Program-made: the position numbers and the translations under genes
Assembly (NCBI GenBank): GCA_964556395.1
Contig: CAZKVR010000003.1
Span: 30,715-94,714, forward strand
Length of the DNA stretch: 64,000 bases
Origin: an uncultured Methanosarcinales archaeon
Lineage (GTDB): Archaea; Nanobdellota; Nanobdellia; Woesearchaeales; WJKR01
Reading direction: 5' to 3'
Notes under the pieces: generated by a model
Seen by the model: the letters and a program-made list of their open reading frames with translations, nothing else
What the model was told of the DNA's origin: nothing
Databases searched by the model: none
Shown here: one piece after another, positions 1 to 64,000 of the stretch
Position numbering within the stretch: position 1 is the stretch's first letter
How the letters are laid out: each line of letters starts with the position of its first letter

Positions 1-558
1 TCCTTCAGACAACACCTGCAAGCCGGTGATCCTGACCGGAAGCCTGACACGGCTGTCCATATCGGTAAGCTTCACACGAGCCTTGAACGAGCCTTCACCG
101 ACGACGAAGGGCTGGTCGAGGGACGACACAACCTCGAAATCCACGTCGCCGCGATGGGTGGAGAACAACCGCTTGGACTCGACCGCGGGTTCAGGGACTC
201 CGACGACGCACTCGTCGTCGCGGCAGAAGTACTCCGCATGCTTCGTCGACACCATACGCCCTTCGATGTGATCGTGCGGCAACTCCACCTTACCATCGCA
301 GGTCCCGTCCTCGGTCGCATCCAACGAGCAGTCCTGGGCGCACGTGCAAGGATTCTCGCCCGCACCCTCTTCACAACGGTTGTTGCCGCAGCAATCATCC
401 TCAGGAGTCGTCTTGCACAACCCGTCGACGCACCGGGCCACCTCGCACTGGCCGACGGACGTGCACTCGTCATCGGACTCGCACTCGGAGCCGCCGCAGC
501 CGGTGAGCGCTAGCGTGACCGCTAACACCGCGACCATGAGAGTTATCGGGACGCGCAT
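1..558 (-). CDS. Secreted Cys-rich lipoprotein, C-terminus outside window. Not in ORF track because it runs off the edge.
   Basis: My translation from ATG 558..556: MRVPITLMVAVLAVTLALTGCGG... gives a signal peptide plus LTGC lipobox. Then come repeated Cys spacings (CESDDEC..C..C, CCGNNRCEEG, CTCAQDC) resembling EGF-like or disulfide-rich modules. The frame stays open to position 1. Confidence 0.6.
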   Translation of the reverse strand, partial: MRVPITLMVAVLAVTLALTGCGGSECESDDECTSVGQCEVARCVDGLCKTTPEDDCCGNNRCEEGAGENPCTCAQDCSLDATEDGTCDGKVELPHDHIEGRMVSTKHAEYFCRDDECVVGVPEPAVESKRLFSTHRGDVDFEVVSSLDQPFVVGEGSFKARVKLTDMDSRVRLPVRITGLQVLSEG

Positions 559-564
559 GGTATC

Positions 565-790
565 TCACTTCATCACGTTGTACTCTCGGATGAGCAGCCA
601 TGTGAACAAGAGCATGATGACCACACCGACGCCCAAGAGGAAGAGGTTCTCCCACACCTTGACCGTGGTGAGCAGGCGGTACACGCCGAACACCATGATG
701 ATGACGCCTATCCAGAGGAACTTGTCCAATACTAGCTTGAGGATGTCGAACTCCTCTTCTCTCGTAAGATGCTTCTTCTGCTTGCGAGCC
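565..790 (-). CDS. Small two-TM membrane protein (75 aa, starting MARKQKKH)
   Basis: Start trimmed to the internal ATG at 790. Two hydrophobic helices. Lies 22 nt downstream of the pilin-like gene and 7 nt upstream of the lipoprotein, so likely one operon. Confidence 0.4.
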
Positions 791-811
791 ATGATACCAC
801 CAACCATTTTC

Positions 812-1375
812 TTAACCGACGACTTCCAGCCGGAACTGCTTTGAAGCGAGCTCCCCATCATCCCCACCTACCATCCGGACGGTGCAGATGTACGTACCTA
901 TAGGGACGTCATCATCAACGGAGACCAGGGCCTCGAAACCTTTCGCCTCGCCAGAGTTGACGGTCGCACTCATAGAGTTTAAGGTAATACCATTAACTTG
1001 ATTATCTGCACCACCGCCAACACAATTCAAATAATCCTCCCCATCATAATTACCCTGACTCCCGGTCGGGCCTACGGTCTGTTGAGAGTCCTTGTTGTAG
1101 AACCCTATCTCCAAAGGCACGGTCTTGCCTTTGGACGTCGTGACGACGCGGTCTATAGTCATGACATCCTCCGCGTTGGCAGGGTTCTCGAGACGCGTAT
1201 TATCCAACACGCTACCGAGGTTTTCAGTCCCCTTGCTGAACAACCCCCTGATGAACGTCAATCCCAACCCGAGGACGACCATCGCCATCACGAGGATGAC
1301 GATTGCGTTGATCGACAATTGCAAGCTACCGCTCTTACGCCTTCTTGAACGCTTGAAGATATCCATGATACACAC
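812..1375 (-). CDS. Putative pilin-like or secreted protein with a class III-like signal peptide
   Basis: Basic N-terminus (KRSRRRKSG), then a hydrophobic stretch SLQLSINAIVILVMAMVVLGLGL. A Gly/Thr/Asn-rich extracellular domain follows. Confidence 0.4.
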   Translation of the reverse strand: MCIMDIFKRSRRRKSGSLQLSINAIVILVMAMVVLGLGLTFIRGLFSKGTENLGSVLDNTRLENPANAEDVMTIDRVVTTSKGKTVPLEIGFYNKDSQQTVGPTGSQGNYDGEDYLNCVGGGADNQVNGITLNSMSATVNSGEAKGFEALVSVDDDVPIGTYICTVRMVGGDDGELASKQFRLEVVG

Positions 1376-1407
1376 CTCTGACCTTTCCGCACAACAATCA
1401 TATATAA

Positions 1408-1419
1408 AGGTTTCTCTCG
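1408..1419. promoter_or_regulatory. Near-palindromic TATA box (CATATATAAAGG) between divergent genes
   Basis: AT-rich box 33-57 nt from both divergent start codons, at 1375 (minus) and 1465 (plus). Confidence 0.45.
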
Positions 1420-1464
1420 GTCGAGGAGAAAGAGATAAAAAGAGCGCTCCCGCAAGGAAGATTC

Positions 1465-2598
1465 ATGACACGGCCAAGCCTCACGACCGATGAGCGGAGA
1501 GCGGACACGTTCTTCGACCTCGTCGCGGACAGGCTCACCTTCTCTGACATCAACCCTACGAACGAGAAGGGCGCCAAGCAACGCTTCCTCAAGCACGGCA
1601 AGGAACCCCAGTTCCGGTACGGCCAGCCGGCCGAGGAGCTCAGCCAGTTCAAGGCAGGCCTCGAACTCCTCCCAAAGCTCGAGGACGGCGTCGCAGCAAG
1701 CATCCTCAACGCCAAGCAACAAGAACTCATCAAGAAGATCCGATTGTTGGAACGCCTCGGCACGCCGGGGTTCGCCACCACCAGCGCGCAGCTCTACCCA
1801 TTGCCGGACAAGAAGCTGCTCGAACAAGCCCGCACACTCCTACAACTGCCGCCGTCAGGCAAGGCGAAACGCATCACCCGCATAGAAGGCATCAAGCTGA
1901 TACGGAAAGTGCTCGACCACCTAGGCCTCAAGTACGCGATCAGGAGCAGCCCCATACTCACGTCAGCCCGGATGCAAGCAAGCAACAGGCTGCTCGAGCT
2001 CAAGAAACGCGAACGGTTCTCGGAAGACTACCTGAAACGGCTCGTCGTCCACGAGATCGGCACACACGCTCTCCGAGGCGAGAACGGAGCCCTACAACCA
2101 TTGAGAGTGTTCAAGAATGGGTTCCCAGGATACCTCGACGCGGAGGAAGGACTGGCAGCCTACAACGAGTACCAGGCAGGACTCCTCACCAACTCAATCC
2201 TACGCAACTACGCCGGACGCGTCATCGCCATCGACACCGCCTCCAAAGCAGGCTTCAAGGAGACCTACAAGGAGTTGAGGAAGCACTTCACGCAGAAGAC
2301 GGCGTGGAAACTCGCGGTCAGGGCGAAGAGAGGACTGAAAGACACGAGCAAGCCAGGCGCGTACAGCAAGGACGCCGTCTACCTCAGAGGACTCATCACC
2401 ATACTAAAGTTCGCGGAAGGCCACGACCCGAACGAGCTCTACCACGGCAAGGTAGCGCCGAAAGACCTAGCAGCCATGAAAGGCATCCCAAGCCTGAAGA
2501 AACCAAGATTCCTCCTCCAACGCGTGCTCGACAAGGACCTCATCACACCCACTGAACGACGGGTTGAAGAAGAGACCATACGACAACTCACGAAGTGA
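1465..2598 (+). CDS. DUF1704 / QEGLA-motif zinc metalloprotease (MATCAP-like carboxypeptidase family)
   Basis: HExxH-like HEIGTHAL motif and EEGLAAYNEYQAGL (QEGLA-type) motif. Length 377 aa is typical for TIGR02421/DUF1704. Confidence 0.6.
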   Translation: MTRPSLTTDERRADTFFDLVADRLTFSDINPTNEKGAKQRFLKHGKEPQFRYGQPAEELSQFKAGLELLPKLEDGVAASILNAKQQELIKKIRLLERLGTPGFATTSAQLYPLPDKKLLEQARTLLQLPPSGKAKRITRIEGIKLIRKVLDHLGLKYAIRSSPILTSARMQASNRLLELKKRERFSEDYLKRLVVHEIGTHALRGENGALQPLRVFKNGFPGYLDAEEGLAAYNEYQAGLLTNSILRNYAGRVIAIDTASKAGFKETYKELRKHFTQKTAWKLAVRAKRGLKDTSKPGAYSKDAVYLRGLITILKFAEGHDPNELYHGKVAPKDLAAMKGIPSLKKPRFLLQRVLDKDLITPTERRVEEETIRQLTK

Positions 2599-2604
2599 CG
2601 ATCC

Positions 2605-3198
2605 ATGGAAGCGTACCGCCAGACGACAGAGTACACCGGAGCGGCCGCGACGCTCCTCACCCTGCTCCACCACTACGACCCAGAGATACCGCTGAACCGG
2701 GAGGAAGAGTTCCGCATCTGGCACCGGACCGCAAACCTGCCGGTGAGGGCGCCGTCCATCTACGGCCTCGCGCTCGTGGCGCAGGAGCACGGCCTCAGAC
2801 CACGCATCGTGCTGGAAGAGAAGGAGTACGACTACCCGGACTACCGGTTCAAAGGATACACGAAGAAAGAAGTGGACGAGGCGAAGTTCTCATCAAAACT
2901 CTACGCCAAGCGGGCGGAGGCGGCAGGCATCCCGGTCGAACAACGCGAAGTCACGCTGAAAGAAGTCCTCAAGACCCTGAATGCAAGCAAGAAGCTCCTG
3001 CTACGCGTCAACGCCGGCGTGTTCCGCAAGACAGGCAGCACGAGCAAGTACGTCGCAGTCCACCAAAAACAAGGAGTCATCAAGGCCGTCGACCCGAGGT
3101 ACGGAGAGCTCGACGTCAAGGAAGAGGAACTGGAAGAAGCCATGGCGACGCTGCAGACGAAGAAGAAACGCGACGTCCGGATGATAGTCCTGGACTAG
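2605..3198 (+). CDS. Papain-fold peptidase C39-like domain protein (DUF3335-like), catalytic Cys apparently replaced by Thr
   Basis: YRQTTEYTGAAATLLTLLHHY matches the C39 Q-x5-C-G-x-A-x-L pattern with T at the Cys position. A downstream H....G.I.AVDP resembles the C39 His/Asp region. 197 aa. Starts 6 nt after the DUF1704 stop. Confidence 0.45.
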   Translation: MEAYRQTTEYTGAAATLLTLLHHYDPEIPLNREEEFRIWHRTANLPVRAPSIYGLALVAQEHGLRPRIVLEEKEYDYPDYRFKGYTKKEVDEAKFSSKLYAKRAEAAGIPVEQREVTLKEVLKTLNASKKLLLRVNAGVFRKTGSTSKYVAVHQKQGVIKAVDPRYGELDVKEEELEEAMATLQTKKKRDVRMIVLD

Positions 3199-4439
3199 AA
3201 CGAACGGGCGGCAGCCCTATAATAGTCCTCGAGCAGCAAGACGTCGAGGTCCTCATAGTTCTTGAGGAGGTACAACGACCCGCCGCCGACCTCGACGAGC
3301 CGCTTGGACAACGCCTCGCCCTCCTCATCCAAGGAGAGGCCGACGACGCTCACCGTGACGCCCTGTTGGGCGGCCTCGCTCGCCGCCTCGAGCACCCTGG
3401 CGGTGGGGTCCTGGCCGACGGTCTGCAAGCCGTCCGTCAAAAGGAGTACGTGCTTGACGCCCTGTTCTTCCTCCAACAACCATGCGGCGTGCCTCAACGT
3501 GGCGGCGAGGTCCGTCTCCTTGCTCGCACGGGCCCGCGTGATGAGCCTCGCAAGAGAGAGGAAGTCGCTCGTCGGAGACAACGAAGCCTCAATCTCACGT
3601 CCGAACACGACGAGGCCGACGCGGTCACGCTTCCGCGTCGCCTTGAACGACAACGCGACGCCGGCCCGCTTGGCGGCGGCGAGCTTGTCACCCTTCATGC
3701 TACCGCTCGCATCCACGGCGTAGACGATGGACGCGCGCTGCCGGGACTCGCGGTCGAGGGCGACGAAGTCATCCTTGCTCAACGAATCGTGGCCGCGGCG
3801 GAGGGACTTCTTGATAGAGGCCTTCAGGGCGAGGTCTCGGAAGCGGTGGTGCTGTCGGAACGGCGCGTAGGAGGACGCCTCGCCGTCATCGGCCCGGGCG
3901 CGGCTGTCGCGCTCGCCCAAGGCACCGTGGCGGTCGAGCTTGTCAAGCTCGTCGGCGGTGAGGGCGAGGGCGGCGACGGTGAACCCTTCCTCGGTCAGGG
4001 CCTCGTCATCGTCGAGCAAGCCTTCGTCCTTGAGGGACTTGATGGACTGCTGGACGCGGTCGCGGAGCTCGCGCTGGAACTCAGGGATGCGGACGTTCTT
4101 CTCCACGTAGGACGGGTCGTAACCTGTCAATTCGCGTATGAAACGCTCGCCGTAGAGCTCTTTCGCCTGGCGGTACTGGTTGACGAGCTGGTCGGCGAGC
4201 ATGTCGGGCGAGAAGGAACGGAGGCCGTGGTTGACGCCTTCCGAGAGCATCATGCCTTCGGGTATGAAGTCCTTGTCGTTCTCCAGGACTGAGCGCATGA
4301 GCTTGTCGAGCTCCTCGCTGTGCGCGAGGGAGCCGTCGGCCTCCTCGGCCTCGCCGACGTCCCCTATGCGGGAGGACTCCTGGTCCGGCGCGTCATCCAG
4401 CCCCTCATCGTAGGAGGGGGAGGTGCTACCGGCCACCAC
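3195..4439 (-). CDS. von Willebrand factor A (VWA) domain protein with acidic N-terminal region (ChlD/CobT-like partner of an AAA+ ATPase)
   Basis: MIDAS motif DASGSM. VWA-like beta-alpha pattern in the C-terminal half. Acidic N-terminus. Confidence 0.7.
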   Translation of the reverse strand: MVAGSTSPSYDEGLDDAPDQESSRIGDVGEAEEADGSLAHSEELDKLMRSVLENDKDFIPEGMMLSEGVNHGLRSFSPDMLADQLVNQYRQAKELYGERFIRELTGYDPSYVEKNVRIPEFQRELRDRVQQSIKSLKDEGLLDDDEALTEEGFTVAALALTADELDKLDRHGALGERDSRARADDGEASSYAPFRQHHRFRDLALKASIKKSLRRGHDSLSKDDFVALDRESRQRASIVYAVDASGSMKGDKLAAAKRAGVALSFKATRKRDRVGLVVFGREIEASLSPTSDFLSLARLITRARASKETDLAATLRHAAWLLEEEQGVKHVLLLTDGLQTVGQDPTARVLEAASEAAQQGVTVSVVGLSLDEEGEALSKRLVEVGGGSLYLLKNYEDLDVLLLEDYYRAAARSF

Positions 4440-5454
4440 CCGTTTCCTTGTCGACCCGCTCCATGAGCTTGTCGTAGGAGGCGCGGACGTACGCCTCGGG
4501 GGTTGAGAGGAATTGCGCGCTCGGCTTGAGCCGTATGCGGTGCGCGATGACGGACTCGACCGCCTTGCCGAGGTCCTCGAACGACACTTCTTCGCGGCCG
4601 GCGAGGTAGGCGTTGGCCTGGGCGCGCTCGTACAGTCCGAGGGTTGCGCGGACGCTAGGGTGCTTCTCGAGCTTGTCGTCCTCGCGGAGCTCTCGCACGT
4701 AGCGTACGAGCGCTTCCTTGACTGGTTGCGGGACGGTGACGAGCCGGTGCCCTTTGGTGTCGACGATGCGCTCCTCGACCTGCTGGCTTTCAGGGTAGCG
4801 CATGCGGGCGATGTCGAACCGGTCGAGGAAGACGTCTGACAATGGTTCGGTGCTGTTGTCGTCAGGGTTCATCGTCCCTATGAATATGAAGTTGGCGTCG
4901 AAGTCGACGTCGTAGCTGCCGATGGTGAGCTTGCCCTCCTCGAGAACTTGGAGGAGGGCGTTCTGCAGTTTTTCAGAACAACGGTTCACCTCGTCGAAGA
5001 AGAGGATGCCATTATTGGCTTTGAAGATCTTGCCGGGCGTGAACGCCTCGAGGGATAGGGGGCCGTACTTCATCGCCTTGAGCGGGTCGATGTCGCCGAG
5101 GAGGTCCTCTGCGGTGAGGTCGGGGGATCCTTGCACCCTGATGAAGCGCTCCTCGCCTTTGACTTTTTTTGTGGGTGCTTCCTCGCCTTTCCGGGCGCGT
5201 GCGATGCAGTCCGGACAGAGCGGGTGGCCTGGCTTGCAGTGGAAGCCGCAATCCACCACTTCCATGGATGGGAGCAGTTTCGAGAGGTTCTTGACGAGCG
5301 TGGTCTTGCCGATGCCGGGCGGGCCTATGAGTATGAGGTGTCGGTCCATGAGGATGGCGCTCTTCAGCTCGTCCTTGACGTGGCCCTGTCCGATGATGTC
5401 CTGGAACTCCGCGTCGCGGAGGTTCTTCCCGAGGAGTGGCTGGTGCGGGGTCAT
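4426..5454 (-). CDS. AAA+ ATPase, MoxR / Mg-chelatase ChlI-like, with a Cys-rich insert
   Basis: Walker A GPPGIGKTT, Walker B ILFFDEVN, sensor FIFIGTMNP. Insert CGFHCKPGHPLCPDC. Overlaps the VWA gene by 14 nt (operon). TATA-like TTTTTTAAACC sits 25-36 nt upstream. Confidence 0.75.
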   Translation of the reverse strand: MTPHQPLLGKNLRDAEFQDIIGQGHVKDELKSAILMDRHLILIGPPGIGKTTLVKNLSKLLPSMEVVDCGFHCKPGHPLCPDCIARARKGEEAPTKKVKGEERFIRVQGSPDLTAEDLLGDIDPLKAMKYGPLSLEAFTPGKIFKANNGILFFDEVNRCSEKLQNALLQVLEEGKLTIGSYDVDFDANFIFIGTMNPDDNSTEPLSDVFLDRFDIARMRYPESQQVEERIVDTKGHRLVTVPQPVKEALVRYVRELREDDKLEKHPSVRATLGLYERAQANAYLAGREEVSFEDLGKAVESVIAHRIRLKPSAQFLSTPEAYVRASYDKLMERVDKETGGGR

Positions 5455-5496
5455 AACCGGAGCATGAAGCAGGCGCGGTTTAAAAAAGTGTGGTTT

Positions 5497-5967
5497 CTAC
5501 AGGGCGAGGAGGACGAGGCCCGCAGCCAAAGGGATAGCGAGGTTGTCGTCGAGCAACGGCTGCGGTCGTGGGAATGATTCGACGAGCATGCCGGCGAGGC
5601 TTGCGAGGAACGCTGATAGGGGTGTGAGGAGCAGCGTGAGGACGAGGAAGGACGCGGCGGTGCCTCCGAGGAGTCCCGCCCAGGTCTTCTTGCGATGCCA
5701 AGGGAGCTTTGCGGATGAGAGGTCGCGTCCGACGAGTGTCGCGAAGGCGTCGCCGTAGACGAGGACTGCGAGAGCGGGGACAGCTACGTCTTTTGGGAAG
5801 AGGGCTGTGGCCACCAAGAACCCTTTGAGGAGCGCGAGGAGTCCCCAGAGCGGGAGGTAGGCGTCCCTACGGCCATAATGCTTTTGCGCCCACGCCACGA
5901 GCCGGTGGAGGCCGAAGAGAGTTGTTATCTGGCTGAGGAGTATGAGGCCGTAGGCGGCGACGAGCAT
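5497..5967 (-). CDS. Polytopic membrane protein (possible CTP-transferase / dolichol-kinase-like DUF92 family)
   Basis: 4-5 hydrophobic helices. KTWAG...GG motif region. Weak family assignment. Confidence 0.3.
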   Translation of the reverse strand: MLVAAYGLILLSQITTLFGLHRLVAWAQKHYGRRDAYLPLWGLLALLKGFLVATALFPKDVAVPALAVLVYGDAFATLVGRDLSSAKLPWHRKKTWAGLLGGTAASFLVLTLLLTPLSAFLASLAGMLVESFPRPQPLLDDNLAIPLAAGLVLLAL

Positions 5968-6088
5968 GCCGAGATACCACCACCACTGCGCGATGCCGGT
6001 GGCCGCGAGTAAGAGGAGGAACGAACCTGTAAGGAGGTGTAGGATTTGCCGCCGGTGCTCCTTCCGCCTGATGATGTCCGCTATGGTC

Positions 6089-6571
6089 TCACGCTCCGAT
6101 GCCGAACAGGCCTCCGCCTACGAGTGTTATGAGGGTGACGAGAGATCCTGCGACGAGGACTCCTATGATGCTGGCGAGGTAGAAGTCCCGTCGCTTGACA
6201 CCGAGGAGGTATGCTCCGAGGGCGCCGGTGTACACGCCTGAACCGGGGAGGGGGATGGCGATGAAGGCTGCGACGCCGAACTCGCCGTAACGGTCGATGG
6301 ATCGCTGGATGCGGCGCTGCGCCCGCAGGACGACCTTCGAGAACCACCGGTCGAACCACGGCCAGCGCCTGGCGAGTCCTATGAGGAGGTCTACGAGCTC
6401 GTAGAGGACGAACCCGAGGAGGATGTTGGCGATGACGATGGCGAGGAGGAACGGGATGGCGGGCAGGTCCGTGGCGAGGAGGAGGAAGGGGATGCTGGCC
6501 CTGAGCTCGAGTGTGGGGAGGAGTGTGAAGAGGAGTACTAGGATGGCGTCGTGCATGGGTATTGAACGCAT
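6089..6571 (-). CDS. Small membrane protein, putative small multidrug export family (PF06695-like)
   Basis: Start trimmed to ATG 6571 (MRSIPMHD...). IPLPGSGVYTG motif. TATA TTTATAAA at 6582-6589. Confidence 0.4.
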   Translation of the reverse strand: MRSIPMHDAILVLLFTLLPTLELRASIPFLLLATDLPAIPFLLAIVIANILLGFVLYELVDLLIGLARRWPWFDRWFSKVVLRAQRRIQRSIDRYGEFGVAAFIAIPLPGSGVYTGALGAYLLGVKRRDFYLASIIGVLVAGSLVTLITLVGGGLFGIGA

Positions 6572-6717
6572 GAAAGGATGTTTATAAAACCTTGGTTCTG
6601 GAACCGCATTGCTGAGACCTCGCAAGTTATCGCTCGGAAGCGAAACATTTAAATAATGCATCTGGAAGAAGAAGGTTTCGAGAAACTCATCAGTTCGAGT
6701 GCGAGGTGAATACCACA

Positions 6718-7281
6718 ATGGCAAAGAGAGGTCAAGCAGCATTAGAATTCCTGACGACGTATGGCTGGGCATTCCTCATCATCCTCGTGATGATTGGAGC
6801 GTTCGCGTACTTCGACATACTGAACCCACAACGATTGTTCCCGGGCAAGTGCCAGTTCCAGGTGGGCATCACGTGCGACCAGTACAAGATAGCCAACCCC
6901 GGCGGTGTCGGAGCAGGTGATGACCCGTACGTCCAGTTCGAGTTGAAGAACCAGAAAGGCAGCAGCATCTATGTAAGTAACCTCGAGTATTATAATCCCA
7001 ACTCCGGCGAATATGAGGCGTGCAGCCAAGAAGATGGAGGGTCTGGTATAGGTACATACGGAGATATAGATCAGGTGTTGGATGAAACCACCGGTACTGA
7101 CATCTCAGCTGAGCGACGGTTCGACATGACGTGCGTCTTCGATGACGAACATGTCGACGCCGTCGTCGGTGACAAGGCCACCGTCAAGGTACGGTTCTGG
7201 TACAACGAAGGCGCCACCGCTGACGATGAGTACGAGAAGCCAATGGAAGGCAGCATCGTATCCGACGTGACGGATAGTTAA
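6718..7281 (+). CDS. Archaeal type IV pilin with class III signal peptide
   Basis: MAKRGQAALEFLTTYGWAFLIILVMIGAFAY is a canonical [KR]GQ-A/S-x-EFL class III signal. Cys-containing secreted domain. Oligo-T terminator follows. Confidence 0.75.
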   Translation: MAKRGQAALEFLTTYGWAFLIILVMIGAFAYFDILNPQRLFPGKCQFQVGITCDQYKIANPGGVGAGDDPYVQFELKNQKGSSIYVSNLEYYNPNSGEYEACSQEDGGSGIGTYGDIDQVLDETTGTDISAERRFDMTCVFDDEHVDAVVGDKATVKVRFWYNEGATADDEYEKPMEGSIVSDVTDS

Positions 7282-7287
7282 AGACCC

Positions 7288-7312
7288 TTTTTTCTTTCTC
7301 TTTTTTTCTTCT
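7288..7312 (+). terminator. Oligo-T archaeal terminator
   Basis: TTTTTTCTTTCTCTTTTTTTCTTCTC immediately after the pilin stop codon. Confidence 0.5.
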
Positions 7313-7340
7313 CTCCACACCGACCCACAGGCGATACCAT

Positions 7341-7805
7341 ATGAATCCGAAAGCCCAGCAGTCCTTGGAGTTCATGGTCACCTACGGGTGGATGATCCTC
7401 ATGGCAGGCGCTGTAGCAGGCTCCCTCGCCTACTTCGGCGTGTTTGACTCCGACCAGAACCTCCCGTCCCAGTGCAACCTCGGCTTCGACTTCTCCTGCG
7501 AACAGTTCGTCCTGTTCGACAACGGCACGGTGCGCGTGGAAGCGGGGAACAAGGCCGGCGAACCCTTGGAAGTGGAGTCGTTCAGGTGCACCTACCCTGA
7601 CGAGAGCGTGGACTCCACCACGTATGGCGGCGCCGAGTGGCTGCCGGGCGACACGTTCAACCTCGCCTGCAACCCCTCAGGGGGAATCCTCACAAATGGT
7701 GAGCGTGAGAAAGTGAAGGTGAAGCTGGAGTACCGCAAGAAAAGCGGAGGCTTCACCAAGCACGTCGAAGGAGACGTCGCCGCCATCGTGGCGGAGAGCT
7801 CTTAA
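7341..7805 (+). CDS. Archaeal type IV pilin with class III signal peptide (tandem second pilin)
   Basis: MNPKAQQSLEFMVTYGWMILMAGAVAGSLAY. Similar architecture to the upstream pilin. Confidence 0.75.
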   Translation: MNPKAQQSLEFMVTYGWMILMAGAVAGSLAYFGVFDSDQNLPSQCNLGFDFSCEQFVLFDNGTVRVEAGNKAGEPLEVESFRCTYPDESVDSTTYGGAEWLPGDTFNLACNPSGGILTNGEREKVKVKLEYRKKSGGFTKHVEGDVAAIVAESS

Positions 7806-7884
7806 AATAAGGGACGCGAAAGTTTATATATGACAGTGGCGCCCCGTACACCCCACGTATAAACGTCAGGCAGGGGAATGCACG

Positions 7885-10800
7885 ATGGGCAATCACGAGA
7901 CCACCGCGGAGAAGGAATCCACGCTCAGGGAGTTCTGGAAGGACCAGGACCTATTGAGGAAGCTGCAGGAACGACGCAAAGGAGGAGAGAAATACTTCCT
8001 CCTCGACGGGCCGCCGTACGCGAACGCGGTGCCGCACGTCGGCCACATCCGCAACACGGTGTACAAGGACCTCTACATCCGCTGGAATTTCATGAAGGGC
8101 AAGGACGTCCTGTTCCAGCCAGGGTTCGACACCCACGGCCTGCCCATCGAGAACATGGTGGAGAAGCAGCTGGGACTGAAGAGCAAGAAGGACATCCAGA
8201 AGCTCGGCATCGCGGAGTTCATGAGGAAGTGCAAGGACTCGGCGGCGCTGAACAAGGACCTATGGATGGAGGTCTACGACCTGTTAGGGTCGTGGTACTC
8301 GTGGAAGAAGCCCTACCTGACGTACGAGAACTCATACATCCAGTCGGTATGGTGGAGCTTCAAACAGCTCTGGGAGAAAGGCATGGCGTACGAGGGACAA
8401 CGACCAGTGTTCTGGTGCCCTAAGTGCGAGACCGCCCTCGCCGGCTACGAGGCGACGGACTCATACAAGAACGTCACCGACCCGTCCATCTACGTCAAGT
8501 TCCCGCTCAAAGACTCTGAAGAATACCTGTTAGTGTACACGACGACGCCGTGGACGCTGCCGTCCAACACGTCACTATTCGTCGCACCCGACAAGGACTA
8601 CGTCAAGGCGAAGACGGAGAAGCACGGCACGCTCATCCTCGCGAAGAACCTCGTCAAGGTGTTGGACGAGTTCGACGTGCGGTACGAAGTCATCAAAACG
8701 TTCAAAGGGAAAGAACTCGTAGGCAAGGAGTACGAGCCACTACTCGACCTCCCCACACAGCAAAAACTCCGAGAACACCCGAAAGCGCTGAAGGTGTACG
8801 AGTCCAAACCCATCCTGAAAGAGCGCATCAGCCCGAAAGTGGCTGCGAAGAAAGGCATCGCCGCCGGCGACGTGTACGAGGACTTCGTCACGGTCGAAGA
8901 AGGCACCGGCATCGTCCACTGCGCCCCAGGCCACGGCAAGACAGACAACGAGATCGGAAAGCAGCTCGGACTGCCAGAGGTGAGCCCACTCGACGACCAA
9001 TGCAAGTTCACCGCAGAAGCGGGCGAGTTCAAAGGAGAGTTCGTCAAGGACGCCGACCACGCGATCGCCGACGTCATCCACAAGAACGGATTGTTGCTGC
9101 ACTACGGGACGCTGGAACACTCATACCCGTTGTGCTGGCGGTGCAAGTCACCCCTCATCTTCAGGATGAGCAACCAATGGTTCCTCAAGATAAGCCCTAT
9201 CAAGGACGAGATGCTGGAGGCCAACGACAAGGTGGAATGGCAGCCAGGCTACGCGAAGGAACGGTTCGGCACATGGGTGGCGAACGCGGACGACTGGAAC
9301 TTCTCCAGGCAGCGGTACTGGGGCGTCCCCATCCCCATCTGGAAATCGGAGTCCGGAAAGACGCTCGTCATCGGCAGCGTCGAGGAACTTCGGAAACACG
9401 CCACCACCGAGGTACCGGATGACTTCGACCTCCACACCGTCAACGACCTCACCCTGAAACACCCGGAGACGGACGAGGAGATGACCAGGATAAACGACAT
9501 CTTCGACGTGTGGTACGACAGCGGCTCGGCACCCTACGCCTCGCTCGGATACCCGTTCGAGAACAAGGAACTCTTCGAAGGACACTACCCCATCGACCGC
9601 ATCAACGAGTCGCAAGACCAGATACGCGGATGGTTCTACAGCCTCATGTTCTGCAACACCGCGGTCTTCGGAAAAACCCCCTACCACAAGGTGTCCATGC
9701 CCGGCTGGGTGTTGGACAAGCACGGCGAGAAGATGTCCAAGTCGCAAGGGAACGTCGTCTCGGCCAAAGAAGCCCTGGAAGAGGTCGGGGCGGACGCTAT
9801 CAGGTTCTACTACTGCTGGGACATCGCTCCGGAAGCGACGGAGAAGTTCGACATGGACACCCTCCGCAACGACGTCAGGCGGTACTTCACCATCTGGCAG
9901 AACCTCGTCAAGCTCGCCAAGGAGCGACAGGTATCGTTCTCGGCCAAAAAGGTCGGCGCCGCCTCTGTGGAGGACCAATGGCTCCTCTCAAGGCTGCACA
10001 CGACCATCAAGGAGGTCCGCGAAGCCGTGGAAGGGTTCCACCTCCACCTCGCGGGCCGGAGCCTGCAACGGTTCGTCATGGAAGACCTGTCGCGGACGTA
10101 CGTCCAGCTCGTCAGGGACCGCATGGAAGATGACACGACCCCGGCTGCCATCATCAGCCACGCATTGTGGAAGGTCGGCATCGTCTCAGCAGCCATCACG
10201 CCGTACCAGAGCGAGTACGCATATCAGGCGCTGAAGGAACTCTTGAAAGAAGACATGGAGACGTCGGTCCACCTCGAGACGTTGCCAGTCCCTGACTTGG
10301 ACCTCATGGACGAGCACCTCGAAGAAGCCATGACATTGGCGGGCGAGGCGATCGCCGGCATCCTCGCGGCGCGCGACAAGGCGCAGACCGGCGTGCGCTG
10401 GCCGTTGCAGGAAGTCATCATCGACACGGACGACGCGGAGACCGCCAAGGCGGTCGAGGAGTTGGACGAGCTCGTCAAGCGCCAGGCCAACGTCCGCGCC
10501 GTCAAGGTCGAGCACTTCCCGGTCGAGTATAAAGGCAAACCCAACTACAAAACGTTAGGACGGGCGTACGGCGAGCAGACCGGCGACGCCATCAACGCCA
10601 TGCAGGCGCACATGGACGAGGTCATCAAGGGCGTGACGGGGAAGGAAGGCAAGGCTTCCGTGGAAGGCTTCGAGTTCCTGCGGGAGCACGTCCAGCTTGA
10701 CAAGGTGGTTCCGGAGACGCACGCGTCGGGCGAGTTCAAGCATGGGACCGCATACCTGCTGAAAGAGGTTCCGCGAGAGCTCGAGATGGAAGGCTACGCC

Positions 10801-11046
10801 CGTGAAGTGACGAGGAGGCTGCAACAGCTACGCAAGGAAGCAGGCCTGTCAAAGCGAGACCGCGTCGACGCCGTCGTGGCTTGCGAGTTGGCAGACGACC
10901 TCCAGCCCTACTGGGGGGACATCGCCAAGAAGGTCGGGGCGGACGAGCTCGTACTAGCAGAGCAGGCGGAGAAAGAGCTGTCCTATAAGAAGGAAGCGAC
11001 CATCAAGGGCGTCAAGGTCGCCGTCATGCTCGAGAAACGCGCGTGA
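7885..11046 (+). CDS. ileS: Isoleucyl-tRNA synthetase
   Basis: HIGH-type motif PYANAVPHVGH. KMSKSQGN. 1053 aa. CP1 editing region and zinc-binding C-terminus are typical of archaeal IleRS. Confidence 0.95.
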   Translation: MGNHETTAEKESTLREFWKDQDLLRKLQERRKGGEKYFLLDGPPYANAVPHVGHIRNTVYKDLYIRWNFMKGKDVLFQPGFDTHGLPIENMVEKQLGLKSKKDIQKLGIAEFMRKCKDSAALNKDLWMEVYDLLGSWYSWKKPYLTYENSYIQSVWWSFKQLWEKGMAYEGQRPVFWCPKCETALAGYEATDSYKNVTDPSIYVKFPLKDSEEYLLVYTTTPWTLPSNTSLFVAPDKDYVKAKTEKHGTLILAKNLVKVLDEFDVRYEVIKTFKGKELVGKEYEPLLDLPTQQKLREHPKALKVYESKPILKERISPKVAAKKGIAAGDVYEDFVTVEEGTGIVHCAPGHGKTDNEIGKQLGLPEVSPLDDQCKFTAEAGEFKGEFVKDADHAIADVIHKNGLLLHYGTLEHSYPLCWRCKSPLIFRMSNQWFLKISPIKDEMLEANDKVEWQPGYAKERFGTWVANADDWNFSRQRYWGVPIPIWKSESGKTLVIGSVEELRKHATTEVPDDFDLHTVNDLTLKHPETDEEMTRINDIFDVWYDSGSAPYASLGYPFENKELFEGHYPIDRINESQDQIRGWFYSLMFCNTAVFGKTPYHKVSMPGWVLDKHGEKMSKSQGNVVSAKEALEEVGADAIRFYYCWDIAPEATEKFDMDTLRNDVRRYFTIWQNLVKLAKERQVSFSAKKVGAASVEDQWLLSRLHTTIKEVREAVEGFHLHLAGRSLQRFVMEDLSRTYVQLVRDRMEDDTTPAAIISHALWKVGIVSAAITPYQSEYAYQALKELLKEDMETSVHLETLPVPDLDLMDEHLEEAMTLAGEAIAGILAARDKAQTGVRWPLQEVIIDTDDAETAKAVEELDELVKRQANVRAVKVEHFPVEYKGKPNYKTLGRAYGEQTGDAINAMQAHMDEVIKGVTGKEGKASVEGFEFLREHVQLDKVVPETHASGEFKHGTAYLLKEVPRELEMEGYAREVTRRLQQLRKEAGLSKRDRVDAVVACELADDLQPYWGDIAKKVGADELVLAEQAEKELSYKKEATIKGVKVAVMLEKRA

Positions 11047-11071
11047 GAACAGGGCAAAAACAGAAAGTTTT

Positions 11072-11080
11072 ATAAGCCCG
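11072..11080 (+). promoter_or_regulatory. TATA box (GTTTTATAAG) for the leaderless downstream gene
   Basis: 20-27 nt upstream of ATG 11100. Confidence 0.45.
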
Positions 11081-11099
11081 CGTCGGGAGCTTGACATCC

Positions 11100-11573
11100 A
11101 TGGCTCAGGGGAGGAGGATTTCTCGGGACACGCCGCTGGCAGAGCTCACGCTCCGCAAGTACGAGAAGCCGTCCGTCGATGGGCGAGAGCTCGTGCGCAA
11201 GACGTGCCTCAGCCTCGGGCTGCTGCAGCCTGGCGACTCCAGGGATGTCGTGGTGGACGTGTTCCAGACCTTGCTGAAAAGCCATGAGGCGTTGACGAGC
11301 GTCGAGGTGGAACGCAAGGTCATCAAGGCACGCGAAGAAGCGGGGCTGGAACTACTCGGCATCGCACCGTCCAACATCCGGCGACAACTCCTGCGTCTGA
11401 GGGACCTGTTCCTCGTGGAGAAGAAAGGCAACTACTACCGGATAGCAGAAGACGCCTCGCTGACGGAACTCTTCCAGGAGAAGCTCGAATCCTACTTGTT
11501 GGACGCGACGGTGAAGCGTGTCAAGGAGTACCTGAAAGCCGTGGACAAGGCGTACCCCCGAAGCGAGGAGTAA
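11100..11573 (+). CDS. Hypothetical protein, probable winged-helix DNA-binding fold
   Basis: Start trimmed to ATG 11100. RRQLLRLRDLFLVEKKGNYYRIAED resembles a recognition helix plus wing. Confidence 0.3.
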   Translation: MAQGRRISRDTPLAELTLRKYEKPSVDGRELVRKTCLSLGLLQPGDSRDVVVDVFQTLLKSHEALTSVEVERKVIKAREEAGLELLGIAPSNIRRQLLRLRDLFLVEKKGNYYRIAEDASLTELFQEKLESYLLDATVKRVKEYLKAVDKAYPRSEE

Positions 11574-11589
11574 GTTCTTAAAGGAGTTC

Positions 11590-12159
11590 TTGTTCTCAAA
11601 GCAGATGGTCTACGAGCCCCGAGAGGACACCTACCTGTTACGCGACTCCCTGCCGAAAGACCTATCAGGCCTGAAGGTGTTGGAGGTCGGCAGCGGGTCA
11701 GGACTGGTGAGCGTTGAAGCCGCCAGGCGCGGCGCGGACGTCGTGGCGGTGGACGTCGACCCGGCAGCCGTGGCTGCGACGAGGAAGGCGGCGTACGACG
11801 CGCACGTCACGGTCGTGGCGTGCGAAGGCGACCTGTACGAACCGGTCGAGGGAGAGCGGTTCGACCTCATCATCTGCAACCCGCCGTACCTGCCTGACGA
11901 GCCGAAGGACCCGGACGTCGCGCTGGACGGCGGCCCCGAGGGTTGGGAGTTCATCGACCGCCTACTGGCCGGTGCGAAGGGACACCTCGCGGAGGAGGGG
12001 AAGGTGTTGTTGGTGTTCTCATCCCACTCGAAGCCTGACAAGGTGGCGTTGTCGTTGCACAAGCACGGGTTCTCCTCAAAGCTGTTAGCAAAAAGGGAGA
12101 TGGGGTTCTTCGAGGAATTATTCATAGTCGAGCTGAAACAGGATGGAAGTCAAGGATAA
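11590..12159 (+). CDS. HemK/Mtq2-like protein N5-glutamine methyltransferase (release-factor methyltransferase family)
   Basis: SAM motif LEVGSGSG and substrate motif NPPY. 189 aa. Confidence 0.7.
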   Translation: MFSKQMVYEPREDTYLLRDSLPKDLSGLKVLEVGSGSGLVSVEAARRGADVVAVDVDPAAVAATRKAAYDAHVTVVACEGDLYEPVEGERFDLIICNPPYLPDEPKDPDVALDGGPEGWEFIDRLLAGAKGHLAEEGKVLLVFSSHSKPDKVALSLHKHGFSSKLLAKREMGFFEELFIVELKQDGSQG

Positions 12160-12736
12160 GGAGTACTTGGCGCGCGGCAAGCGCGGCGTGGCGTACACGG
12201 GTTACGTGGACGGCCAGAAGGTCTTGGTGAAGGAGCACAACCCCAACTCGGATGCGGACACTATCGCGAACGAGGCGCGCATGCTGCGGGAGCTGAACAG
12301 GCACGGCGTGGGGCCGCGGTTCATAGCCTACGAGCACGGCCGGCTGGTGCGGGAGTTCGTCGACGGCGAGCGCATCGAGGAATACCTGGTGGAGTGCTCG
12401 CCGGAGGAGGCGAAGGGTGTCATGCGGCAAGTCCTCGACCAGTGCAAGACCATGGACGAGTTGGGCATCAATAAGTATGAGATGACGCATCCGTACAAGC
12501 ACATCCTCGTCACACCCAAGGGAGAGGCGTTGATGATAGATTTCGAACGGTGCAGGCACACGGAGAAGCCGAAGAACGTCACCCAGTTCTGCCAGTACAT
12601 CGCACGGCTGGAGGAGAAGCTCGGCTGGAACGGCGTCTTCGTGGACGGTGAGAAGGCGAAAGAGTTGGGGAAACAGTACAAGCGTGACGGGTATGACGAG
12701 AAGGCTTTCCGTGAGCTGAAATCATTGTTTGAGTAG
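12143..12736 (+). CDS. Small Bud32/RIO-like atypical protein-kinase-fold protein, catalytic motifs apparently diverged
   Basis: Gly-rich loop-like LARGKRGVAYTG. VLVK lysine. Hinge and catalytic-loop regions align loosely to Bud32, but the HGD-like and DFG-like positions read KYEM and DFE. Overlaps the upstream methyltransferase by 17 nt. Confidence 0.4.
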   Translation: MEVKDKEYLARGKRGVAYTGYVDGQKVLVKEHNPNSDADTIANEARMLRELNRHGVGPRFIAYEHGRLVREFVDGERIEEYLVECSPEEAKGVMRQVLDQCKTMDELGINKYEMTHPYKHILVTPKGEALMIDFERCRHTEKPKNVTQFCQYIARLEEKLGWNGVFVDGEKAKELGKQYKRDGYDEKAFRELKSLFE

Positions 12737-12773
12737 GACAAGGTTTTTATGAGCGCGGTTCTTTCTCGAGACC

Positions 12774-13091
12774 ATGCCTTCGAGTTTCGCGGAGCGGGTG
12801 TACGAGAAGTTGCGCGAGGTTCCTCGCGGCAGCGTGACTACTTATCAAGAGCTCGCAAAAGCGTTAGGTATCAAGTCATCCCAGGCGGTGGGCCAGGCGT
12901 TGCGGCGGAACCCGTACGCGCCGGAGGTGCCTTGCCACCGTGTCGTCCGGAGTGACGGCGGCATCGGCGGGTTCCAAGGATGCTTCGAGGGGAGTCCTGT
13001 GGACAGGAAGATACGATTGTTGCGGGAAGAAGGGGTAGAGATAGAAGACGGAAAAGTGAAAGGGTTCGAAAAAAAGAGATACGTGTTCTAG
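12774..13091 (+). CDS. Methylated-DNA-protein-cysteine methyltransferase, DNA-binding/active-site domain only (Ogt C-domain-like)
   Basis: PCHRVV active-site motif. 105 aa single-domain form. Confidence 0.75.
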   Translation: MPSSFAERVYEKLREVPRGSVTTYQELAKALGIKSSQAVGQALRRNPYAPEVPCHRVVRSDGGIGGFQGCFEGSPVDRKIRLLREEGVEIEDGKVKGFEKKRYVF

Positions 13092-14017
13092 GGCCGCTTC
13101 TTCTTCGCCTTGCGGATCTCCTTCTCGAGGTCGAGCTCGTCCAACAACTCCTTGTACCGGTTGCGGATGGTGACTTCCGTCACGCCGGCGACGTCGGCGA
13201 CCTCGCGTTGGGTCCTTTTCTCGCCGTTGATCAGGGCCGCCACGTACAAGGCAGCAGAGGCGATGCCGGTCGGGCCGCGTCCGGAGGTGAGCTCGACGCT
13301 CTGCGCCTCCTCGATTATCTCGACGCTCTTGCTCTGCGTCTCGGCCGAGAGCTTCAACGCGGATGCGAACCGGGCGATGTAGTCGGCAGGGTTGGACGGG
13401 AGTATCTTGATGCCGAGTTCTCTCGTTATGAAGCGGTAGGTGCGTCCGATCTCCTTCTTCTCGATTGACGACGCTTCCGACAACTCATCGAGTGTCCGGG
13501 GGACGTCGTGGCGCCTGCAGGCGGCGTACAACGCTCCTGAGACGACGCTCTCCATGCTCCTGCCGCGGACGAGGCCTTTCTGGACGGCAAGAGTATATAT
13601 CCTGCTCGCCTCCTCTTCCACTGAGGATGGCAGGCGTAAATAGGATGATACTCGTTTGAGCTCTCCCAACGCGAGCTTGAGGTTTCGCTCGATGGCGGTG
13701 CTGATACGCTGCTGCCACTTGCGCAACCTGAAGAACTTGTTCTTGCTCTTGCCTTCGAGCCTGTAGAAGTCCGACTTGGTGCCCACATCGGTGCCGAGCC
13801 CTTGGTCGAACTGGGTGTAGGACATGGGCGCACCGGTGCGTCGCTTGCGCTCCGCCGCTTCGGAGTCGAACTCGCGCCACTCCTGGTCGAAGTCGACCAT
13901 CTTCTCCTCGACGACGAGTCCGCAGTCCTTGCAGATAATCTCTCCCTTGTCATGGTTCCAGAGCAGGTTGAGCGACCCGCACTCCGGACACTTCTTGACG
14001 AATCCCGTCATGCTCAT
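13088..14017 (-). CDS. tfb: Transcription initiation factor IIB (TFB)
   Basis: Start trimmed to MSMTGFVKKCPECGS.. (N-terminal Zn ribbon CPECG...CKDCG). Cyclin-fold repeats. 310 aa. Confidence 0.9.
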   Translation of the reverse strand: MSMTGFVKKCPECGSLNLLWNHDKGEIICKDCGLVVEEKMVDFDQEWREFDSEAAERKRRTGAPMSYTQFDQGLGTDVGTKSDFYRLEGKSKNKFFRLRKWQQRISTAIERNLKLALGELKRVSSYLRLPSSVEEEASRIYTLAVQKGLVRGRSMESVVSGALYAACRRHDVPRTLDELSEASSIEKKEIGRTYRFITRELGIKILPSNPADYIARFASALKLSAETQSKSVEIIEEAQSVELTSGRGPTGIASAALYVAALINGEKRTQREVADVAGVTEVTIRNRYKELLDELDLEKEIRKAKKKRP

Positions 14018-14057
14018 AAACCCCCGGTGTTCATCACAATATGGAGTGATGACAATA

Positions 14058-14093
14058 AATTTATAAAAGAACATACAGGCTAGTATATAAATG
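14058..14093. promoter_or_regulatory. AT-rich divergent promoter region with two TATA-like boxes (TTTATAAAAG, TAGTATATAAATG)
   Basis: Lies between tfb (minus) and the pilin-like gene (plus). Confidence 0.35.
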
Positions 14094-14215
14094 TTTCGTT
14101 TTTTACTGCTTAACTTTTTATTGATTGCGGAAACCTTAAAAACCAACAGGATGTGTCTTCACTCTTAAAGAAAGAGGAAGTTTTTTATAACAGCAACACG
14201 GAAGCCATCAACGGA

Positions 14216-14707
14216 ATGGGGACACGCAAGACAACACCGAAAAAAGCCCACAAGACGACCGGGAAGGCACAAGAGAAAAAGAGGGATAAAGACATGAAAT
14301 GGGTCAAGAACGCGCAGACATGGTCCATCGATCTCATCATGGGCGTCATCATCTTCATGCTCGTCATCGCCATCTTCTACGCATTCCTCAGCTCGAAAGG
14401 ATCCGAACCTATCAAGGACCTCGAAGCGGACGCGAGAGCAACAGACACCAAGGTGACCGGCAAGCAACTGGCCTCCCTCGGCGTCATCACGGAAGAAGGC
14501 GCCATCGACAAGTCCGAGTTCGATCAGCTCTGCCAAGAGAACTACGAAGACGTCAAGAAGTCGCTCGGCATCGAGAACGACGTGTGCATCTACCTCGAGG
14601 ACGAGGACGGCAACATCATCCCATGCGGGCCGGACAAGGCGGGAATCGGCAACGGCGAGGACATCAGGGTGACCGAAGACACGCCGTGCGGCGGCGCCTT
14701 CAGCTGA
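14216..14707 (+). CDS. Pilin-like protein with class III-type signal (third paralogue). Alternative start at ATG 14294.
   Basis: MKWVKNAQTWSIDLIMGVIIFMLVIAIFYAF parallels the KRGQAALEFL and KAQQSLEF signals. TATA TTTTATAA at 14183-14190 would make the ATG 14216 transcript leaderless. Confidence 0.5.
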   Translation: MGTRKTTPKKAHKTTGKAQEKKRDKDMKWVKNAQTWSIDLIMGVIIFMLVIAIFYAFLSSKGSEPIKDLEADARATDTKVTGKQLASLGVITEEGAIDKSEFDQLCQENYEDVKKSLGIENDVCIYLEDEDGNIIPCGPDKAGIGNGEDIRVTEDTPCGGAFS

Positions 14708-14716
14708 CGTGAGATC

Positions 14717-15193
14717 ATGACGTCCCAGATACTGCTTGGCTGGTCAGGCCTCCTCGGCGTGATCGCAGGCCTCATCGTCAGCGCCGCGGCGACGGAAGAG
14801 CTATGGCCGGCGAGACGCATCCTCAGGATGACGCACGACATCGGATTCCTCCTCACAGCAGGACTCTTCCTCCACGCCGCAGGCTACCTCGCCACGACAG
14901 TCGGACTGCTCATACTCACTGCCGCGCTCGCCACGATGCCATCACGACAGGCACACCAACTCACCACGTTGCTCTTCACCGTCATCCTCATCCTGGCATG
15001 GGAGATGCCGTTGTTCACGTCTATCGCCGGACTCTTCCTCATCAGCCACATGGCGGCGGCAGGCGAGTGGCTGGCAAGGAACCCGAAGCTGGTGAAGAAG
15101 GGCTGCCTGTCCAGGACCACGCTATCCGCGGCGGCGAGGGAGTTCGCCCTCACCATCACACCACCCTTGGCGTTGCTGCCGCTCGTCATCTGA
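14717..15193 (+). CDS. Hypothetical polytopic membrane protein
   Basis: Four hydrophobic helices. No recognisable motif. Confidence 0.4.
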   Translation: MTSQILLGWSGLLGVIAGLIVSAAATEELWPARRILRMTHDIGFLLTAGLFLHAAGYLATTVGLLILTAALATMPSRQAHQLTTLLFTVILILAWEMPLFTSIAGLFLISHMAAAGEWLARNPKLVKKGCLSRTTLSAAAREFALTITPPLALLPLVI

Positions 15194-15201
15194 GATGCCT
15201 T

Positions 15202-15888
15202 ATGGCCAAGCTCACCGAGAAGGAATGCGCGGACGGCTCGCACACTTTCCACAACGAGGAGGTCGGCGAGTCGTACCACACGCCGCTCGGGGCGGCGATG
15301 GAAGCCCGGGAGAAATACGTCCCGCCGTGCGAGGTCAAGAAACGCTGCAAGGGTGGACCGATCAACGTCCTCGACGTCTGCTACGGGCTCGGGTACAACA
15401 CCGCGGCGCTGATAGAGGCCGCGAAGAAAAATTCTCCTGATTGCGACCTCACCGTCTACGGTCTGGAGCTCGACAAGGATATTGTGGAGAGGAGTCTCGA
15501 CCTGCCATTCCCGTTCGCGCACGAGGACCTCTTCAAGAGACTCAACAGGAACTATGATGAAAGGAAGCGAGCATTCACGATGAAGGGAGGCCGCACCACC
15601 ATCACTGTGCTGATAGGAGACGCGAAGGAACGCCTCAACGAGGTGCCGTTCCTGGCGGACGTCGTGCTGTTCGACCCGTTCTCGCCGCGCAAGGCGCCGG
15701 AGATGTGGACGGAAGAATTCTTCAAGGATATTTATGAGAAGTGCGCTGAAGGCGCGGTGCTCGTCACCTACTCGTGCGCCCGCGCCGCACGGGAGGTGAT
15801 GGCGGCTGCCGGCTTCAAGGTCGAGGACGGTCCGGTCGTGGGACGGCGTGGGCCGGCCACCGTCGGACGAGTATCAAAAGATACTTAA
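15202..15888 (+). CDS. SAM-dependent methyltransferase, MnmC N-terminal-like (DUF752/Methyltransf_30)
   Basis: Start trimmed to ATG 15202 (MAKLTEKE). LFDPFSPRKAPEMWTEEFF matches the DGFSPxKNPElW signature of the MnmC-like methyltransferase domain. Confidence 0.55.
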   Translation: MAKLTEKECADGSHTFHNEEVGESYHTPLGAAMEAREKYVPPCEVKKRCKGGPINVLDVCYGLGYNTAALIEAAKKNSPDCDLTVYGLELDKDIVERSLDLPFPFAHEDLFKRLNRNYDERKRAFTMKGGRTTITVLIGDAKERLNEVPFLADVVLFDPFSPRKAPEMWTEEFFKDIYEKCAEGAVLVTYSCARAAREVMAAAGFKVEDGPVVGRRGPATVGRVSKDT

Positions 15889-15914
15889 AGGGAGTCCGTT
15901 TCGTCACTCTAGCC

Positions 15915-15988
15915 GTCCCCGTGGTGTAGCCTGGATAGCATTGTGGCTTGCGGAGCCATAGACCCGGGTTCGAATCCCGGCGGGGACA
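15915..15988 (+). tRNA. tRNA-Arg (anticodon GCG)
   Basis: Manual fold: acceptor stem GTCCCCG/CGGGGAC, D arm, anticodon stem GTGGC/GCCAT, loop TTGCGGA (U33, GCG, purine 37), T arm CCGGG-TTCGAAT-CCCGG, discriminator A. No encoded CCA. Confidence 0.85.
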
Positions 15989-16145
15989 TCCGAAAAAACA
16001 CAATCTTTAAATAGAACCTGCGGACTATATATCGATTGTTGGGGTAATACAACATATAGTAAGCGAAAATATTGATATGAAATAAATTTTACAATATCTA
16101 AACGCTTATATGCCCAACACACCACAACAGACAAGGGGAGACGTG

Positions 16146-16418
16146 ATGGCCAGGAACAAGAAAATCTTCAACACATTCTTCAGGGAGAAGCCAGCGATGA
16201 TGCTTATCACCCTGCTCAACAAGAACAACGACATCTACGCCTCATCACTCGCCAAGACGGTCGACTGCACGTACAGCCACGTCGTCAAGATACTGCAAGA
16301 GATGCACAAGGCAGACCTCATAGCCTTCGAGAAGCAAGGACGCCTCAAGGTCCTCACACTCACCAAGAAAGGGCAAGGAATCGCAGAGAAAATCGACGCA
16401 ATCAGGAACGCGCTCTAA
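16146..16418 (+). CDS. Small winged-helix transcriptional regulator (MarR/PadR/ArsR-like)
   Basis: Start trimmed to MARNKKIF. HTH SLAKTVDCTYSHVVKILQEM followed by a wing. TATA CTTATATG sits about 33 nt upstream. Confidence 0.55.
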   Translation: MARNKKIFNTFFREKPAMMLITLLNKNNDIYASSLAKTVDCTYSHVVKILQEMHKADLIAFEKQGRLKVLTLTKKGQGIAEKIDAIRNAL

Positions 16419-16422
16419 AAAC

Positions 16423-16599
16423 TCATTCTTCGAACTCCTCATCAGAAAGGTCGAACTCACGGCAGCCGAAGCACGGCGTAGCGAGGAAGCCATCGACCAT
16501 CTTCTTAGGATCGAAACAACAACCCTTGATATGGAACTCGCAACCGCTGCACTCAGGAGCGGACTGCTCCTGAGGTCCGAACAGAGAACGCCGAGCCAT
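16423..16599 (-). CDS. 58-aa zinc-ribbon protein with acidic C-terminal tail (MARRSLFGPQEQSAPECSGCEFHIKGCCFDPKKMVDGFLATPCFGCREFDLSDEEFEE). LysW-like candidate carrier or RimK substrate. Missing from ORF track (<60 aa).
   Basis: My own translation of the minus strand. CxxC ... CC ... CxxC. The C-terminus ...DLSDEEFEE ends in Glu. TATA CTTTTTATACC at 16621-16631 is 22-31 nt upstream. Located 40 nt downstream of the RimK-like stop. Confidence 0.55.
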   Translation of the reverse strand: MARRSLFGPQEQSAPECSGCEFHIKGCCFDPKKMVDGFLATPCFGCREFDLSDEEFEE

Positions 16600-16620
16600 G
16601 AAAAAGCAAACATACGAAGA

Positions 16621-16631
16621 GGTATAAAAAG
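16621..16631 (-). promoter_or_regulatory. TATA box (CTTTTTATACC on the minus strand) for the small zinc-ribbon gene
   Basis: Positioned for a leaderless transcript starting near 16599. Confidence 0.45.
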
Positions 16632-16638
16632 GTTGCGG

Positions 16639-17736
16639 TCACATGAACCGCTTGACCGACAACGAACCCTTGGAAGCGACGAGCTTGACAGAGTCAGAAT
16701 CATTGAACCCAGTCAACTTGGACACCAACTCCGGAAGGAGGATGCGAGCACCCCGGAAATCAAGCTGGGTGATGAGCTCCTGCTCCCGACCACCATCGCC
16801 ATTCTCGCTGTTGAGATCAGCCATGATCTCCTTCGTCTGACGATCCTTACGCGAATCGGACAACTCCCTAGTCTTATCATACAAGTACTGCGCGATCAAG
16901 TCAGCCACGTCGACCTTCGTCGCCTCCGTGATGCCCTGCAAGCCAGGGCTGATGTTGATCTCGATGATAAGAGGACCGGTAGGACCCTCAAGGATGTCGA
17001 CGCCGCAGATGTCAGCGCCGAGCGCCTTGGCGGCGTCCACCGCAATCTTCTCAGTATACGCGTCAGGGACGAACGGCTCGCCAGCGCCGCCAGCGTGGAT
17101 GTTGGCGCGCTTGTCGACACCCTTACCCTTGCGCTTCATAGCCGCAGCAACCTTGTCACCGACCACGATGAGCCGGATGTCAGTAGACTCCGTCTCGACG
17201 TACTCCTGGATGAGGAACGGCTGGTTCAAGGCATCCAACGCATCCAAGATAGTGGAAGCGCTGGCAAACGAGTCGGCGAACATGACACCCTTGCCCTGGG
17301 TGCCCTGCGGGAACTTCATGATGATAGGATAGTTCATCTTGGAAAGGACATCCTTCGCCGCCTGGATGGTCGCGGAAAGATAGGTCCGCGGCATGGGGAG
17401 GTTGCGCTGCTGCAGCACCAGCTGAGTGAGCAGCTTGTCGTGCGCGATGGTGTACGCGCTCGGAGCCAACGGCAGGAAGACCGCCTCGTTCGTCGAGAAC
17501 AAGTCGGCCAGCGCCCGGAGCAACTGGGCGTACCGGAAGGAACCCTTGATGAGCAAGCAATCATAATGCGGGACCGGCTTGCCCTCATAGAGCACCTCAG
17601 CCTTCTTGCCCGAAAAGTTGATGTCAAGGAACTTGACGTCGAGGTGGTCCACCTCGTCGAAATAATTCCTCATGGCATCGAGCGTCCACTGGGAACTCTT
17701 GCTCTTGCCTGAGATAAGCGCTGCTTTCATGATCAT
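16639..17736 (-). CDS. RimK-like ATP-grasp alpha-L-glutamate ligase family protein with a C-terminal extension of about 80 aa
   Basis: ATP-grasp motifs: KFPQGTQGKGV, IQEYVE, RANIHAGG, IIEINISPG. 365 aa, versus about 290-300 for RimK, LysX or CofF. Confidence 0.75.
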   Translation of the reverse strand: MIMKAALISGKSKSSQWTLDAMRNYFDEVDHLDVKFLDINFSGKKAEVLYEGKPVPHYDCLLIKGSFRYAQLLRALADLFSTNEAVFLPLAPSAYTIAHDKLLTQLVLQQRNLPMPRTYLSATIQAAKDVLSKMNYPIIMKFPQGTQGKGVMFADSFASASTILDALDALNQPFLIQEYVETESTDIRLIVVGDKVAAAMKRKGKGVDKRANIHAGGAGEPFVPDAYTEKIAVDAAKALGADICGVDILEGPTGPLIIEINISPGLQGITEATKVDVADLIAQYLYDKTRELSDSRKDRQTKEIMADLNSENGDGGREQELITQLDFRGARILLPELVSKLTGFNDSDSVKLVASKGSLSVKRFM

Positions 17737-17737
17737 A

Positions 17738-18094
17738 TCACCTGTTGGGATCGATGAGGAACCCTCTCTTGAGGACGTTCTGGCCGACGAGAACCTTGTA
17801 CTTCATGTGCTCACGATCGGCGAGGGTGAACTTCTCAGTCACCTCCTTGCCACGGATGCAGATGGTCGCCTCGATGACCGGCCGGAGCTTGCTGCCGTGA
17901 GCGCTCTTCACCAACCTTGATTCGACGACGGGGCCGAGCTTGAGCTGGCTCGCCAGCTTGTAATCAATGCTGCTCTTCGTAGCACCGGTATCGATGCGCG
18001 CCTTGAGCGCCTCGCTCACGCCGCCATGACGGAGCTCGACGTCCTCGACCATACCAATCAGTATCCTCTCCCTACCTTCGTCGTCCTTGATCAT
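17738..18094 (-). CDS. Retropepsin-like aspartic protease (PF05618 'putative ATP-dependent zinc protease' family), RimK-associated
   Basis: Active-site ARIDTGATKS (D-T-G-A). 118 aa. Its stop lies 1 nt before the RimK-like start. Its start overlaps the lysS stop (ATGA). Confidence 0.65.
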   Translation of the reverse strand: MIKDDEGRERILIGMVEDVELRHGGVSEALKARIDTGATKSSIDYKLASQLKLGPVVESRLVKSAHGSKLRPVIEATICIRGKEVTEKFTLADREHMKYKVLVGQNVLKRGFLIDPNR

Positions 18095-19584
18095 AATCCC
18101 TCATCCTTCTGCGGCCTCATGGTCGGGAACAATATCACATCACGGATGGAGTCGTTCCCGGTGAATAACATGACGAAACGGTCGATACCCAACCCGACGC
18201 CGCTCGTCGGCGGCATACCATGCTCCAGGGACGCGAGGAAATCCTCATCCATAGGATGGGCCTCCTCGTCGCCGCCGCGTCCGCGCTCGGCCTGCTCTTC
18301 CAGCAGCCTTCGCTGCACGACGGGGTCATTGAGCTCAGAATAGGCGTTGCCCATCTCCCAACCGTTGATGTAGACCTCGAACTGCTCGACATAGCGATCA
18401 TCACCATCTCGCCGGGCTTTGGCGAGCGGGGTGTTCTCGACAGGGTAGTCCCTGACGAACGTTGGTTGTATGAGCTTGTCCTCGCACTTCCCCTCAAAGA
18501 TAGCGACGACGAGCATGCCCCAGCTGCTGGCGTCGTACTCGATACCTTCCTTGTCGCAGTAGTCGAGGAGGTCTTCCCGCGACATGCTGTCGATGTCGAG
18601 GCCAGTGTGCTCGTTGACAACCGCGGCGACCGTCATCCGCCTCCAAGGGGGTTTGAGATCTATCTCCTTGCCGTCGAACGTAATCTTCGTCGTGCCGAGG
18701 ACGTCCTGGGCGGCCTTGCTCACCGCATCCTCCACGAGGCGCATGCCATCGTTGTAGTCACCGTAGGCCTGATACCATTCCACTTGGGTGAACTCAGGGT
18801 TGTGGGTGCGGTCGATGCCTTCGTTGCGGAAATCCTTGACGAACTCGTAGACGCGCTCGAAGCCACCCACCAAGAGCCGTTTGAGGTAGAGCTCGTTGCT
18901 GATCCGGAGGTAGAGCCTCATGTCGAGGGCGTTGTGATGGGTGACGAACGGCCGGGCGTTGGCGCCGCCGTACACGGGCTGGAGGGTCGGCGTCTCGACC
19001 TCGAGGAAGCCGTTGCCGTCCAGCGTCTGTCGGATGCTCTTGATGATCTTCGAACGCTTGATGAACGTCTCACGCACCTCGGGATTCATGATGAGGTCGA
19101 GGTATCGCTGGCGGTAGCGGAGCTCGGTGTCCTGGAGGCCGTGGTACTTCTCAGGGAGGGGCCGGAGGGACTTGGCGAGGAGCTCGAGGCTCTTGGCGCG
19201 GACGGTGACCTCGCCTGTCTTGGTGGCGAATACCGTGCCGTCGGCACCGATGATGTCGCCGATGTCGAGCTTCTTGAAACGCTTGTACTGCTCGTCTCCG
19301 AGCTCGTCCTTGCGGACGTAGAGCTGGATCCTTCCGGTGGCGTCCTGGATGGTGCAGAATGAGGCCTTGCCCATCACGCGCAACGCCATGATGCGGCCGG
19401 CCACGACGACTTCCTGCTCGGTCGTCGCTTCAGGCTCGAGGCCCTTATGGGCTTCCTGGACCTGGGCGGCGTCGTGGGTCTTGCCGTACCGGTATGGGTA
19501 CGGGTTGACACCATTTTCGAGGAGCGCCTCGCGCTTCCTCATACGTTCCTGTACGAGCCGGTGCTCGTTCTGTTCCTCCACCAT
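18091..19584 (-). CDS. lysS: Lysyl-tRNA synthetase, class II
   Basis: N-terminal OB anticodon-binding domain. Class II motifs FRNEG, GLGIDR. 497 aa. Confidence 0.95.
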   Translation of the reverse strand: MVEEQNEHRLVQERMRKREALLENGVNPYPYRYGKTHDAAQVQEAHKGLEPEATTEQEVVVAGRIMALRVMGKASFCTIQDATGRIQLYVRKDELGDEQYKRFKKLDIGDIIGADGTVFATKTGEVTVRAKSLELLAKSLRPLPEKYHGLQDTELRYRQRYLDLIMNPEVRETFIKRSKIIKSIRQTLDGNGFLEVETPTLQPVYGGANARPFVTHHNALDMRLYLRISNELYLKRLLVGGFERVYEFVKDFRNEGIDRTHNPEFTQVEWYQAYGDYNDGMRLVEDAVSKAAQDVLGTTKITFDGKEIDLKPPWRRMTVAAVVNEHTGLDIDSMSREDLLDYCDKEGIEYDASSWGMLVVAIFEGKCEDKLIQPTFVRDYPVENTPLAKARRDGDDRYVEQFEVYINGWEMGNAYSELNDPVVQRRLLEEQAERGRGGDEEAHPMDEDFLASLEHGMPPTSGVGLGIDRFVMLFTGNDSIRDVILFPTMRPQKDEGL

Positions 19585-19602
19585 AAGAGTAGGAGTAGCT
19601 CG

Positions 19603-19612
19603 TGCTGCTTAT
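19603..19612 (-). promoter_or_regulatory. TATA box (TATTTATAAG) for lysS
   Basis: 20-28 nt upstream of ATG 19584. Confidence 0.45.
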
Positions 19613-19631
19613 AAATACTTATCGGTCGTCT

Positions 19632-19979
19632 TCAGAGAAGGGAGAGGTCTCCGACGACGGTGTCGACGTCCTGTTCAGAGGCTGGGCCGATGGCGAGGGC
19701 GGTCCTGGTGCCTGGGGCGACGACTGTCTTGCCCGCGTCGGTGATGATGCTGGCGACGAGGCCTTTCCGCTTGGCATCCTGCTGTATGCTGAGGAGCGAT
19801 TGCTCGTCAGGCACTTTGAGGACGACCTTCTTCATGCCGGCGGCGTGCCAGTCGCTCACGATGTCCTTGGAGCTGCGAAGCGTGGCTTCCACGCTGGCGT
19901 GGGCCGCTTGGGCGGCGGCTTTCCCTTTCGGGAGCTTGAGGTCCGCCCTGATGACGATGGCTTGCTTGAGGTCTGCCAT
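19632..19979 (-). CDS. pth2: Peptidyl-tRNA hydrolase, PTH2 (archaeal/eukaryotic type)
   Basis: IVIRADLKLPKGKAAAQAAHAS signature. 115 aa. TATA GTTATAAAGC at 19999-20008. Confidence 0.9.
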   Translation of the reverse strand: MADLKQAIVIRADLKLPKGKAAAQAAHASVEATLRSSKDIVSDWHAAGMKKVVLKVPDEQSLLSIQQDAKRKGLVASIITDAGKTVVAPGTRTALAIGPASEQDVDTVVGDLSLL

Positions 19980-20002
19980 GGTCGTCGGACGTGCAGCGGG
20001 CT

Positions 20003-20995
20003 TTATAACCGTTGCCCTTTGTCTGCGGCCGATGGCGTGTCGAAGAGCGTTGAAAGCTCGTCCACCCTGTAGAAGAGCGACTTCGCCTTCTCTACTGCCT
20101 TGGCGACCTTGATGGTAGACTCGTGGCGTTCCTGATATGCGTCGAAGGCCTTGGTGAATGAGTCCCGCTCCAGGGCGAGGGTGTGGAATGACGGGACGTC
20201 CTTGCGGTAGTAGGCCGACATGAGGGCGTCGTAGTGCTTCGACAGTTTCTTCAGGAGTGCGGTGAGGTTCTGGGTCTGGTCGTCATCGAGTGGGAGGAGG
20301 AGCCTGGCGAGGCGTTTGAGCTCGTCGCCAATCTTCTCCATTGTCTGGACGAGGTCCCATACGTGGAGGAGGTCGCCGTTGGTCTGATAGGGGTCTCTCG
20401 CTCGGGGGTGGTCGAGGAGGTATTTGACTGCGCGCATGACGAGGTATGCGAGGCGGTTGACGTCCCAGTCGCGTTCGGTGATGTTGATGGGGATGTCGAT
20501 GCCCGAGAACTTGTTCGGGTCCTCGACGCGCGAGATGACGTCCATGAAGGATGACTTGAGGATGGCGTCTATCTTGCGGACGAGGTTTCCCACCTGGATG
20601 TCCCTCATGTTGAGGTAGCACCGGGCTTGGATGCGTTGGGCCGACTCCTCGATGATCTCGAGCGAGACGAGCTGGTGCATGAATTCCCGGACATCCTTGT
20701 TCTTCTTCGGGATTTCACGGCCGGTGAGGAGGACGACGTCGGCGTTGTTGAGGTATGCGCTGATGACATTGCGCTTGATGGTGTCGAGCGGTACGTTGTC
20801 GACGGAGAAACGGTAGGTGCGCTCTTCTTGGCGGCGTTCGGTCGCCCTGCCCGGGGAGAGGATTATGCCGTTCTCAGAGGTTTCGAGCCTGAGGCTGTCT
20901 CCCGGTTCCAGATTGTTCCTGGAGGCCCATGATTTCGGGAGCGAGACGATGAGCGAGTTCTTTCCGAACCTGATTATCTTGCGGTATTCTGCCAT
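20003..20995 (-). CDS. AbrB/SpoVT-like N-terminal domain fused to PhoU-like domain (phosphate uptake regulator-like)
   Basis: N-terminal swapped-hairpin region KIIRFGKNSLIVSLPKSW. Helical PhoU-like remainder. Paralogue of 56007..56870. Confidence 0.55.
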   Translation of the reverse strand: MAEYRKIIRFGKNSLIVSLPKSWASRNNLEPGDSLRLETSENGIILSPGRATERRQEERTYRFSVDNVPLDTIKRNVISAYLNNADVVLLTGREIPKKNKDVREFMHQLVSLEIIEESAQRIQARCYLNMRDIQVGNLVRKIDAILKSSFMDVISRVEDPNKFSGIDIPINITERDWDVNRLAYLVMRAVKYLLDHPRARDPYQTNGDLLHVWDLVQTMEKIGDELKRLARLLLPLDDDQTQNLTALLKKLSKHYDALMSAYYRKDVPSFHTLALERDSFTKAFDAYQERHESTIKVAKAVEKAKSLFYRVDELSTLFDTPSAADKGQRL

Positions 20996-21113
20996 GGAAC
21001 ATCACCTACGGAAAATATTCGGGAAATACATATAGTGAATATATGGCATATATAACATAGGGGAAAAGCATATATTTATACTTTTGCTCTCACAAAGACA
21101 GGGGGTGGTGACA

Positions 21114-21233
21114 ATGCTCTACGCCACGAAAACAGGACGCATCCTCAGCGAGGATGACATAAACCTTTTGACACCACAAGAGATAGAAACCGAAGGCATC
21201 CACGTCATCGGCGACTGGGACGAATGGAACTAG
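21114..21233 (+). CDS. Small ORF, 39 aa (MLYATKTGRILSEDDINLLTPQEIETEGIHVIGDWDEWN), unannotated in ORF track
   Basis: TATA CATATATTTATAC at 21069-21082. SD-like GGGGGTGGTGA 4-12 nt upstream of ATG. Followed by hairpin CCGGCC-GAGA-GGCCGG (21263-21279). Confidence 0.35.
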   Translation: MLYATKTGRILSEDDINLLTPQEIETEGIHVIGDWDEWN

Positions 21234-23327
<2,094 letters not shown>

Positions 23328-23366
23328 ACCGCACGATTTATAAATAACGGCTGACTCTTCTGACAC

Positions 23367-24725
23367 ATGGTACTGGACAAGCTCTCCAGCTCGCTGAAAA
23401 GCACACTCCAGAAAGTCACGAAAGCCCTCTTCGTGGACGACAAGCTAATCAACGAGCTCGTCAAAGACATCCAACGCAGCCTCCTCCAAGCGGACGTCTC
23501 CGTCAAGCTGGTGATGGACATCACCAAACGCATCAAGGAACGGGCCTTGAAAGAGAAGGAAACCAAAGGGCTGGACAAGAAGGAACAACTCATCACCATC
23601 GTCTACGAGGAATTGTCAGCGTTCCTCGGCGGAGAGCACGAGCCGTTCGCCATCCCAAAAGGGAAGAAACCCTTCACCATCATGCTCGTCGGCCTGTTCG
23701 GCAACGGCAAGACGACGACGGCGGGCAAGCTCGCCAACTACTACAAGAAGCGCGGCTCGAAAGTCGCCGTGGTCCAGACGGACACGTGGCGGCCCGCAGC
23801 GTACGACCAGCTGGAAACATTGGCGAAGCAGGTCGACGTCGACTTCTACGGCGAGAAAAAGGCCAAGAACCCGGAAGACATCTACACCAAATACCAGCAG
23901 AAACTCTCAGGGTACGACCTCGTCATCGTCGACACCGCAGGCCGTGACGCGTTGTCGCAAGACCTCGTAGAAGAACTGGAAGGCCTGAACAAGAAGGTGC
24001 AAGCGGACGAGCGATGGCTCGTCATGGCCGCTGACGTCGGACAGTCAGCGCAGCAGCAAGCACAGCAGTTCCACGACACGGCGGGCGTGACAGGCGTCGT
24101 CATCACCAAGATGGACGGTACGGCGAAAGGAGGCGGCGCGCTGACGGCGTGCTCCGTGACAAGGGCACCGGTACGATTCATAGGTGTCGGCGAGAAGACC
24201 GACGACATAGAACTGTTCAACCCGAAAGGCTTCGTCGGACGCCTGTTGGGGATGGGAGACCTGGAAGCATTGTTGGACAAGGCCAAAGCTGCCATCTCCG
24301 ACGAGGAAGCCGAGGACCTCGGCAAGCGTTTCTTGAAAGGAGAGTTCAACCTCATAGACCTGTACGAGCAGATGCAAGCGATGAAGAAGATGGGACCATT
24401 GTCCAAGGTGATGGAGATGGTCCCAGGCATGTCGCAGATCAAGATGCCGAAAGAGGCGTTGCAGGTCCAGCAGGAAAAGCTGGAGCTGTGGCGACACCTC
24501 ATGGACAGCATGACGAAAGAAGAGCTGGAAGACCCCGACATCATCAGAGGCGACCGGTTGGAACGCATCGCGACCGGCGCAGGACTGCCCGTGTCCGAAC
24601 TGCGAGGACTGCTCAAGCAATACAAGCAGTCCAAGAAGATGATGAAGATGATGAAAGGCGGCGGGTCGCAGAAGGACATGCAGAAGATGATGCAACGCAT
24701 GGGCGGCAAGGGGATGAAGTTCTAG
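23367..24725 (+). CDS. srp54: Signal recognition particle protein SRP54
   Basis: N-domain. G-domain GLFGNGKTTTAGKLA, DTAGR. Met-rich M-domain. TATA GATTTATAAATAAC 20-28 nt upstream (leaderless). Confidence 0.95.
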   Translation: MVLDKLSSSLKSTLQKVTKALFVDDKLINELVKDIQRSLLQADVSVKLVMDITKRIKERALKEKETKGLDKKEQLITIVYEELSAFLGGEHEPFAIPKGKKPFTIMLVGLFGNGKTTTAGKLANYYKKRGSKVAVVQTDTWRPAAYDQLETLAKQVDVDFYGEKKAKNPEDIYTKYQQKLSGYDLVIVDTAGRDALSQDLVEELEGLNKKVQADERWLVMAADVGQSAQQQAQQFHDTAGVTGVVITKMDGTAKGGGALTACSVTRAPVRFIGVGEKTDDIELFNPKGFVGRLLGMGDLEALLDKAKAAISDEEAEDLGKRFLKGEFNLIDLYEQMQAMKKMGPLSKVMEMVPGMSQIKMPKEALQVQQEKLELWRHLMDSMTKEELEDPDIIRGDRLERIATGAGLPVSELRGLLKQYKQSKKMMKMMKGGGSQKDMQKMMQRMGGKGMKF

Positions 24726-24726
24726 G

Positions 24727-25560
24727 ATGAGAGCCGACCTCCACACGCACACCCACTATTCTGACGGGGAGCACTCCCCCACCGACGTCATAAGACACGC
24801 CAAGGAGGCGGGGCTGGACGTGGTGGCGGTGACGGACCACAACACCATATCAGGAGTCGAGGAAGCCATCAAGGCAGGCAAGCGATACGGCGTCCGCGTC
24901 ATACCGGCAGTAGAGATCATGACACGGGAAGGCGAAGTGAACGGCTACTTCGTCGACCACAAGAGCAAGGAGTTCCAGAAAGAACTCAAGAGGTTCCAGG
25001 CCCGCATGCACGAGAAGACGCGGAGGCTTGCGAAAGCCCTGCGCGAACAAGGACACGACATCTCATTGAGACAGCTCGACGAAGAGTTCCCATACAGCAA
25101 GAACAACAGACACATAGCACACCTCATACTCCACCTCCACCGGCAAGGGTACGAGAGCCGGGAAGACGTCATCGACAACATCCGAGGAGCAAGCATAAGG
25201 AACCCGCCGGTGAAAGACGTCAGCATGGTGACCGCCATCAGGACCATCAGGCGCTACGGCGGCGTCGCCGTGCTCAACCACCCCTGGCTCAGCCCCGAGG
25301 CGTTGAAGGAGAAGAACATCAAGCGCTACGTGAAAGCGGGGCTGCAAGGAGTCGAGCTTGAAAACGGGGACGAGGACCGGTTCGGACGGACGAAGAAGAT
25401 CATAAAAAGAATCCTGCGCGTCTCGAAGAAATACGGCCTGGTATTGACGCAAGGGAGCGACTACCACGGCGCGTCCATCACGGAGCTGAGCGGCGGGCAC
25501 CAAATAGGCAGGTTCTACTGCAGCGGGGACGTCGTGGCAGAGCTGGAACGGCGCCGCTAA
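24727..25560 (+). CDS. PHP-domain metal-dependent phosphoesterase
   Basis: N-terminal DLHTHTHYSDG motif and later His clusters. Starts 1 nt after the srp54 stop. Confidence 0.7.
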   Translation: MRADLHTHTHYSDGEHSPTDVIRHAKEAGLDVVAVTDHNTISGVEEAIKAGKRYGVRVIPAVEIMTREGEVNGYFVDHKSKEFQKELKRFQARMHEKTRRLAKALREQGHDISLRQLDEEFPYSKNNRHIAHLILHLHRQGYESREDVIDNIRGASIRNPPVKDVSMVTAIRTIRRYGGVAVLNHPWLSPEALKEKNIKRYVKAGLQGVELENGDEDRFGRTKKIIKRILRVSKKYGLVLTQGSDYHGASITELSGGHQIGRFYCSGDVVAELERRR

Positions 25561-25916
25561 TCATACTTGCCGTCCACGCCGCCGGCGAGCCGGTTGGCAG
25601 ACTTGCCCTTCACCTTCTCGACCGGGAAGCGCTCGTCGTACTCATCCAAGACGTCGGTGATGGCCTTCTTCGCATCGACGTCGCAGAGGTGGGCGACCTT
25701 CAAGGTGATGAAGAGCATGTCGCCGACGAAGTCCTCGACCTCGCCCTTGTGCTCACGTATGAGGCGTTGCTGGGTCTCGGCGTCCACCCACTTGATCACG
25801 TTCCAGAACTCGCCGATCTCCTCGTTCATGTTAAGGAGCAAGTCCTTGATGCTGTGAGGCGTGTCCCAACCCCTCGCCACGTCGAACTCTTTTATACGTT
25901 GTTGCGACTCTCTCAT
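25557..25916 (-). CDS. MazG-like nucleoside triphosphate pyrophosphohydrolase (small all-alpha NTP-PPase)
   Basis: Start trimmed to MRESQQ. EEIGEFWNVIKW...E..EDFVGDMLF matches the EExxE...D metal-binding helices. TATA at 25938-25947. Confidence 0.6.
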   Translation of the reverse strand: MRESQQRIKEFDVARGWDTPHSIKDLLLNMNEEIGEFWNVIKWVDAETQQRLIREHKGEVEDFVGDMLFITLKVAHLCDVDAKKAITDVLDEYDERFPVEKVKGKSANRLAGGVDGKYD

Positions 25917-25995
25917 ACCTATTGAGAGTAAGACGATACTATATGAAGGTTTCCCCACAACAAACCTTTTAAAACAACCTTCAAGCATTGGCGTG

Positions 25996-26247
25996 ATGGC
26001 GATGCGGAAGAAGGTGTACGGCCAGAACCGGATGGAGAAATGCCCGTTATGCGGCGACAACGCGCTGCACAAGAACAAGCAAGGCATCCCGGTGTGCAAG
26101 GACCACGTCGACTTCGAGATAGAATTGAAGTGCGCGTGCGGCGACTACCTCGACCCGAAAGAAGGGAAGTGGGGGACGTTCTTCGTCTGCATGCACTGCG
26201 GCGCCATCTCCTGGCACAAGGCGATGGTGATGAACGGGCTGGACTAG
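25996..26247 (+). CDS. Small zinc-ribbon protein (83 aa)
   Basis: CPLCG...CKDH...CACG...CMHCG. TATA CTTTTAAAAC 25-34 nt upstream. Confidence 0.45.
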   Translation: MAMRKKVYGQNRMEKCPLCGDNALHKNKQGIPVCKDHVDFEIELKCACGDYLDPKEGKWGTFFVCMHCGAISWHKAMVMNGLD

Positions 26248-26946
26248 AAGTCAAACTGCCTACGGTACGCGTCAAGGTTCTCATCGATGAAGTACGCCAA
26301 CGCCCACGGCTTGGCACCCTCCCAGCCGCGGTGGCACGCCCACTTCCGCTTCCCCTGTATCTTCCTCGACACGTCCGCACCCCATTCGCGATAATTGATG
26401 CCCATGGTCACCTTCTCCAAAAGCCCTTGCGAGGAGAGGTTGTGAGGGTCCAAGGTGTTGACGCCGAGATCCGCCAACTTCACCACCCTGACACGCGGGT
26501 CGTACGCCTGCGCAAGCCTCGCGATATACTCTCCGGCGTCAGGCTCGACCTGGTTCCACTTGAGGCCGACGTTCTTCGACAGCAACGCCACCGCCCCGGC
26601 GACGCCCGAGCTGAAATCCCTCTCTACGAGGTCCAACAAGTCTTCAGGACTATGCTTGTGCTCCTTAGAGTCCTCCGCCGTGTCGTGCAGCAAGGCGGCG
26701 CACAGCGTCGGAGGATCCCTGAAGCCGTAGCCATGGAGGACTCGAGCGACGCCGAGGGGGTGGAGGTAATAGGGCTCGCCGTTGCCACGCCTCACCTGGC
26801 CGGCGTGGAGCTCCTTCGCCAAGCCCAACGCCTTATAGACTTCATCAACACCCACTCCTTCCAAGGGCGAAGGGTAGACCTCGGACAGGAAATCCTCGTC
26901 GCGAGACCAGACGAACCCCCCATCAGGAACCCAGAGACCCCCCATA
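26244..26946 (-). CDS. HD-domain phosphohydrolase (SpoT/RelA-type HD_4-like). Alternative longer start at 27044.
   Basis: YYLHPLGVARVLHGYG ... AALLHDTAED. TATA-like TTTTTAAATAAG at about 26999-27010 favours the internal start MGGLWVPDGG. Confidence 0.55.
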
Positions 26947-27073
26947 CGGTCGGGAGCGAGCGCTCCTATAAAAGCCTCACGCCTGCCAGACCACAACTTA
27001 TTTAAAAACGCCTTCTTTTTCGAAGCGTATAGGGGTTGTTGCACGACATCTCAATTTGTGATGATCCTGAAAG

Positions 27074-27619
27074 GTGAAACACATGGCAGACAAAGCGCAA
27101 GAAGGCATGAAGGTCAAGATCCACTACACCGGAAAGCTCGACGACGGAGAGGTCTTCGACAGCAGCGAGGGCAAGGACCCGCTGGAATTCGTCATCGGCG
27201 AAGGCAAAATCATCCAGGGCTTCGAGGAAGGCGTCGTCGGCATGGCCGTCGGCGAAGAGAAGGACCTCACCATCCCGCCCGAGAAGGCGTACGGCCACCC
27301 GCGCGACGAACTCGTCCAGCAAGTCCCGAAGGAGAAGCTAGGAGACCTCAAGCCGGAAGAAGGCATGATGATCGGCATGCAAGTCCCGGGCGTCGAGCAG
27401 GTCTTCCCCGCGAAGATCACCGAGGTCAAGGAAGACGGCAGCGTCACGGTCGACCTCAACCCACCCCTCGCCGGCAAGACACTCCACTTCCACATCAAAC
27501 TGGAAGGTGCCGAAGAGGCGCCCGCGCAGGAAGGCTCCGAGGCAGAGCAAGCGCAGGCCCCTCAAGAGTCCGAGTCCCCGGAGAGCTCCGGCGACGAGCA
27601 GAAGGACAAGGCCCAATAA
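27074..27619 (+). CDS. FKBP-type peptidyl-prolyl cis-trans isomerase (SlyD-like with IF domain) and acidic C-terminal tail
   Basis: KVKIHYTGKLDDGEVFDSS, FVIGEGKIIQGFEEGVVGM. SD GGTGA upstream. Oligo-T terminator at 27621-27640. Confidence 0.85.
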   Translation: MKHMADKAQEGMKVKIHYTGKLDDGEVFDSSEGKDPLEFVIGEGKIIQGFEEGVVGMAVGEEKDLTIPPEKAYGHPRDELVQQVPKEKLGDLKPEEGMMIGMQVPGVEQVFPAKITEVKEDGSVTVDLNPPLAGKTLHFHIKLEGAEEAPAQEGSEAEQAQAPQESESPESSGDEQKDKAQ

Positions 27620-27707
27620 ACCGTTTTTCTTCTTTTCCCATTCTTCGTACCGGCTCCGCGTGAGCAGGGAGAAGATTTATTAACCACACCCCTCCCGCCA
27701 CAAGCAT

Positions 27708-28070
27708 ATGACTACGCTCATCACATGCCTAAGTACAGGCAAAGGAAGCTGGGGCCACGTGTCAAGGCTCATCGCACAGCAGGAGTGGGAGAAGATCATC
27801 ATCGTGACGAACGAGTTCGGACACGAGCGGTTCTCGAACGAGAAGGAGTTCACGCCCATCGTGATAGACGCGAAGAAGCCGATGGGAGAGCTCGTCAGCG
27901 ACATCAAGCAAGCGTTGTCGGAACAGGACATCCAAGAGACGGAAGTCGCGCTGAACATGTACTCCGGCAGCGGCAAGGAGCACATGGCACTGTTGGCAGC
28001 GGTGCTGAAGTCAGGCCTCGGGCCCAGGCTCATCATCCCGACTGACGAGGGCGGCACCGAAGAGCTCTAA
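27708..28070 (+). CDS. Hypothetical conserved protein (120 aa)
   Basis: Protein-like composition. TATA AGATTTATTAACC 25-33 nt upstream. Confidence 0.35.
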   Translation: MTTLITCLSTGKGSWGHVSRLIAQQEWEKIIIVTNEFGHERFSNEKEFTPIVIDAKKPMGELVSDIKQALSEQDIQETEVALNMYSGSGKEHMALLAAVLKSGLGPRLIIPTDEGGTEEL

Positions 28071-28657
28071 ACCTTCCTGGAGCGGTAGACGCGGAACCCA
28101 CCACCCTTACCGAGGACGTCGACGTTCCCGAAAACCTCTTTCATCTCCTTCTCGAACGTGGCTCCACCCTTCTTATGACGGGCGACGAGCTGCAACGAGC
28201 CACCCTCTTCGAGGCGCTCGTACGACTCCCTGATGAGCCTGAAGCACACGTCGCGGCCAGCGGCGTACGGCGGGTTCAACAAGACCGCGTCGAACGAGCC
28301 AGAAAGGTTTGAGAACCCGTCAGACAATACCACCTCTGCCTCCACGCCGACCCGCTCGAGGTTCTTCCGTGCCAAGGTAACGGCGCGGCGGTTGACGTCA
28401 CTCATGACGACCTCCAACGAAGGATGGAGGGACTTGACGACGAGGCCGACCGGCCCCCAGCCGCAGCCGAGGTCGAGCACCCTGCCTGACCCGGGAAGGG
28501 AAGCGTTCTCTATCAGCAAGGACGTGCCGTTGTCCAGGGAGTCCTTGGAGAACACGCCGTTCGCCGTGACGGCTGAGAACGACCGGCCACGGGCGTTGAA
28601 GGAGACCGCCTGCTCGCGGACCGGGCCGCGCTGCTCCTGGTCGTAGTAGTGCGCCAC
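28067..28657 (-). CDS. Class I SAM-dependent methyltransferase, 'methyltransferase small domain' type (RsmC/RlmG-like, NPPY)
   Basis: VLDLGCGWGPVG and LLNPPYAAG motifs. Confidence 0.65.
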   Translation of the reverse strand: MAHYYDQEQRGPVREQAVSFNARGRSFSAVTANGVFSKDSLDNGTSLLIENASLPGSGRVLDLGCGWGPVGLVVKSLHPSLEVVMSDVNRRAVTLARKNLERVGVEAEVVLSDGFSNLSGSFDAVLLNPPYAAGRDVCFRLIRESYERLEEGGSLQLVARHKKGGATFEKEMKEVFGNVDVLGKGGGFRVYRSRKV

Positions 28658-28666
28658 AGGCCCACC

Positions 28667-29416
28667 TCACATGACGCCGAAGAGGGCGTAGAGGAAGCGG
28701 TCGGCGGACTTGACGACCTCGTCAGCGTCGGTGCCTTGGATGACGAGGCACTGCGGGTACTGTTCGGGGACGCCGACGTAGTTCCGGTCGTGCTCGCGGA
28801 GGTAGATGACGAACGTGTCCTCACCTGAAGAGGAGCAGTCGACGATCGGCGTGTCCTCCGACACGCTCTCAGGCCTCTTTGTCAGGCCGACCCTGGTAGG
28901 GATGTTGTAGATGTCGTACCGTTCCCCGGTGATCTTGGCGATCTCGACGCCGGCGATGACGACGCCGGAGGGGGCTTCAGGGTTCATCGTGATGAACAAC
29001 CGGCCGTCGCCGGTCTGGTTGACCATGGTGGAGAGGGCCTGGACTGTCTCGACCGCCTTGGGGTCGATGGGGATGTCCTCGAGCTCTTCAGGGAGGTGGT
29101 GGACCGCGACGCGGTAGGGCTGGCCGTTCACCATGACGCGGACGGACCACATGTCATCTTGCTCTATGAAGCAGAAGTTGTTGTACTCCTCATCGCAATC
29201 CTCGGATGCCGGGTCCATGCTGCTCCACGCGCCGATGACGAGGATGGCGGCGATGACGACGAGGGCTCCGACGAGGTACCAGACGGCTTTCGTACTTTCC
29301 TTCTTGCCTTCAGGCTCGACGGATGCCTTCTTCGTAGAGGTTTTCTTCGCGGACTTCTTGGGAGCGGCTTTCTTCGCCGCCTTCTTCGCGGACTTCTCAG
29401 GTTGCTTGTCGGTCAT
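28667..29416 (-). CDS. Membrane-anchored protein with Lys/Ala-rich N-terminal tail (hypothetical)
   Basis: KKAAKKAAPKKSAKK tail, single TM, extracytoplasmic domain. Confidence 0.4.
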   Translation of the reverse strand: MTDKQPEKSAKKAAKKAAPKKSAKKTSTKKASVEPEGKKESTKAVWYLVGALVVIAAILVIGAWSSMDPASEDCDEEYNNFCFIEQDDMWSVRVMVNGQPYRVAVHHLPEELEDIPIDPKAVETVQALSTMVNQTGDGRLFITMNPEAPSGVVIAGVEIAKITGERYDIYNIPTRVGLTKRPESVSEDTPIVDCSSSGEDTFVIYLREHDRNYVGVPEQYPQCLVIQGTDADEVVKSADRFLYALFGVM

Positions 29417-29431
29417 GAGTATTCACCAGTC

Positions 29432-30037
29432 TTAAGAGGATTCGTACACGCCATAATAGGAGTAGACGAGAGCGTCGCGGAGCTCGTAGAACGCGGTACC
29501 GTTGCCTTTCATGCGGAGACAAGAGTCGTCCTTGACGAGAGCTGTCTCATCGCTGAGCTCGAAGGAGACGACAGGAACCTCAGCCGTGGCGTTGGCACAC
29601 GTCGCGACAGGGAGGTCGTAAGCGCTCGAATTCGTCGTCACCGCGTTGATGGCGGGCTTCTGCAACAACGAGGAGAGGTCGAGCCGGACTTCCGAGAGGG
29701 CTCCGAGCTGCTCCTGCGGGGCTTCGGGGTCGAAGGTGAGGACGAGAGCCTGCGAGCCGCGGAGGAGCGACTTGGCATCCGCGGAGAGGGCGTATTGCTC
29801 GATGCTGCTCGGCAGACGGTAGTACGACACGTCCTGGCCGGTGAGGTCGGCCGTGTACATCCGCGTGTCCTGGTCGATGGCGAACGTGATGCCGTAATCC
29901 TTGACGGTCTGGTCCTGCGCCCCCCGTCCTGAGAGGTAGACGCCGAAGCCGCTCATCACCATGAGGAACGCCACGACGACGGCCATGATTATCCTGTTGC
30001 GCCGTTCCTTCCGGCGCTCGATGCGTCGCAATGCCAT
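29432..30037 (-). CDS. Membrane-anchored hypothetical protein
   Basis: Basic N-terminus, single TM helix. TATA GATATTTTAAAAGC 17-26 nt upstream. Confidence 0.4.
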   Translation of the reverse strand: MALRRIERRKERRNRIIMAVVVAFLMVMSGFGVYLSGRGAQDQTVKDYGITFAIDQDTRMYTADLTGQDVSYYRLPSSIEQYALSADAKSLLRGSQALVLTFDPEAPQEQLGALSEVRLDLSSLLQKPAINAVTTNSSAYDLPVATCANATAEVPVVSFELSDETALVKDDSCLRMKGNGTAFYELRDALVYSYYGVYESS

Positions 30038-30270
30038 ACGGTTGGAGTGATGAGGATATTTTAAAAGCTTCCGGTGCTCGGCTGGCGTGTAGAAAAAACC
30101 AAGCGAACAACGAGGATAACTCTTGCGTCCGGTAAGAACAAGTCTGATTTATAAAAAAGCACTTCTTGCAAGAGCCATTCAGGCGCCGCGACCACTACAA
30201 GAGCAAGATAGTCTGCAAATCCATACTTGAGGAAACTTATTTAAACCGCGGTCCGTCTACAAAGAACAAC

Positions 30271-32814
30271 ATGGTCATGCCTGACAAGGAGGTCAAGCGC
30301 TGGTTCAAGGCCGAGGCGAGCAAGGACCCCGACAAGTACTACGCGACCGAGGTGTTGCGTGCCGAGGGTTTCAAACGGAGCCAGTGCGCCGAGTGCGGCA
30401 CCTATTATTGGAGCACTGACGAGGGCCGCACGACGTGCGACGACCCGGCCTGCTCTGGCGGCTTCCGCTTCTTCGAGGACAACCCTGCCAAGGAGCCGAT
30501 GGACTACGTCCGGACGTGGAAGGCTTTCAAGAATCTCATGGAGGGTCGCGGCTACACTGCTATCGAGCGCTACCCGGTCATCGCGCGGTGGCGGGCCGAC
30601 ACGGAGTTCGTCCAGGCGAGCATCTACGACTTCCAACCCTACGTCGTGACGGGCGAGGTGGACCCGCCGGCCAACCCGCTGGTCGTGCCGCAGTTCTCAT
30701 TACGTTTCAATGATGTGGACAACGTCGGCGTGACGATGAGCCACATGACCGGGTTCGTCATGATAGGCCAGCACGCGTTCATGCCCAAGGATGAGTGGGA
30801 TCAGGACAAGGTGTTCAGGGACATCTACGCCTGGCTCCGTGAAGGCCTCGGGCTCCCTAAGGATGAGATCACGTTCCACGAGGACTCGTGGGCGGGCGGC
30901 GGCAACTTCGGGCCTTGTATGGAGTTCTTCAGCCGTGGCTGCGAGCTGGGCAACCAGGTGTACATGCTGTACGAGCAGACCGCGGACGGCCATAAGGAGT
31001 TGCCGCTGAAGGTGCTCGACATGGGGATGGGCCATGAGCGCGTCGCCTGGTTCACCCAGGGGAAAGGCACGATCTACGACGCGGCGTTCCCGACGGTGAT
31101 GGAGAAGCTGCGTTCACGGACGGATGTGGCGTACGACGAGGAGCTCGTGAGGAAGTACCTGCCTTACGCGTCCTACCTCAACGCCGACGAGACGGACGAC
31201 GTCGAGGCCGAGTGGCAGCGCGTCGCGGACGCGGTGGGGAGGAGCGTCGATGACGTTAAGGCGTTCGTCAAGCCGCTCGCCGCGTTGTACAGCGTGGCCG
31301 AGCACGCCCGGTCGTTGCTCGTGGCGTTGAGCGACGGCGGCCTGCCGAGCAACGTCGGCGGCGGCTACAACCTCAGGGTCATCCTGCGACGCGCGTTGCG
31401 GTTCCTCGACGAGTATGGCTGGGACGTGAAGCTGTACGAGGTGTGCGAGTGGCACGCCGACTACCTCAAGGGATTGTTCCCGGAGCTGTCTGAGAACCTC
31501 GACGAGGTGAAGGAGATACTCGCGTACGAGGAGCGGCGCTACGAGGAGTCGAAGGAGCGCAATGCCAAGCTCGTCAAGCGATTGGTGGAGAAGGGCGAGG
31601 ATTTCTCGACTGGGAAGCTCATCGAATTGTACGACAGCAAGGGTGTCGCGCCCGAAGAGGTCGCCAAGGCTGCGGCCGAGGCGGGCCAGGAGGTCGAGGT
31701 GCCTGAGAACTTCTACGCGTTGGTGGCTGAGAAGCACGCGGATGAGGGAGCGGGCGCGACGAGAACCGGCAAGGAGGAGTCCTTGCCGTTGGACGAGTTG
31801 CCGCCGACCGACGCGTTGTACTTCGACCATTATGATTACGTGGATTTCACAGGACGTGTCATCAGGATCATCGACAACAACGTGGTGTTGGACCGTACGG
31901 CGTTCTACCCCACGAGCGGCGGGCAGGTCCATGACAAGGGCACGCTGGGAGGTGTCGAGGTCGTCGAGGTGTTCTCGCAGGCCACGCCGGAAGGCAAGGT
32001 TATAGTCCATGTATTGGCTGATGAGCCCGGCTTCAAGGAAGGCGACAAGGTGGAAGGGAGGATAGACCTGGAGCGGCGCGCGCAACTGGCGCAACACCAC
32101 ACGGCGACGCACATCCTCACGGGTTCCGCCCGGCGGGTGTTGGGGGATCACGTGTGGCAGGCTGGCGCGGCCAAGACTCCTGAGAAGAGCCGGTTGGACA
32201 TCACGCATTATGAGCAGCTCTCGGACGAAGAGTTGGAGAGTATTGAACGGTTGGCCAACGAGGTCGTGGACGAGAACCGTCCGGTGTACAAGTCTTTCAT
32301 GGCGCGCGACCTGGCGGAGGCGGAGTATGGCTTCAGGCTCTACCAGGGCGGCGCGGTGCCTGGCAAGAGGTTGCGTATCGTCAACATCGAGGGTTTCGAC
32401 GTCGAGGCTTGCGGTGGCACCCACCTGGACGTGACGGGTGACGTCGGGCACGTCAAGATCCTCAAGACGAGCAAGATCCAGGACGGTGTCGTCAGGCTCG
32501 AGTTCGTCGCAGGGGCTGCGGCCGAGGCGGCGCTCGCGCATGAGCGGCAGTTGTTGGAAGAGTCTTTGGCGGTCGTGGGCGGTGTTGAGAGGCAGTTGCC
32601 GGCTAGGGCTGAGGAGTTGTTCCGGCTGTGGAAGAAGGCTAAGAAGGGCAAGCTGGACGAGTTCGGATTATCGGCGACTGAGGAGACGGACGGCGACCCG
32701 TTGGTGGAAGCTTCGAAGGTGTTGAAGACCCAGCCCGAGCACGTGCCGAAGACGCTGAAGCGGTTCTCGCAGGACATCGAGAAGCGGTTGTCGAAGAAGA
32801 ATTCTGAAAAATAA
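30271..32814 (+). CDS. alaS: Alanyl-tRNA synthetase (archaeal type)
   Basis: Start trimmed to MVMPDKEV, in frame with track ORF 30166. N-terminal CAECG..C zinc element like archaeal AlaRS. Editing-domain HxxxH motif HHTATHIL and CGGTH. TATA CTTATTTAAACC at 30234-30243. Confidence 0.9.
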   Translation: MVMPDKEVKRWFKAEASKDPDKYYATEVLRAEGFKRSQCAECGTYYWSTDEGRTTCDDPACSGGFRFFEDNPAKEPMDYVRTWKAFKNLMEGRGYTAIERYPVIARWRADTEFVQASIYDFQPYVVTGEVDPPANPLVVPQFSLRFNDVDNVGVTMSHMTGFVMIGQHAFMPKDEWDQDKVFRDIYAWLREGLGLPKDEITFHEDSWAGGGNFGPCMEFFSRGCELGNQVYMLYEQTADGHKELPLKVLDMGMGHERVAWFTQGKGTIYDAAFPTVMEKLRSRTDVAYDEELVRKYLPYASYLNADETDDVEAEWQRVADAVGRSVDDVKAFVKPLAALYSVAEHARSLLVALSDGGLPSNVGGGYNLRVILRRALRFLDEYGWDVKLYEVCEWHADYLKGLFPELSENLDEVKEILAYEERRYEESKERNAKLVKRLVEKGEDFSTGKLIELYDSKGVAPEEVAKAAAEAGQEVEVPENFYALVAEKHADEGAGATRTGKEESLPLDELPPTDALYFDHYDYVDFTGRVIRIIDNNVVLDRTAFYPTSGGQVHDKGTLGGVEVVEVFSQATPEGKVIVHVLADEPGFKEGDKVEGRIDLERRAQLAQHHTATHILTGSARRVLGDHVWQAGAAKTPEKSRLDITHYEQLSDEELESIERLANEVVDENRPVYKSFMARDLAEAEYGFRLYQGGAVPGKRLRIVNIEGFDVEACGGTHLDVTGDVGHVKILKTSKIQDGVVRLEFVAGAAAEAALAHERQLLEESLAVVGGVERQLPARAEELFRLWKKAKKGKLDEFGLSATEETDGDPLVEASKVLKTQPEHVPKTLKRFSQDIEKRLSKKNSEK

Positions 32815-32820
32815 GAAGAT

Positions 32821-33135
32821 TTATCGTTTCTGCTCGCGGCCGCTGTGCCTTGCTATCAGGGCTATGAGGAGCAGTACCAATCCGAGGATGAGGTAGCCCG
32901 CCCCTTGTCCGAGCTGCGGCAGGGCGTCGTTGAGCAGTTTGGCGATGCCGACGAGTCCGAAGACGAGTCCTAGGATGACGAACGCCAAGAGTATGAGCTG
33001 TCGCACGACGTTCTCGGCGGCCTGCTCGACCGCCAGCTTGACCTCGTCGATGGTGGTGTCGACTCGTTCTTGGACCTCGTCGAGGACGGTCTCTCCTAGA
33101 AGGGACGCGAGACCTTTAAAGAGTCCTTTGAGCAT
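32821..33135 (-). CDS. Small membrane protein, YqjE / phage holin-X (PF07332)-like
   Basis: Amphipathic N-terminus followed by two TM helices. Adjacent to the DUF883 gene, as in the bacterial yqjD-yqjE pairing. Confidence 0.35.
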   Translation of the reverse strand: MLKGLFKGLASLLGETVLDEVQERVDTTIDEVKLAVEQAAENVVRQLILLAFVILGLVFGLVGIAKLLNDALPQLGQGAGYLILGLVLLLIALIARHSGREQKR

Positions 33136-33137
33136 GG

Positions 33138-33374
33138 TCAGCGCCTCCGCCTCTTGAACAGTCGTCCGAGGAAGTATCCGGCCACGAGGGCTCCGCCGAC
33201 GCTGATGAAGGGGTGTTTCCTGATGAACTCCTCAGCGGTCTCCTTGCGCTCGACGGCGCTCTCCCAGGAGTCCTTGTTGTCGTCCTGGAACTTCTCCAGC
33301 TCTTCCTGTGCTTTCTTCAAGAATGATCGCAATTCCTTGGCTGTGTCGTCTTTCCGGCGTGCCATACCACTCAC
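33138..33374 (-). CDS. DUF883 (ElaB/YqjD/YgaM-like) C-terminally membrane-anchored protein
   Basis: C-terminal HPFISVGGALVAGYFLGRLFKRRRR matches the DUF883 anchor signature. TATA 20-27 nt upstream. Confidence 0.6.
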   Translation of the reverse strand: MSGMARRKDDTAKELRSFLKKAQEELEKFQDDNKDSWESAVERKETAEEFIRKHPFISVGGALVAGYFLGRLFKRRRR

Positions 33375-33478
33375 CTCTTTATAAGGATAAGACGGGGTTG
33401 TTTTTATAGTTTTGGATACATTCCATGAGAAACGAAAGGTTTAAAAGAAGCATGGCTGCATCCCGTGGCTGAAGCTAC

Positions 33479-33688
33479 GTGATACGCAGCGAGGGTGAGA
33501 GACCCATACACACAGGATTGGAAGATCACGTGCAAAACGCGGTGTGTCCGCGTTGCAAGGAGAAGGTGCGGGAGCCTTGGATGTCGGAGTTCTGGGAGCA
33601 GTTCCACTACGTCACGACAAGGTGTGCGTCGTGCAGTTACAAGCTCTTCTACAAGGCTGATTTCATCAGCGCTGGTGTCGAGAAGTAG
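33479..33688 (+). CDS. Small hypothetical Cys-containing protein (start uncertain, GTG)
   Basis: CPRC...CASC. Weak. Confidence 0.2.
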   Translation: MIRSEGERPIHTGLEDHVQNAVCPRCKEKVREPWMSEFWEQFHYVTTRCASCSYKLFYKADFISAGVEK

Positions 33689-33690
33689 TC

Positions 33691-34584
33691 TCAGTCTTCA
33701 GGCCAGGTGTAGATGACGGGTTTGTCTTTGACGATGACGCTGTGCTCGTGCTGGCTGACCAGGCCACCCCGTCGTTCCGGCAGGGGAGGGTGTGCGGTGA
33801 CGCTCCCGTTGCGCTGGAGCTCGCGGAGGGCGAGGCGCGTCTTGCCTGCTCCGAATTCTTTCTCGAGCCACCTCGTCGTGAACGGGAGGCCGTGGTATCC
33901 TCGCAGCTTGCCGGCGACCTGGCGCGCGTAGGGACTTCTCGTCGGTTTCATCGCCGCCGGGCTGAAGACGGTCGGGTTACCGCCTTCCTGGATGGCGCCT
34001 TCACCGTCGGTGGCGAAGGGTTCTATGGCGATGGTCATGTCCTCTCTCAAGACGGTCTTGTCGCCCGTGGGGGTGTTGGGGATGCTCGGCGGCGTGTGGA
34101 CCTGGTAGTGTCCGAGGCCGTGTCCTGAGAGGTTGCGGACGGGTTTGAAGCCGTGGCTCGTTATCGTCTCTTGGATGGTGCGTCCGAGCTCGTCGAGCGT
34201 CGTGCCTGGCACCGCTATCTTGAGGGCTGCGTGGAGGGCTTCCTTGCTCGCCTTGAGGAGGTCTTCGTGGCTTCCGAGGTCTACGGTGAGGGCGTTGTCC
34301 GCTATGCGTCCGTCGACGTGGGCGCCGACGTCGAGCTTGACGACGTCTCCTTCCTGGAAGGCGGTGTCGTCCTCTTGCGAGGGGCAGTAGTGGGCGGCCA
34401 CTTCGTTGAGGGAGAGCTGTGCTGGGAAGGCGATGCCGCCACCCATGGCTTCGATGCGGGCTTCCACCTTGTCGAGGACGTCTCTCAGGAGGATTCCTGG
34501 CTTGATCATGGCGGCTCCTTCTCTTAATGCGGTGCTGGCTATGCGTCCGGCTTTCCGGTAGCGTTCGAGCTCTTCCTGTTCCAT
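33691..34584 (-). CDS. map: Methionine aminopeptidase, type 2 (archaeal)
   Basis: Pita-bread metal ligands context (DVGAHVDG, HG, E). 297 aa is typical of archaeal MetAP. Confidence 0.9.
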   Translation of the reverse strand: MEQEELERYRKAGRIASTALREGAAMIKPGILLRDVLDKVEARIEAMGGGIAFPAQLSLNEVAAHYCPSQEDDTAFQEGDVVKLDVGAHVDGRIADNALTVDLGSHEDLLKASKEALHAALKIAVPGTTLDELGRTIQETITSHGFKPVRNLSGHGLGHYQVHTPPSIPNTPTGDKTVLREDMTIAIEPFATDGEGAIQEGGNPTVFSPAAMKPTRSPYARQVAGKLRGYHGLPFTTRWLEKEFGAGKTRLALRELQRNGSVTAHPPLPERRGGLVSQHEHSVIVKDKPVIYTWPED

Positions 34585-34684
34585 AGGGGTTGGTTGCTTG
34601 GGGCTTGTTATTTAAATGTTTGGCGTTCTTTTAAGAAATGTTTATATATGAATGCAGCTTCATCATCTGAGGGTGATGCGGGTA

Positions 34685-34884
34685 TGGTTGAGAAGACCTC
34701 TCTGGATTGGATAGCATTGGTGTTGGCGATCGTGGGCGGCCTGAACTGGGGCCTTGTCGGCGCGTTCAGGTTTGACCTCGTCGCATGGATCTTCGGTGAG
34801 ATGAGCGTGGTGTCCCGCGTGGTGTACGTCCTCGTGGGCTTGGCGGCGATCTACCTGATCGCGTTCGCGTCGAAGAAGGACTGA
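34685..34884 (+). CDS. DUF378 family small membrane protein
   Basis: Start trimmed to MVEKTSLD. GGLNWGLVG...FDLV..IFG signature. TATA TTTATATA at 34641-34648. Oligo-T terminator at 34886-34900. Confidence 0.55.
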
Positions 34885-34899
34885 ATTTTTTTCTTTTTC

Positions 34900-35481
34900 T
34901 CAGTAGAGGATGGCGACGACTTTTCCGAGGATCTGGTCGGGCCGGACCTTGCCCGGGTCGTTGGCAGGGTTGTTGTCGCCCTTGAGGACGAAGTAGAGCC
35001 CTTGCTCGTCGGTGTCCTTGTGGACTATGCGGTGGATGATGATGGTGTCTCCGCGGCGGTAGCTGATGATGTCGCCTTCCTGGAGCTCTTCGGGCGGGAC
35101 TTTTACGCGGACGGTGTTGGCGCCCTGGTCTAAGACAGGGTCCATGCTGTTCGTGTCGGTGAACGTGCTCCATGTCGGGTCGTCAATGTCGATGTAGAAT
35201 TCCCACTCGCTCTCGAGGCCTTCGAGACCTACCTCGACGCCGTCGCGGTAAACCCTGATCTGGTCTTCTTTCAGGGTGTCGCTCGGTGATGAGCGTTCCT
35301 TCGGTTGGCCTGACCACAACGGTTGTTCCGGGACCGGTACGTCGAGGGCTGCGCTGGCGACAACCATAGTGGCTGCTCCTAGGCCGAAGGTGAGCGCCAG
35401 GACCACCACAGCAACGAATGTGTCATTCATAAGTGGCAAAAGAATACGAGCTAATTTAAAAAACTTTCTATAATTTGTCAC
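34900..35481 (-). CDS. Signal peptidase I (archaeal Sec11/SipW type, S26 family)
   Basis: NSMDPVL (Ser box), GDIISYRRGDTIIIHRIV (His box), VLKGDNNPANDP. Confidence 0.8.
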   Translation of the reverse strand: MTNYRKFFKLARILLPLMNDTFVAVVVLALTFGLGAATMVVASAALDVPVPEQPLWSGQPKERSSPSDTLKEDQIRVYRDGVEVGLEGLESEWEFYIDIDDPTWSTFTDTNSMDPVLDQGANTVRVKVPPEELQEGDIISYRRGDTIIIHRIVHKDTDEQGLYFVLKGDNNPANDPGKVRPDQILGKVVAILY

Positions 35482-35505
35482 TAGAAAGTAAAAAAAATAA
35501 GAGGT

Positions 35506-35961
35506 TTATTCTATGGTCAGCCTGACCTTCTCAGGATCATACTTCCAACCCTGCGGCAAACGACCGGAACGCTTGTAATACTTAGCCAGACGACCGATCT
35601 TCGACTCCGTCAAACGGAGGCCGCGCTTCCCAGACTGATCCTGACGATTATCCTCGAGGTGCTTACGAAGCAAGACCGCCTTACGGATGAGCGCCATCAT
35701 ATCCTCAGGAACTTCAGGCGCCAAGCCCTTGTCAACCAAGATACGAGCGATGCTCTTCTGCGTCACGAGCTTGACATCAGGGATACCATACTCGTCACGC
35801 AAATACATGCCGATCTGCGAAGGCGACTTGCCCTCCTTAGCATACTTGACGATGAGAAGCTCAACCTCCTTCGGCTTGTACTGCAACCAGCTCGGCGCAG
35901 CGAGCTTGGAAGGCTTGGTACTGCCACTCACGCCCTTATCACGACTATGCATACGTGCCAT
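35506..35961 (-). CDS. rps15: 30S ribosomal protein S15 (uS15, archaeal S13e-type)
   Basis: Start trimmed to MARMHSRDKG. 151 aa. A-run at 35490-35497 (a T-run on the coding strand) forms a terminator. Confidence 0.85.
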   Translation of the reverse strand: MARMHSRDKGVSGSTKPSKLAAPSWLQYKPKEVELLIVKYAKEGKSPSQIGMYLRDEYGIPDVKLVTQKSIARILVDKGLAPEVPEDMMALIRKAVLLRKHLEDNRQDQSGKRGLRLTESKIGRLAKYYKRSGRLPQGWKYDPEKVRLTIE

Positions 35962-36057
35962 TCTTACACTACTCCCTCGGCAGAAACTGACGTTCGACCG
36001 AGCAAAGGCCAGCCGGAACCAGCCCCTCTCTAGCACGAGAGGAAGCCACAACAGTTT

Positions 36058-36789
36058 TTAAAGGTTACGGGACTTCGCACGCCTGGCAGGAACCCAATCA
36101 GGCAAACCCTCATCACGATAGAACAACCCATCACCCGAAGGCACGGCAACACCCTGACGCTCACCGAAGAGCCGGAGATACTCACACACCAAGCTCCGGC
36201 GCAGGAAGGCAGCCCCACCACCATCCCCAACCCTGAAGTAACGCCCAGCCCCATCCGACTTCACGACCCGACCCAGCAACGAAGGCTCACCCCCAGGATC
36301 GAAAGGATCCTCAGGGCTGCGAGGGAACACCTCCTCATGGAAATCAATCATGTGCTCGCGCACCGCACGCTTGTACGAATTCACCACCAACCCAGGATTG
36401 GCGAGAGGTTTGAAAGACCCATCCAAAGCCCCAGAATCCACGGAACGACGCACATTCTGAGCCAGGTTGACGAACGACATGTACGCGCAGGCAAGAGTCC
36501 CAGGCACGCCGACCTCGGAACCGTAGGACGCGAAGGCAGGCGGCACCGCAAGCACCGTATAATCACCGGTCACGACGAACAACCCACCCTCATGACTATG
36601 ACGGTCGTAACGCACGCCATACCCCAACCCCCTGAACGACTCGAAGAAGGAAGACTTAGAGATGAGACGACGCAAAGGATAACCCTGTCGCTCGAACAAC
36701 GAGAACAACTCATCCACCACGGAATCCTCTAAGGACGCCAACCGCCGCCGCGCCTGAAGATCGCTCAAGGAGAGGCCATGCCGCACCAT
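36058..36789 (-). CDS. Hypothetical protein (243 aa)
   Basis: Protein-like composition. TATA CATTAATATAGTGG upstream. No confident family. Confidence 0.35.
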   Translation of the reverse strand: MVRHGLSLSDLQARRRLASLEDSVVDELFSLFERQGYPLRRLISKSSFFESFRGLGYGVRYDRHSHEGGLFVVTGDYTVLAVPPAFASYGSEVGVPGTLACAYMSFVNLAQNVRRSVDSGALDGSFKPLANPGLVVNSYKRAVREHMIDFHEEVFPRSPEDPFDPGGEPSLLGRVVKSDGAGRYFRVGDGGGAAFLRRSLVCEYLRLFGERQGVAVPSGDGLFYRDEGLPDWVPARRAKSRNL

Positions 36790-36883
36790 ACGCCCGAGAA
36801 GAAAACAACCACTATATTAATGTTACCTTCAAGGCGTGAAGACAACCACACATTTATAACATGGAAGGCATCACGAGAACCAC

Positions 36884-37495
36884 ATGAGCAAGTCACGCCT
36901 GGCAATCATCCTCTCAAAGCTCAAGCGCATCCCAGACCCGGACGTCGACATGGAACAATACCCGACACCCTCTGAAGCGGCGGCCGCCATCCTCTGGGAC
37001 GCGCACATGCGAGGGCTCATCGAAGGCAAACGGATACTCGACCTCGGCGCAGGGACAGGGATACTCGGCATCGGAGCCCTACTCCTAGGAGCGAGCCACG
37101 TCACGTTCGTGGAGAAGGACGAACGGCTCAAGAAGCTCATCCGGGAGAACCTGAAGATAGCAGACGCGGAAGAAGGAAGCTACGACATCGTGATAGGAGA
37201 CGCGACCAAGTACGAAGGGTCGGCAGACCTCGTCCTCACCAACCCGCCGTTCGGCACGAAAGAACCAGGCGCAGACCTACGATTCCTCGAAACAGCCTAC
37301 GAAGCGGCACCGGAGTGCTACTCGTTCCACAAGACGAGCACGGACAACCACCTCCGGGAATGGCTAGTGAAGCGCAAACTACACCCGCTCCAAGGCATCA
37401 GGTTCACGTTCAACCTGCCGAACACGATGCGATTCCACGGCAAGAAAGCCCACCACGTCCAAGTCACGTGCTGGCACGCACGGAAAGATTTATAA
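36884..37495 (+). CDS. METTL5-like RNA N6-adenine methyltransferase
   Basis: LDLGAGTGILG SAM motif and NPPFGT motif. About 200 aa archaeal METTL5 ortholog architecture. Confidence 0.6.
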   Translation: MSKSRLAIILSKLKRIPDPDVDMEQYPTPSEAAAAILWDAHMRGLIEGKRILDLGAGTGILGIGALLLGASHVTFVEKDERLKKLIRENLKIADAEEGSYDIVIGDATKYEGSADLVLTNPPFGTKEPGADLRFLETAYEAAPECYSFHKTSTDNHLREWLVKRKLHPLQGIRFTFNLPNTMRFHGKKAHHVQVTCWHARKDL

Positions 37496-37500
37496 ATAAC
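37489..37500 (+). promoter_or_regulatory. TATA box (TTTATAAATAAC) overlapping the upstream stop codon, for leaderless rpoL
   Basis: 20-28 nt upstream of ATG 37520. Confidence 0.5.
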
Positions 37501-37519
37501 ACACCGGTTCTGCACCACT

Positions 37520-37798
37520 ATGGAGATAGACGTCCTCGAACAGACCAAGAAACGGCTCGTGTTCAAGCTCGACGGCGGAGACCACACCCTGTGCAACGCC
37601 CTCAAAGACGAGCTATGGAACGACAAGGACGTCGAAGCGGCGTCGTACAACATCGACCACCCGCTCATCGGCACGCCGAAATTCATCATCCAGACCAACA
37701 GCAACCAGGAACCCGCCAAGGCGCTCACCAACGCGGCCAACCGCCTCAAACGGAAGAACAAGACATTCTCAGAAGCCGCAGCCAAGCTCAAACTATAA
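37520..37798 (+). CDS. rpoL: DNA-directed RNA polymerase subunit L (Rpb11 homolog)
   Basis: LVFKLDGGDHTLCNALKDELW matches the RpoL signature. 92 aa. Confidence 0.85.
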   Translation: MEIDVLEQTKKRLVFKLDGGDHTLCNALKDELWNDKDVEAASYNIDHPLIGTPKFIIQTNSNQEPAKALTNAANRLKRKNKTFSEAAAKLKL

Positions 37799-37842
37799 AA
37801 AGAGCAAAAAGGCTTTAAACCACCACACCACGAGAGAGGGAT

Positions 37843-38187
37843 ATGACCTCGACCGGGACGTTCAAAGACCCGACAGGCACCACCAGACGGTTCCTCCTCT
37901 ACGAAGGGAGCGACGACAGCCTCGAAGAGAAGCTACGGATAATCAAGAGCCACGTCTCGAGACCGACGGAGAAAGCCTACAACCTCTACCTCCCCAACGG
38001 CACGGCGAAGATACGGAAAGACAAACGCCAAGGACTACTCCTCCGGGACAGAGGCGGTTGCGCGAAGAACAACCACGGCTTCGGACTCATCGAAGGGACC
38101 TTCTACACCGCCACCTACGACGGCACCGGCGAAGAAGAAACCATACGATACATCATCGACCCAACCCACCTCTACCACCCGAACTGA
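37843..38187 (+). CDS. Hypothetical protein (114 aa)
   Basis: TATA GGCTTTAAACC 22-30 nt upstream. No family recognised. Confidence 0.3.
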   Translation: MTSTGTFKDPTGTTRRFLLYEGSDDSLEEKLRIIKSHVSRPTEKAYNLYLPNGTAKIRKDKRQGLLLRDRGGCAKNNHGFGLIEGTFYTATYDGTGEEETIRYIIDPTHLYHPN

Positions 38188-38193
38188 ACCACC

Positions 38194-38730
38194 ATGCACC
38201 CGCTCGTACGACTAGCCAAGGACACGCTCAAGAACCTCTTCACGGACGAGGAGCCGGAGATGCCACAAGGCCACGAGGACGAGCAAGGATGCTTCGTCAC
38301 CCTCACGAAAGACGGAGAGCTACGAGGCTGCATCGGCTACGTGACGAGCGACAAACCACTCAAAGAAAGCGTGAAGGACGCGGCGGAAGCAGCCGCGAAG
38401 AACGACCCGCGGTTCCCACCCGTACGCGAGGAAGAACTGGAAGACATCACAGTCGAGGTGAGCGTGCTGAGCAAGCCGCGACGAGTCCAGACAGACGAAC
38501 CAACCAAGAAACTACAAGCCTACAACCCGGGCGAGACCGGACTCATCATCCAACGAGGATGGAAGTCAGGGCTATTGTTGCCGCAGGTCTTCGACGAAGA
38601 CACGCCAGCAGAAGAAGCGATGAGGATGACATGCCAGAAAGCAGGCCTGCCGCCCGACGCGTGGAAACAGCCGGAGACGAGCGTGTACACCTTCACAGCC
38701 ACCGTACACGAGGAGAACGCAAAAGCTTAA
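38194..38730 (+). CDS. AMMECR1 domain protein
   Basis: GCFVTL ... LRGCIGY signature. Confidence 0.85.
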   Translation: MHPLVRLAKDTLKNLFTDEEPEMPQGHEDEQGCFVTLTKDGELRGCIGYVTSDKPLKESVKDAAEAAAKNDPRFPPVREEELEDITVEVSVLSKPRRVQTDEPTKKLQAYNPGETGLIIQRGWKSGLLLPQVFDEDTPAEEAMRMTCQKAGLPPDAWKQPETSVYTFTATVHEENAKA

Positions 38731-38755
38731 AGGGAAGCGGCACCGAGGAAAGAAG

Positions 38756-39427
38756 ATGAACAAGCAGGCACAGGAAGAAGAGCACCGCAGGATCCGCGAA
38801 GAAGTCCTGCAAGAACCGCCGAAACCGCCGATGAGGCCCCGGACCAAGACGGCGATACTCTACCTCATCGGAGCAGCAATCCTCGTAAGCCTCACCCTCT
38901 GGGCCCTCCCGCCGGACGCGCTCCCGGTACGGGCGCAACAAGGCAAGATCCCCCCACTGGAGGAATTCCAAAGCGGCATCGACCAAGGACCAGACATCCA
39001 AAGCGACAACATGGAAGCCTACGTCCTCCCCAACACCAGAGCCGTCAAGCACGTCGCAGCCACGGTCGTCACGCAAGCGTGCAGCCGGACCGACCAGGCA
39101 TGCTACGCCGACGCACTCTTCTACTTCGTCAGGGACAACATCAAGTACGTCACAGACCCGGTGGACGAGTACTACGAGACGCCCCACGAGACCCTCAGGA
39201 CCGGAGCCGCGGACTGCGACGGCCACGCCATCCTGCTCTCAAGCCTGATGCGGAGCGTAGGCATCCTGACGAGGTTCCACCACGAACCAAGACACGTCAC
39301 GGTAGAAGCATGGCTGCCCCAAGACCACCTGTTCCGAAGCGAGTACGCGTACGAGTGGGTGCACTACGACCCGACGTGCACGAGTTGCGAGCCCGGAGAG
39401 CGCATGCCTAACGCAAGACGCAGTTAG
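38756..39427 (+). CDS. Membrane-anchored transglutaminase-like (papain-fold) cysteine protease domain protein
   Basis: N-terminal TM helix. YADALFYFVRDNIKYVTDP and GAADCDGHAILLSSLMRS (Cys), then downstream His and Asp. Confidence 0.65.
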   Translation: MNKQAQEEEHRRIREEVLQEPPKPPMRPRTKTAILYLIGAAILVSLTLWALPPDALPVRAQQGKIPPLEEFQSGIDQGPDIQSDNMEAYVLPNTRAVKHVAATVVTQACSRTDQACYADALFYFVRDNIKYVTDPVDEYYETPHETLRTGAADCDGHAILLSSLMRSVGILTRFHHEPRHVTVEAWLPQDHLFRSEYAYEWVHYDPTCTSCEPGERMPNARRS

Positions 39428-39974
39428 GACACACCATACGACCCTCGTTCTCGACAAGCCTGGTAGAATAATTGCCGCACGACTCGCAACGGCCGGACTC
39501 GCCGATCTCCGGGACCTCCGCCAAGAGCGGGCTGTCAGGCCTGATACCACGGAGCTCGATCCTATCAGTGAGGAGTTCGAGGAGCTGGGGCTCTATCTTG
39601 AGGACGGTCGTCATGGTCAGGTAGCCGACGAGCGTGCCGTCCTCGAGGACGGGGAGGTGCCTGATGTCATGCTTGTTCATCAGCTTGACCGCATCCACGA
39701 CGTCAGCGCCGGGCGACACGGTAGTGAGGGAAGACGTCATTATATCGCTCACCGGACGGTCCAACGGCAAGCCGCCGGCCGTCGCCTTGAACAAGAAATC
39801 CTTCGCCGTCACGATACCAGCCAGGTCGCCATCGTCCTTGACAAGAAGACTTCCGACCTCATACTGCCTCATCAACTCAGCGCACGCACGTAGAGAATCA
39901 GAAGGGCCGCACGTGACGGGCTTCGTCGTCATGATGTCCGCAACAACATAGCCCGTCTTCATACCTGAAACCAC
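39408..39974 (-). CDS. CBS-domain pair protein with C-terminal zinc ribbon
   Basis: Two CBS repeats. C-terminal CESCG...CPNC. Confidence 0.7.
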   Translation of the reverse strand: MVSGMKTGYVVADIMTTKPVTCGPSDSLRACAELMRQYEVGSLLVKDDGDLAGIVTAKDFLFKATAGGLPLDRPVSDIMTSSLTTVSPGADVVDAVKLMNKHDIRHLPVLEDGTLVGYLTMTTVLKIEPQLLELLTDRIELRGIRPDSPLLAEVPEIGESGRCESCGNYSTRLVENEGRMVCPNCVLR

Positions 39975-40092
39975 CTGTAATGGGCGAGCACGGCGGACTA
40001 TTTAATGGTTTCGAAACAGGGAAAAGAACGGATAAAAAGAACTATTCTATCCTTTGCCAGAGACCAGCGACGGCCGGAGAAAAAAAAGGTTT

Positions 40093-42039
40093 TCAGTAGT
40101 TCACCGAAATCTCGACGTCCTTGCCGAACACCTGGACGAGGTCGTCGAAGATGGGCTGCTTGATGAACGCCCGCGACGGGATCTCCACCTTGGCGAGGGC
40201 GTGCTCCAACTCCTCCAAGGAAGACTGCCGGACCTTGCCGAGCGAGCCGTCAGCCTGGACCTCGGCCTTGCTGACATCCTTGTCCTCACGGTCGATGTCA
40301 TGGATGATGAACGCTTGCTTGCCGAGCAGGACGACCTCACCGTACGTGTTGCCATGCTTGACCCGGATCTTGGTCCGCTCAAGCTCTCGGCCGCGGCGTC
40401 GCTGGAGGTGCTCGACGAGCGCCTTGACGAGCTCGCGAGACTTCTTCTTAGCCTTCTGCGCCTCAGCCTTGGTGAGCTTACCCTTCTGATACTCGTCCTT
40501 AGCCGCGATGACCTCTTCCAAGAGACGCGCGGTCTTGGCAGGGAGGGATCCCTTGTCAGTCAAGAACTCCTTGAAGGACTTGAGCAGGTCGGCGTCCTTC
40601 ACCTTGTCGACGCCCTCGAAACGGAGGATGTCGCGCACCACGGTGGCGACGCTGTCGTACGACTCGAGGACAGTCTCCTTCTCCTTGAGCTCATCAATCT
40701 TCTCGAACAACGACTTGAGACGCTTGAGATACTTCTCAGAACCCTCTAACAAGTCGTCGATCTCCTTGCCGGAGACACCCTTCTTCGACCCGTGCTCGAT
40801 CGTCTTACGAGTCTTGAGGACCTGCTCGAGGGTCTTGACGTACTCCTCCTCCAATATCTTCTCCTTCTTGACGAACAACTCGCGGAGGAGTTCCGGCGTC
40901 TCCTTCGGCGTCGGCGGAGGCACGCCATACAGCATGAGAGCCGCCTGGGACGGCGTGATCGTCGCCCAGAAGAAGTCGTCCACCCCGATATCCCTCAGTT
41001 TCCCCTTGATACGGTCGACCATCTGCTCGCCAGTGCTCATGAACATCTCGATGGCCTCGGGGGACGGCTTGATACGACCCATCTTGAGGAGTTGCTTCCA
41101 AGGCATGAAGATACCCCGGTCGTAGAGAGGGATGCCATCCCGGAGGAAGGTGAAGATGATAGGGTTGGCCTCCTTGATGTTCTCCCAGAAGTCAGTGAGG
41201 ATGTACACCTGGATGTTAAGCTTGTTCTCGATACCAGTCATCTTGCCGGCCTCGAAGCCCATGCTGACGATGATAGCACGGAGCTTGTCCTTGAGCTCGG
41301 CACGAGTCATCTTCTTGACGTCGGTGTCATCCACGACTATGAACACGTCGATGTCGGACTGGGGCGTCGCCCGTCCCTGGACGAGGGAGCCCGCGAGGAC
41401 GTAGGAGACGATGTACTTCTCGAACTTCTTGATAACCATGGACTTGTGGAGCTCGGAGATCTTCAAGGCGGCGAGCATGCCCTTGTCATAGACAGGAGCG
41501 GCGTTGGCCACGAGTTGCAAGAGGTCGTACTTGGCATCATAACAGGACTGCCACAGCTCTGATAATAGGATGGTCTGCGGGACGAGGTGCTTGTCGACCT
41601 CAGACGCCATCTTCTGGAAGACGCCGGAGAGCTTCTCCTTCAACTCCTCCTTCGACATCTTCGTGCTGTCCGTGTCATCCACGAGGACAAGAGCGTTGAC
41701 TTGTTGCTCCAGGTCGTCCCGCTCCTGCTTGGAGAGCTTGCGCTCCTCATCCTGCTCGACCTGCTCCGGCTTGGACGGCGGGAGCAAGGCGATACCCATG
41801 ACGTAATCCTCGAACTTGCCGAGCGCCTTCTTCTGGAACTTGTCCAGCATGACCTTGATATCCTCGAGGCGGTCCTTAGAAGCCGCAGGGAGGTCCTGCG
41901 GGAGGTTATCCAAGAGGTCGACGTGCTTCGGCGCGTCCTCCGTCTCAGGCTGCTTCTTAGGAGCAGGCTTCTTCTTGGCCGGAGCATTCTTGGAATCCTT
42001 CTTTGAACGAGAACTTTTCTTCACCATGAGAGAGAACAC
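40093..42039 (-). CDS. Large protein with Lys-rich N-terminal tail and two tandem minimal nucleotidyltransferase (pol-beta superfamily)-like domains
   Basis: GSLVQGRATPQSDIDVFIVVDDTD (GS...DxD) and an upstream degenerate repeat NALVLVDDTDSTKMSKEELKEKL // DVFIVVDDTDVKKMTRAELKDKL. A-run at 40080-40087 is a T-run terminator on the coding strand. Confidence 0.45.
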   Translation of the reverse strand: MFSLMVKKSSRSKKDSKNAPAKKKPAPKKQPETEDAPKHVDLLDNLPQDLPAASKDRLEDIKVMLDKFQKKALGKFEDYVMGIALLPPSKPEQVEQDEERKLSKQERDDLEQQVNALVLVDDTDSTKMSKEELKEKLSGVFQKMASEVDKHLVPQTILLSELWQSCYDAKYDLLQLVANAAPVYDKGMLAALKISELHKSMVIKKFEKYIVSYVLAGSLVQGRATPQSDIDVFIVVDDTDVKKMTRAELKDKLRAIIVSMGFEAGKMTGIENKLNIQVYILTDFWENIKEANPIIFTFLRDGIPLYDRGIFMPWKQLLKMGRIKPSPEAIEMFMSTGEQMVDRIKGKLRDIGVDDFFWATITPSQAALMLYGVPPPTPKETPELLRELFVKKEKILEEEYVKTLEQVLKTRKTIEHGSKKGVSGKEIDDLLEGSEKYLKRLKSLFEKIDELKEKETVLESYDSVATVVRDILRFEGVDKVKDADLLKSFKEFLTDKGSLPAKTARLLEEVIAAKDEYQKGKLTKAEAQKAKKKSRELVKALVEHLQRRRGRELERTKIRVKHGNTYGEVVLLGKQAFIIHDIDREDKDVSKAEVQADGSLGKVRQSSLEELEHALAKVEIPSRAFIKQPIFDDLVQVFGKDVEISVNY

Positions 42040-42193
42040 CTCGCGTGCGGGTCCAGAGGACGCGTCATGACAAGACAGAAAGAACGATTATTTATAAAGG
42101 TTATGGGGTCTGAGACGGAAAAAACCGTCACCACCGAGAAAAGAAAAAATATATAAAACACAAGATACAGACAGATACCATCAATATCAACAG

Positions 42194-43018
42194 ATGATAC
42201 CCATGGCCGACAAGAAAAAAGAATCAAACGACGTCCCAGACGCCTTCGACAACAAGGAACTTGAAGGCATCATCAAAGGGTTTGGAGAGTACAAGAAAAT
42301 AGAAGACAAGAAAGAATTCCCAAACCTAGAACTCAACCTCGCGAAAAGTTGGGAAGACAGCTACCAGAACAACCTGAAAGAAAAGCTTGAGAAGAAGTTC
42401 AAAGATAAAGGGGGACTCGCTAAGAAGCTAGAGCAGCAAGACGAATCGGACCTCAAAGAAGTCGCCCATGACTTCTTCATGGAATACCTCGAGAACGCCC
42501 ACAAGCATACCAACCACGACATAGAAAAAGGCTATCTCAACCGACTCAAAAATCTTATCAAAGAACAAAAAACCAAAGGGAAAGACGCCTACAGCCTTTC
42601 ATCAAGCATCTACCACAACCTCTTAGGCCTGAGAGAAAATGACAAAGAACACATGGACAACATCATCAACTCGGCAATCGCCCAGCACATGACAGGGGCG
42701 GAGTTCCTCAACTACCTCCAAAACGAGATTAAAGGCGAGCACGTAGGGAGACACCGCCAAAGAGTGGAACGTGCCGAATTCGAGAAAAAAGTCGGCAACC
42801 ACGACCCCATCAAATACCAAGCGGCAGTCGAGAAATTCATGAAGAACTACGACGCAAAAGTCGATAACCACGGACTCTTCATGAGAGTAAACCCACAGAA
42901 AGCGTACCAAATATGGAAAAACCTCGAGCACGGATCAGAATTCGGCGAGAAATTCGACTACGAAAGCGTCGGCGTCAAGTACAAACCCATAAAGGCCCCG
43001 AAAGACGACAAGAAGTGA
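42194..43018 (+). CDS. Lys/Glu-rich hypothetical protein encoded in an AT-rich island
   Basis: 274 aa, no TM. GC content visibly lower than surroundings. TATA AAAAATATATAAAAC upstream. Bidirectional A/T-run terminator at 43219-43242. Confidence 0.45.
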   Translation: MIPMADKKKESNDVPDAFDNKELEGIIKGFGEYKKIEDKKEFPNLELNLAKSWEDSYQNNLKEKLEKKFKDKGGLAKKLEQQDESDLKEVAHDFFMEYLENAHKHTNHDIEKGYLNRLKNLIKEQKTKGKDAYSLSSSIYHNLLGLRENDKEHMDNIINSAIAQHMTGAEFLNYLQNEIKGEHVGRHRQRVERAEFEKKVGNHDPIKYQAAVEKFMKNYDAKVDNHGLFMRVNPQKAYQIWKNLEHGSEFGEKFDYESVGVKYKPIKAPKDDKK

Positions 43019-43270
43019 ACCGGCAATAAAAACCCTTTCTCTAATTCTTCTCCTTATGAGAACACCATTCCCAACCATCACCCAGAAGACTATTGCGCCG
43101 ACGGCCTGGACAAGAAACTTGACCCGAAGAAACACACCGAGAATCTCCACGAGAAGTTCGGCATAGACTACAAGCCATTAGAAGCATCCAAGAAAGAAGA
43201 CAAGAAAGCGGCTTGAGAATAAAAAAATAACTTCTTTTTTTTACAACACTTCTCACAACAAGGAAAGAAA

Positions 43271-45568
43271 TCACTCCGCAGGCTGCGCCGACGGCTCTTC
43301 CTCACCGAAGCGCGGCTCCAGACGATCCCGATACATGTCAGTGTAACCCTCGACCTGGCCGAGGACTCCGAGGTCGGCGTGCTTCTCAAGGTCGTCGAGC
43401 CTTATAGAGACATAGTTCAGCACCAAAGAATCCTCATGGTACTCTTCAACACCCACTTCAAGACTATTACTGCCGGTAAGCCTGATACCGCCTCTGTAGA
43501 TGGAGTCGTTGAACTCAACCGCAGGGATGGTCTCAGACCCCTCAGGCCCGTCGAACCAGCCCTCACCCCACGTCACCTCGTCCTCAGGTATGAGTACCTT
43601 CTCACGTTGGCGTCCCTCGCCCAAACGTGTGACGAGGAAGGCTTCTACATCGTAAGAGCCCTTTGCGAGCGGAACTGAGAAAGTGTCGGCGTTCGTGTAG
43701 TTAGCGACAACCATCTCCACCCGTTCCGGCTCGCCAGGCGCGGTATGGCGTGTGAAAATGATAGTGAGAAGGTCATCAGGCCTCAACGCTTCACGCTGCG
43801 TGCCCACTTCCCAGATACCCGATCGGGGGTCGATGCCATACTCCTCAAGCTCAACCACTTCCTCCTCAAAAGACTTTTTGAGACCATCATCGCCATACAT
43901 CACATCAGCAGGCATCTTCTTGAAGAGCGGCAGGCCGCGTAGTTCCAACTCAAACTCCTTGTGAGGGTAAGCTTCGACGCTCACCTGTTGCGGATCGTCA
44001 TCAAGGACGTCGATATCCTGAGGGTCAATATAATATCCTTCCTTCTCACCAGTCAAGAGGCCGTCGATGCAGAACGGCAAACGGGTCACCGCGATCCCAT
44101 CACTGCCAGTACGGTCGGAGGCGTGAGTCGAGGCCGAACCGCACGAGTAGGTGAAACCGACGTCTTCGACCGGATCCCCTGTAAGCACGTCAGTGACGTT
44201 GATAGTGATGTTCCCATCCATACGTTGACTCTCCATGGAGAACAGGTTCTGGCCGACCGAATCATTCCCGAGGGAAGGATCGCTGTAAAGCATCGGCTCG
44301 TTCTGGACGAGCCCGGCCTCCACTCCGACGAGCATCGAGAGACCTTCACCATCGAACGCGTCCGAGTCCTCGGCCATGAGGAGAAGCGGTACGACGACGT
44401 CGTAGTCGAAGTAATACTCGTAGAACCCGATACTGAACAATAACTCCAAGCCTATAGTCATGCCGCTAGGTTCAAGGACGTAACCATTACCAGGCCCTAT
44501 CTTGAGGTCCACAGGCCACTCAGAGTCATAGTTGAAACTGTAAGCGACGCCAGAAGCGTACGACGGGTTGTCGAAAAGGACGTCAGGCCTGAACACCCCT
44601 GGTGCGTTGTAGACCGCCTGCGAGAACTGGTTGTCGGTCATCACGATGTTCCGGTCAGCAGTGTTGCCGACCTGTATGAGCGGCAGGTTGTCGGCGAGCC
44701 TTCGTTCAAGGAACTCCTTAACATCAGGGTACATCCACCGGTCTTGATTGTTGGTCTCAAACTTCGTACCGCCGTACATGGGAGGAATCTCCGGGTCCTC
44801 TCCCATACTGTATGCCTCGATGACTTGTTTGACGGCATGGTGGATCGTGTCAGACTTGTTCATGAGCACCAGGAATTCCACGACGTCCTTGGTCGACTCG
44901 TAGAGCTCCTTGGCAGGGGCTTCCTGCAATGCAGACACCTCCTTGACAGACGTGTTCGCACCCGTAGAAGTGTATGTGAAACTGACGTTACGGTGGAGTT
45001 CATAGGTGATGCGCCCTTCTCCGATTATAGCCTCTACAGAGAATTCTTCAGCAGGCTCTACAAGGTAGTCGTCACTGAAAGACATACGGTCGAGGCACGG
45101 CCCGACGTTCTCTTCAACCCCCTTTTCCAACTGTGATTCTATGCTAGGAAGTCTACCCCCACTCCCTTTCTTGAGAGGTGGTATCCCTATGGAGAACTCA
45201 CAGTCGTGAAGGCACCCTGCTGGGCTTCGCTGCTCGACCCAGTAGGGTACGAGGAACTCTTCCGTGAGGGGGAGAGAGTTTCCGAGAGTCGGATTCTCCG
45301 GGAAGCCCACCTTCCCTTGCTGCTTAGGCTCGTAGAAACCTCCGTGCGAGTATATCTCCTTGAGAACTCGCTTGCCCTCTTCACGCAGGCAGCTCGCGGC
45401 TTCCCGCTCGTACGAGGCCTTGATCGCGTCGAAGTCGTGCGTTATCGTCTGCCCAGCGGGATCAACCTGCTGTTCCGTCCTTCTCACGAACAGGAATAAG
45501 GCTACTATGAGTATCAGCACTAACCCTATGATGACGAATAACGTGACCTGACCTACGCGCGACCTCAT
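43271..45568 (-). CDS. Large membrane-anchored or secreted surface protein (about 765 aa from MRSRVGQV)
   Basis: N-terminal TM/signal anchor VTLFVIIGLVLILIVALFLFV. Large extracytoplasmic region. Start overlaps the upstream giant gene's stop (ATGA). Confidence 0.5.
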   Translation of the reverse strand: MRSRVGQVTLFVIIGLVLILIVALFLFVRRTEQQVDPAGQTITHDFDAIKASYEREAASCLREEGKRVLKEIYSHGGFYEPKQQGKVGFPENPTLGNSLPLTEEFLVPYWVEQRSPAGCLHDCEFSIGIPPLKKGSGGRLPSIESQLEKGVEENVGPCLDRMSFSDDYLVEPAEEFSVEAIIGEGRITYELHRNVSFTYTSTGANTSVKEVSALQEAPAKELYESTKDVVEFLVLMNKSDTIHHAVKQVIEAYSMGEDPEIPPMYGGTKFETNNQDRWMYPDVKEFLERRLADNLPLIQVGNTADRNIVMTDNQFSQAVYNAPGVFRPDVLFDNPSYASGVAYSFNYDSEWPVDLKIGPGNGYVLEPSGMTIGLELLFSIGFYEYYFDYDVVVPLLLMAEDSDAFDGEGLSMLVGVEAGLVQNEPMLYSDPSLGNDSVGQNLFSMESQRMDGNITINVTDVLTGDPVEDVGFTYSCGSASTHASDRTGSDGIAVTRLPFCIDGLLTGEKEGYYIDPQDIDVLDDDPQQVSVEAYPHKEFELELRGLPLFKKMPADVMYGDDGLKKSFEEEVVELEEYGIDPRSGIWEVGTQREALRPDDLLTIIFTRHTAPGEPERVEMVVANYTNADTFSVPLAKGSYDVEAFLVTRLGEGRQREKVLIPEDEVTWGEGWFDGPEGSETIPAVEFNDSIYRGGIRLTGSNSLEVGVEEYHEDSLVLNYVSIRLDDLEKHADLGVLGQVEGYTDMYRDRLEPRFGEEEPSAQPAE

Positions 45569-48500
45569 CCTACCTCGAGCCTCCTGCAGAACTTTTTCGA
45601 ACTGGTAGTGATATCGAAGAAATCCTTGATGTCTCCGACGTGGAAGTGGAGGCACACCTGGTCGTACCGGTCGGAGGTGGCCTCACCACTGCTAGGATAG
45701 TCTATCATGCTGCCGAGGATGCGCTCCCAGCTGTCGCCTGGCGGCACGTCGATACGGGTCAATGAACGACCCTCCTCATCGACCTCCAACGGCACATCAA
45801 CCGAACCCCTCCCCTCCGTCGACGAGAGTCGGAGGCTGAAGGTGAGGTTCTTGTCGTTGTCATGGCTGTTGCTCACTAGCGCGTTCAGCGTGTAGGAATA
45901 CTGTTCGGTCCCATCACGCAATCCTTCCTCCTTGATAAGGCCTGCTGCGAAGGCGGCAGTACTCGTCTCACCAGACTGTTCTTCGATGTTGGCTTTCACG
46001 CCTTCTGCGCCTCCAAGCTTTTCTTTGCAGATGTTCTCCCCTGTCAACCAGGACTCAACCTCGTCCTTAGCATCCTCGAGTTTCTCATTGCTCCAAGGGT
46101 TGTCAATCCACCCATCATCACCCATAAAGGTGTTCGAGAAACTATTCACCATGTTCAAGGTGGAGAAGTACGTGCCTATGCGTGACAATCCTCGTATGTT
46201 CTTATCGACGAACATCTCGGCCTTAAGAGACCCTTTGATCTTGCGGCGTCCTTTCTTCGCTTCCTTGAGGTCTTCTTCGACCTTCTCGAGCTTGTTACCG
46301 ATATCCTCCGAGTCGTCAGGTTCGAAGTCTTCATCTTTGAATTTTTCTTCGATATCATCGAGGCGTTTTTGTTCCTGATCGGTCAACTCGTCCTTTGCTT
46401 TGAGATCCTTATACTCTTCAGCTTGTTCATGGAGCCGCTCCAGACGATCGGCTTCCGGTTTCAGCGATGCAATCTCATTCTCATACTCGGCAAGATCAGT
46501 GACATAATCCTCGACAAATCCGGAGTCGATATCGTACCCTTGCTCCTCGAGCATGTCTGAAAGGCCCTCCGCATACTTCTTGGTTGTCTCTTCTGACGTG
46601 TAGAGGATGTTACCGACCGTTTCCTTATGCTTGAACTCACTATTAATCTCATTGAGATCCTGGCTCTTCTCTTTGAAGTTATCCAGATTCTTGAGGTGTG
46701 ATGACATCTCATCTTTCGATTTATCCAGTTCCTTTTTCAGTGACTTCAGAGAATCTATTTGTGATTCATAATTAGCCGTCGATACTTCATCCTCTGGATT
46801 CTCAGGATCAGGAGGTGTCTGGAGATCTATCATCGTTTCATAATGGTTTATCTCTTCCTGTGTCTTATCCATAGCCTGGTCCAACTGGTTCAACCCCTGC
46901 TCCAGTTCGCCTTTCAACGGACCATAAGGCCTCAAGTGATCGTTAGTATCCCACGAGCCCTCGAGAGGATTATCATTCGCCCATGGTTCGTCCAGATTCT
47001 GGAAATTGTTGGCATACCGCTGGTAGCCCTGGATGAAGTCATCGGTGAAGAGGGAATCTTCCATGACTCGATCGTAGGACTGCCTCACGTCCTCGTCGTA
47101 AGGCGTATCCTCCAAGTCCTCCTTAAGATTGCTCCAATCATCGGCGGACGACAGCAACTCCGTCCGCGACTCCCTCAATATCGTTGAGTAATCATCACGC
47201 GTCCCCATGAAGTTGCCCGAACCATCATATATGACTGAGGAGTCCCCATCTGGAGAGAACATTATCTTCGTCTCTACATTTCCTTCTTTGAAACTGCATC
47301 CCGTGAAGGGGTTGCAGTGGGTACAATCCTTACAGTTATTGATACGTTCAGTATCCGTTATGACGTCCCCATGAGAGTCGAACGTACGGTACAACGGCTC
47401 GAACCCTTCATCCTGGACGGAGTAATCCCAGTAGCCGCTCTCGCGATCGACGCTCTCCCTGACAGGACCGCAGACCTCCTGCCCGAGCTGGCCGGAGTTC
47501 GATAACTTCCGCAACTGATCATGCAACCGCGACAACTCCTGAACACCATTGTAGAATCCTTTTAAGCCGACGGCAGCAGAACATATCTTCTTCGGAAGCG
47601 TGTAGTCACTACCAGCCCCAATCTCACAGAAAGCTATGATTGCGCTTCCTCCAAAGAGAGCGACCGGGTTGCTCGCAGCCTCCAAGAGGGTGCTCGTATA
47701 GTCCTTGATGAACGAGACGGGAAGAGCGCTCAACCACCCGCCAGTCATGAACAGGCAGGACTCGTATCCGCGCTGCTGCTGGCACATATCGATGGTCGCC
47801 CGACCGTTCCGAACGTCCCTCGAGAGGCACGTAATGTAGTTGCAGTCGACAGAGGCGTAGCGTTCGACATGATATACCATAGCAGGGACGCATGCAGTCA
47901 TCGCAGAAGCCGCGAACCCGCTGTACGGGTCCCACGCACGGTTCGGATCAACACCGACATCCTTGGCGACATCCCCAAATTTTCCCAAGTCCTCACCCAT
48001 GTCAAATCCTAATACGTCTCCGGTCCAGGACATGTCGCACGTAGTAATCTTGCACGCCTTGTTGACAGACTTGAAAGCACCGCTCTCAGAAACCTTCTGG
48101 AGGTTGATGCCAATTGATTGGAGCAAGTTGCTGATAAAAGTCCCTTCGGAGCCCGCAGCTGCACCGTTTAAGCCACCGCCAGCCCCTTTTATAGCAGGGG
48201 CGGCCGCGCACACCAGATTGAGACCTGCTAGGGTTTGCCGTGCTGTTTGCACCCATGAGAGGGATTTTACAGTAGAGTTCATCTCATATAAAACCTCATC
48301 ACGAATCTTCGCACCCATCGTATCGGACTCGTCGAGTTCAAACGACATGGTGAACGTCTCCTCCTCAGTGGTGGAGAGGTAGTCTCCTTTGAGTGTCTGA
48401 AGGTTGAGGGAGCAATTGTATCGGAGGTGGTTCCGCTCGGCATAATGCGAACCCGTGTTGAGAACTCCGCGTAGGAGCACGGTCCCGCTCGTGACGCTTG

Positions 48501-49854
48501 AGACCTTGAATCTCAAGTCACCTTCCTTGCCATAGGTTTCCCCCTCCTGATTAGGATCGGGAAAGGGGTTGCACGTACCAGTCATACGAGCGGAGACGAG
48601 GGTCTGGCTACTGCCTGCGGGATCAAGGGATAGCGGCACGAAGAAGCGTTTCGACGTTTGCTCGAGGAACCCCTTGTTGGCTCTCTGAGGCTCAGGATCG
48701 ACTGCAGTCCAGAGGTCGGCGGGCCCTGTGCGTCGTTCCACAACCTTGACGTCGAGGTCTCGGTGCGTGGCGGTCTGTCCTGAGAGGTCTTGAAGTGTCA
48801 ATGGTATGGTGAACGTGCCTAGTTCGGACGGCGTCGCTTCGACGGATACGGTGCACGTCCACTCGTCATCGGAATCATCCTTCTGGGTGCAGCTACCTTC
48901 CACTTCCTCTCCGCCGAGGCTCTGCGCGTCTGCGGTCATCTTGAGTGTCGGGCTCGTGCTTTCCGTGACGTTGACCTCGATGGTAGCGGTGTCGCCCATG
49001 GCGACGACCGGGTGTTCAGACTCTTCTGAAGGCTGTGGCGCGTCACTCGTGACCACTGGGTCGCCTGAGAATTCCGGCTCCCGGGCGTCGCACACCACTT
49101 CCGACTCCGTGATGCCTGTCAGCGGGTTGCCGGCGTCGTCCTGGCTCGGTCTCGAACCGGTGTAAGTGGTGAGGGTTAGCGACACCTTGCGGCCATCCTG
49201 GCATGACGCGGTCGAGACCCCGTGGCACGTGGTGTCTTCGCAGGTGGAGACGAGCGACCGCGTCCCGTCAAGGGCGAAGGCTATCCGTAGCCGGTGGAAG
49301 GTGGCTTTCGGGTCTTCCATCTTTATCGTGACAGGGGTGTAGCCGCTCTGGGCGTAGCACGTCCCTTCGTGGCACGTGTCGGTTCCGAGGAAGGTTACTT
49401 CCGGTCGGGTGTCGTCGATGGTGAAGGCGAATGTTTGCGTGTGCGTCTCGCTGTGGTCGCCGAAGAGATGGGCGGTGATGTTAATGGAAGGGTTTTCTTT
49501 GCTTGGTTGTATGACGAGGCCTGTGAGGGGGCATGAGAGGTTGTGGCCGTCGTAGAGGCAGTCTCGTTTTTTTATGGTGGCAGTGGTTTCTCCTCGTGGG
49601 TTGAGCTGTTCGTGGTCTATCGTGAGTGATTCGACCTCGCTCGCGTCCGATAGCTTGACGAACAGCGTGACGGGGGTGGGGTGTCGTGGGTTGATGGTGT
49701 CCACGTCGTGGCCGTTCCATCGTAGGGCTGCCTCTTCGAGAGCCGTGGCGGCTGTGAGCGCTGGGAGCGAGAGGGCTAGGAACAGTAGGAGTAGGGTCTT
49801 CTTGGTTGCCGCTCTCAAAAAACACGCCACCTCTTCTCGATGATGAGGAGGCAC
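45565..49854 (-). CDS. Giant secreted surface protein (1429 aa) with signal peptide and central coiled-coil/low-GC segment
   Basis: Signal peptide TLLLLFLALSLPALTAATA. Cys-containing modules. Lys/Glu-rich coiled-coil stretch (about aa 880-1150). Confidence 0.55.
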   Translation of the reverse strand: MPPHHREEVACFLRAATKKTLLLLFLALSLPALTAATALEEAALRWNGHDVDTINPRHPTPVTLFVKLSDASEVESLTIDHEQLNPRGETTATIKKRDCLYDGHNLSCPLTGLVIQPSKENPSINITAHLFGDHSETHTQTFAFTIDDTRPEVTFLGTDTCHEGTCYAQSGYTPVTIKMEDPKATFHRLRIAFALDGTRSLVSTCEDTTCHGVSTASCQDGRKVSLTLTTYTGSRPSQDDAGNPLTGITESEVVCDAREPEFSGDPVVTSDAPQPSEESEHPVVAMGDTATIEVNVTESTSPTLKMTADAQSLGGEEVEGSCTQKDDSDDEWTCTVSVEATPSELGTFTIPLTLQDLSGQTATHRDLDVKVVERRTGPADLWTAVDPEPQRANKGFLEQTSKRFFVPLSLDPAGSSQTLVSARMTGTCNPFPDPNQEGETYGKEGDLRFKVSSVTSGTVLLRGVLNTGSHYAERNHLRYNCSLNLQTLKGDYLSTTEEETFTMSFELDESDTMGAKIRDEVLYEMNSTVKSLSWVQTARQTLAGLNLVCAAAPAIKGAGGGLNGAAAGSEGTFISNLLQSIGINLQKVSESGAFKSVNKACKITTCDMSWTGDVLGFDMGEDLGKFGDVAKDVGVDPNRAWDPYSGFAASAMTACVPAMVYHVERYASVDCNYITCLSRDVRNGRATIDMCQQQRGYESCLFMTGGWLSALPVSFIKDYTSTLLEAASNPVALFGGSAIIAFCEIGAGSDYTLPKKICSAAVGLKGFYNGVQELSRLHDQLRKLSNSGQLGQEVCGPVRESVDRESGYWDYSVQDEGFEPLYRTFDSHGDVITDTERINNCKDCTHCNPFTGCSFKEGNVETKIMFSPDGDSSVIYDGSGNFMGTRDDYSTILRESRTELLSSADDWSNLKEDLEDTPYDEDVRQSYDRVMEDSLFTDDFIQGYQRYANNFQNLDEPWANDNPLEGSWDTNDHLRPYGPLKGELEQGLNQLDQAMDKTQEEINHYETMIDLQTPPDPENPEDEVSTANYESQIDSLKSLKKELDKSKDEMSSHLKNLDNFKEKSQDLNEINSEFKHKETVGNILYTSEETTKKYAEGLSDMLEEQGYDIDSGFVEDYVTDLAEYENEIASLKPEADRLERLHEQAEEYKDLKAKDELTDQEQKRLDDIEEKFKDEDFEPDDSEDIGNKLEKVEEDLKEAKKGRRKIKGSLKAEMFVDKNIRGLSRIGTYFSTLNMVNSFSNTFMGDDGWIDNPWSNEKLEDAKDEVESWLTGENICKEKLGGAEGVKANIEEQSGETSTAAFAAGLIKEEGLRDGTEQYSYTLNALVSNSHDNDKNLTFSLRLSSTEGRGSVDVPLEVDEEGRSLTRIDVPPGDSWERILGSMIDYPSSGEATSDRYDQVCLHFHVGDIKDFFDITTSSKKFCRRLEVG

Positions 49855-49890
49855 TCGCGACGGGCCTTTAAATAATTTTCTATAGTTGGT

Positions 49891-52062
49891 TCAGCGGACG
49901 TCCCCTTCTACGCGGCGGTGGACTTCCAACGGCTTGCCGTTGGCGGTGAGCGGCTTGTCGTCGAGCCAGGCTTGGCCGTCCTTGGTCTTGAGCTTGACGG
50001 CGGAGAACTCTTTTATGTCCACTTTGGATTTGGGGTCTGGTTCGAGTCCTTCGGCGGTGACCTGGTCTCCGGGGTTGGCGTCCGGGGCGAGCAGTAGTCC
50101 TACTTTCTTGCCGTCTTCCCCTGCGAGGAGCATGCCTTGGCTTTCGACGCCGCGGAGCTTGGCGGGCTTGAGGTTGGCGACGATGACGATGCTTTTCCCT
50201 TCGAGTTCTTCGGGTTCGTAGTGGCCTTTGAGGCCTGAGACGATCTGTCGCTTCCCTAGGGGTCCGAGGTCTAGGTGTTCGATGTAGAGCTTGTCAGCGT
50301 CAGGGTGTTGCTCGACCTTGGTTATCTCTGCGACTCTCAAGTCCAGTTTCTGGAAGGTTTTTTCTTCTTCGGAGGGTTCGTCTTGCTGCTCGCCGCTGAA
50401 GCGCGCTCTCAATGACTCTAGCTGGTCGTCGTCCATCTTGGTGAAGAGGTGTTCCGGTTCCCCTATCATGGTGCCGCCGAGGTCTAGCTGTCCGAGGGAG
50501 TCCCACTTCTGTTCCTTGATGCCGAGCTGTTTGAACACGCTGGCCGAGGTGGCGGGGAGGTATGGTTCTAATAGTACTGCGAGGTCTCGGCAGGCGTGCG
50601 CCAAGTAATAAAGGGCGGTCTTCGCCTTTGCCGGGTCTTCCTTGATGGCCTTCCAGGGCTGGGCTTGTTGGAAGTAGGCGTTGGCATCCCTCGCCACATC
50701 CATGGCCGCCTTGAGGGCGTCTCGGAGTCGTATCTGCTCGAGGAGTTCTGTGGCTTGCGATTCTTTGTCTTTGACTCCTTGCCAGAACATCCCATCTTTC
50801 TCGTCAGGGTTGACGTCTTTCGGTATGGCGCCGTCGTTGTACCGCTTGATGAAGACGAGGGTACGGTTGACGAGGTTGCCGAGGGTGGCGACGAGCTCGT
50901 TGTTCAGACGGGCCTGGAAGTCGGGCCAGGAGAAGGTGGTGTCGCTCGTCTCGGGACGGTTGGCGAGGAGGTAGTAGCGCCAGACGTCTGACGGGACGCC
51001 GGTCTCTTTGGCGTCGTCTCCGAAGACTCCTTGCTGTCGGGATTTCGAGAACTTGCCGTCCTCGTAGTTGAGGTAGTCCGTGCTGGAGATGGTGTCGAGC
51101 ATGGTCCACGGCTCCTTGGTGCCCATGAGGCTGGCCGGGAAGAGGATGGTGTGGAATGGGATGTTGTCCTTGCCCATGAACTGTACGAGCCTCGTGTTGT
51201 CGGGGTCGTGCCACCACTCATTGTAGTCTTCTCCGAGGAGTTGTTCGGTGATGCTGACGTATCCTATGGGAGCGTCGAACCAGACGTAGAAGACGCGGTC
51301 CTCCCACCCCTCGAGGGGTACGGGGACGCCCCACTCAAGGTTGCGCGTGATACACCTTTTCTGCAGGCCTTCCTTCAACCAGCCCCGGGTGATGTTGAGG
51401 GCGTTCTGGGACCAGCCGTTCTTCTCAGCCGTCTCGCGTATCCAGGCTTCGAGCTCTGGCTGGAGCTTTTCCAGGTCTAGGAAGAGGTGTTTCACCTTCT
51501 TGATGACGGGCTTGGTGCCAGTGACCTTGCTGATCGGGTCTACGAGCTCTTTCGGGTCTAGCATGCGGCCGCAGTTGTCGCACTGGTCTCCACGGGCGCC
51601 GTCGTAGCCGCAGCTCGGACAGGTGCCTTCGACGTAGCGGTCGGCGAGGAATCGTTGGGCTTGCTCGTCGTAGGTCTGCTCGAGCTCGTCCTCGACGATG
51701 TATCCGTTGTCGTACAGCTTCTTGAAGACTGCCTGGGTCTGTTTGACTTGGGTTTCGTGGGCGGTTCGTCCGAAGATGTCGAACCCGATGCCGAACCAGT
51801 CGTAGATGTCCTTGTGGATGTCATAGTACTTGTCGCAGAGTTCTTGAGGCGTGAGACCCTCCTGCTTGGCCTTGATCTCCGTCGTGGTGCCGTGCTCGTC
51901 GGATCCGCAGATGTAGAGGACGTTGTCGTCGCCGTAGCGGGACTTGGCGTAGCGGGCGTAGACGTCGGCTGACAGGACGGCGCCGATGAGGTTCCCCAGG
52001 TGGGGGACGTTGTTGACGTACGGCAAGGCCGAGGTTATGAGGAGCTTCCTGATAGTGACCAC
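49891..52062 (-). CDS. metG: Methionyl-tRNA synthetase with C-terminal tRNA-binding (Trbp111/EMAP-like) domain
   Basis: PYVNNVPHLGNLIG and KFSKS motifs. Zn knuckle CPSCG..CDNCG. C-terminal LDLRVAEITKVEQHPDADKLY. TATA CCTTTAAATAAG at 52086-52095. Confidence 0.95.
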   Translation of the reverse strand: MVTIRKLLITSALPYVNNVPHLGNLIGAVLSADVYARYAKSRYGDDNVLYICGSDEHGTTTEIKAKQEGLTPQELCDKYYDIHKDIYDWFGIGFDIFGRTAHETQVKQTQAVFKKLYDNGYIVEDELEQTYDEQAQRFLADRYVEGTCPSCGYDGARGDQCDNCGRMLDPKELVDPISKVTGTKPVIKKVKHLFLDLEKLQPELEAWIRETAEKNGWSQNALNITRGWLKEGLQKRCITRNLEWGVPVPLEGWEDRVFYVWFDAPIGYVSITEQLLGEDYNEWWHDPDNTRLVQFMGKDNIPFHTILFPASLMGTKEPWTMLDTISSTDYLNYEDGKFSKSRQQGVFGDDAKETGVPSDVWRYYLLANRPETSDTTFSWPDFQARLNNELVATLGNLVNRTLVFIKRYNDGAIPKDVNPDEKDGMFWQGVKDKESQATELLEQIRLRDALKAAMDVARDANAYFQQAQPWKAIKEDPAKAKTALYYLAHACRDLAVLLEPYLPATSASVFKQLGIKEQKWDSLGQLDLGGTMIGEPEHLFTKMDDDQLESLRARFSGEQQDEPSEEEKTFQKLDLRVAEITKVEQHPDADKLYIEHLDLGPLGKRQIVSGLKGHYEPEELEGKSIVIVANLKPAKLRGVESQGMLLAGEDGKKVGLLLAPDANPGDQVTAEGLEPDPKSKVDIKEFSAVKLKTKDGQAWLDDKPLTANGKPLEVHRRVEGDVR

Positions 52063-52116
52063 CAGGTCGTGTGGATGAGAACGTCTTATTTAAAGGTTTA
52101 GGGTGCGGTGGGAATC

Positions 52117-52512
52117 CTACGAATCCTCCGACGCGTCCCGAAGGTATGAGCGGAACTCTTCGAGGCGGCGGTTGTACTCGGCCGTAGAGCACTCGTCCGC
52201 AGAGTCGCGCAACGCTTCGCTCTCCCTGATGATCCGCTCGAGAGCCCCGTACCGCCGCTCGAACCGGAGGTCACGGCGCTCAGCCCATTCGACCATAGAG
52301 TTCTCTTCCAACTCTTCCCTGACGGACTCCTCCTCACCTTCAGGGACCTGGACGACGTACACCAACGAGGAGTAGAAGTCGTGGGCTTCACCGTCACGCC
52401 GGCCCAAATCATAACTAAGTTGTCTGAACACGTAGGCAGCCGCCTCCTCAACCGGTTCTCCTTTCAGCTTGACGAGAAGTTCTCCATCCGTGTACCGAGG
52501 TTCATAAGACAT
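52117..52512 (-). CDS. Hypothetical acidic protein (about 131 aa from MSYEPRY)
   Basis: Palindromic TATA GTTTTATAAC at 52557-52566 upstream. Confidence 0.3.
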   Translation of the reverse strand: MSYEPRYTDGELLVKLKGEPVEEAAAYVFRQLSYDLGRRDGEAHDFYSSLVYVVQVPEGEEESVREELEENSMVEWAERRDLRFERRYGALERIIRESEALRDSADECSTAEYNRRLEEFRSYLRDASEDS

Positions 52513-52517
52513 CGTTG

Positions 52518-55500
52518 CTAGGTCCACTTGGGCATCTGGACCGTACGCATCTGCCTGTTATAAAACTTTTGCGTCGGCTGCTTCTTCGGCTCGGGGTCCG
52601 ATGGGTCCATCCCTTTGAGGGAGTGGACGTCGACCCCGAACGCGTCTACGATATGATTCTCCAAACCCCCTTTTGCGTGCACCTCTTGGTTCCGGACCTT
52701 ATAGCCGTCGAGGAACCGGTCGGTCACGGCTTCTACGAACATGGAGCCGTCGCTGGGGAAATCCAGGATGACGCCCGTGGGTCCGAGCCCGTCGTGGAAT
52801 TGGCGGTCGAACTCGTAGCCTGACATGCCGGCTTGCCCTCCGGCTACGATGTTGAGGGTGTTGTCCTTCTGGGAGACGTCGAAGAGGTGGTAGTGCCCTT
52901 GTGCGAGCCATGCGAACGGCTTGGCCAAACCCCCCATCTGCCGTTTGAAGGATTCCATGAGCGAGCTGGGACGGCTGCTGCTACCCTTGCCGGCTCCTCG
53001 TATGGAGAAGGTGTGCTTGAACAGCCCAGGCATGTTGTTGATGTCCAGACCCCCAGTGTAAGTGAAGGCGACGTCGCCGTTGGGTAACTCGATATAGTTG
53101 GGGAAGTCCATCGTCATATCCAGTCCTTTAGCGCGCTTGTAGCCTTCGAGCTGTCCTTGGAGGTATTCCATATACTTGGTGCCTTGGGCGAGCTTGTCGG
53201 TGTTCCACTCATGGTTGCCAGGCACCATCTTGAGGGCGAAGATTCTGGGGTCGACGAGCCACGGGAAGAAGGCGTCTGTGAAGCCTTTCTGCATGTTGAA
53301 CGTCGCGACCGCGCCGAGGGATGCGTTCTCGACGGGCATCATCGAATAGTTGCGGAACTGTCCGAAGTCTCCGATGCCGCAGATGACGTACCGTGTGCCT
53401 TCGGGAACGTCACGGCTGTTGAGCCAGTAATCCATGGCTTTCAATCCTGACTCGGGCCTTTCGGTTATTGATCCGAACTGGGTGTCGTTGAGGAAGAACA
53501 CGCTGTAGTAGTTGTACCCATCCCCGGATTTCTGGACGCGCTCCATATTTTCGATGACTTTCGGGAAGACGGGCTTGTAGAGGAATCGTCCTTCCTTTAG
53601 CGAGCCTGCGAGTATGTCGGAGCCTGGCTTGTTATGGTTGTGCCAACTGCCGACAGTGTTGCGCTTGTGAGACGGATCTGCGAGGACTTCTTTTGAAGTG
53701 GCTCTCATGCCCGGTTCGAACTCCCTCGCGTCGTCTACTAGGTGCGGCGTCCATTTGACGAGCTTGTTCTCGATGATGCGCAAACCTTGATGGGCTGAGT
53801 AGCCATCGAGCATGAGTTCTTCCTTGTTGACGTGGTCGAGAGAGCCGTTCTGGGACGCGCGAGCGAGGTCTTCGAGGGAGACGGTCGGGTTGAGGTATTG
53901 CGTGATGGATGAGAAGTTAGGGTTGGAGAATATCTTGGCGTCCGACTTTTCGAGGGAGTGCTTGTCGAAGAGGACTTTCAGTTGGTCTGTGTCTTCAAGG
54001 TATTGTTCATCGAAGAGCGCTCGCTGGGTTTCTGTGAGGGTGCGCCCGTTGCGGTGGTCGTTGAACGCGTCTACGAGGCTTATGATGCCTTCATAGTCGG
54101 TGTCTGAGAACCCTATCGGGTCGTGGCCTGATCGTAACATGTAAGGTATGAGTGCTTGTTCTATCGTCTCGTAGGCGGGGTCGAACTCGCTGCGGTCGTA
54201 GTAGAGCGTGTTGTACGCTCCGGAGTTGATGCTGGAGTGTCGTTGTCCGGTCTCGCGGTCTCGGGCGGCTACCGCGTCTGCGTAGACGCGCTTGAGGCTC
54301 TCAGCCATCTGGTTGAGCTTCTCACCCATGACGAGGGTGACTGGCTTGTCGATACGGTCGAGGAATTCGTTGTGTAGGTGTTGTAGCTGTTCGTCGAGGC
54401 TTTCCAGGCCTTTCTTGAGGAGTTTTCGACGGTCGGTCCCGAGCCTGAGATGTGGTGTCTCTATCGGGTCGAAGAGTACTACTTCGTCGACGTCTTGGGC
54501 GTTTGCGATCTCGATGTTCTGCTTGAATGCTTTCTCATCGGTGTAGATGTGGCCTATGTTTGAGTGTGAGAAAGTGGCTAGACGCCTGCCCGGCACGTCG
54601 GGTAGCTTGTGGATGTTGTTGAAGCTCTTCACGTCTTGTTTTTCAAGGTCGTATTTCTCCTGATCCGGGGCTTTGTCCGAGTGTTGGAGTAATGTTTTAG
54701 TTGATGAGAATTCGGTCTTTCTCATGCCGTCTTTGCGCTTCGCGCCGGAGTAGATGACGAACTCCGCGTTCTCTTTGAAGAAGCTCGGGTCGGCTATTCG
54801 TTTGAGGTGTGGTATGAAGGCTGCATCGAAGGGTTTGCTGCCTCGTTCCGGGGAGAGGCCGTAGATGTCGAGAAGTTTCCGTATCTGGCCTGCGCCTTCC
54901 TTGGTGGTGAGGTCTGCGTTGATGAAGTGGGCGTTGGTCTTGCCTTTCTTAACGTTGAAGAATTTTCTGGCGCGCTGATATAGCTTGTCGTTGGCCATGT
55001 AGTGTGTGTGCTTGCTCTCACGGATGTTCTTGAAGAATTGTATCGTGAAGTCCTGATAGTCTCGGGGGTCTGCGAGTTTCGTACTGACCGGCCCGAGCTT
55101 GTTCTTCATGTTGAGAGGTCCTATGGAGTGTCTGAGGAGTTCTTGCAGGGGCACGTCGTCAGTGCGGAACACTCTTCGGGCATGGTTGTACGTGTCTTTC
55201 ACGTGTGCGAGAGGGTCGTACTCGTTCTTCTTCTTGGCTCCGAAGTTAAGGAGGAAGTCTTCGTAGTTGTCGAGTAGTTGAGATAATTTCTCCCATGATT
55301 GGTTCTGGAGGAATTCTTTTGGGATGCTGTTTTGTGGTACTCCGAAGAGACTTGCTATGAAGCCTGCCCGATGATTGTTGGCGGCGGCGTTTATCATGTG
55401 GTAGTAGAGGTTTCCGAGGTTGTTGATGTTGGTGTCGACTGCGAGGAGGCTTGGTTGAAAGTATGATTCTTCGGCGATGTTGGCGTAGAGCGAGAGCAAC

Positions 55501-55712
55501 GCGTCCGAACCGCCTGCCTGCCCTAATATGAATGGCTTAGTAGGTAGTGGTTGTGATTGGTTGAAGTTGAGGAGTATGTCTTTTATTGTGGGTTCTATTA
55601 GGTCTGTGGATGTGAGTTTCACCTTGAAGAGTTCTGCAGGGTCTTGGTCTTCGGTGGTGTGTTCTCGGTAGATGTCGTCTAGTCTTGTTTCCACGAGTTT
55701 TTGCAGTGTCAT
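52518..55712 (-). CDS. Large (1064 aa) cytoplasmic protein with C-terminal calcineurin-like metallophosphoesterase domain
   Basis: Metallophosphoesterase motifs VICGIGDFG, VPGNHEW, AQGHYHLFD. No signal peptide. Strong SD GAGGGAGGG 5-10 nt upstream of ATG. The 5' region is about 190 nt long. Confidence 0.5.
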   Translation of the reverse strand: MTLQKLVETRLDDIYREHTTEDQDPAELFKVKLTSTDLIEPTIKDILLNFNQSQPLPTKPFILGQAGGSDALLSLYANIAEESYFQPSLLAVDTNINNLGNLYYHMINAAANNHRAGFIASLFGVPQNSIPKEFLQNQSWEKLSQLLDNYEDFLLNFGAKKKNEYDPLAHVKDTYNHARRVFRTDDVPLQELLRHSIGPLNMKNKLGPVSTKLADPRDYQDFTIQFFKNIRESKHTHYMANDKLYQRARKFFNVKKGKTNAHFINADLTTKEGAGQIRKLLDIYGLSPERGSKPFDAAFIPHLKRIADPSFFKENAEFVIYSGAKRKDGMRKTEFSSTKTLLQHSDKAPDQEKYDLEKQDVKSFNNIHKLPDVPGRRLATFSHSNIGHIYTDEKAFKQNIEIANAQDVDEVVLFDPIETPHLRLGTDRRKLLKKGLESLDEQLQHLHNEFLDRIDKPVTLVMGEKLNQMAESLKRVYADAVAARDRETGQRHSSINSGAYNTLYYDRSEFDPAYETIEQALIPYMLRSGHDPIGFSDTDYEGIISLVDAFNDHRNGRTLTETQRALFDEQYLEDTDQLKVLFDKHSLEKSDAKIFSNPNFSSITQYLNPTVSLEDLARASQNGSLDHVNKEELMLDGYSAHQGLRIIENKLVKWTPHLVDDAREFEPGMRATSKEVLADPSHKRNTVGSWHNHNKPGSDILAGSLKEGRFLYKPVFPKVIENMERVQKSGDGYNYYSVFFLNDTQFGSITERPESGLKAMDYWLNSRDVPEGTRYVICGIGDFGQFRNYSMMPVENASLGAVATFNMQKGFTDAFFPWLVDPRIFALKMVPGNHEWNTDKLAQGTKYMEYLQGQLEGYKRAKGLDMTMDFPNYIELPNGDVAFTYTGGLDINNMPGLFKHTFSIRGAGKGSSSRPSSLMESFKRQMGGLAKPFAWLAQGHYHLFDVSQKDNTLNIVAGGQAGMSGYEFDRQFHDGLGPTGVILDFPSDGSMFVEAVTDRFLDGYKVRNQEVHAKGGLENHIVDAFGVDVHSLKGMDPSDPEPKKQPTQKFYNRQMRTVQMPKWT

Positions 55713-55967
55713 AGCTTTTACCCTCCCTCAGTATGTCGTATCTGGTTTCCTCGTGTTGATTACAACCGGTGGTTGTGATAACTTTTTGCTGTGTAGAGAG
55801 AGTAGTGGCAGCTATCAGGAAGTATTGCTCTCTCGCAGTGTAGAGCATAGGATGTGGTGGTGTCCTTTTTGTATTTGGTAGTTGTTTTTTTGGTGTTAAT
55901 AACACCTTTATTTATAAATACCAGTTATTTATATTATATAGCATAATGTAAATTTCGCAAATTCTCG

Positions 55968-55982
55968 AGAACAAAACTTATA
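55968..55982 (+). promoter_or_regulatory. TATA box (AAAACTTATATAGCAC) for the AT-rich PhoU-like paralogue
   Basis: 25-35 nt upstream of ATG 56007. Confidence 0.4.
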
Positions 55983-56006
55983 TAGCACAAATGAACGCCC
56001 GCCACA

Positions 56007-56870
56007 ATGGAAATACGAAAACTCCAAATAGTAGGCAACCGCAGCTACTCCATATCTCTCCCCAAAGGATGGGTACTACAAAACAACCTGAAACCCAAAG
56101 ACAACATCTACATCTCAGAAGAAGCCAACAACACCCTATGCATCACCGCAAGCGAAGGCACACAAGAAAACCACAACTACACTTTCAAACTAGACAACAT
56201 CAGCCACGTCAAGGAATTCGTAAGATTCTGTTATGAGAAGAACATCAAGAACATCAGGTTCTTCTGGGACACCCACCAACCCAAGAAGATCAACGCAGTG
56301 AAAGACATCCTAAGATACCTCGACGGATACGACCTCGTCCAAGAAGGCGAAGGGTTCCTCGAGATAGCATTCCTGTTCAACGAGTTCAACATCACTCTGA
56401 ACAAACTCCTCAACAGAACCATATACCTCCTCACAACACAGTTCGAATCCATCATGAACGGGAGCGAAGAAGACATCCGAGAGAACGAAATATCCATCGA
56501 CAAAATCTACCTCCTCGCCAAACGCATAATCTTCGCCAGCATCCGCAACCAAAAGCTTCGGACGGAGAACAAAATCACCTACGACGAGGAGATATTCAGC
56601 TACAAAAACATCTTCAAGAAACTAGAGAACATCGCAGACGTCCTGTACGAGATGCGCGACAAGAAATTCAATGAGAAAGACATGGCAAAACTCAAGCAAG
56701 TCGTCGAACACCTCAAAACCACCATCGTGAAGAGAAAGATACCAGAGAGCGAAAGCATCTTCTCAAAAGACCCCCTAACAGACTTCTTTTTCCACCGCAT
56801 CAACAGCCTGAAGGAAGACATCGAACAAGAAATCCGCACGATGGACTTCATCCACACATACTTCACTTGA
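56007..56870 (+). CDS. AbrB/SpoVT-like N-terminal domain + PhoU-like domain protein, low-GC paralogue of 20003..20995
   Basis: MEIRKLQIVGNRSYSISLPKGW aligns to MAEYRKIIRFGKNSLIVSLPKSW. Codon usage is AT-rich (AAA, AAC, ATA), unlike the rest of the window. Confidence 0.55.
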   Translation: MEIRKLQIVGNRSYSISLPKGWVLQNNLKPKDNIYISEEANNTLCITASEGTQENHNYTFKLDNISHVKEFVRFCYEKNIKNIRFFWDTHQPKKINAVKDILRYLDGYDLVQEGEGFLEIAFLFNEFNITLNKLLNRTIYLLTTQFESIMNGSEEDIRENEISIDKIYLLAKRIIFASIRNQKLRTENKITYDEEIFSYKNIFKKLENIADVLYEMRDKKFNEKDMAKLKQVVEHLKTTIVKRKIPESESIFSKDPLTDFFFHRINSLKEDIEQEIRTMDFIHTYFT

Positions 56871-57228
56871 GCCTCTTACCAAAGTCGAGCGGGTCGTCCT
56901 GGTTGAAGTAGAGGCGGTGCTTCATCGCGGTGTAGGCTTTCTGGAGTTCTTTCCCGAGGTAGGCGGCGTGCTCCATCCGCGTCACGAGCCCCATGCTTAT
57001 TATCTTGTAGTAGACCTGGCGCGGGTTGTCGCCGTCGACGAGGTATTTTTTCTCGTGGTCGGGGCTGTAGGCGCGGACCTTGAGCTTGCCCTCGTCAGGG
57101 TAGGGCATGATGGTGAAGTAGGATTTCGGGTCTTGCGTCCACGTCACGTCATCCTCCGAGGCGTGGACTGGCTCGAACTCCTCGTTCTTCCGCCGCTGGC
57201 CCTCGTCGTGCTCGGGGTTGGGGTGCAT
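56863..57228 (-). CDS. Hypothetical protein (121 aa)
   Basis: Protein-like composition, versus the L/V/R/G-rich antisense ORF 56917..57795. TATA ATATTTATAAAC 21-30 nt upstream. Confidence 0.4.
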   Translation of the reverse strand: MHPNPEHDEGQRRKNEEFEPVHASEDDVTWTQDPKSYFTIMPYPDEGKLKVRAYSPDHEKKYLVDGDNPRQVYYKIISMGLVTRMEHAAYLGKELQKAYTAMKHRLYFNQDDPLDFGKRLK

Positions 57229-57267
57229 GTAAGGAGGGAAAGAAATATGGTTTATAAATATTGGGCT

Positions 57268-57666
57268 CTACTTCTTCTTGGGCTCTTTCATCTTCTTGGT
57301 GACGGGGATCTTCTCGCCGCACGCTTCGCACTGGATGACGAAGGCTTTGACGCCTTTGAACGTCTTGCGCTTGTACGGCGTCGTGGCTTCTCCTTGGTGC
57401 TCGCAGGCCGGGCAGGTGTACTGGACGTTGAGCTCGACGGTCTTCTCGTGCTCTTGCTTGTCTTCCGTGTGGCCGCACGCGGGGCAGACGTACTCCTTAG
57501 CCCTGATCTTGACCTTGCCTTTCTCGACGGGCTTGCCCATGAGGGCTTTCCCGCATTCGGGGCAGTCTTTCTTGAACGCCCAGGCCATGACGCGGCCTTT
57601 GGGTTCCAGTGTCCTTCTCGTGAAGTAGAGGAGATCGTCCATGCTTTCGGGTTGCTTGAGCGCCAT
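57268..57666 (-). CDS. Multi-zinc-ribbon protein (four CxxC pairs)
   Basis: CPECG, CPACG, CPACE, CEACG. Basic C-terminus. Confidence 0.5.
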   Translation of the reverse strand: MALKQPESMDDLLYFTRRTLEPKGRVMAWAFKKDCPECGKALMGKPVEKGKVKIRAKEYVCPACGHTEDKQEHEKTVELNVQYTCPACEHQGEATTPYKRKTFKGVKAFVIQCEACGEKIPVTKKMKEPKKK

Positions 57667-57672
57667 TATCGT

Positions 57673-58473
57673 TCACACCTCGTCGTCGAACATTCGTTTG
57701 AGTTCGAAGCACACCGCTTGTTGGTTCACCCTGATGTCGCGTGGGCAGAGGGTGTGCTCCAGACGTGGTTCGAGTGCCTCGGCGTCGTTTATTAAGTTTT
57801 CCTTCTCCTGTTCAGTCGCGTATCGTGCGATGACGTTGTAGCCAGCCTTATCGGGGTGGATGAGGTCGTATCGTCGTAGGTGTTGTTTGAGCTTGTTCGC
57901 GCGGTGCTTCATCGCAGTCGTCCTTCTTTTTATGGTTTCGAGCAGTCTGGTGAGCCGTTCCCAGTCGAGGCTTGGCTCGTCCTCGTCCAGGGGGTGGTCG
58001 GTGGCGATGAAGCCTCCTTGTCTGAGAGGTATGGGTTTCCATTTTCCGAAGCTGCCGATGATGATGTCGCCTTCCTTGGCGGCTGGCGTGCCGATGCTGG
58101 CTGCGGTGTCGTTGATGAGGAGGATGCCTTGTTCCTTGCACTTCTCCGCGATGGCTTTAGCAGGGATGGTGAAGGCGTAGGCTGGGAGGGTGTTGATGAG
58201 GAGGACTGTCTTGTCGTCGCCTGTTGTCATGTCCGGCGTGATGAGGCCTGCGTCGGTCTTCAACGTCCTTATAGTGTAGCTGGCCTTCTCGCCGAGGGGC
58301 TTGTAGGTGAGCCAGCCCGCCTGGTCAGGGATGAGGAGCTCTTCCCTCTTTTTCCTTGCGAGGGATAGCGCTTTCTTGATGGCGTGGTTTCCTTTGGCAG
58401 TGAAGGCTATGTGGGGCTTGCCGGTGAGCTTTCTTAAATGAGCCCGTGCGGCTTCACGTTGTCGTCCGTCCAT
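57673..58473 (-). CDS. Short DegT/DnrJ/EryC1-like PLP-dependent aminotransferase-fold protein
   Basis: GSFGKWKPIPLRQGGFIAT resembles SFHxxK..GEGG with the PLP lysine. N-terminal A..G.HAI..AL. Only 266 aa. Confidence 0.35.
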   Translation of the reverse strand: MDGRQREAARAHLRKLTGKPHIAFTAKGNHAIKKALSLARKKREELLIPDQAGWLTYKPLGEKASYTIRTLKTDAGLITPDMTTGDDKTVLLINTLPAYAFTIPAKAIAEKCKEQGILLINDTAASIGTPAAKEGDIIIGSFGKWKPIPLRQGGFIATDHPLDEDEPSLDWERLTRLLETIKRRTTAMKHRANKLKQHLRRYDLIHPDKAGYNVIARYATEQEKENLINDAEALEPRLEHTLCPRDIRVNQQAVCFELKRMFDDEV

Positions 58474-58667
58474 GGTGACGATTATGGAAGAAAGGTCTTT
58501 TTATAAGCGTTGGGTTGTGATTGTTTCAGGAACATTTTGTCATGGTGCAGACGCCTCGCCGAGCCAGGGAAACCCTTCCATAGTTGAAAATAATTATAGG
58601 ATATATGCGTTGAAAAACGCCACATCAAACACATGATTTTTTCAAGATATAGACCATCACACACAAA

Positions 58668-58680
58668 CATATTTAAACAA
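58668..58680 (+). promoter_or_regulatory. TATA box (CATATTTAAACAAG) for nrdR, about 105-nt leader containing repeats
   Basis: Position relative to ATG 58786. Confidence 0.4.
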
Positions 58681-58713
58681 GCAAGGAGAGCAACGAACAC
58701 TAGATATAGGGTT

Positions 58714-58770
58714 CCGGAACAAGCCGGAACACTACCAATAGTATCACCGGATGACGACAACACATCCGGA
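58714..58770 (+). promoter_or_regulatory. Candidate operator: direct repeat CCGGAACA-AG-CCGGAACA followed by inverted repeat CCGGATG-N9-CATCCGG
   Basis: Seen directly. Located between the TATA box and the nrdR start codon. Confidence 0.35.
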
Positions 58771-58785
58771 CGTGAGGTCTGAAAG

Positions 58786-59259
58786 ATGCGCTGCCCGTAC
58801 TGCAACCACCCGGAAACAAAGGTGCTCGAGACGCGAGAAGCGGAGAGCAACACCCGCAGGCGCAGGGAGTGCCAGAAGTGCAGCAAACGCTTCACCACGT
58901 ACGAAGAGATAGAGCTCACGAACATCTACGTGCTGAAGAAGAACGGGAGCAAACAGGAATTCAACCGGCAGAAACTGCTCCACGGCATGCTACGGGCGTG
59001 CGAGAAGAGACCCATCACAGTCGAAGAACTGGAGACGGTCGCGGACGAGATCGAGACCAAGCTGCGCAACCACAAGAAGAACGAAGTGCGCAGCACACAC
59101 ATCGGAGAGATGATCATGAGACGGCTGAGGAAGCTCGACCACATAGCATACCTCAGGTTCGCCTCGGTCTACCGAGACTTCGAAGACATCGACACGTTCC
59201 ACGACGAGCTCCAGCAACTCCTCGAGAAGGACAAGGCGAAGAAAGCAGTATCAAGATGA
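58786..59259 (+). CDS. nrdR: Transcriptional repressor NrdR (zinc ribbon + ATP-cone)
   Basis: MRCPYCNHPETKVLETR....CQKCSKRFTTYE, then ATP-cone. 157 aa. Confidence 0.9.
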   Translation: MRCPYCNHPETKVLETREAESNTRRRRECQKCSKRFTTYEEIELTNIYVLKKNGSKQEFNRQKLLHGMLRACEKRPITVEELETVADEIETKLRNHKKNEVRSTHIGEMIMRRLRKLDHIAYLRFASVYRDFEDIDTFHDELQQLLEKDKAKKAVSR

Positions 59260-61298
59260 AAGGTGACAACATGAGCGAGGTACGAGACCAGAAAACCATG
59301 ATCGACTACGGCGTGCAAGGACAAGACCTGCACGCGGAAGAAGCGCCCAGCAGCGTGTTCTTCACACTCGACGACGACTTCGTAAGCCAGTACAAAGGCA
59401 AGCAGCCGGAATGGGGCCCGATAGGGTACGTCACGTACAAGCGCACCTACGCCCGGCCACTGCCGGAAGGAGGCACGGAGGAGTTCTGGCAGACCGTCAA
59501 GCGCGTCGTCGAAGGAGTCTTCACCATCCAGAAGAACCACTGCAGGGTCAACCAACTACCATGGATAGAAGAGAAAGCGCAGAAATCCGCCCAGCGCATG
59601 TTCGAGCTCATGTGGCAGTTCAAGTTCACACCACCCGGCAGGGGGTTGTGGATGATGGGCACCGACTACATGTACAAGCGCGGAGGAGCCGCGCTGAACA
59701 ACTGCGCGTTCTGCAGCACCGAGCACATCGACATCAGCTTCGCAGAACCGTTCTGCTTCCTCATGGACATGAGCATGCTCGGCGTCGGCGTCGGCGGCGA
59801 CACCAAAGGGGCAGGGAAGCTCACCATCAAGCAGCCCGAGATCGAAGACCGCGTCTACGTGGTGGACGACTCGCGGGAAGGATGGGGCGAGATCCTCAGG
59901 ACAGTCCTGAAAGCATACTCCGGAGAGGGCAAGATGCCAGCCAAGATCAGCTACGACCAGGTCCGACCGGCAGGAGCCCCCATCAAGACGTTCGGCGGCA
60001 CCGCGTCAGGCCCGGGACCGCTCATCGAGATGGTCGAGAGCATCAAGAAACTCCTCGACCAGCGCGTCGGACAGACCATCACGAGCGGCGACATCGTCGA
60101 CATCTTCAACCTCGTCGGACGATGCGTCGTCTCCGGCGGCGTGAGGCGCACCGCGGAGATCATGTTCGGAGAGCACGACGACACCGGTTTCATGCAGCTC
60201 AAGGACCCGGACAAGCACCGGGAAGAGCTCATGCACCACCGGTGGGCGAGCAACAACAGCATCTTCGCAAAGGTCGGGATGGACTACACCGACGTGGCGG
60301 AGCGGACGGCGAAGAACGGCGAGCCAGGCTACATGTGGCTGGAGAACGCGCAGAAATACTCCCGGATGGGCCGCAAGCCCGACTTCAAGGACATCCGGGC
60401 GATGGGCGGCAACCCTTGCCTGGAACAGACGCTCGAACCCTATGAATTGTGCTGCCTGGTCGAGACCTACCCGTCGAAGCACGAGACCCTCGAGGAGTGG
60501 CAGGAGACGCTCAAGTACGCCTACCTCTACGCCAAGAGCGTGACGCTCGTGCCGACGCACAACAAGCTGACCAACGCCGTCATGCTCAGGAACCGCCGTA
60601 TAGGATGCAGCATGAGCGGCATCACCCAGGCGTTCACCAAGTTCGGACGCCGCCAGATGCTCAACGCGTCGGACAAGGGGTACGACGTGATACAGCACTA
60701 CGACGAGGTCTACTCGGAATGGCTGTGCGTCCCGCGGTCGGTGAAGACGACGAGCGTCAAGCCGTCAGGGACCGTGTCGTTGTTGGCGGGCGTGACGCCG
60801 GGCATCCACTACCCTACGGCACAGTATTATATCAGGAACATCCGGTTCCAGGAAGGCAGCAAGCTCTTGGACGAGCTGCGGGCGGCCGGCTACAAGGTGG
60901 AGAAGGACAAGTACTCGCTCAACACCTACGTCGTCTCGTTCCCGGTCAAGGAGGAGTACTTCGACCGGAGCGTCGAGGACGTGAGCATGTGGGAGCAGCT
61001 CGAAAACGCCGCCCAGATCCAATCGCATTGGGCTGACAACCAGGTCTCGGTGACCATCACGTTCTCGGAAGACGAGGCGAAGGACATCAAGAACGCCCTG
61101 GAACTCTACGAGAGTCGCTTGAAAGGCGTGTCGTTCCTGCCGAAGATGGACCACGGCTACGAGCAGGCGCCGTACATCCCTATCAGCAAGGAGGTCTACG
61201 AGGAGATGAAAGCCAAGGTGCGTCCGCTCCAGTCGCTCTCGGAAGCGGAGCATGAGGTCACCGACAAGTTCTGCACGACCGACAAATGTACGCTCTGA
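59256..61298 (+). CDS. nrdJ: Ribonucleotide reductase, class II (adenosylcobalamin-dependent), NrdJ-like
   Basis: PGRGLWMMG, NNCAF and C-terminal redox Cys pair CTTDKC. ATG overlaps the nrdR stop (ATGA). Confidence 0.8.
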   Translation: MKGDNMSEVRDQKTMIDYGVQGQDLHAEEAPSSVFFTLDDDFVSQYKGKQPEWGPIGYVTYKRTYARPLPEGGTEEFWQTVKRVVEGVFTIQKNHCRVNQLPWIEEKAQKSAQRMFELMWQFKFTPPGRGLWMMGTDYMYKRGGAALNNCAFCSTEHIDISFAEPFCFLMDMSMLGVGVGGDTKGAGKLTIKQPEIEDRVYVVDDSREGWGEILRTVLKAYSGEGKMPAKISYDQVRPAGAPIKTFGGTASGPGPLIEMVESIKKLLDQRVGQTITSGDIVDIFNLVGRCVVSGGVRRTAEIMFGEHDDTGFMQLKDPDKHREELMHHRWASNNSIFAKVGMDYTDVAERTAKNGEPGYMWLENAQKYSRMGRKPDFKDIRAMGGNPCLEQTLEPYELCCLVETYPSKHETLEEWQETLKYAYLYAKSVTLVPTHNKLTNAVMLRNRRIGCSMSGITQAFTKFGRRQMLNASDKGYDVIQHYDEVYSEWLCVPRSVKTTSVKPSGTVSLLAGVTPGIHYPTAQYYIRNIRFQEGSKLLDELRAAGYKVEKDKYSLNTYVVSFPVKEEYFDRSVEDVSMWEQLENAAQIQSHWADNQVSVTITFSEDEAKDIKNALELYESRLKGVSFLPKMDHGYEQAPYIPISKEVYEEMKAKVRPLQSLSEAEHEVTDKFCTTDKCTL

Positions 61299-61300
61299 AC

Positions 61301-61867
61301 ATGGCAACGGAAAGTCCTGACGAGTTGCGCGAGAAGCTCGGCCTGGTGCACGTGTACACGGGCAACGGGAAGGGCAAGACCACGGCAGCCCTCGGGCTGG
61401 CGATGCGGGCGTTGGAGCACGGGCTCAACGTCTCCATGGTCCAGTTCCTCAAAGGAGGGTTGTACGTCGGGGAATTGTTGGCGCCCGCCCGTTTTTCAGG
61501 GCAGTTCTCCATAGACCAGTTCGGGAAAGGGTCTGAGGACGAGCCGCACTACGATGACTTCGAGCCTGACGAGGCTGACCGGGAGCGGGCGTTGCGCGGG
61601 CTGGAGCGGGCGCGGGAGCTGATGCGGCAAGGGCAAGCCGATGTCTTGATACTGGACGAGGTGCACGTGGCGTTGCAGTTGGGACACCTGGATGTGTCCG
61701 AAGTGCTCGACGTGATGAGGGAGAAGCCCGAACGGATGGAGCTGGTGTTGACGGGGAGGCACGCGCCGAAAGAACTGGTCGAGGCTGCTGATTACGTGAC
61801 CGAGATGCGGGCGCACAGGCACCCCTACAACAAGGGGATCCTCGGCCGGAAGGGCGTGGATTACTAG
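61301..61867 (+). CDS. cobO: Cob(I)alamin adenosyltransferase (CobA/CobO/BtuR family)
   Basis: HVYTGNGKGKTTAALGLAMRA P-loop signature. Starts 3 nt after the nrdJ stop. Confidence 0.85.
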   Translation: MATESPDELREKLGLVHVYTGNGKGKTTAALGLAMRALEHGLNVSMVQFLKGGLYVGELLAPARFSGQFSIDQFGKGSEDEPHYDDFEPDEADRERALRGLERARELMRQGQADVLILDEVHVALQLGHLDVSEVLDVMREKPERMELVLTGRHAPKELVEAADYVTEMRAHRHPYNKGILGRKGVDY

Positions 61868-62271
61868 AGCCTCTCGTATTGTTCCTTCTGATAGTCGAAG
61901 TGGACCGCGTCTCCTTCGCGGATGTCGCCGTCGCGGGTGAACGGCCTGCGGGTCGTCAACAGCGAGGCGTACATGCCGGCCACCTTCGGCGGGGCGACGA
62001 GGGCTATGACGTCGGCGTCCTTCTCTTCCACGAGGCTTGAGATGTCGAGGAGCTGCCGCGGCAAGACGCACCCGTCCTCGTTGAGCCGTCCGCGGAACTC
62101 TATCTTTTTCTGGCCGTACGCCTCGGCGACGCGCTTGGCGGCGAGGACTGACTGGTCGTCCTCGGACGAGTAGAACCTGTACGTGGATGCCTGGCCGTCG
62201 ACGGCTTCCTTCATGCGTTTGACGAGGCCGTCGTCGCACGAGCGCGTGGGCACGACGAAGAGGTGCTTCAT
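61864..62271 (-). CDS. Hypothetical protein (135 aa)
   Basis: TATA GTCTTATATAGG 25-35 nt upstream. No family recognised. Confidence 0.3.
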   Translation of the reverse strand: MKHLFVVPTRSCDDGLVKRMKEAVDGQASTYRFYSSEDDQSVLAAKRVAEAYGQKKIEFRGRLNEDGCVLPRQLLDISSLVEEKDADVIALVAPPKVAGMYASLLTTRRPFTRDGDIREGDAVHFDYQKEQYERL

Positions 62272-62316
62272 GTGACGAGGGGTATGAAGAGGAGTCTTAT
62301 ATAGGTTGCGACTGGT

Positions 62317-62622
62317 TCAGAGCCTGAGGAGGGCTATGAGTATGACGACGCTGAAGCCGAGGAAGCCTGCCGAGATGAGGAGGTTGTGCCACCACCGCAT
62401 CCGGAATTTCAGCAGGTGATAGTTGTGCAGGCTGAACAGGCCTGACAGGAGGAGGGCGAGGATGCCGATGATGACCCAGGCGCCGTAGGCGAGGCCTGAC
62501 CAGTCGTTGGCGGCGCGGGCCTTGACGAAGGCTGTTATGGTCACCGCTAGCGGTAGGGTGTAGAGGGAGAGGTGCTCGTCGACCAACCTACCAAGAGTCC
62601 AGGTGGATCCTTGCTGCGTCAT
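62317..62622 (-). CDS. Hypothetical membrane protein
   Basis: Three hydrophobic helices. Confidence 0.35.
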   Translation of the reverse strand: MTQQGSTWTLGRLVDEHLSLYTLPLAVTITAFVKARAANDWSGLAYGAWVIIGILALLLSGLFSLHNYHLLKFRMRWWHNLLISAGFLGFSVVILIALLRL

Positions 62623-63094
62623 GCTTCTGCTTCACCTCCGGCTGGTGCGCCGGTACGCCTACCGGGATGACGTTGAGGGGTGTGACGTGTTCCGGGATGC
62701 CGAGTGTTTCCCTGACGACCCTTATCTTCTCTTCTGCGGGGTGGACGGCGGTCCAGACACCCCCTAATCCTTGGGCGTGGGCTGCGAGGAGGAGGTTCTC
62801 CGTGGCGGCGCAGCAGTCCTCCACCCAGTACTTCTCGCGGTTGTCGCCGCACACGACGACGCCGAGGCCTGCTTGGACGAGCATCTTGGTGTGCGGGAGG
62901 CCTTGCTGGAGCTTTTCGAGTTTCTGCTGGTCCTTGACGATGACGAAGTGCCAGGGTTGGCGGTTGCGGCCGGACGGGGCGGCCATGGCGGCTTCGAGGA
63001 GCTTGTCGAGCTTGTCTTGGGGGACCGGGTCTCCAGTGAAGGACCGGATGCTCGTCCGCGTGAGGATCGCGTCCATCATTGTCATGAGACCCAT
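62588..63094 (-). CDS. Nitroreductase family protein
   Basis: RTSIRSF, AAPSGRNRQPWHFV motifs. Confidence 0.8.
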   Translation of the reverse strand: MGLMTMMDAILTRTSIRSFTGDPVPQDKLDKLLEAAMAAPSGRNRQPWHFVIVKDQQKLEKLQQGLPHTKMLVQAGLGVVVCGDNREKYWVEDCCAATENLLLAAHAQGLGGVWTAVHPAEEKIRVVRETLGIPEHVTPLNVIPVGVPAHQPEVKQKHDAARIHLDSW

Positions 63095-63127
63095 AGGTTG
63101 TGGCTTAAATGTTTTTCCCCAACAATG

Positions 63128-63137
63128 CTTTTATAGG
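63128..63137 (+). promoter_or_regulatory. TATA box (GCTTTTATAGGG) for leaderless tdk
   Basis: 23-32 nt upstream of ATG 63160. Confidence 0.45.
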
Positions 63138-63159
63138 GTTTGCGTGTTCTCTCTCCCTG

Positions 63160-63762
63160 ATGAGCGAGCATCAATCCCTGCCATTCTTTCCGGAACAGTA
63201 CATCCCTGGCTGGCTGGAGGTGTACGCGGGTCCGATGAGGTCTGGCAAGAGTTCCGAGATCAGGAACCGGTTCTCGAAGCTGGAGCCTGCAGGGTTAGGT
63301 TATAAGCGTTTCCAGCCGTCGTTGAACGAGCGCGACTCAGGGAATGGGATTACTACTCGGAACGGCGACACGTTCGAGGCCATCAAGATCGTCCAGCCGT
63401 ACGAGGTGTTCGACTACCTCAAGGAGGGTATTCCTCAGGATGGCGTCCATGTCGTCGGGTTCGACGAGGCCCAGTTCTTCCCGGATTCGATAGAACAGGT
63501 GGTGGAGGGGTTGTTGTTGCAGGACCGCAACGTCGTCGTGGCTGGTTTGGACCTTGATTCTGAGAAGGAGACGTTCGGCAGCATGGGACGCCTCATGGAG
63601 CTGGCTGATTACGTGAAGAAATTGCATGCCGTGTGCGAGGGTTGCGGCGACCGGCCTGCGAGGTACACGTACTTCAAGGGCGGGAAGAAGGATCAGGTCT
63701 TGGTCGGGGATGAGGTGTACGACGTGCTGTGCCGCGGGTGCTACGACTCCCGTTCTGGTTGA
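63160..63762 (+). CDS. tdk: Thymidine kinase
   Basis: Start trimmed to MSEHQS. P-loop GPMRSGKSSEI. VVGFDEAQFF. C-terminal zinc Cys pairs CEGCG...CRGC. Confidence 0.85.
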   Translation: MSEHQSLPFFPEQYIPGWLEVYAGPMRSGKSSEIRNRFSKLEPAGLGYKRFQPSLNERDSGNGITTRNGDTFEAIKIVQPYEVFDYLKEGIPQDGVHVVGFDEAQFFPDSIEQVVEGLLLQDRNVVVAGLDLDSEKETFGSMGRLMELADYVKKLHAVCEGCGDRPARYTYFKGGKKDQVLVGDEVYDVLCRGCYDSRSG

Positions 63763-64000
63763 AGGAGTTTCTGTGCGAGGAGGTAGAGGTTGTACGCGTC
63801 CGCCTCGTTGTATTCTAAGAGGAGGTCGAGGTAGTAGTCGTCGCCGGAGCCGCGCCACATCCGGTAGAGGAGCGCCGGGTCGCCTCCTTTGAGGGTGATG
63901 TCGAGTTTCTCCTCGTAGTCTCTCGTGATGCCTAGTCTTTTTTCTGTTTCCTTGAGGCCTCCTTCGTAGCCTTGTCTCCGGGCGAGGGTTTTCAGGTCTA
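63741..64000 (-). CDS. 3'-5' exonuclease domain protein (DEDDy/RNase D-like), C-terminal fragment. The N-terminus lies beyond the window end.
   Basis: My own translation: ...DLKTLARRQGYEGGLKETEKRLGI...YNEADAYNLYLL gives a Y-x3-D Exo III motif. Convergent 22-nt overlap with the tdk 3' end. Confidence 0.5.
   Translation of the reverse strand, partial: DLKTLARRQGYEGGLKETEKRLGITRDYEEKLDITLKGGDPALLYRMWRGSGDDYYLDLLLEYNEADAYNLYLLAQKLLQPERES

Follow-up and report, generated by a model that had tools for sequence, protein, structure and literature searches.

A conserved nrdR–class II ribonucleotide reductase–cobO operon of Woesearchaeota, very probably autoregulated through a canonical NrdR operator

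The closest known system to the locus described here is nrdRJ of Streptomyces coelicolor, in which nrdR shares a transcript with the gene of the class II reductase NrdJ and two NrdR boxes mediate autoregulation (PMC9110341, PMC13584703). Positions C4, A6, T11 and G13 of the box and a linker of 15–16 bp are experimentally critical for NrdR operators, and the linker sequence is experimentally irrelevant to NrdR binding; the published lower limit for A+T content between C4 and G13 is 63%, and a box that lacks the central AT is tolerated in bacteria (PMC13584703). NrdR has been termed “rare in archaea” (PMC9110341) and, most recently, placed in “22% of archaeal genomes” (PMC13584703); a preliminary description of the present DNA overstated the point in calling NrdR uncommon in archaea.

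The window (the whole 64-kb stretch of DNA analysed) lies on a contig that, judged from its proteins, is archaeal and belongs to a Woesearchaeota (DPANN) MAG. Its NrdR is 100% identical to a protein from a Candidatus Woesearchaeota MAG, and the archaeal-type AlaRS from the contig matches the archaeal equivalog TIGR03683 with 849 bits against a cutoff of 745. TIGRFAM and Pfam matches above cutoffs bear out the genes named in the preliminary description, namely nrdR, a class II RNR, cobO and a tdk ORF from 63109, and every literal sequence feature that it listed is present at its position. Together with the AlaRS, these profile matches establish that an archaeal nrdR–class II RNR–cobO unit exists, as had been claimed. 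We read this unit as an operon of Woesearchaeota that is very probably autoregulated under the control of a canonical NrdR operator, with the following features.

58670–58677, plus strand: archaeal TATA box TATTTAAA, putative promoter of the nrdR operon (8-mer conserved in relatives)
58697–58712, unstranded: predicted NrdR box 1, ACACTAGATATAGGGT (consensus match and PWM)
58713–58728, unstranded: 16-bp linker between the boxes (fixed length, unconserved sequence)
58729–58744, unstranded: predicted NrdR box 2, ACACTACCAATAGTAT (PWM and spacing)
58747–58769, plus strand: leader stem-loop CCGGATG-ACGACAACA-CATCCGG (positional conservation, loop motif GAC(G/A)A)
58774–58778, plus strand: Shine-Dalgarno-like GAGGT, 7 nt before the nrdR ATG (read from the sequence)
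58786–59259, plus strand: nrdR, 157 aa, Zn-ribbon and ATP-cone repressor (TIGR00244; Pfam Zn_ribbon_NrdR, PF22811; ATP-cone, PF03477)
59271–61298, plus strand: adenosylcobalamin-dependent ribonucleoside-triphosphate reductase, RTPR-type class II (TIGR02505, Pfam domains, Shine-Dalgarno, homologous start)
61301–61867, plus strand: cobO/cobA, ATP:corrinoid adenosyltransferase (TIGR00708, 186 bits against a cutoff of 167.75; PF02572, 196.9 bits)

As in S. coelicolor, the operon opens with nrdR, immediately ahead of an adenosylcobalamin-dependent RNR gene; upstream, two 16-bp boxes of partial palindromic symmetry, with 15–16 bp of linker between them, lie over the transcription start region (predicted in our case); and the repressor combines a Zn-ribbon and an ATP-cone with R17 and RRRR. 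The woesearchaeal operon differs in its archaeal host and TATA-type rather than −35/−10 promoter, in an RNR of the RTPR family (TIGR02505) instead of NrdJ_Z, in the presence of cobO as a third gene and in NrdR residues E15/T16 in place of D15/S16. The order of repressor, B12-dependent RNR and corrinoid adenosyltransferase is shared with the bacterial nrdR-nrdJ-(x)-cobA clusters L062 and L073, the latter also with an NrdR box pair upstream. Unlike the window, both clusters have bacterial hosts and an RNR of the NrdJ_Z type of ~860 aa, and L073 has an extra ORF between RNR and cobA.

The NrdR match is full-length (TIGR00244, 194.3 bits against a cutoff of 124.65, model span 1–147 of 147), with an N-terminal Zn-ribbon (PF22811, 61 bits) followed by the ATP-cone (PF03477, 80 bits), and E. 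coli NrdR 9fzf aligns with residues 1–148 (E=3e-39). C3, C6, C29, C32, R17 and R24–R27 (RRRR) are present in all NrdRs aligned, comprising 10 woesearchaeal, 8 other archaeal and 72 bacterial sequences; RRRR functions in backbone binding and R17 in specificity (PMC9110341). The nucleotide-binding residues of the S. coelicolor ATP-cone are K50, E56, F58 and K62 (PMC9110341), and K52, E59, F60 and K64 of the woesearchaeal protein, which align with the E. coli equivalents, are the putative counterparts. Position 15 is Glu and position 16 Thr in 10/10 woesearchaeal sequences, and Asp15 is found in 70 of the 72 bacterial ones. Since Glu15 is a conservative replacement and occurs in two bacterial NrdRs, among them that of the Clostridia locus L032, it remains compatible with NrdR membership. 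In S. coelicolor Asp15 contributes to specificity, and the Glu15 found here counts against our reading.

The RNR exceeds the equivalog cutoff of TIGR02505 (386.4 against 340.05 bits), which predicts an AdoCbl-dependent, triphosphate-using enzyme, and matches PF17975, PF21995 and PF02867 (RNR_Alpha, RNR-II_ins_dom, barrel domain). A Pfam domain search found no ATP-cone in it; with an RNR lacking its own ATP-cone, NrdR would supply the dATP/ATP feedback. The nrdR stop is indeed spanned by an ATGA (59256–59259), and an RNR start at 59256 would give the overlap of the two genes that had been proposed. This is probably not the true start, as a GGTGA Shine-Dalgarno (59262–59266) precedes an ATG at 59271 that is homologous to the starts in L089, L090, L083 and L081 (MS.VRDQ.TMIDYG) and agrees with the 675-aa NCBI product P0121; from this ATG, the RNR would follow nrdR after a gap of 11 nt, without overlap. 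Further downstream, the RNR stop TGA (61296–61298) is closely followed by the cobO ATG at 61301.

The tdk ORF from 63109, mentioned in the preliminary description of a dNTP regulon as lying 1.3 kb downstream, matches Pfam TK with 115 bits. Three minus-strand ORFs separate it from cobO, the PWM gives no NrdR box around 63109 (the top 16-mer there reaches 7.1 bits and falls within a different gene), and comparison with the Tdk protein of the window places tdk in none of the ten woesearchaeal loci L081–L090. On these sequence comparisons, tdk is not part of the NrdR unit or regulon.

Against ACACWATATATWGTGT, the consensus of bacterial NrdR operators (E. coli nrdAB, nrdHIEF and nrdDG; logo of 935 sites), box 1 has two mismatches and is the sole match in 64 kb at up to three (0.13 expected), and box 2 has four. 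A PWM trained only on 13 other woesearchaeal nrdR loci, with the window left out, ranks box 1 top (23.7 bits) and box 2 second (20.7), the next best site scoring 13.0; as a tandem the pair reaches 44.4 against at most 0.3 for any unrelated pair, and no other tandem site was detected in the 64-kb window. In all 14 loci compared (the window and the 13 others, whose NrdR proteins are 62–89% identical), C4, A6, T11 and G13 are invariant in both boxes, box 2 starts 32 bp after box 1 and the linker is exactly 16 bp. T5 and A12 are invariant as well, the woesearchaeal clade strictly using CTA/TAG, and mean column identity is 0.88–0.90 over the boxes compared with 0.55 over the linker. Of positions 5–12, 88% are A or T in box 1 and 75% in box 2, and only box 1 has the central A8/T9, box 2 having CA there. 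When metagenomes are searched with this DNA pattern, bacterial NrdR operators are recovered, and some bacterial nrdR genes likewise have tandem boxes immediately in front of them. The woesearchaeal pair resembles bacterial operators in all four critical positions and in boxes three helical turns apart; bacterial boxes usually overlap −35/−10, whereas these lie wholly downstream of the TATA box and start approximately at the predicted +1. By sequence, the operator is a canonical bacterial-type NrdR box pair downstream of an archaeal TATA box, its two halves being predicted binding sites. Both canonical boxes had been missed in the preliminary description.

The arrangement of TATA box and two boxes recurs in 14/14 woesearchaeal nrdR loci, TATA spacing aside (13/14). 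The nrdR–RTPR order is kept in the 13 further loci, and cobO follows RNR in the 8 of these whose contigs reach far enough; whole-locus scans of 10 of them (L081–L090) gave no additional tandem site. The Dph2-carrying locus L031, a second one of archaeal origin, has nrdR–RTPR with variant boxes in which C4/A6/T11/G13 and a 16-bp linker can be read from the sequence. Seven Micrarchaeota nrdR loci have no boxes upstream of nrdR, indicating that NrdR autoregulation is not universal in archaea.

The TATA-like sequence CATATTTAAACAA (58668–58680) contains the 8-mer T[AT]T[AT]TAAA, present in 14/14 loci. For 13 of these, the gap from its end to box 1 is 16–20 nt (19 nt in the window), the exception being L088 with 9 nt rather than ~19 nt, and this distance puts the predicted transcription start inside box 1, at about position 4 as estimated from the TATA position. 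A second, invariant AT-rich block, GAAAATAATT (58586–58595), lies ~75 nt upstream and could be another promoter, in which case the boxes would act as a roadblock and not at initiation. Towards the nrdR start, GGAG/GGTG-type motifs occur at positions similar to that of GAGGT in most of the 14 loci, as read from the sequences.

Extrapolating from the bacterial mechanism, a rise of dATP relative to ATP would load NrdR with dATP and ATP and drive it into a tetramer, whose two Zn-ribbon pairs would bind and kink the two boxes, three helical turns apart (PMC9110341). From the promoter geometry, transcription would start ~26 nt downstream of the TATA centre, inside box 1, and the bound tetramer would cover approximately −4 to +44, so that TBP/TFB could still bind, with RNA polymerase recruitment or promoter opening being blocked. 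Such a block with TBP/TFB in place is the usual mode of archaeal repressors that act downstream of TATA, and MDR1, Phr, LrpA and NrpR, which bind downstream of BRE/TATA, block RNA polymerase recruitment. The likeness to these repressors would be one of working mode only, with an operator just downstream of TATA over the predicted start and the TBP/TFB sites left free; by analogy with bacterial NrdR, the woesearchaeal protein would differ from them in its unrelated family, in dATP/ATP sensing via an ATP-cone and in a tetramer that sharply kinks two sites. Under repression, the levels of NrdR, of the RNR (no other was seen here) and of the enzyme producing the adenosylcobalamin cofactor of this RNR would all fall.

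In the preliminary description, autoregulation was suggested from CCGGA-containing repeats of the leader, taken as candidate NrdR boxes or other operator sites. Both repeats are present downstream of the TATA box and ahead of the nrdR ATG, a stretch in which an operator could work: CCGGAACA occurs at 58714–58721 and 58724–58731 with AG between the copies, and the arms CCGGATG (58747–58753) and CATCCGG (58763–58769) flank nine bases. Neither resembles an NrdR box, however, and neither exceeds chance on its own, ~0.3 exact 8-mer direct repeats within 60 nt and ~1.2 7-nt inverted repeats being expected by our estimate in the 317-nt region, which also holds several equally good unrelated repeats. 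The linker contains the whole first copy of CCGGAACA and the opening five bases of the second copy, whose last 3 nt fall in box 2, as well as the core of an 11-nt inverted repeat (58707–58717/58724–58734). Woesearchaeal linkers show excess dyad symmetry (p~3e-4), but bacterial NrdR linkers do likewise (p=0.003), so this property is generic. CCGGAACA is absent from 12/13 other loci, with partial presence in L083; the closest relative, L089, has TCCAAACACCGAAGGA instead. By sequence, then, the repeat is simply non-conserved linker, of a kind that sequence-specific binding does not require (PMC13584703). In every lineage the arms of the inverted repeat have a different sequence yet still pair, which is the behaviour of an RNA or DNA stem and not of a sequence-specific operator. 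As the canonical boxes are present and explain the conservation, it is extremely improbable that either repeat is the operator, although autoregulation by NrdR through sites in the leader is itself very probable. Another explanation takes the canonical boxes as a non-functional relic of a bacterial promoter, carried along in a transferred nrdR–RNR–cobO cassette that is now expressed constitutively from TATA. Consistent with transfer, an unsupported NJ tree places the woesearchaeal NrdR clade within bacterial sequences, with Clostridia and Patescibacteria as neighbours, the RTPR has relatives 60–72% identical that are labelled bacterial, and nrdR-nrdJ-cobA occurs in bacteria too. Decay of the operator is nevertheless at odds with boxes that stay invariant at critical positions and exactly 32 bp apart in 14 loci while linker and leader diverge freely, a pattern that indicates purifying selection on the operator; with an intact repressor retaining all DNA- and nucleotide-binding residues in the same operon; and with the fixed TATA-to-box distance, which points to adaptation to the archaeal promoter. 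We consider such a relic highly improbable.

The stem-loop at 58747–58769 with its fixed GAC(G/A)A(A/C)AA may have a role alongside NrdR repression, as a functional 5′ UTR cis-regulatory RNA that could govern mRNA stability, translation, or protein or ligand binding; we hold this as a tentative possibility. In 12/14 loci a stem begins within 0–4 nt of the end of box 2, and its sequence varies in a compensatory manner, from CCGGATG/CATCCGG in the window to CCGGGCG/CGCCCGG in L089 and CACTG/CGGTG in L081, with CACTT/AAGTG, CACTCT/AGAGTG and CTCGTTG/CGACGAG among the other loci; the exceptions in position are L085 (12 nt after box 2) and L126 (no stem reaching 3 bp). Best stems sum to 71 compared with 58.3±3.3 in shuffles (p~0.001), leaders are more stable than dinucleotide shuffles in 7/12 loci (z≤−2.1), the window stem-loop forms in both MFE and centroid folds, and, as read from the sequences, 12/14 loci have a GAC at position +12 counted from box 2. 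Yet stems are weak in the AT-richer loci (−0.4 to −2.4 kcal/mol), L086 being counted with L126 as lacking one, the palindromic boxes themselves supply part of the leader z-score, and the Shine-Dalgarno is sequestered in some loci only. No Rfam family matches the stem-loop, L031 is without such an element, and the strict distance between GAC and box 2 fits a DNA-level constraint equally well. A broader proposal takes the stem-loop, shared by nearly all woesearchaeal nrdR leaders and carrying (A/C)GAC(G/A)A(A/C)AA at +12 from the operator, for a cis-regulatory element not described before, which would act as 5′ UTR RNA or as an extra protein-binding site; this appears rather unlikely. A DNA-level alternative would see in the CAC(T) immediately after box 2 and the AGAC nine bases later a third, degenerate NrdR box that directly adjoins box 2 and extends the repressor complex. 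Counting from the last base of box 2 as position 1 puts C at 4 and G at 13, which gives the critical C/G spacing of 9 bp; the left half-site is matched by CACT in 10/14 loci and by CAC[T/C] in 12/14 (read from the sequences), and three-box operators are known in bacteria, namely T. maritima nrdJ and box 0 of E. coli nrdAB (PMC13584703). A6 and T11 are nonetheless missing in most loci, 58744–58759 is outside the top 25 PWM scores in the window, and an offset of 15 bp would place the site on the opposite DNA face, unlike the known spacings of 31–32 or 42–43 bp, all of which makes a third box improbable.

With the NrdR box pair as the preferred operator, nothing is overturned by the woesearchaeal operon. 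Bacterial-type regulators are the norm in archaea, and the operon is a well-conserved, essentially ordinary member of a known system, archaeal NrdR and autoregulated nrdR-nrdJ being already known. If the stem-loop element is real, it would add a second layer of RNR control in DPANN archaea beyond NrdR. The locus is a concrete, conserved case of a bacterial nucleotide-sensing repressor wired into an archaeal TATA promoter, and an operator that starts at the predicted +1 and keeps a constant distance from TATA makes the action of NrdR on the archaeal transcription machinery directly testable in vitro. In reduced DPANN genomes, this arrangement would place dNTP supply and the activation of the salvaged B12 cofactor under one dATP/ATP sensor.

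Profile searches assigned the genes of the nrdR region as follows, and bear out the nrdR, B12 RNR and cobO calls of the preliminary description.

58786-59259, plus strand: nrdR, with Zn_ribbon_NrdR and ATP-cone domains; TIGR00244, 194 bits (cutoff 125)
ORF after nrdR: adenosylcobalamin RNR of RTPR type, with RNR_Alpha and class II insertion domains; TIGR02505, 386 bits (cutoff 340)
61301-61867: CobA/CobO adenosyltransferase
within 63109-63762: thymidine kinase domain (tdk)

The reported ATGA overlap between nrdR and the RNR gene is present at 59256-59259, but an alternative RNR start at ATG 59271, with a GGTGA Shine-Dalgarno sequence ahead of it (59262-59266), is homologous to the starts in the woesearchaeal loci L089, L090, L083 and L081 and fits the 675-aa NCBI product. 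The two genes either overlap or sit 11 nt apart, with tight linkage in both cases, and 2 nt lie between the RNR stop and the cobO start. The nrdR-RTPR order is kept in woesearchaeal loci, with cobO next in the eight whose contigs reach far enough. tdk, formerly placed in the same dNTP regulon, is not part of the nrdR-RNR-cobO unit: three minus-strand ORFs separate it from cobO, the weight-matrix scan of the window found no NrdR box ahead of it, and comparison with the window Tdk protein did not find the gene in the ten woesearchaeal loci L081-L090. No second RNR or further dNTP gene was found within the 64-kb window; the search for regulon members covered these 64 kb and flanks of roughly 10 kb.

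Profile searches found no ATP-cone in the window RTPR. Unlike this enzyme, two close metagenomic homologues (P0132 and P0144) carry an N-terminal ATP-cone and five others (P0146, P0149, P0166, P0180 and P0181) intein/LAGLIDADG insertions, the seven showing 64–70% identity where BLASTP gave a value. The NCBI name for the RTPR family is ‘fused protease/ribonucleoside-triphosphate reductase’.

At three or fewer mismatches, the published NrdR-box consensus ACACWATATATWGTGT has one match in 64 kb (0.13 expected), ACACTAGATATAGGGT at 58697-58712 (box 1), and a second box, ACACTACCAATAGTAT (58729-58744, box 2), starts exactly 32 bp downstream of it. Comparison with 13 further distinct woesearchaeal nrdR loci, whose NrdR identity to the window is 62–89%, revealed box starts exactly 32 bp apart in 14/14 loci (window included), with C4, A6, T11 and G13 unchanged in both boxes of every locus and mean column identities of 0.90 and 0.88 for the boxes versus 0.55 for the linker. 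These close relatives were obtained through exact-protein look-ups; an NrdR-protein scan of genome contigs returned, among the matches listed, mostly bacteria and no close woesearchaeal relatives. A weight matrix trained on the 13 other loci, window excluded, ranked box 1 first (23.7 bits) and box 2 second (20.7 bits) among window 16-mers, the next reaching 13.0 bits; the tandem score was 44.4 for the pair and at most 0.3 for all other arrangements in the window.

For the NrdR of S. coelicolor and E. coli, experiments show that C4, A6, T11 and G13, a linker of 15–16 bp and at least 63% A+T between C4 and G13 matter, the linker sequence being irrelevant (PMC13584703). A degenerate box-pair pattern run over metagenomes returned 46 loci, a single one of them woesearchaeal and the great majority bacterial in appearance; in several of the latter, bacterial-like nrdR genes lie next to the boxes, and bacterial nrdR genes with a box pair directly upstream are also present in the genome sample. 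Because the same pattern retrieves bacterial NrdR operators, the woesearchaeal box pair is, judged by its sequence, a canonical NrdR operator and not a look-alike. The CCGGA repeats of the nrdR leader, once put forward as candidate NrdR boxes, lose that role to this pair. Two weak NrdR-box-like 16-mers, ACAGTAGGAGTAGGGT within a coding ORF (49782-49797, 13.0 bits) and ATACAACATATAGTAA just past tRNA-Arg (16047-16062, 11.6 bits), had no partner box at a permitted spacing in the window scan and are probably chance matches.

Both repeats noted earlier in the leader are near chance expectation within the window alone, according to our estimates. A repeat search placed CCGGAACA at 58714-58721 and 58724-58731, a direct repeat that begins inside the 16-bp linker and whose second copy overlaps box 2 by 3 nt. 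Its origin is a TCCGG...CCGGA inverted repeat in the linker, which extends the dyad of the palindromic boxes, with 11-nt arms at 58707-58717 and 58724-58734. As an operator it fails on conservation, since it lies in the non-conserved linker (column identity 0.55) and L089, the closest relative, has TCCAAACACCGAAGGA in its place. Linker self-complementarity is enriched in the woesearchaeal set (p ~3e-4, box-flanking bases held fixed), 33 bacterial NrdR linkers show the same per-sequence enrichment (p = 0.003), and in fixed register just two pairs, the T/A pairs that flank the boxes, are well kept. Given this equal enrichment and poor fixed-register pairing, a specific archaeal hairpin in the CCGGAACA-containing linker was rejected, and the linker symmetry is regarded as an extension of dyad symmetry common to NrdR operators in general and not as a separate site.

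The repeat search also recovered the inverted repeat CCGGATG (58747-58753), N9, CATCCGG (58763-58769), previously considered a possible operator; among loci its stem sequence changes while the stem position is kept, which argues against that assignment. A stem starts 0–4 nt past box 2 in 12/14 loci with differing sequences (for example CCGGGCG/CGCCCGG, CACTG/CGGTG, CACTT/AAGTG, CACTCT/AGAGTG and CTCGTTG/CGACGAG), best-stem lengths sum to 71 versus 58.3 ± 3.3 in shuffles (p ~0.001), and the predicted leader contains the stem in both its MFE and its centroid fold. Such behaviour fits a structured nucleic acid better than an operator recognised by its sequence; it may reflect an RNA element within the 5' UTR, a constraint at the DNA level or a degenerate third half-box. 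Read by eye from aligned leaders, (A/C)GAC(G/A)A(A/C)AA occurs at a fixed +12 after box 2 in 12/14 loci. CAC(T/C), likewise read by eye, directly follows box 2 in 12/14 loci (58745-58765, with equivalents in L081-L090 and L137-L139), and the C-to-G spacing there is the same as between C4 and G13 in an NrdR box; A6 and T11, however, are missing in most loci, which counts against a third half-box. Rfam at the gathering threshold identified a single tRNA in the window and no family on the leader, and a permissive search (E≤10) of 58600-58850 gave three meaningless matches only. In the rest of the window the GACGA-type loop motif has coding-sequence matches only, which are uninformative.

The TATA-like sequence CATATTTAAACAA lies at 58668-58680, ahead of the nrdR ATG at 58786, and a T[AT]T[AT]TAAA octamer is found upstream of box 1 in 14/14 loci, ending 16–20 nt before it in 13/14 and 19 nt before it in the window. 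A scan for sigma-70 promoters and intrinsic terminators gave nothing above chance. Archaeal TATA boxes are centred ~26–27 nt upstream of the start site, a geometry that predicts +1 at box 1 positions 3–7; the NrdR operator would then cover roughly -4 to +44.

Farther upstream, an invariant GAAAAT(A/T)ATT block (58586-58595), ~75 nt ahead of the nrdR TATA and with a CATATG-like motif ~45 nt beyond it, is present in 8/8 aligned woesearchaeal intergenic regions and could be a second promoter or the site of another regulator. A structured RNA at the conserved 58586-58660 block was rejected, RNAalifold predicting no pairs and no consensus structure. The TTTTTATAAG, TTGGGTTGTG and GGAACATTTTG motifs (58498-58539), conserved in 6/8 aligned loci, resemble, on the minus strand, a TATA box with upstream elements that would serve the divergent gene at 57673-58473, which weakly matches a PLP-dependent enzyme in profile search and whose counterparts in related loci have MJ1341_C and DegT-type Pfam matches.

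A Candidatus Woesearchaeota MAG encodes a protein 100% identical to the window NrdR, and the window AlaRS (30166-32814) scores above the cutoff for the archaeal equivalog TIGR03683; by these matches the host is an archaeon. A bacterial-type class II LysRS (TIGR00499, 18091-19584) and GyrB (DNA gyrase B, 21411-23327) alongside the archaeal-type AlaRS illustrate the mixed bacterial and archaeal gene complement typical of DPANN genomes. On the question of archaeal versus bacterial origin of NrdR, an NJ tree without support values placed the woesearchaeal proteins as one clade amid bacterial sequences, with other DPANN NrdRs elsewhere, a placement compatible with acquisition from bacteria as a weak hint, no proof.

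Among described systems, the S. coelicolor nrdRJ operon comes closest: nrdR precedes a class II RNR there, and autoregulation acts via a pair of NrdR boxes that overlap the start region (PMC9110341, PMC13584703). The bacterial loci L062 and L073 share the window order nrdR - B12 RNR - cobA. A second archaeal lineage, represented by a Nanoarchaeota archaeon (L031), repeats the window layout, with nrdR-RTPR behind variant TACAA-N4-TTG boxes that, read by eye, have C4/A6/T11/G13 and a 16-bp linker. In L031, the starts of the boxes ATACAACTTGTTGAGT and GTACAAGATGTTGTAT (4949-4996) are separated by 32 bp, with a perfect 9-bp inverted repeat (TTGAGTATT/AATACTCAA) across the linker. The end of box 2 lies 4 nt ahead of the nrdR ATG; the locus lacks cobO and has Dph2 downstream. 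In seven Micrarchaeota loci (L006, L008, L016, L017, L024, L036 and L067), no NrdR boxes can be recognised upstream of nrdR and no RTPR-type RNR adjoins it; the NrdR of those genomes must have its targets at other sites. The literature on archaeal NrdR is inconsistent, ranging from "absent" in a passage of bioRxiv 10.1101/2025.03.28.645925 that cites a 2005 survey, through "rare in archaea" (PMC9110341, PMC12176259), to "22% of archaeal genomes" (PMC13584703). Since published NrdR-box surveys covered bacterial genomes and our literature search found no paper naming NrdR together with DPANN, the position of the operator with respect to an archaeal TATA box appears undescribed so far.

With dATP and ATP, bacterial NrdR is a tetramer whose two Zn-ribbon pairs bind a pair of boxes spaced by three helical turns, kinking each by ~90 degrees, whereas with ATP only it forms oligomers unable to bind DNA (PMC9110341). 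In the window NrdR, the four Zn cysteines, R17, RRRR and the ATP-cone equivalents of K50, E56, F58 and K62 are all conserved; the one difference is E15/T16 for D15/S16, a change invariant in the clade and common to a Clostridia relative. Glu15-Thr16 occurs in 10/10 woesearchaeal NrdRs and Asp15, mostly followed by Ser16, in 70/72 bacterial ones; woesearchaeal boxes are strict for CTA/TAG, with T5 and A12 invariant, and the two features may represent a co-varying specificity change.

From the bacterial mechanism, the kept residues and the promoter geometry we infer dATP-dependent repression through start-site occlusion, in which RNA polymerase recruitment or promoter opening would be blocked and the TATA box left free. 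The preliminary description of a dNTP regulon was right in its nrdR, RNR and cobO genes, wrong in its operator and unsupported in its link to tdk; autoregulation of the unit by NrdR is very probably correct. The regulatory system itself is already known, and the window has a well-conserved member of it in an unusual host; the stem-loop after the operator is one extra feature. As the RTPR lacks its own ATP-cone, NrdR would supply dATP/ATP feedback transcriptionally, and cobO co-expression would couple adenosylcobalamin cofactor synthesis to RNR expression.
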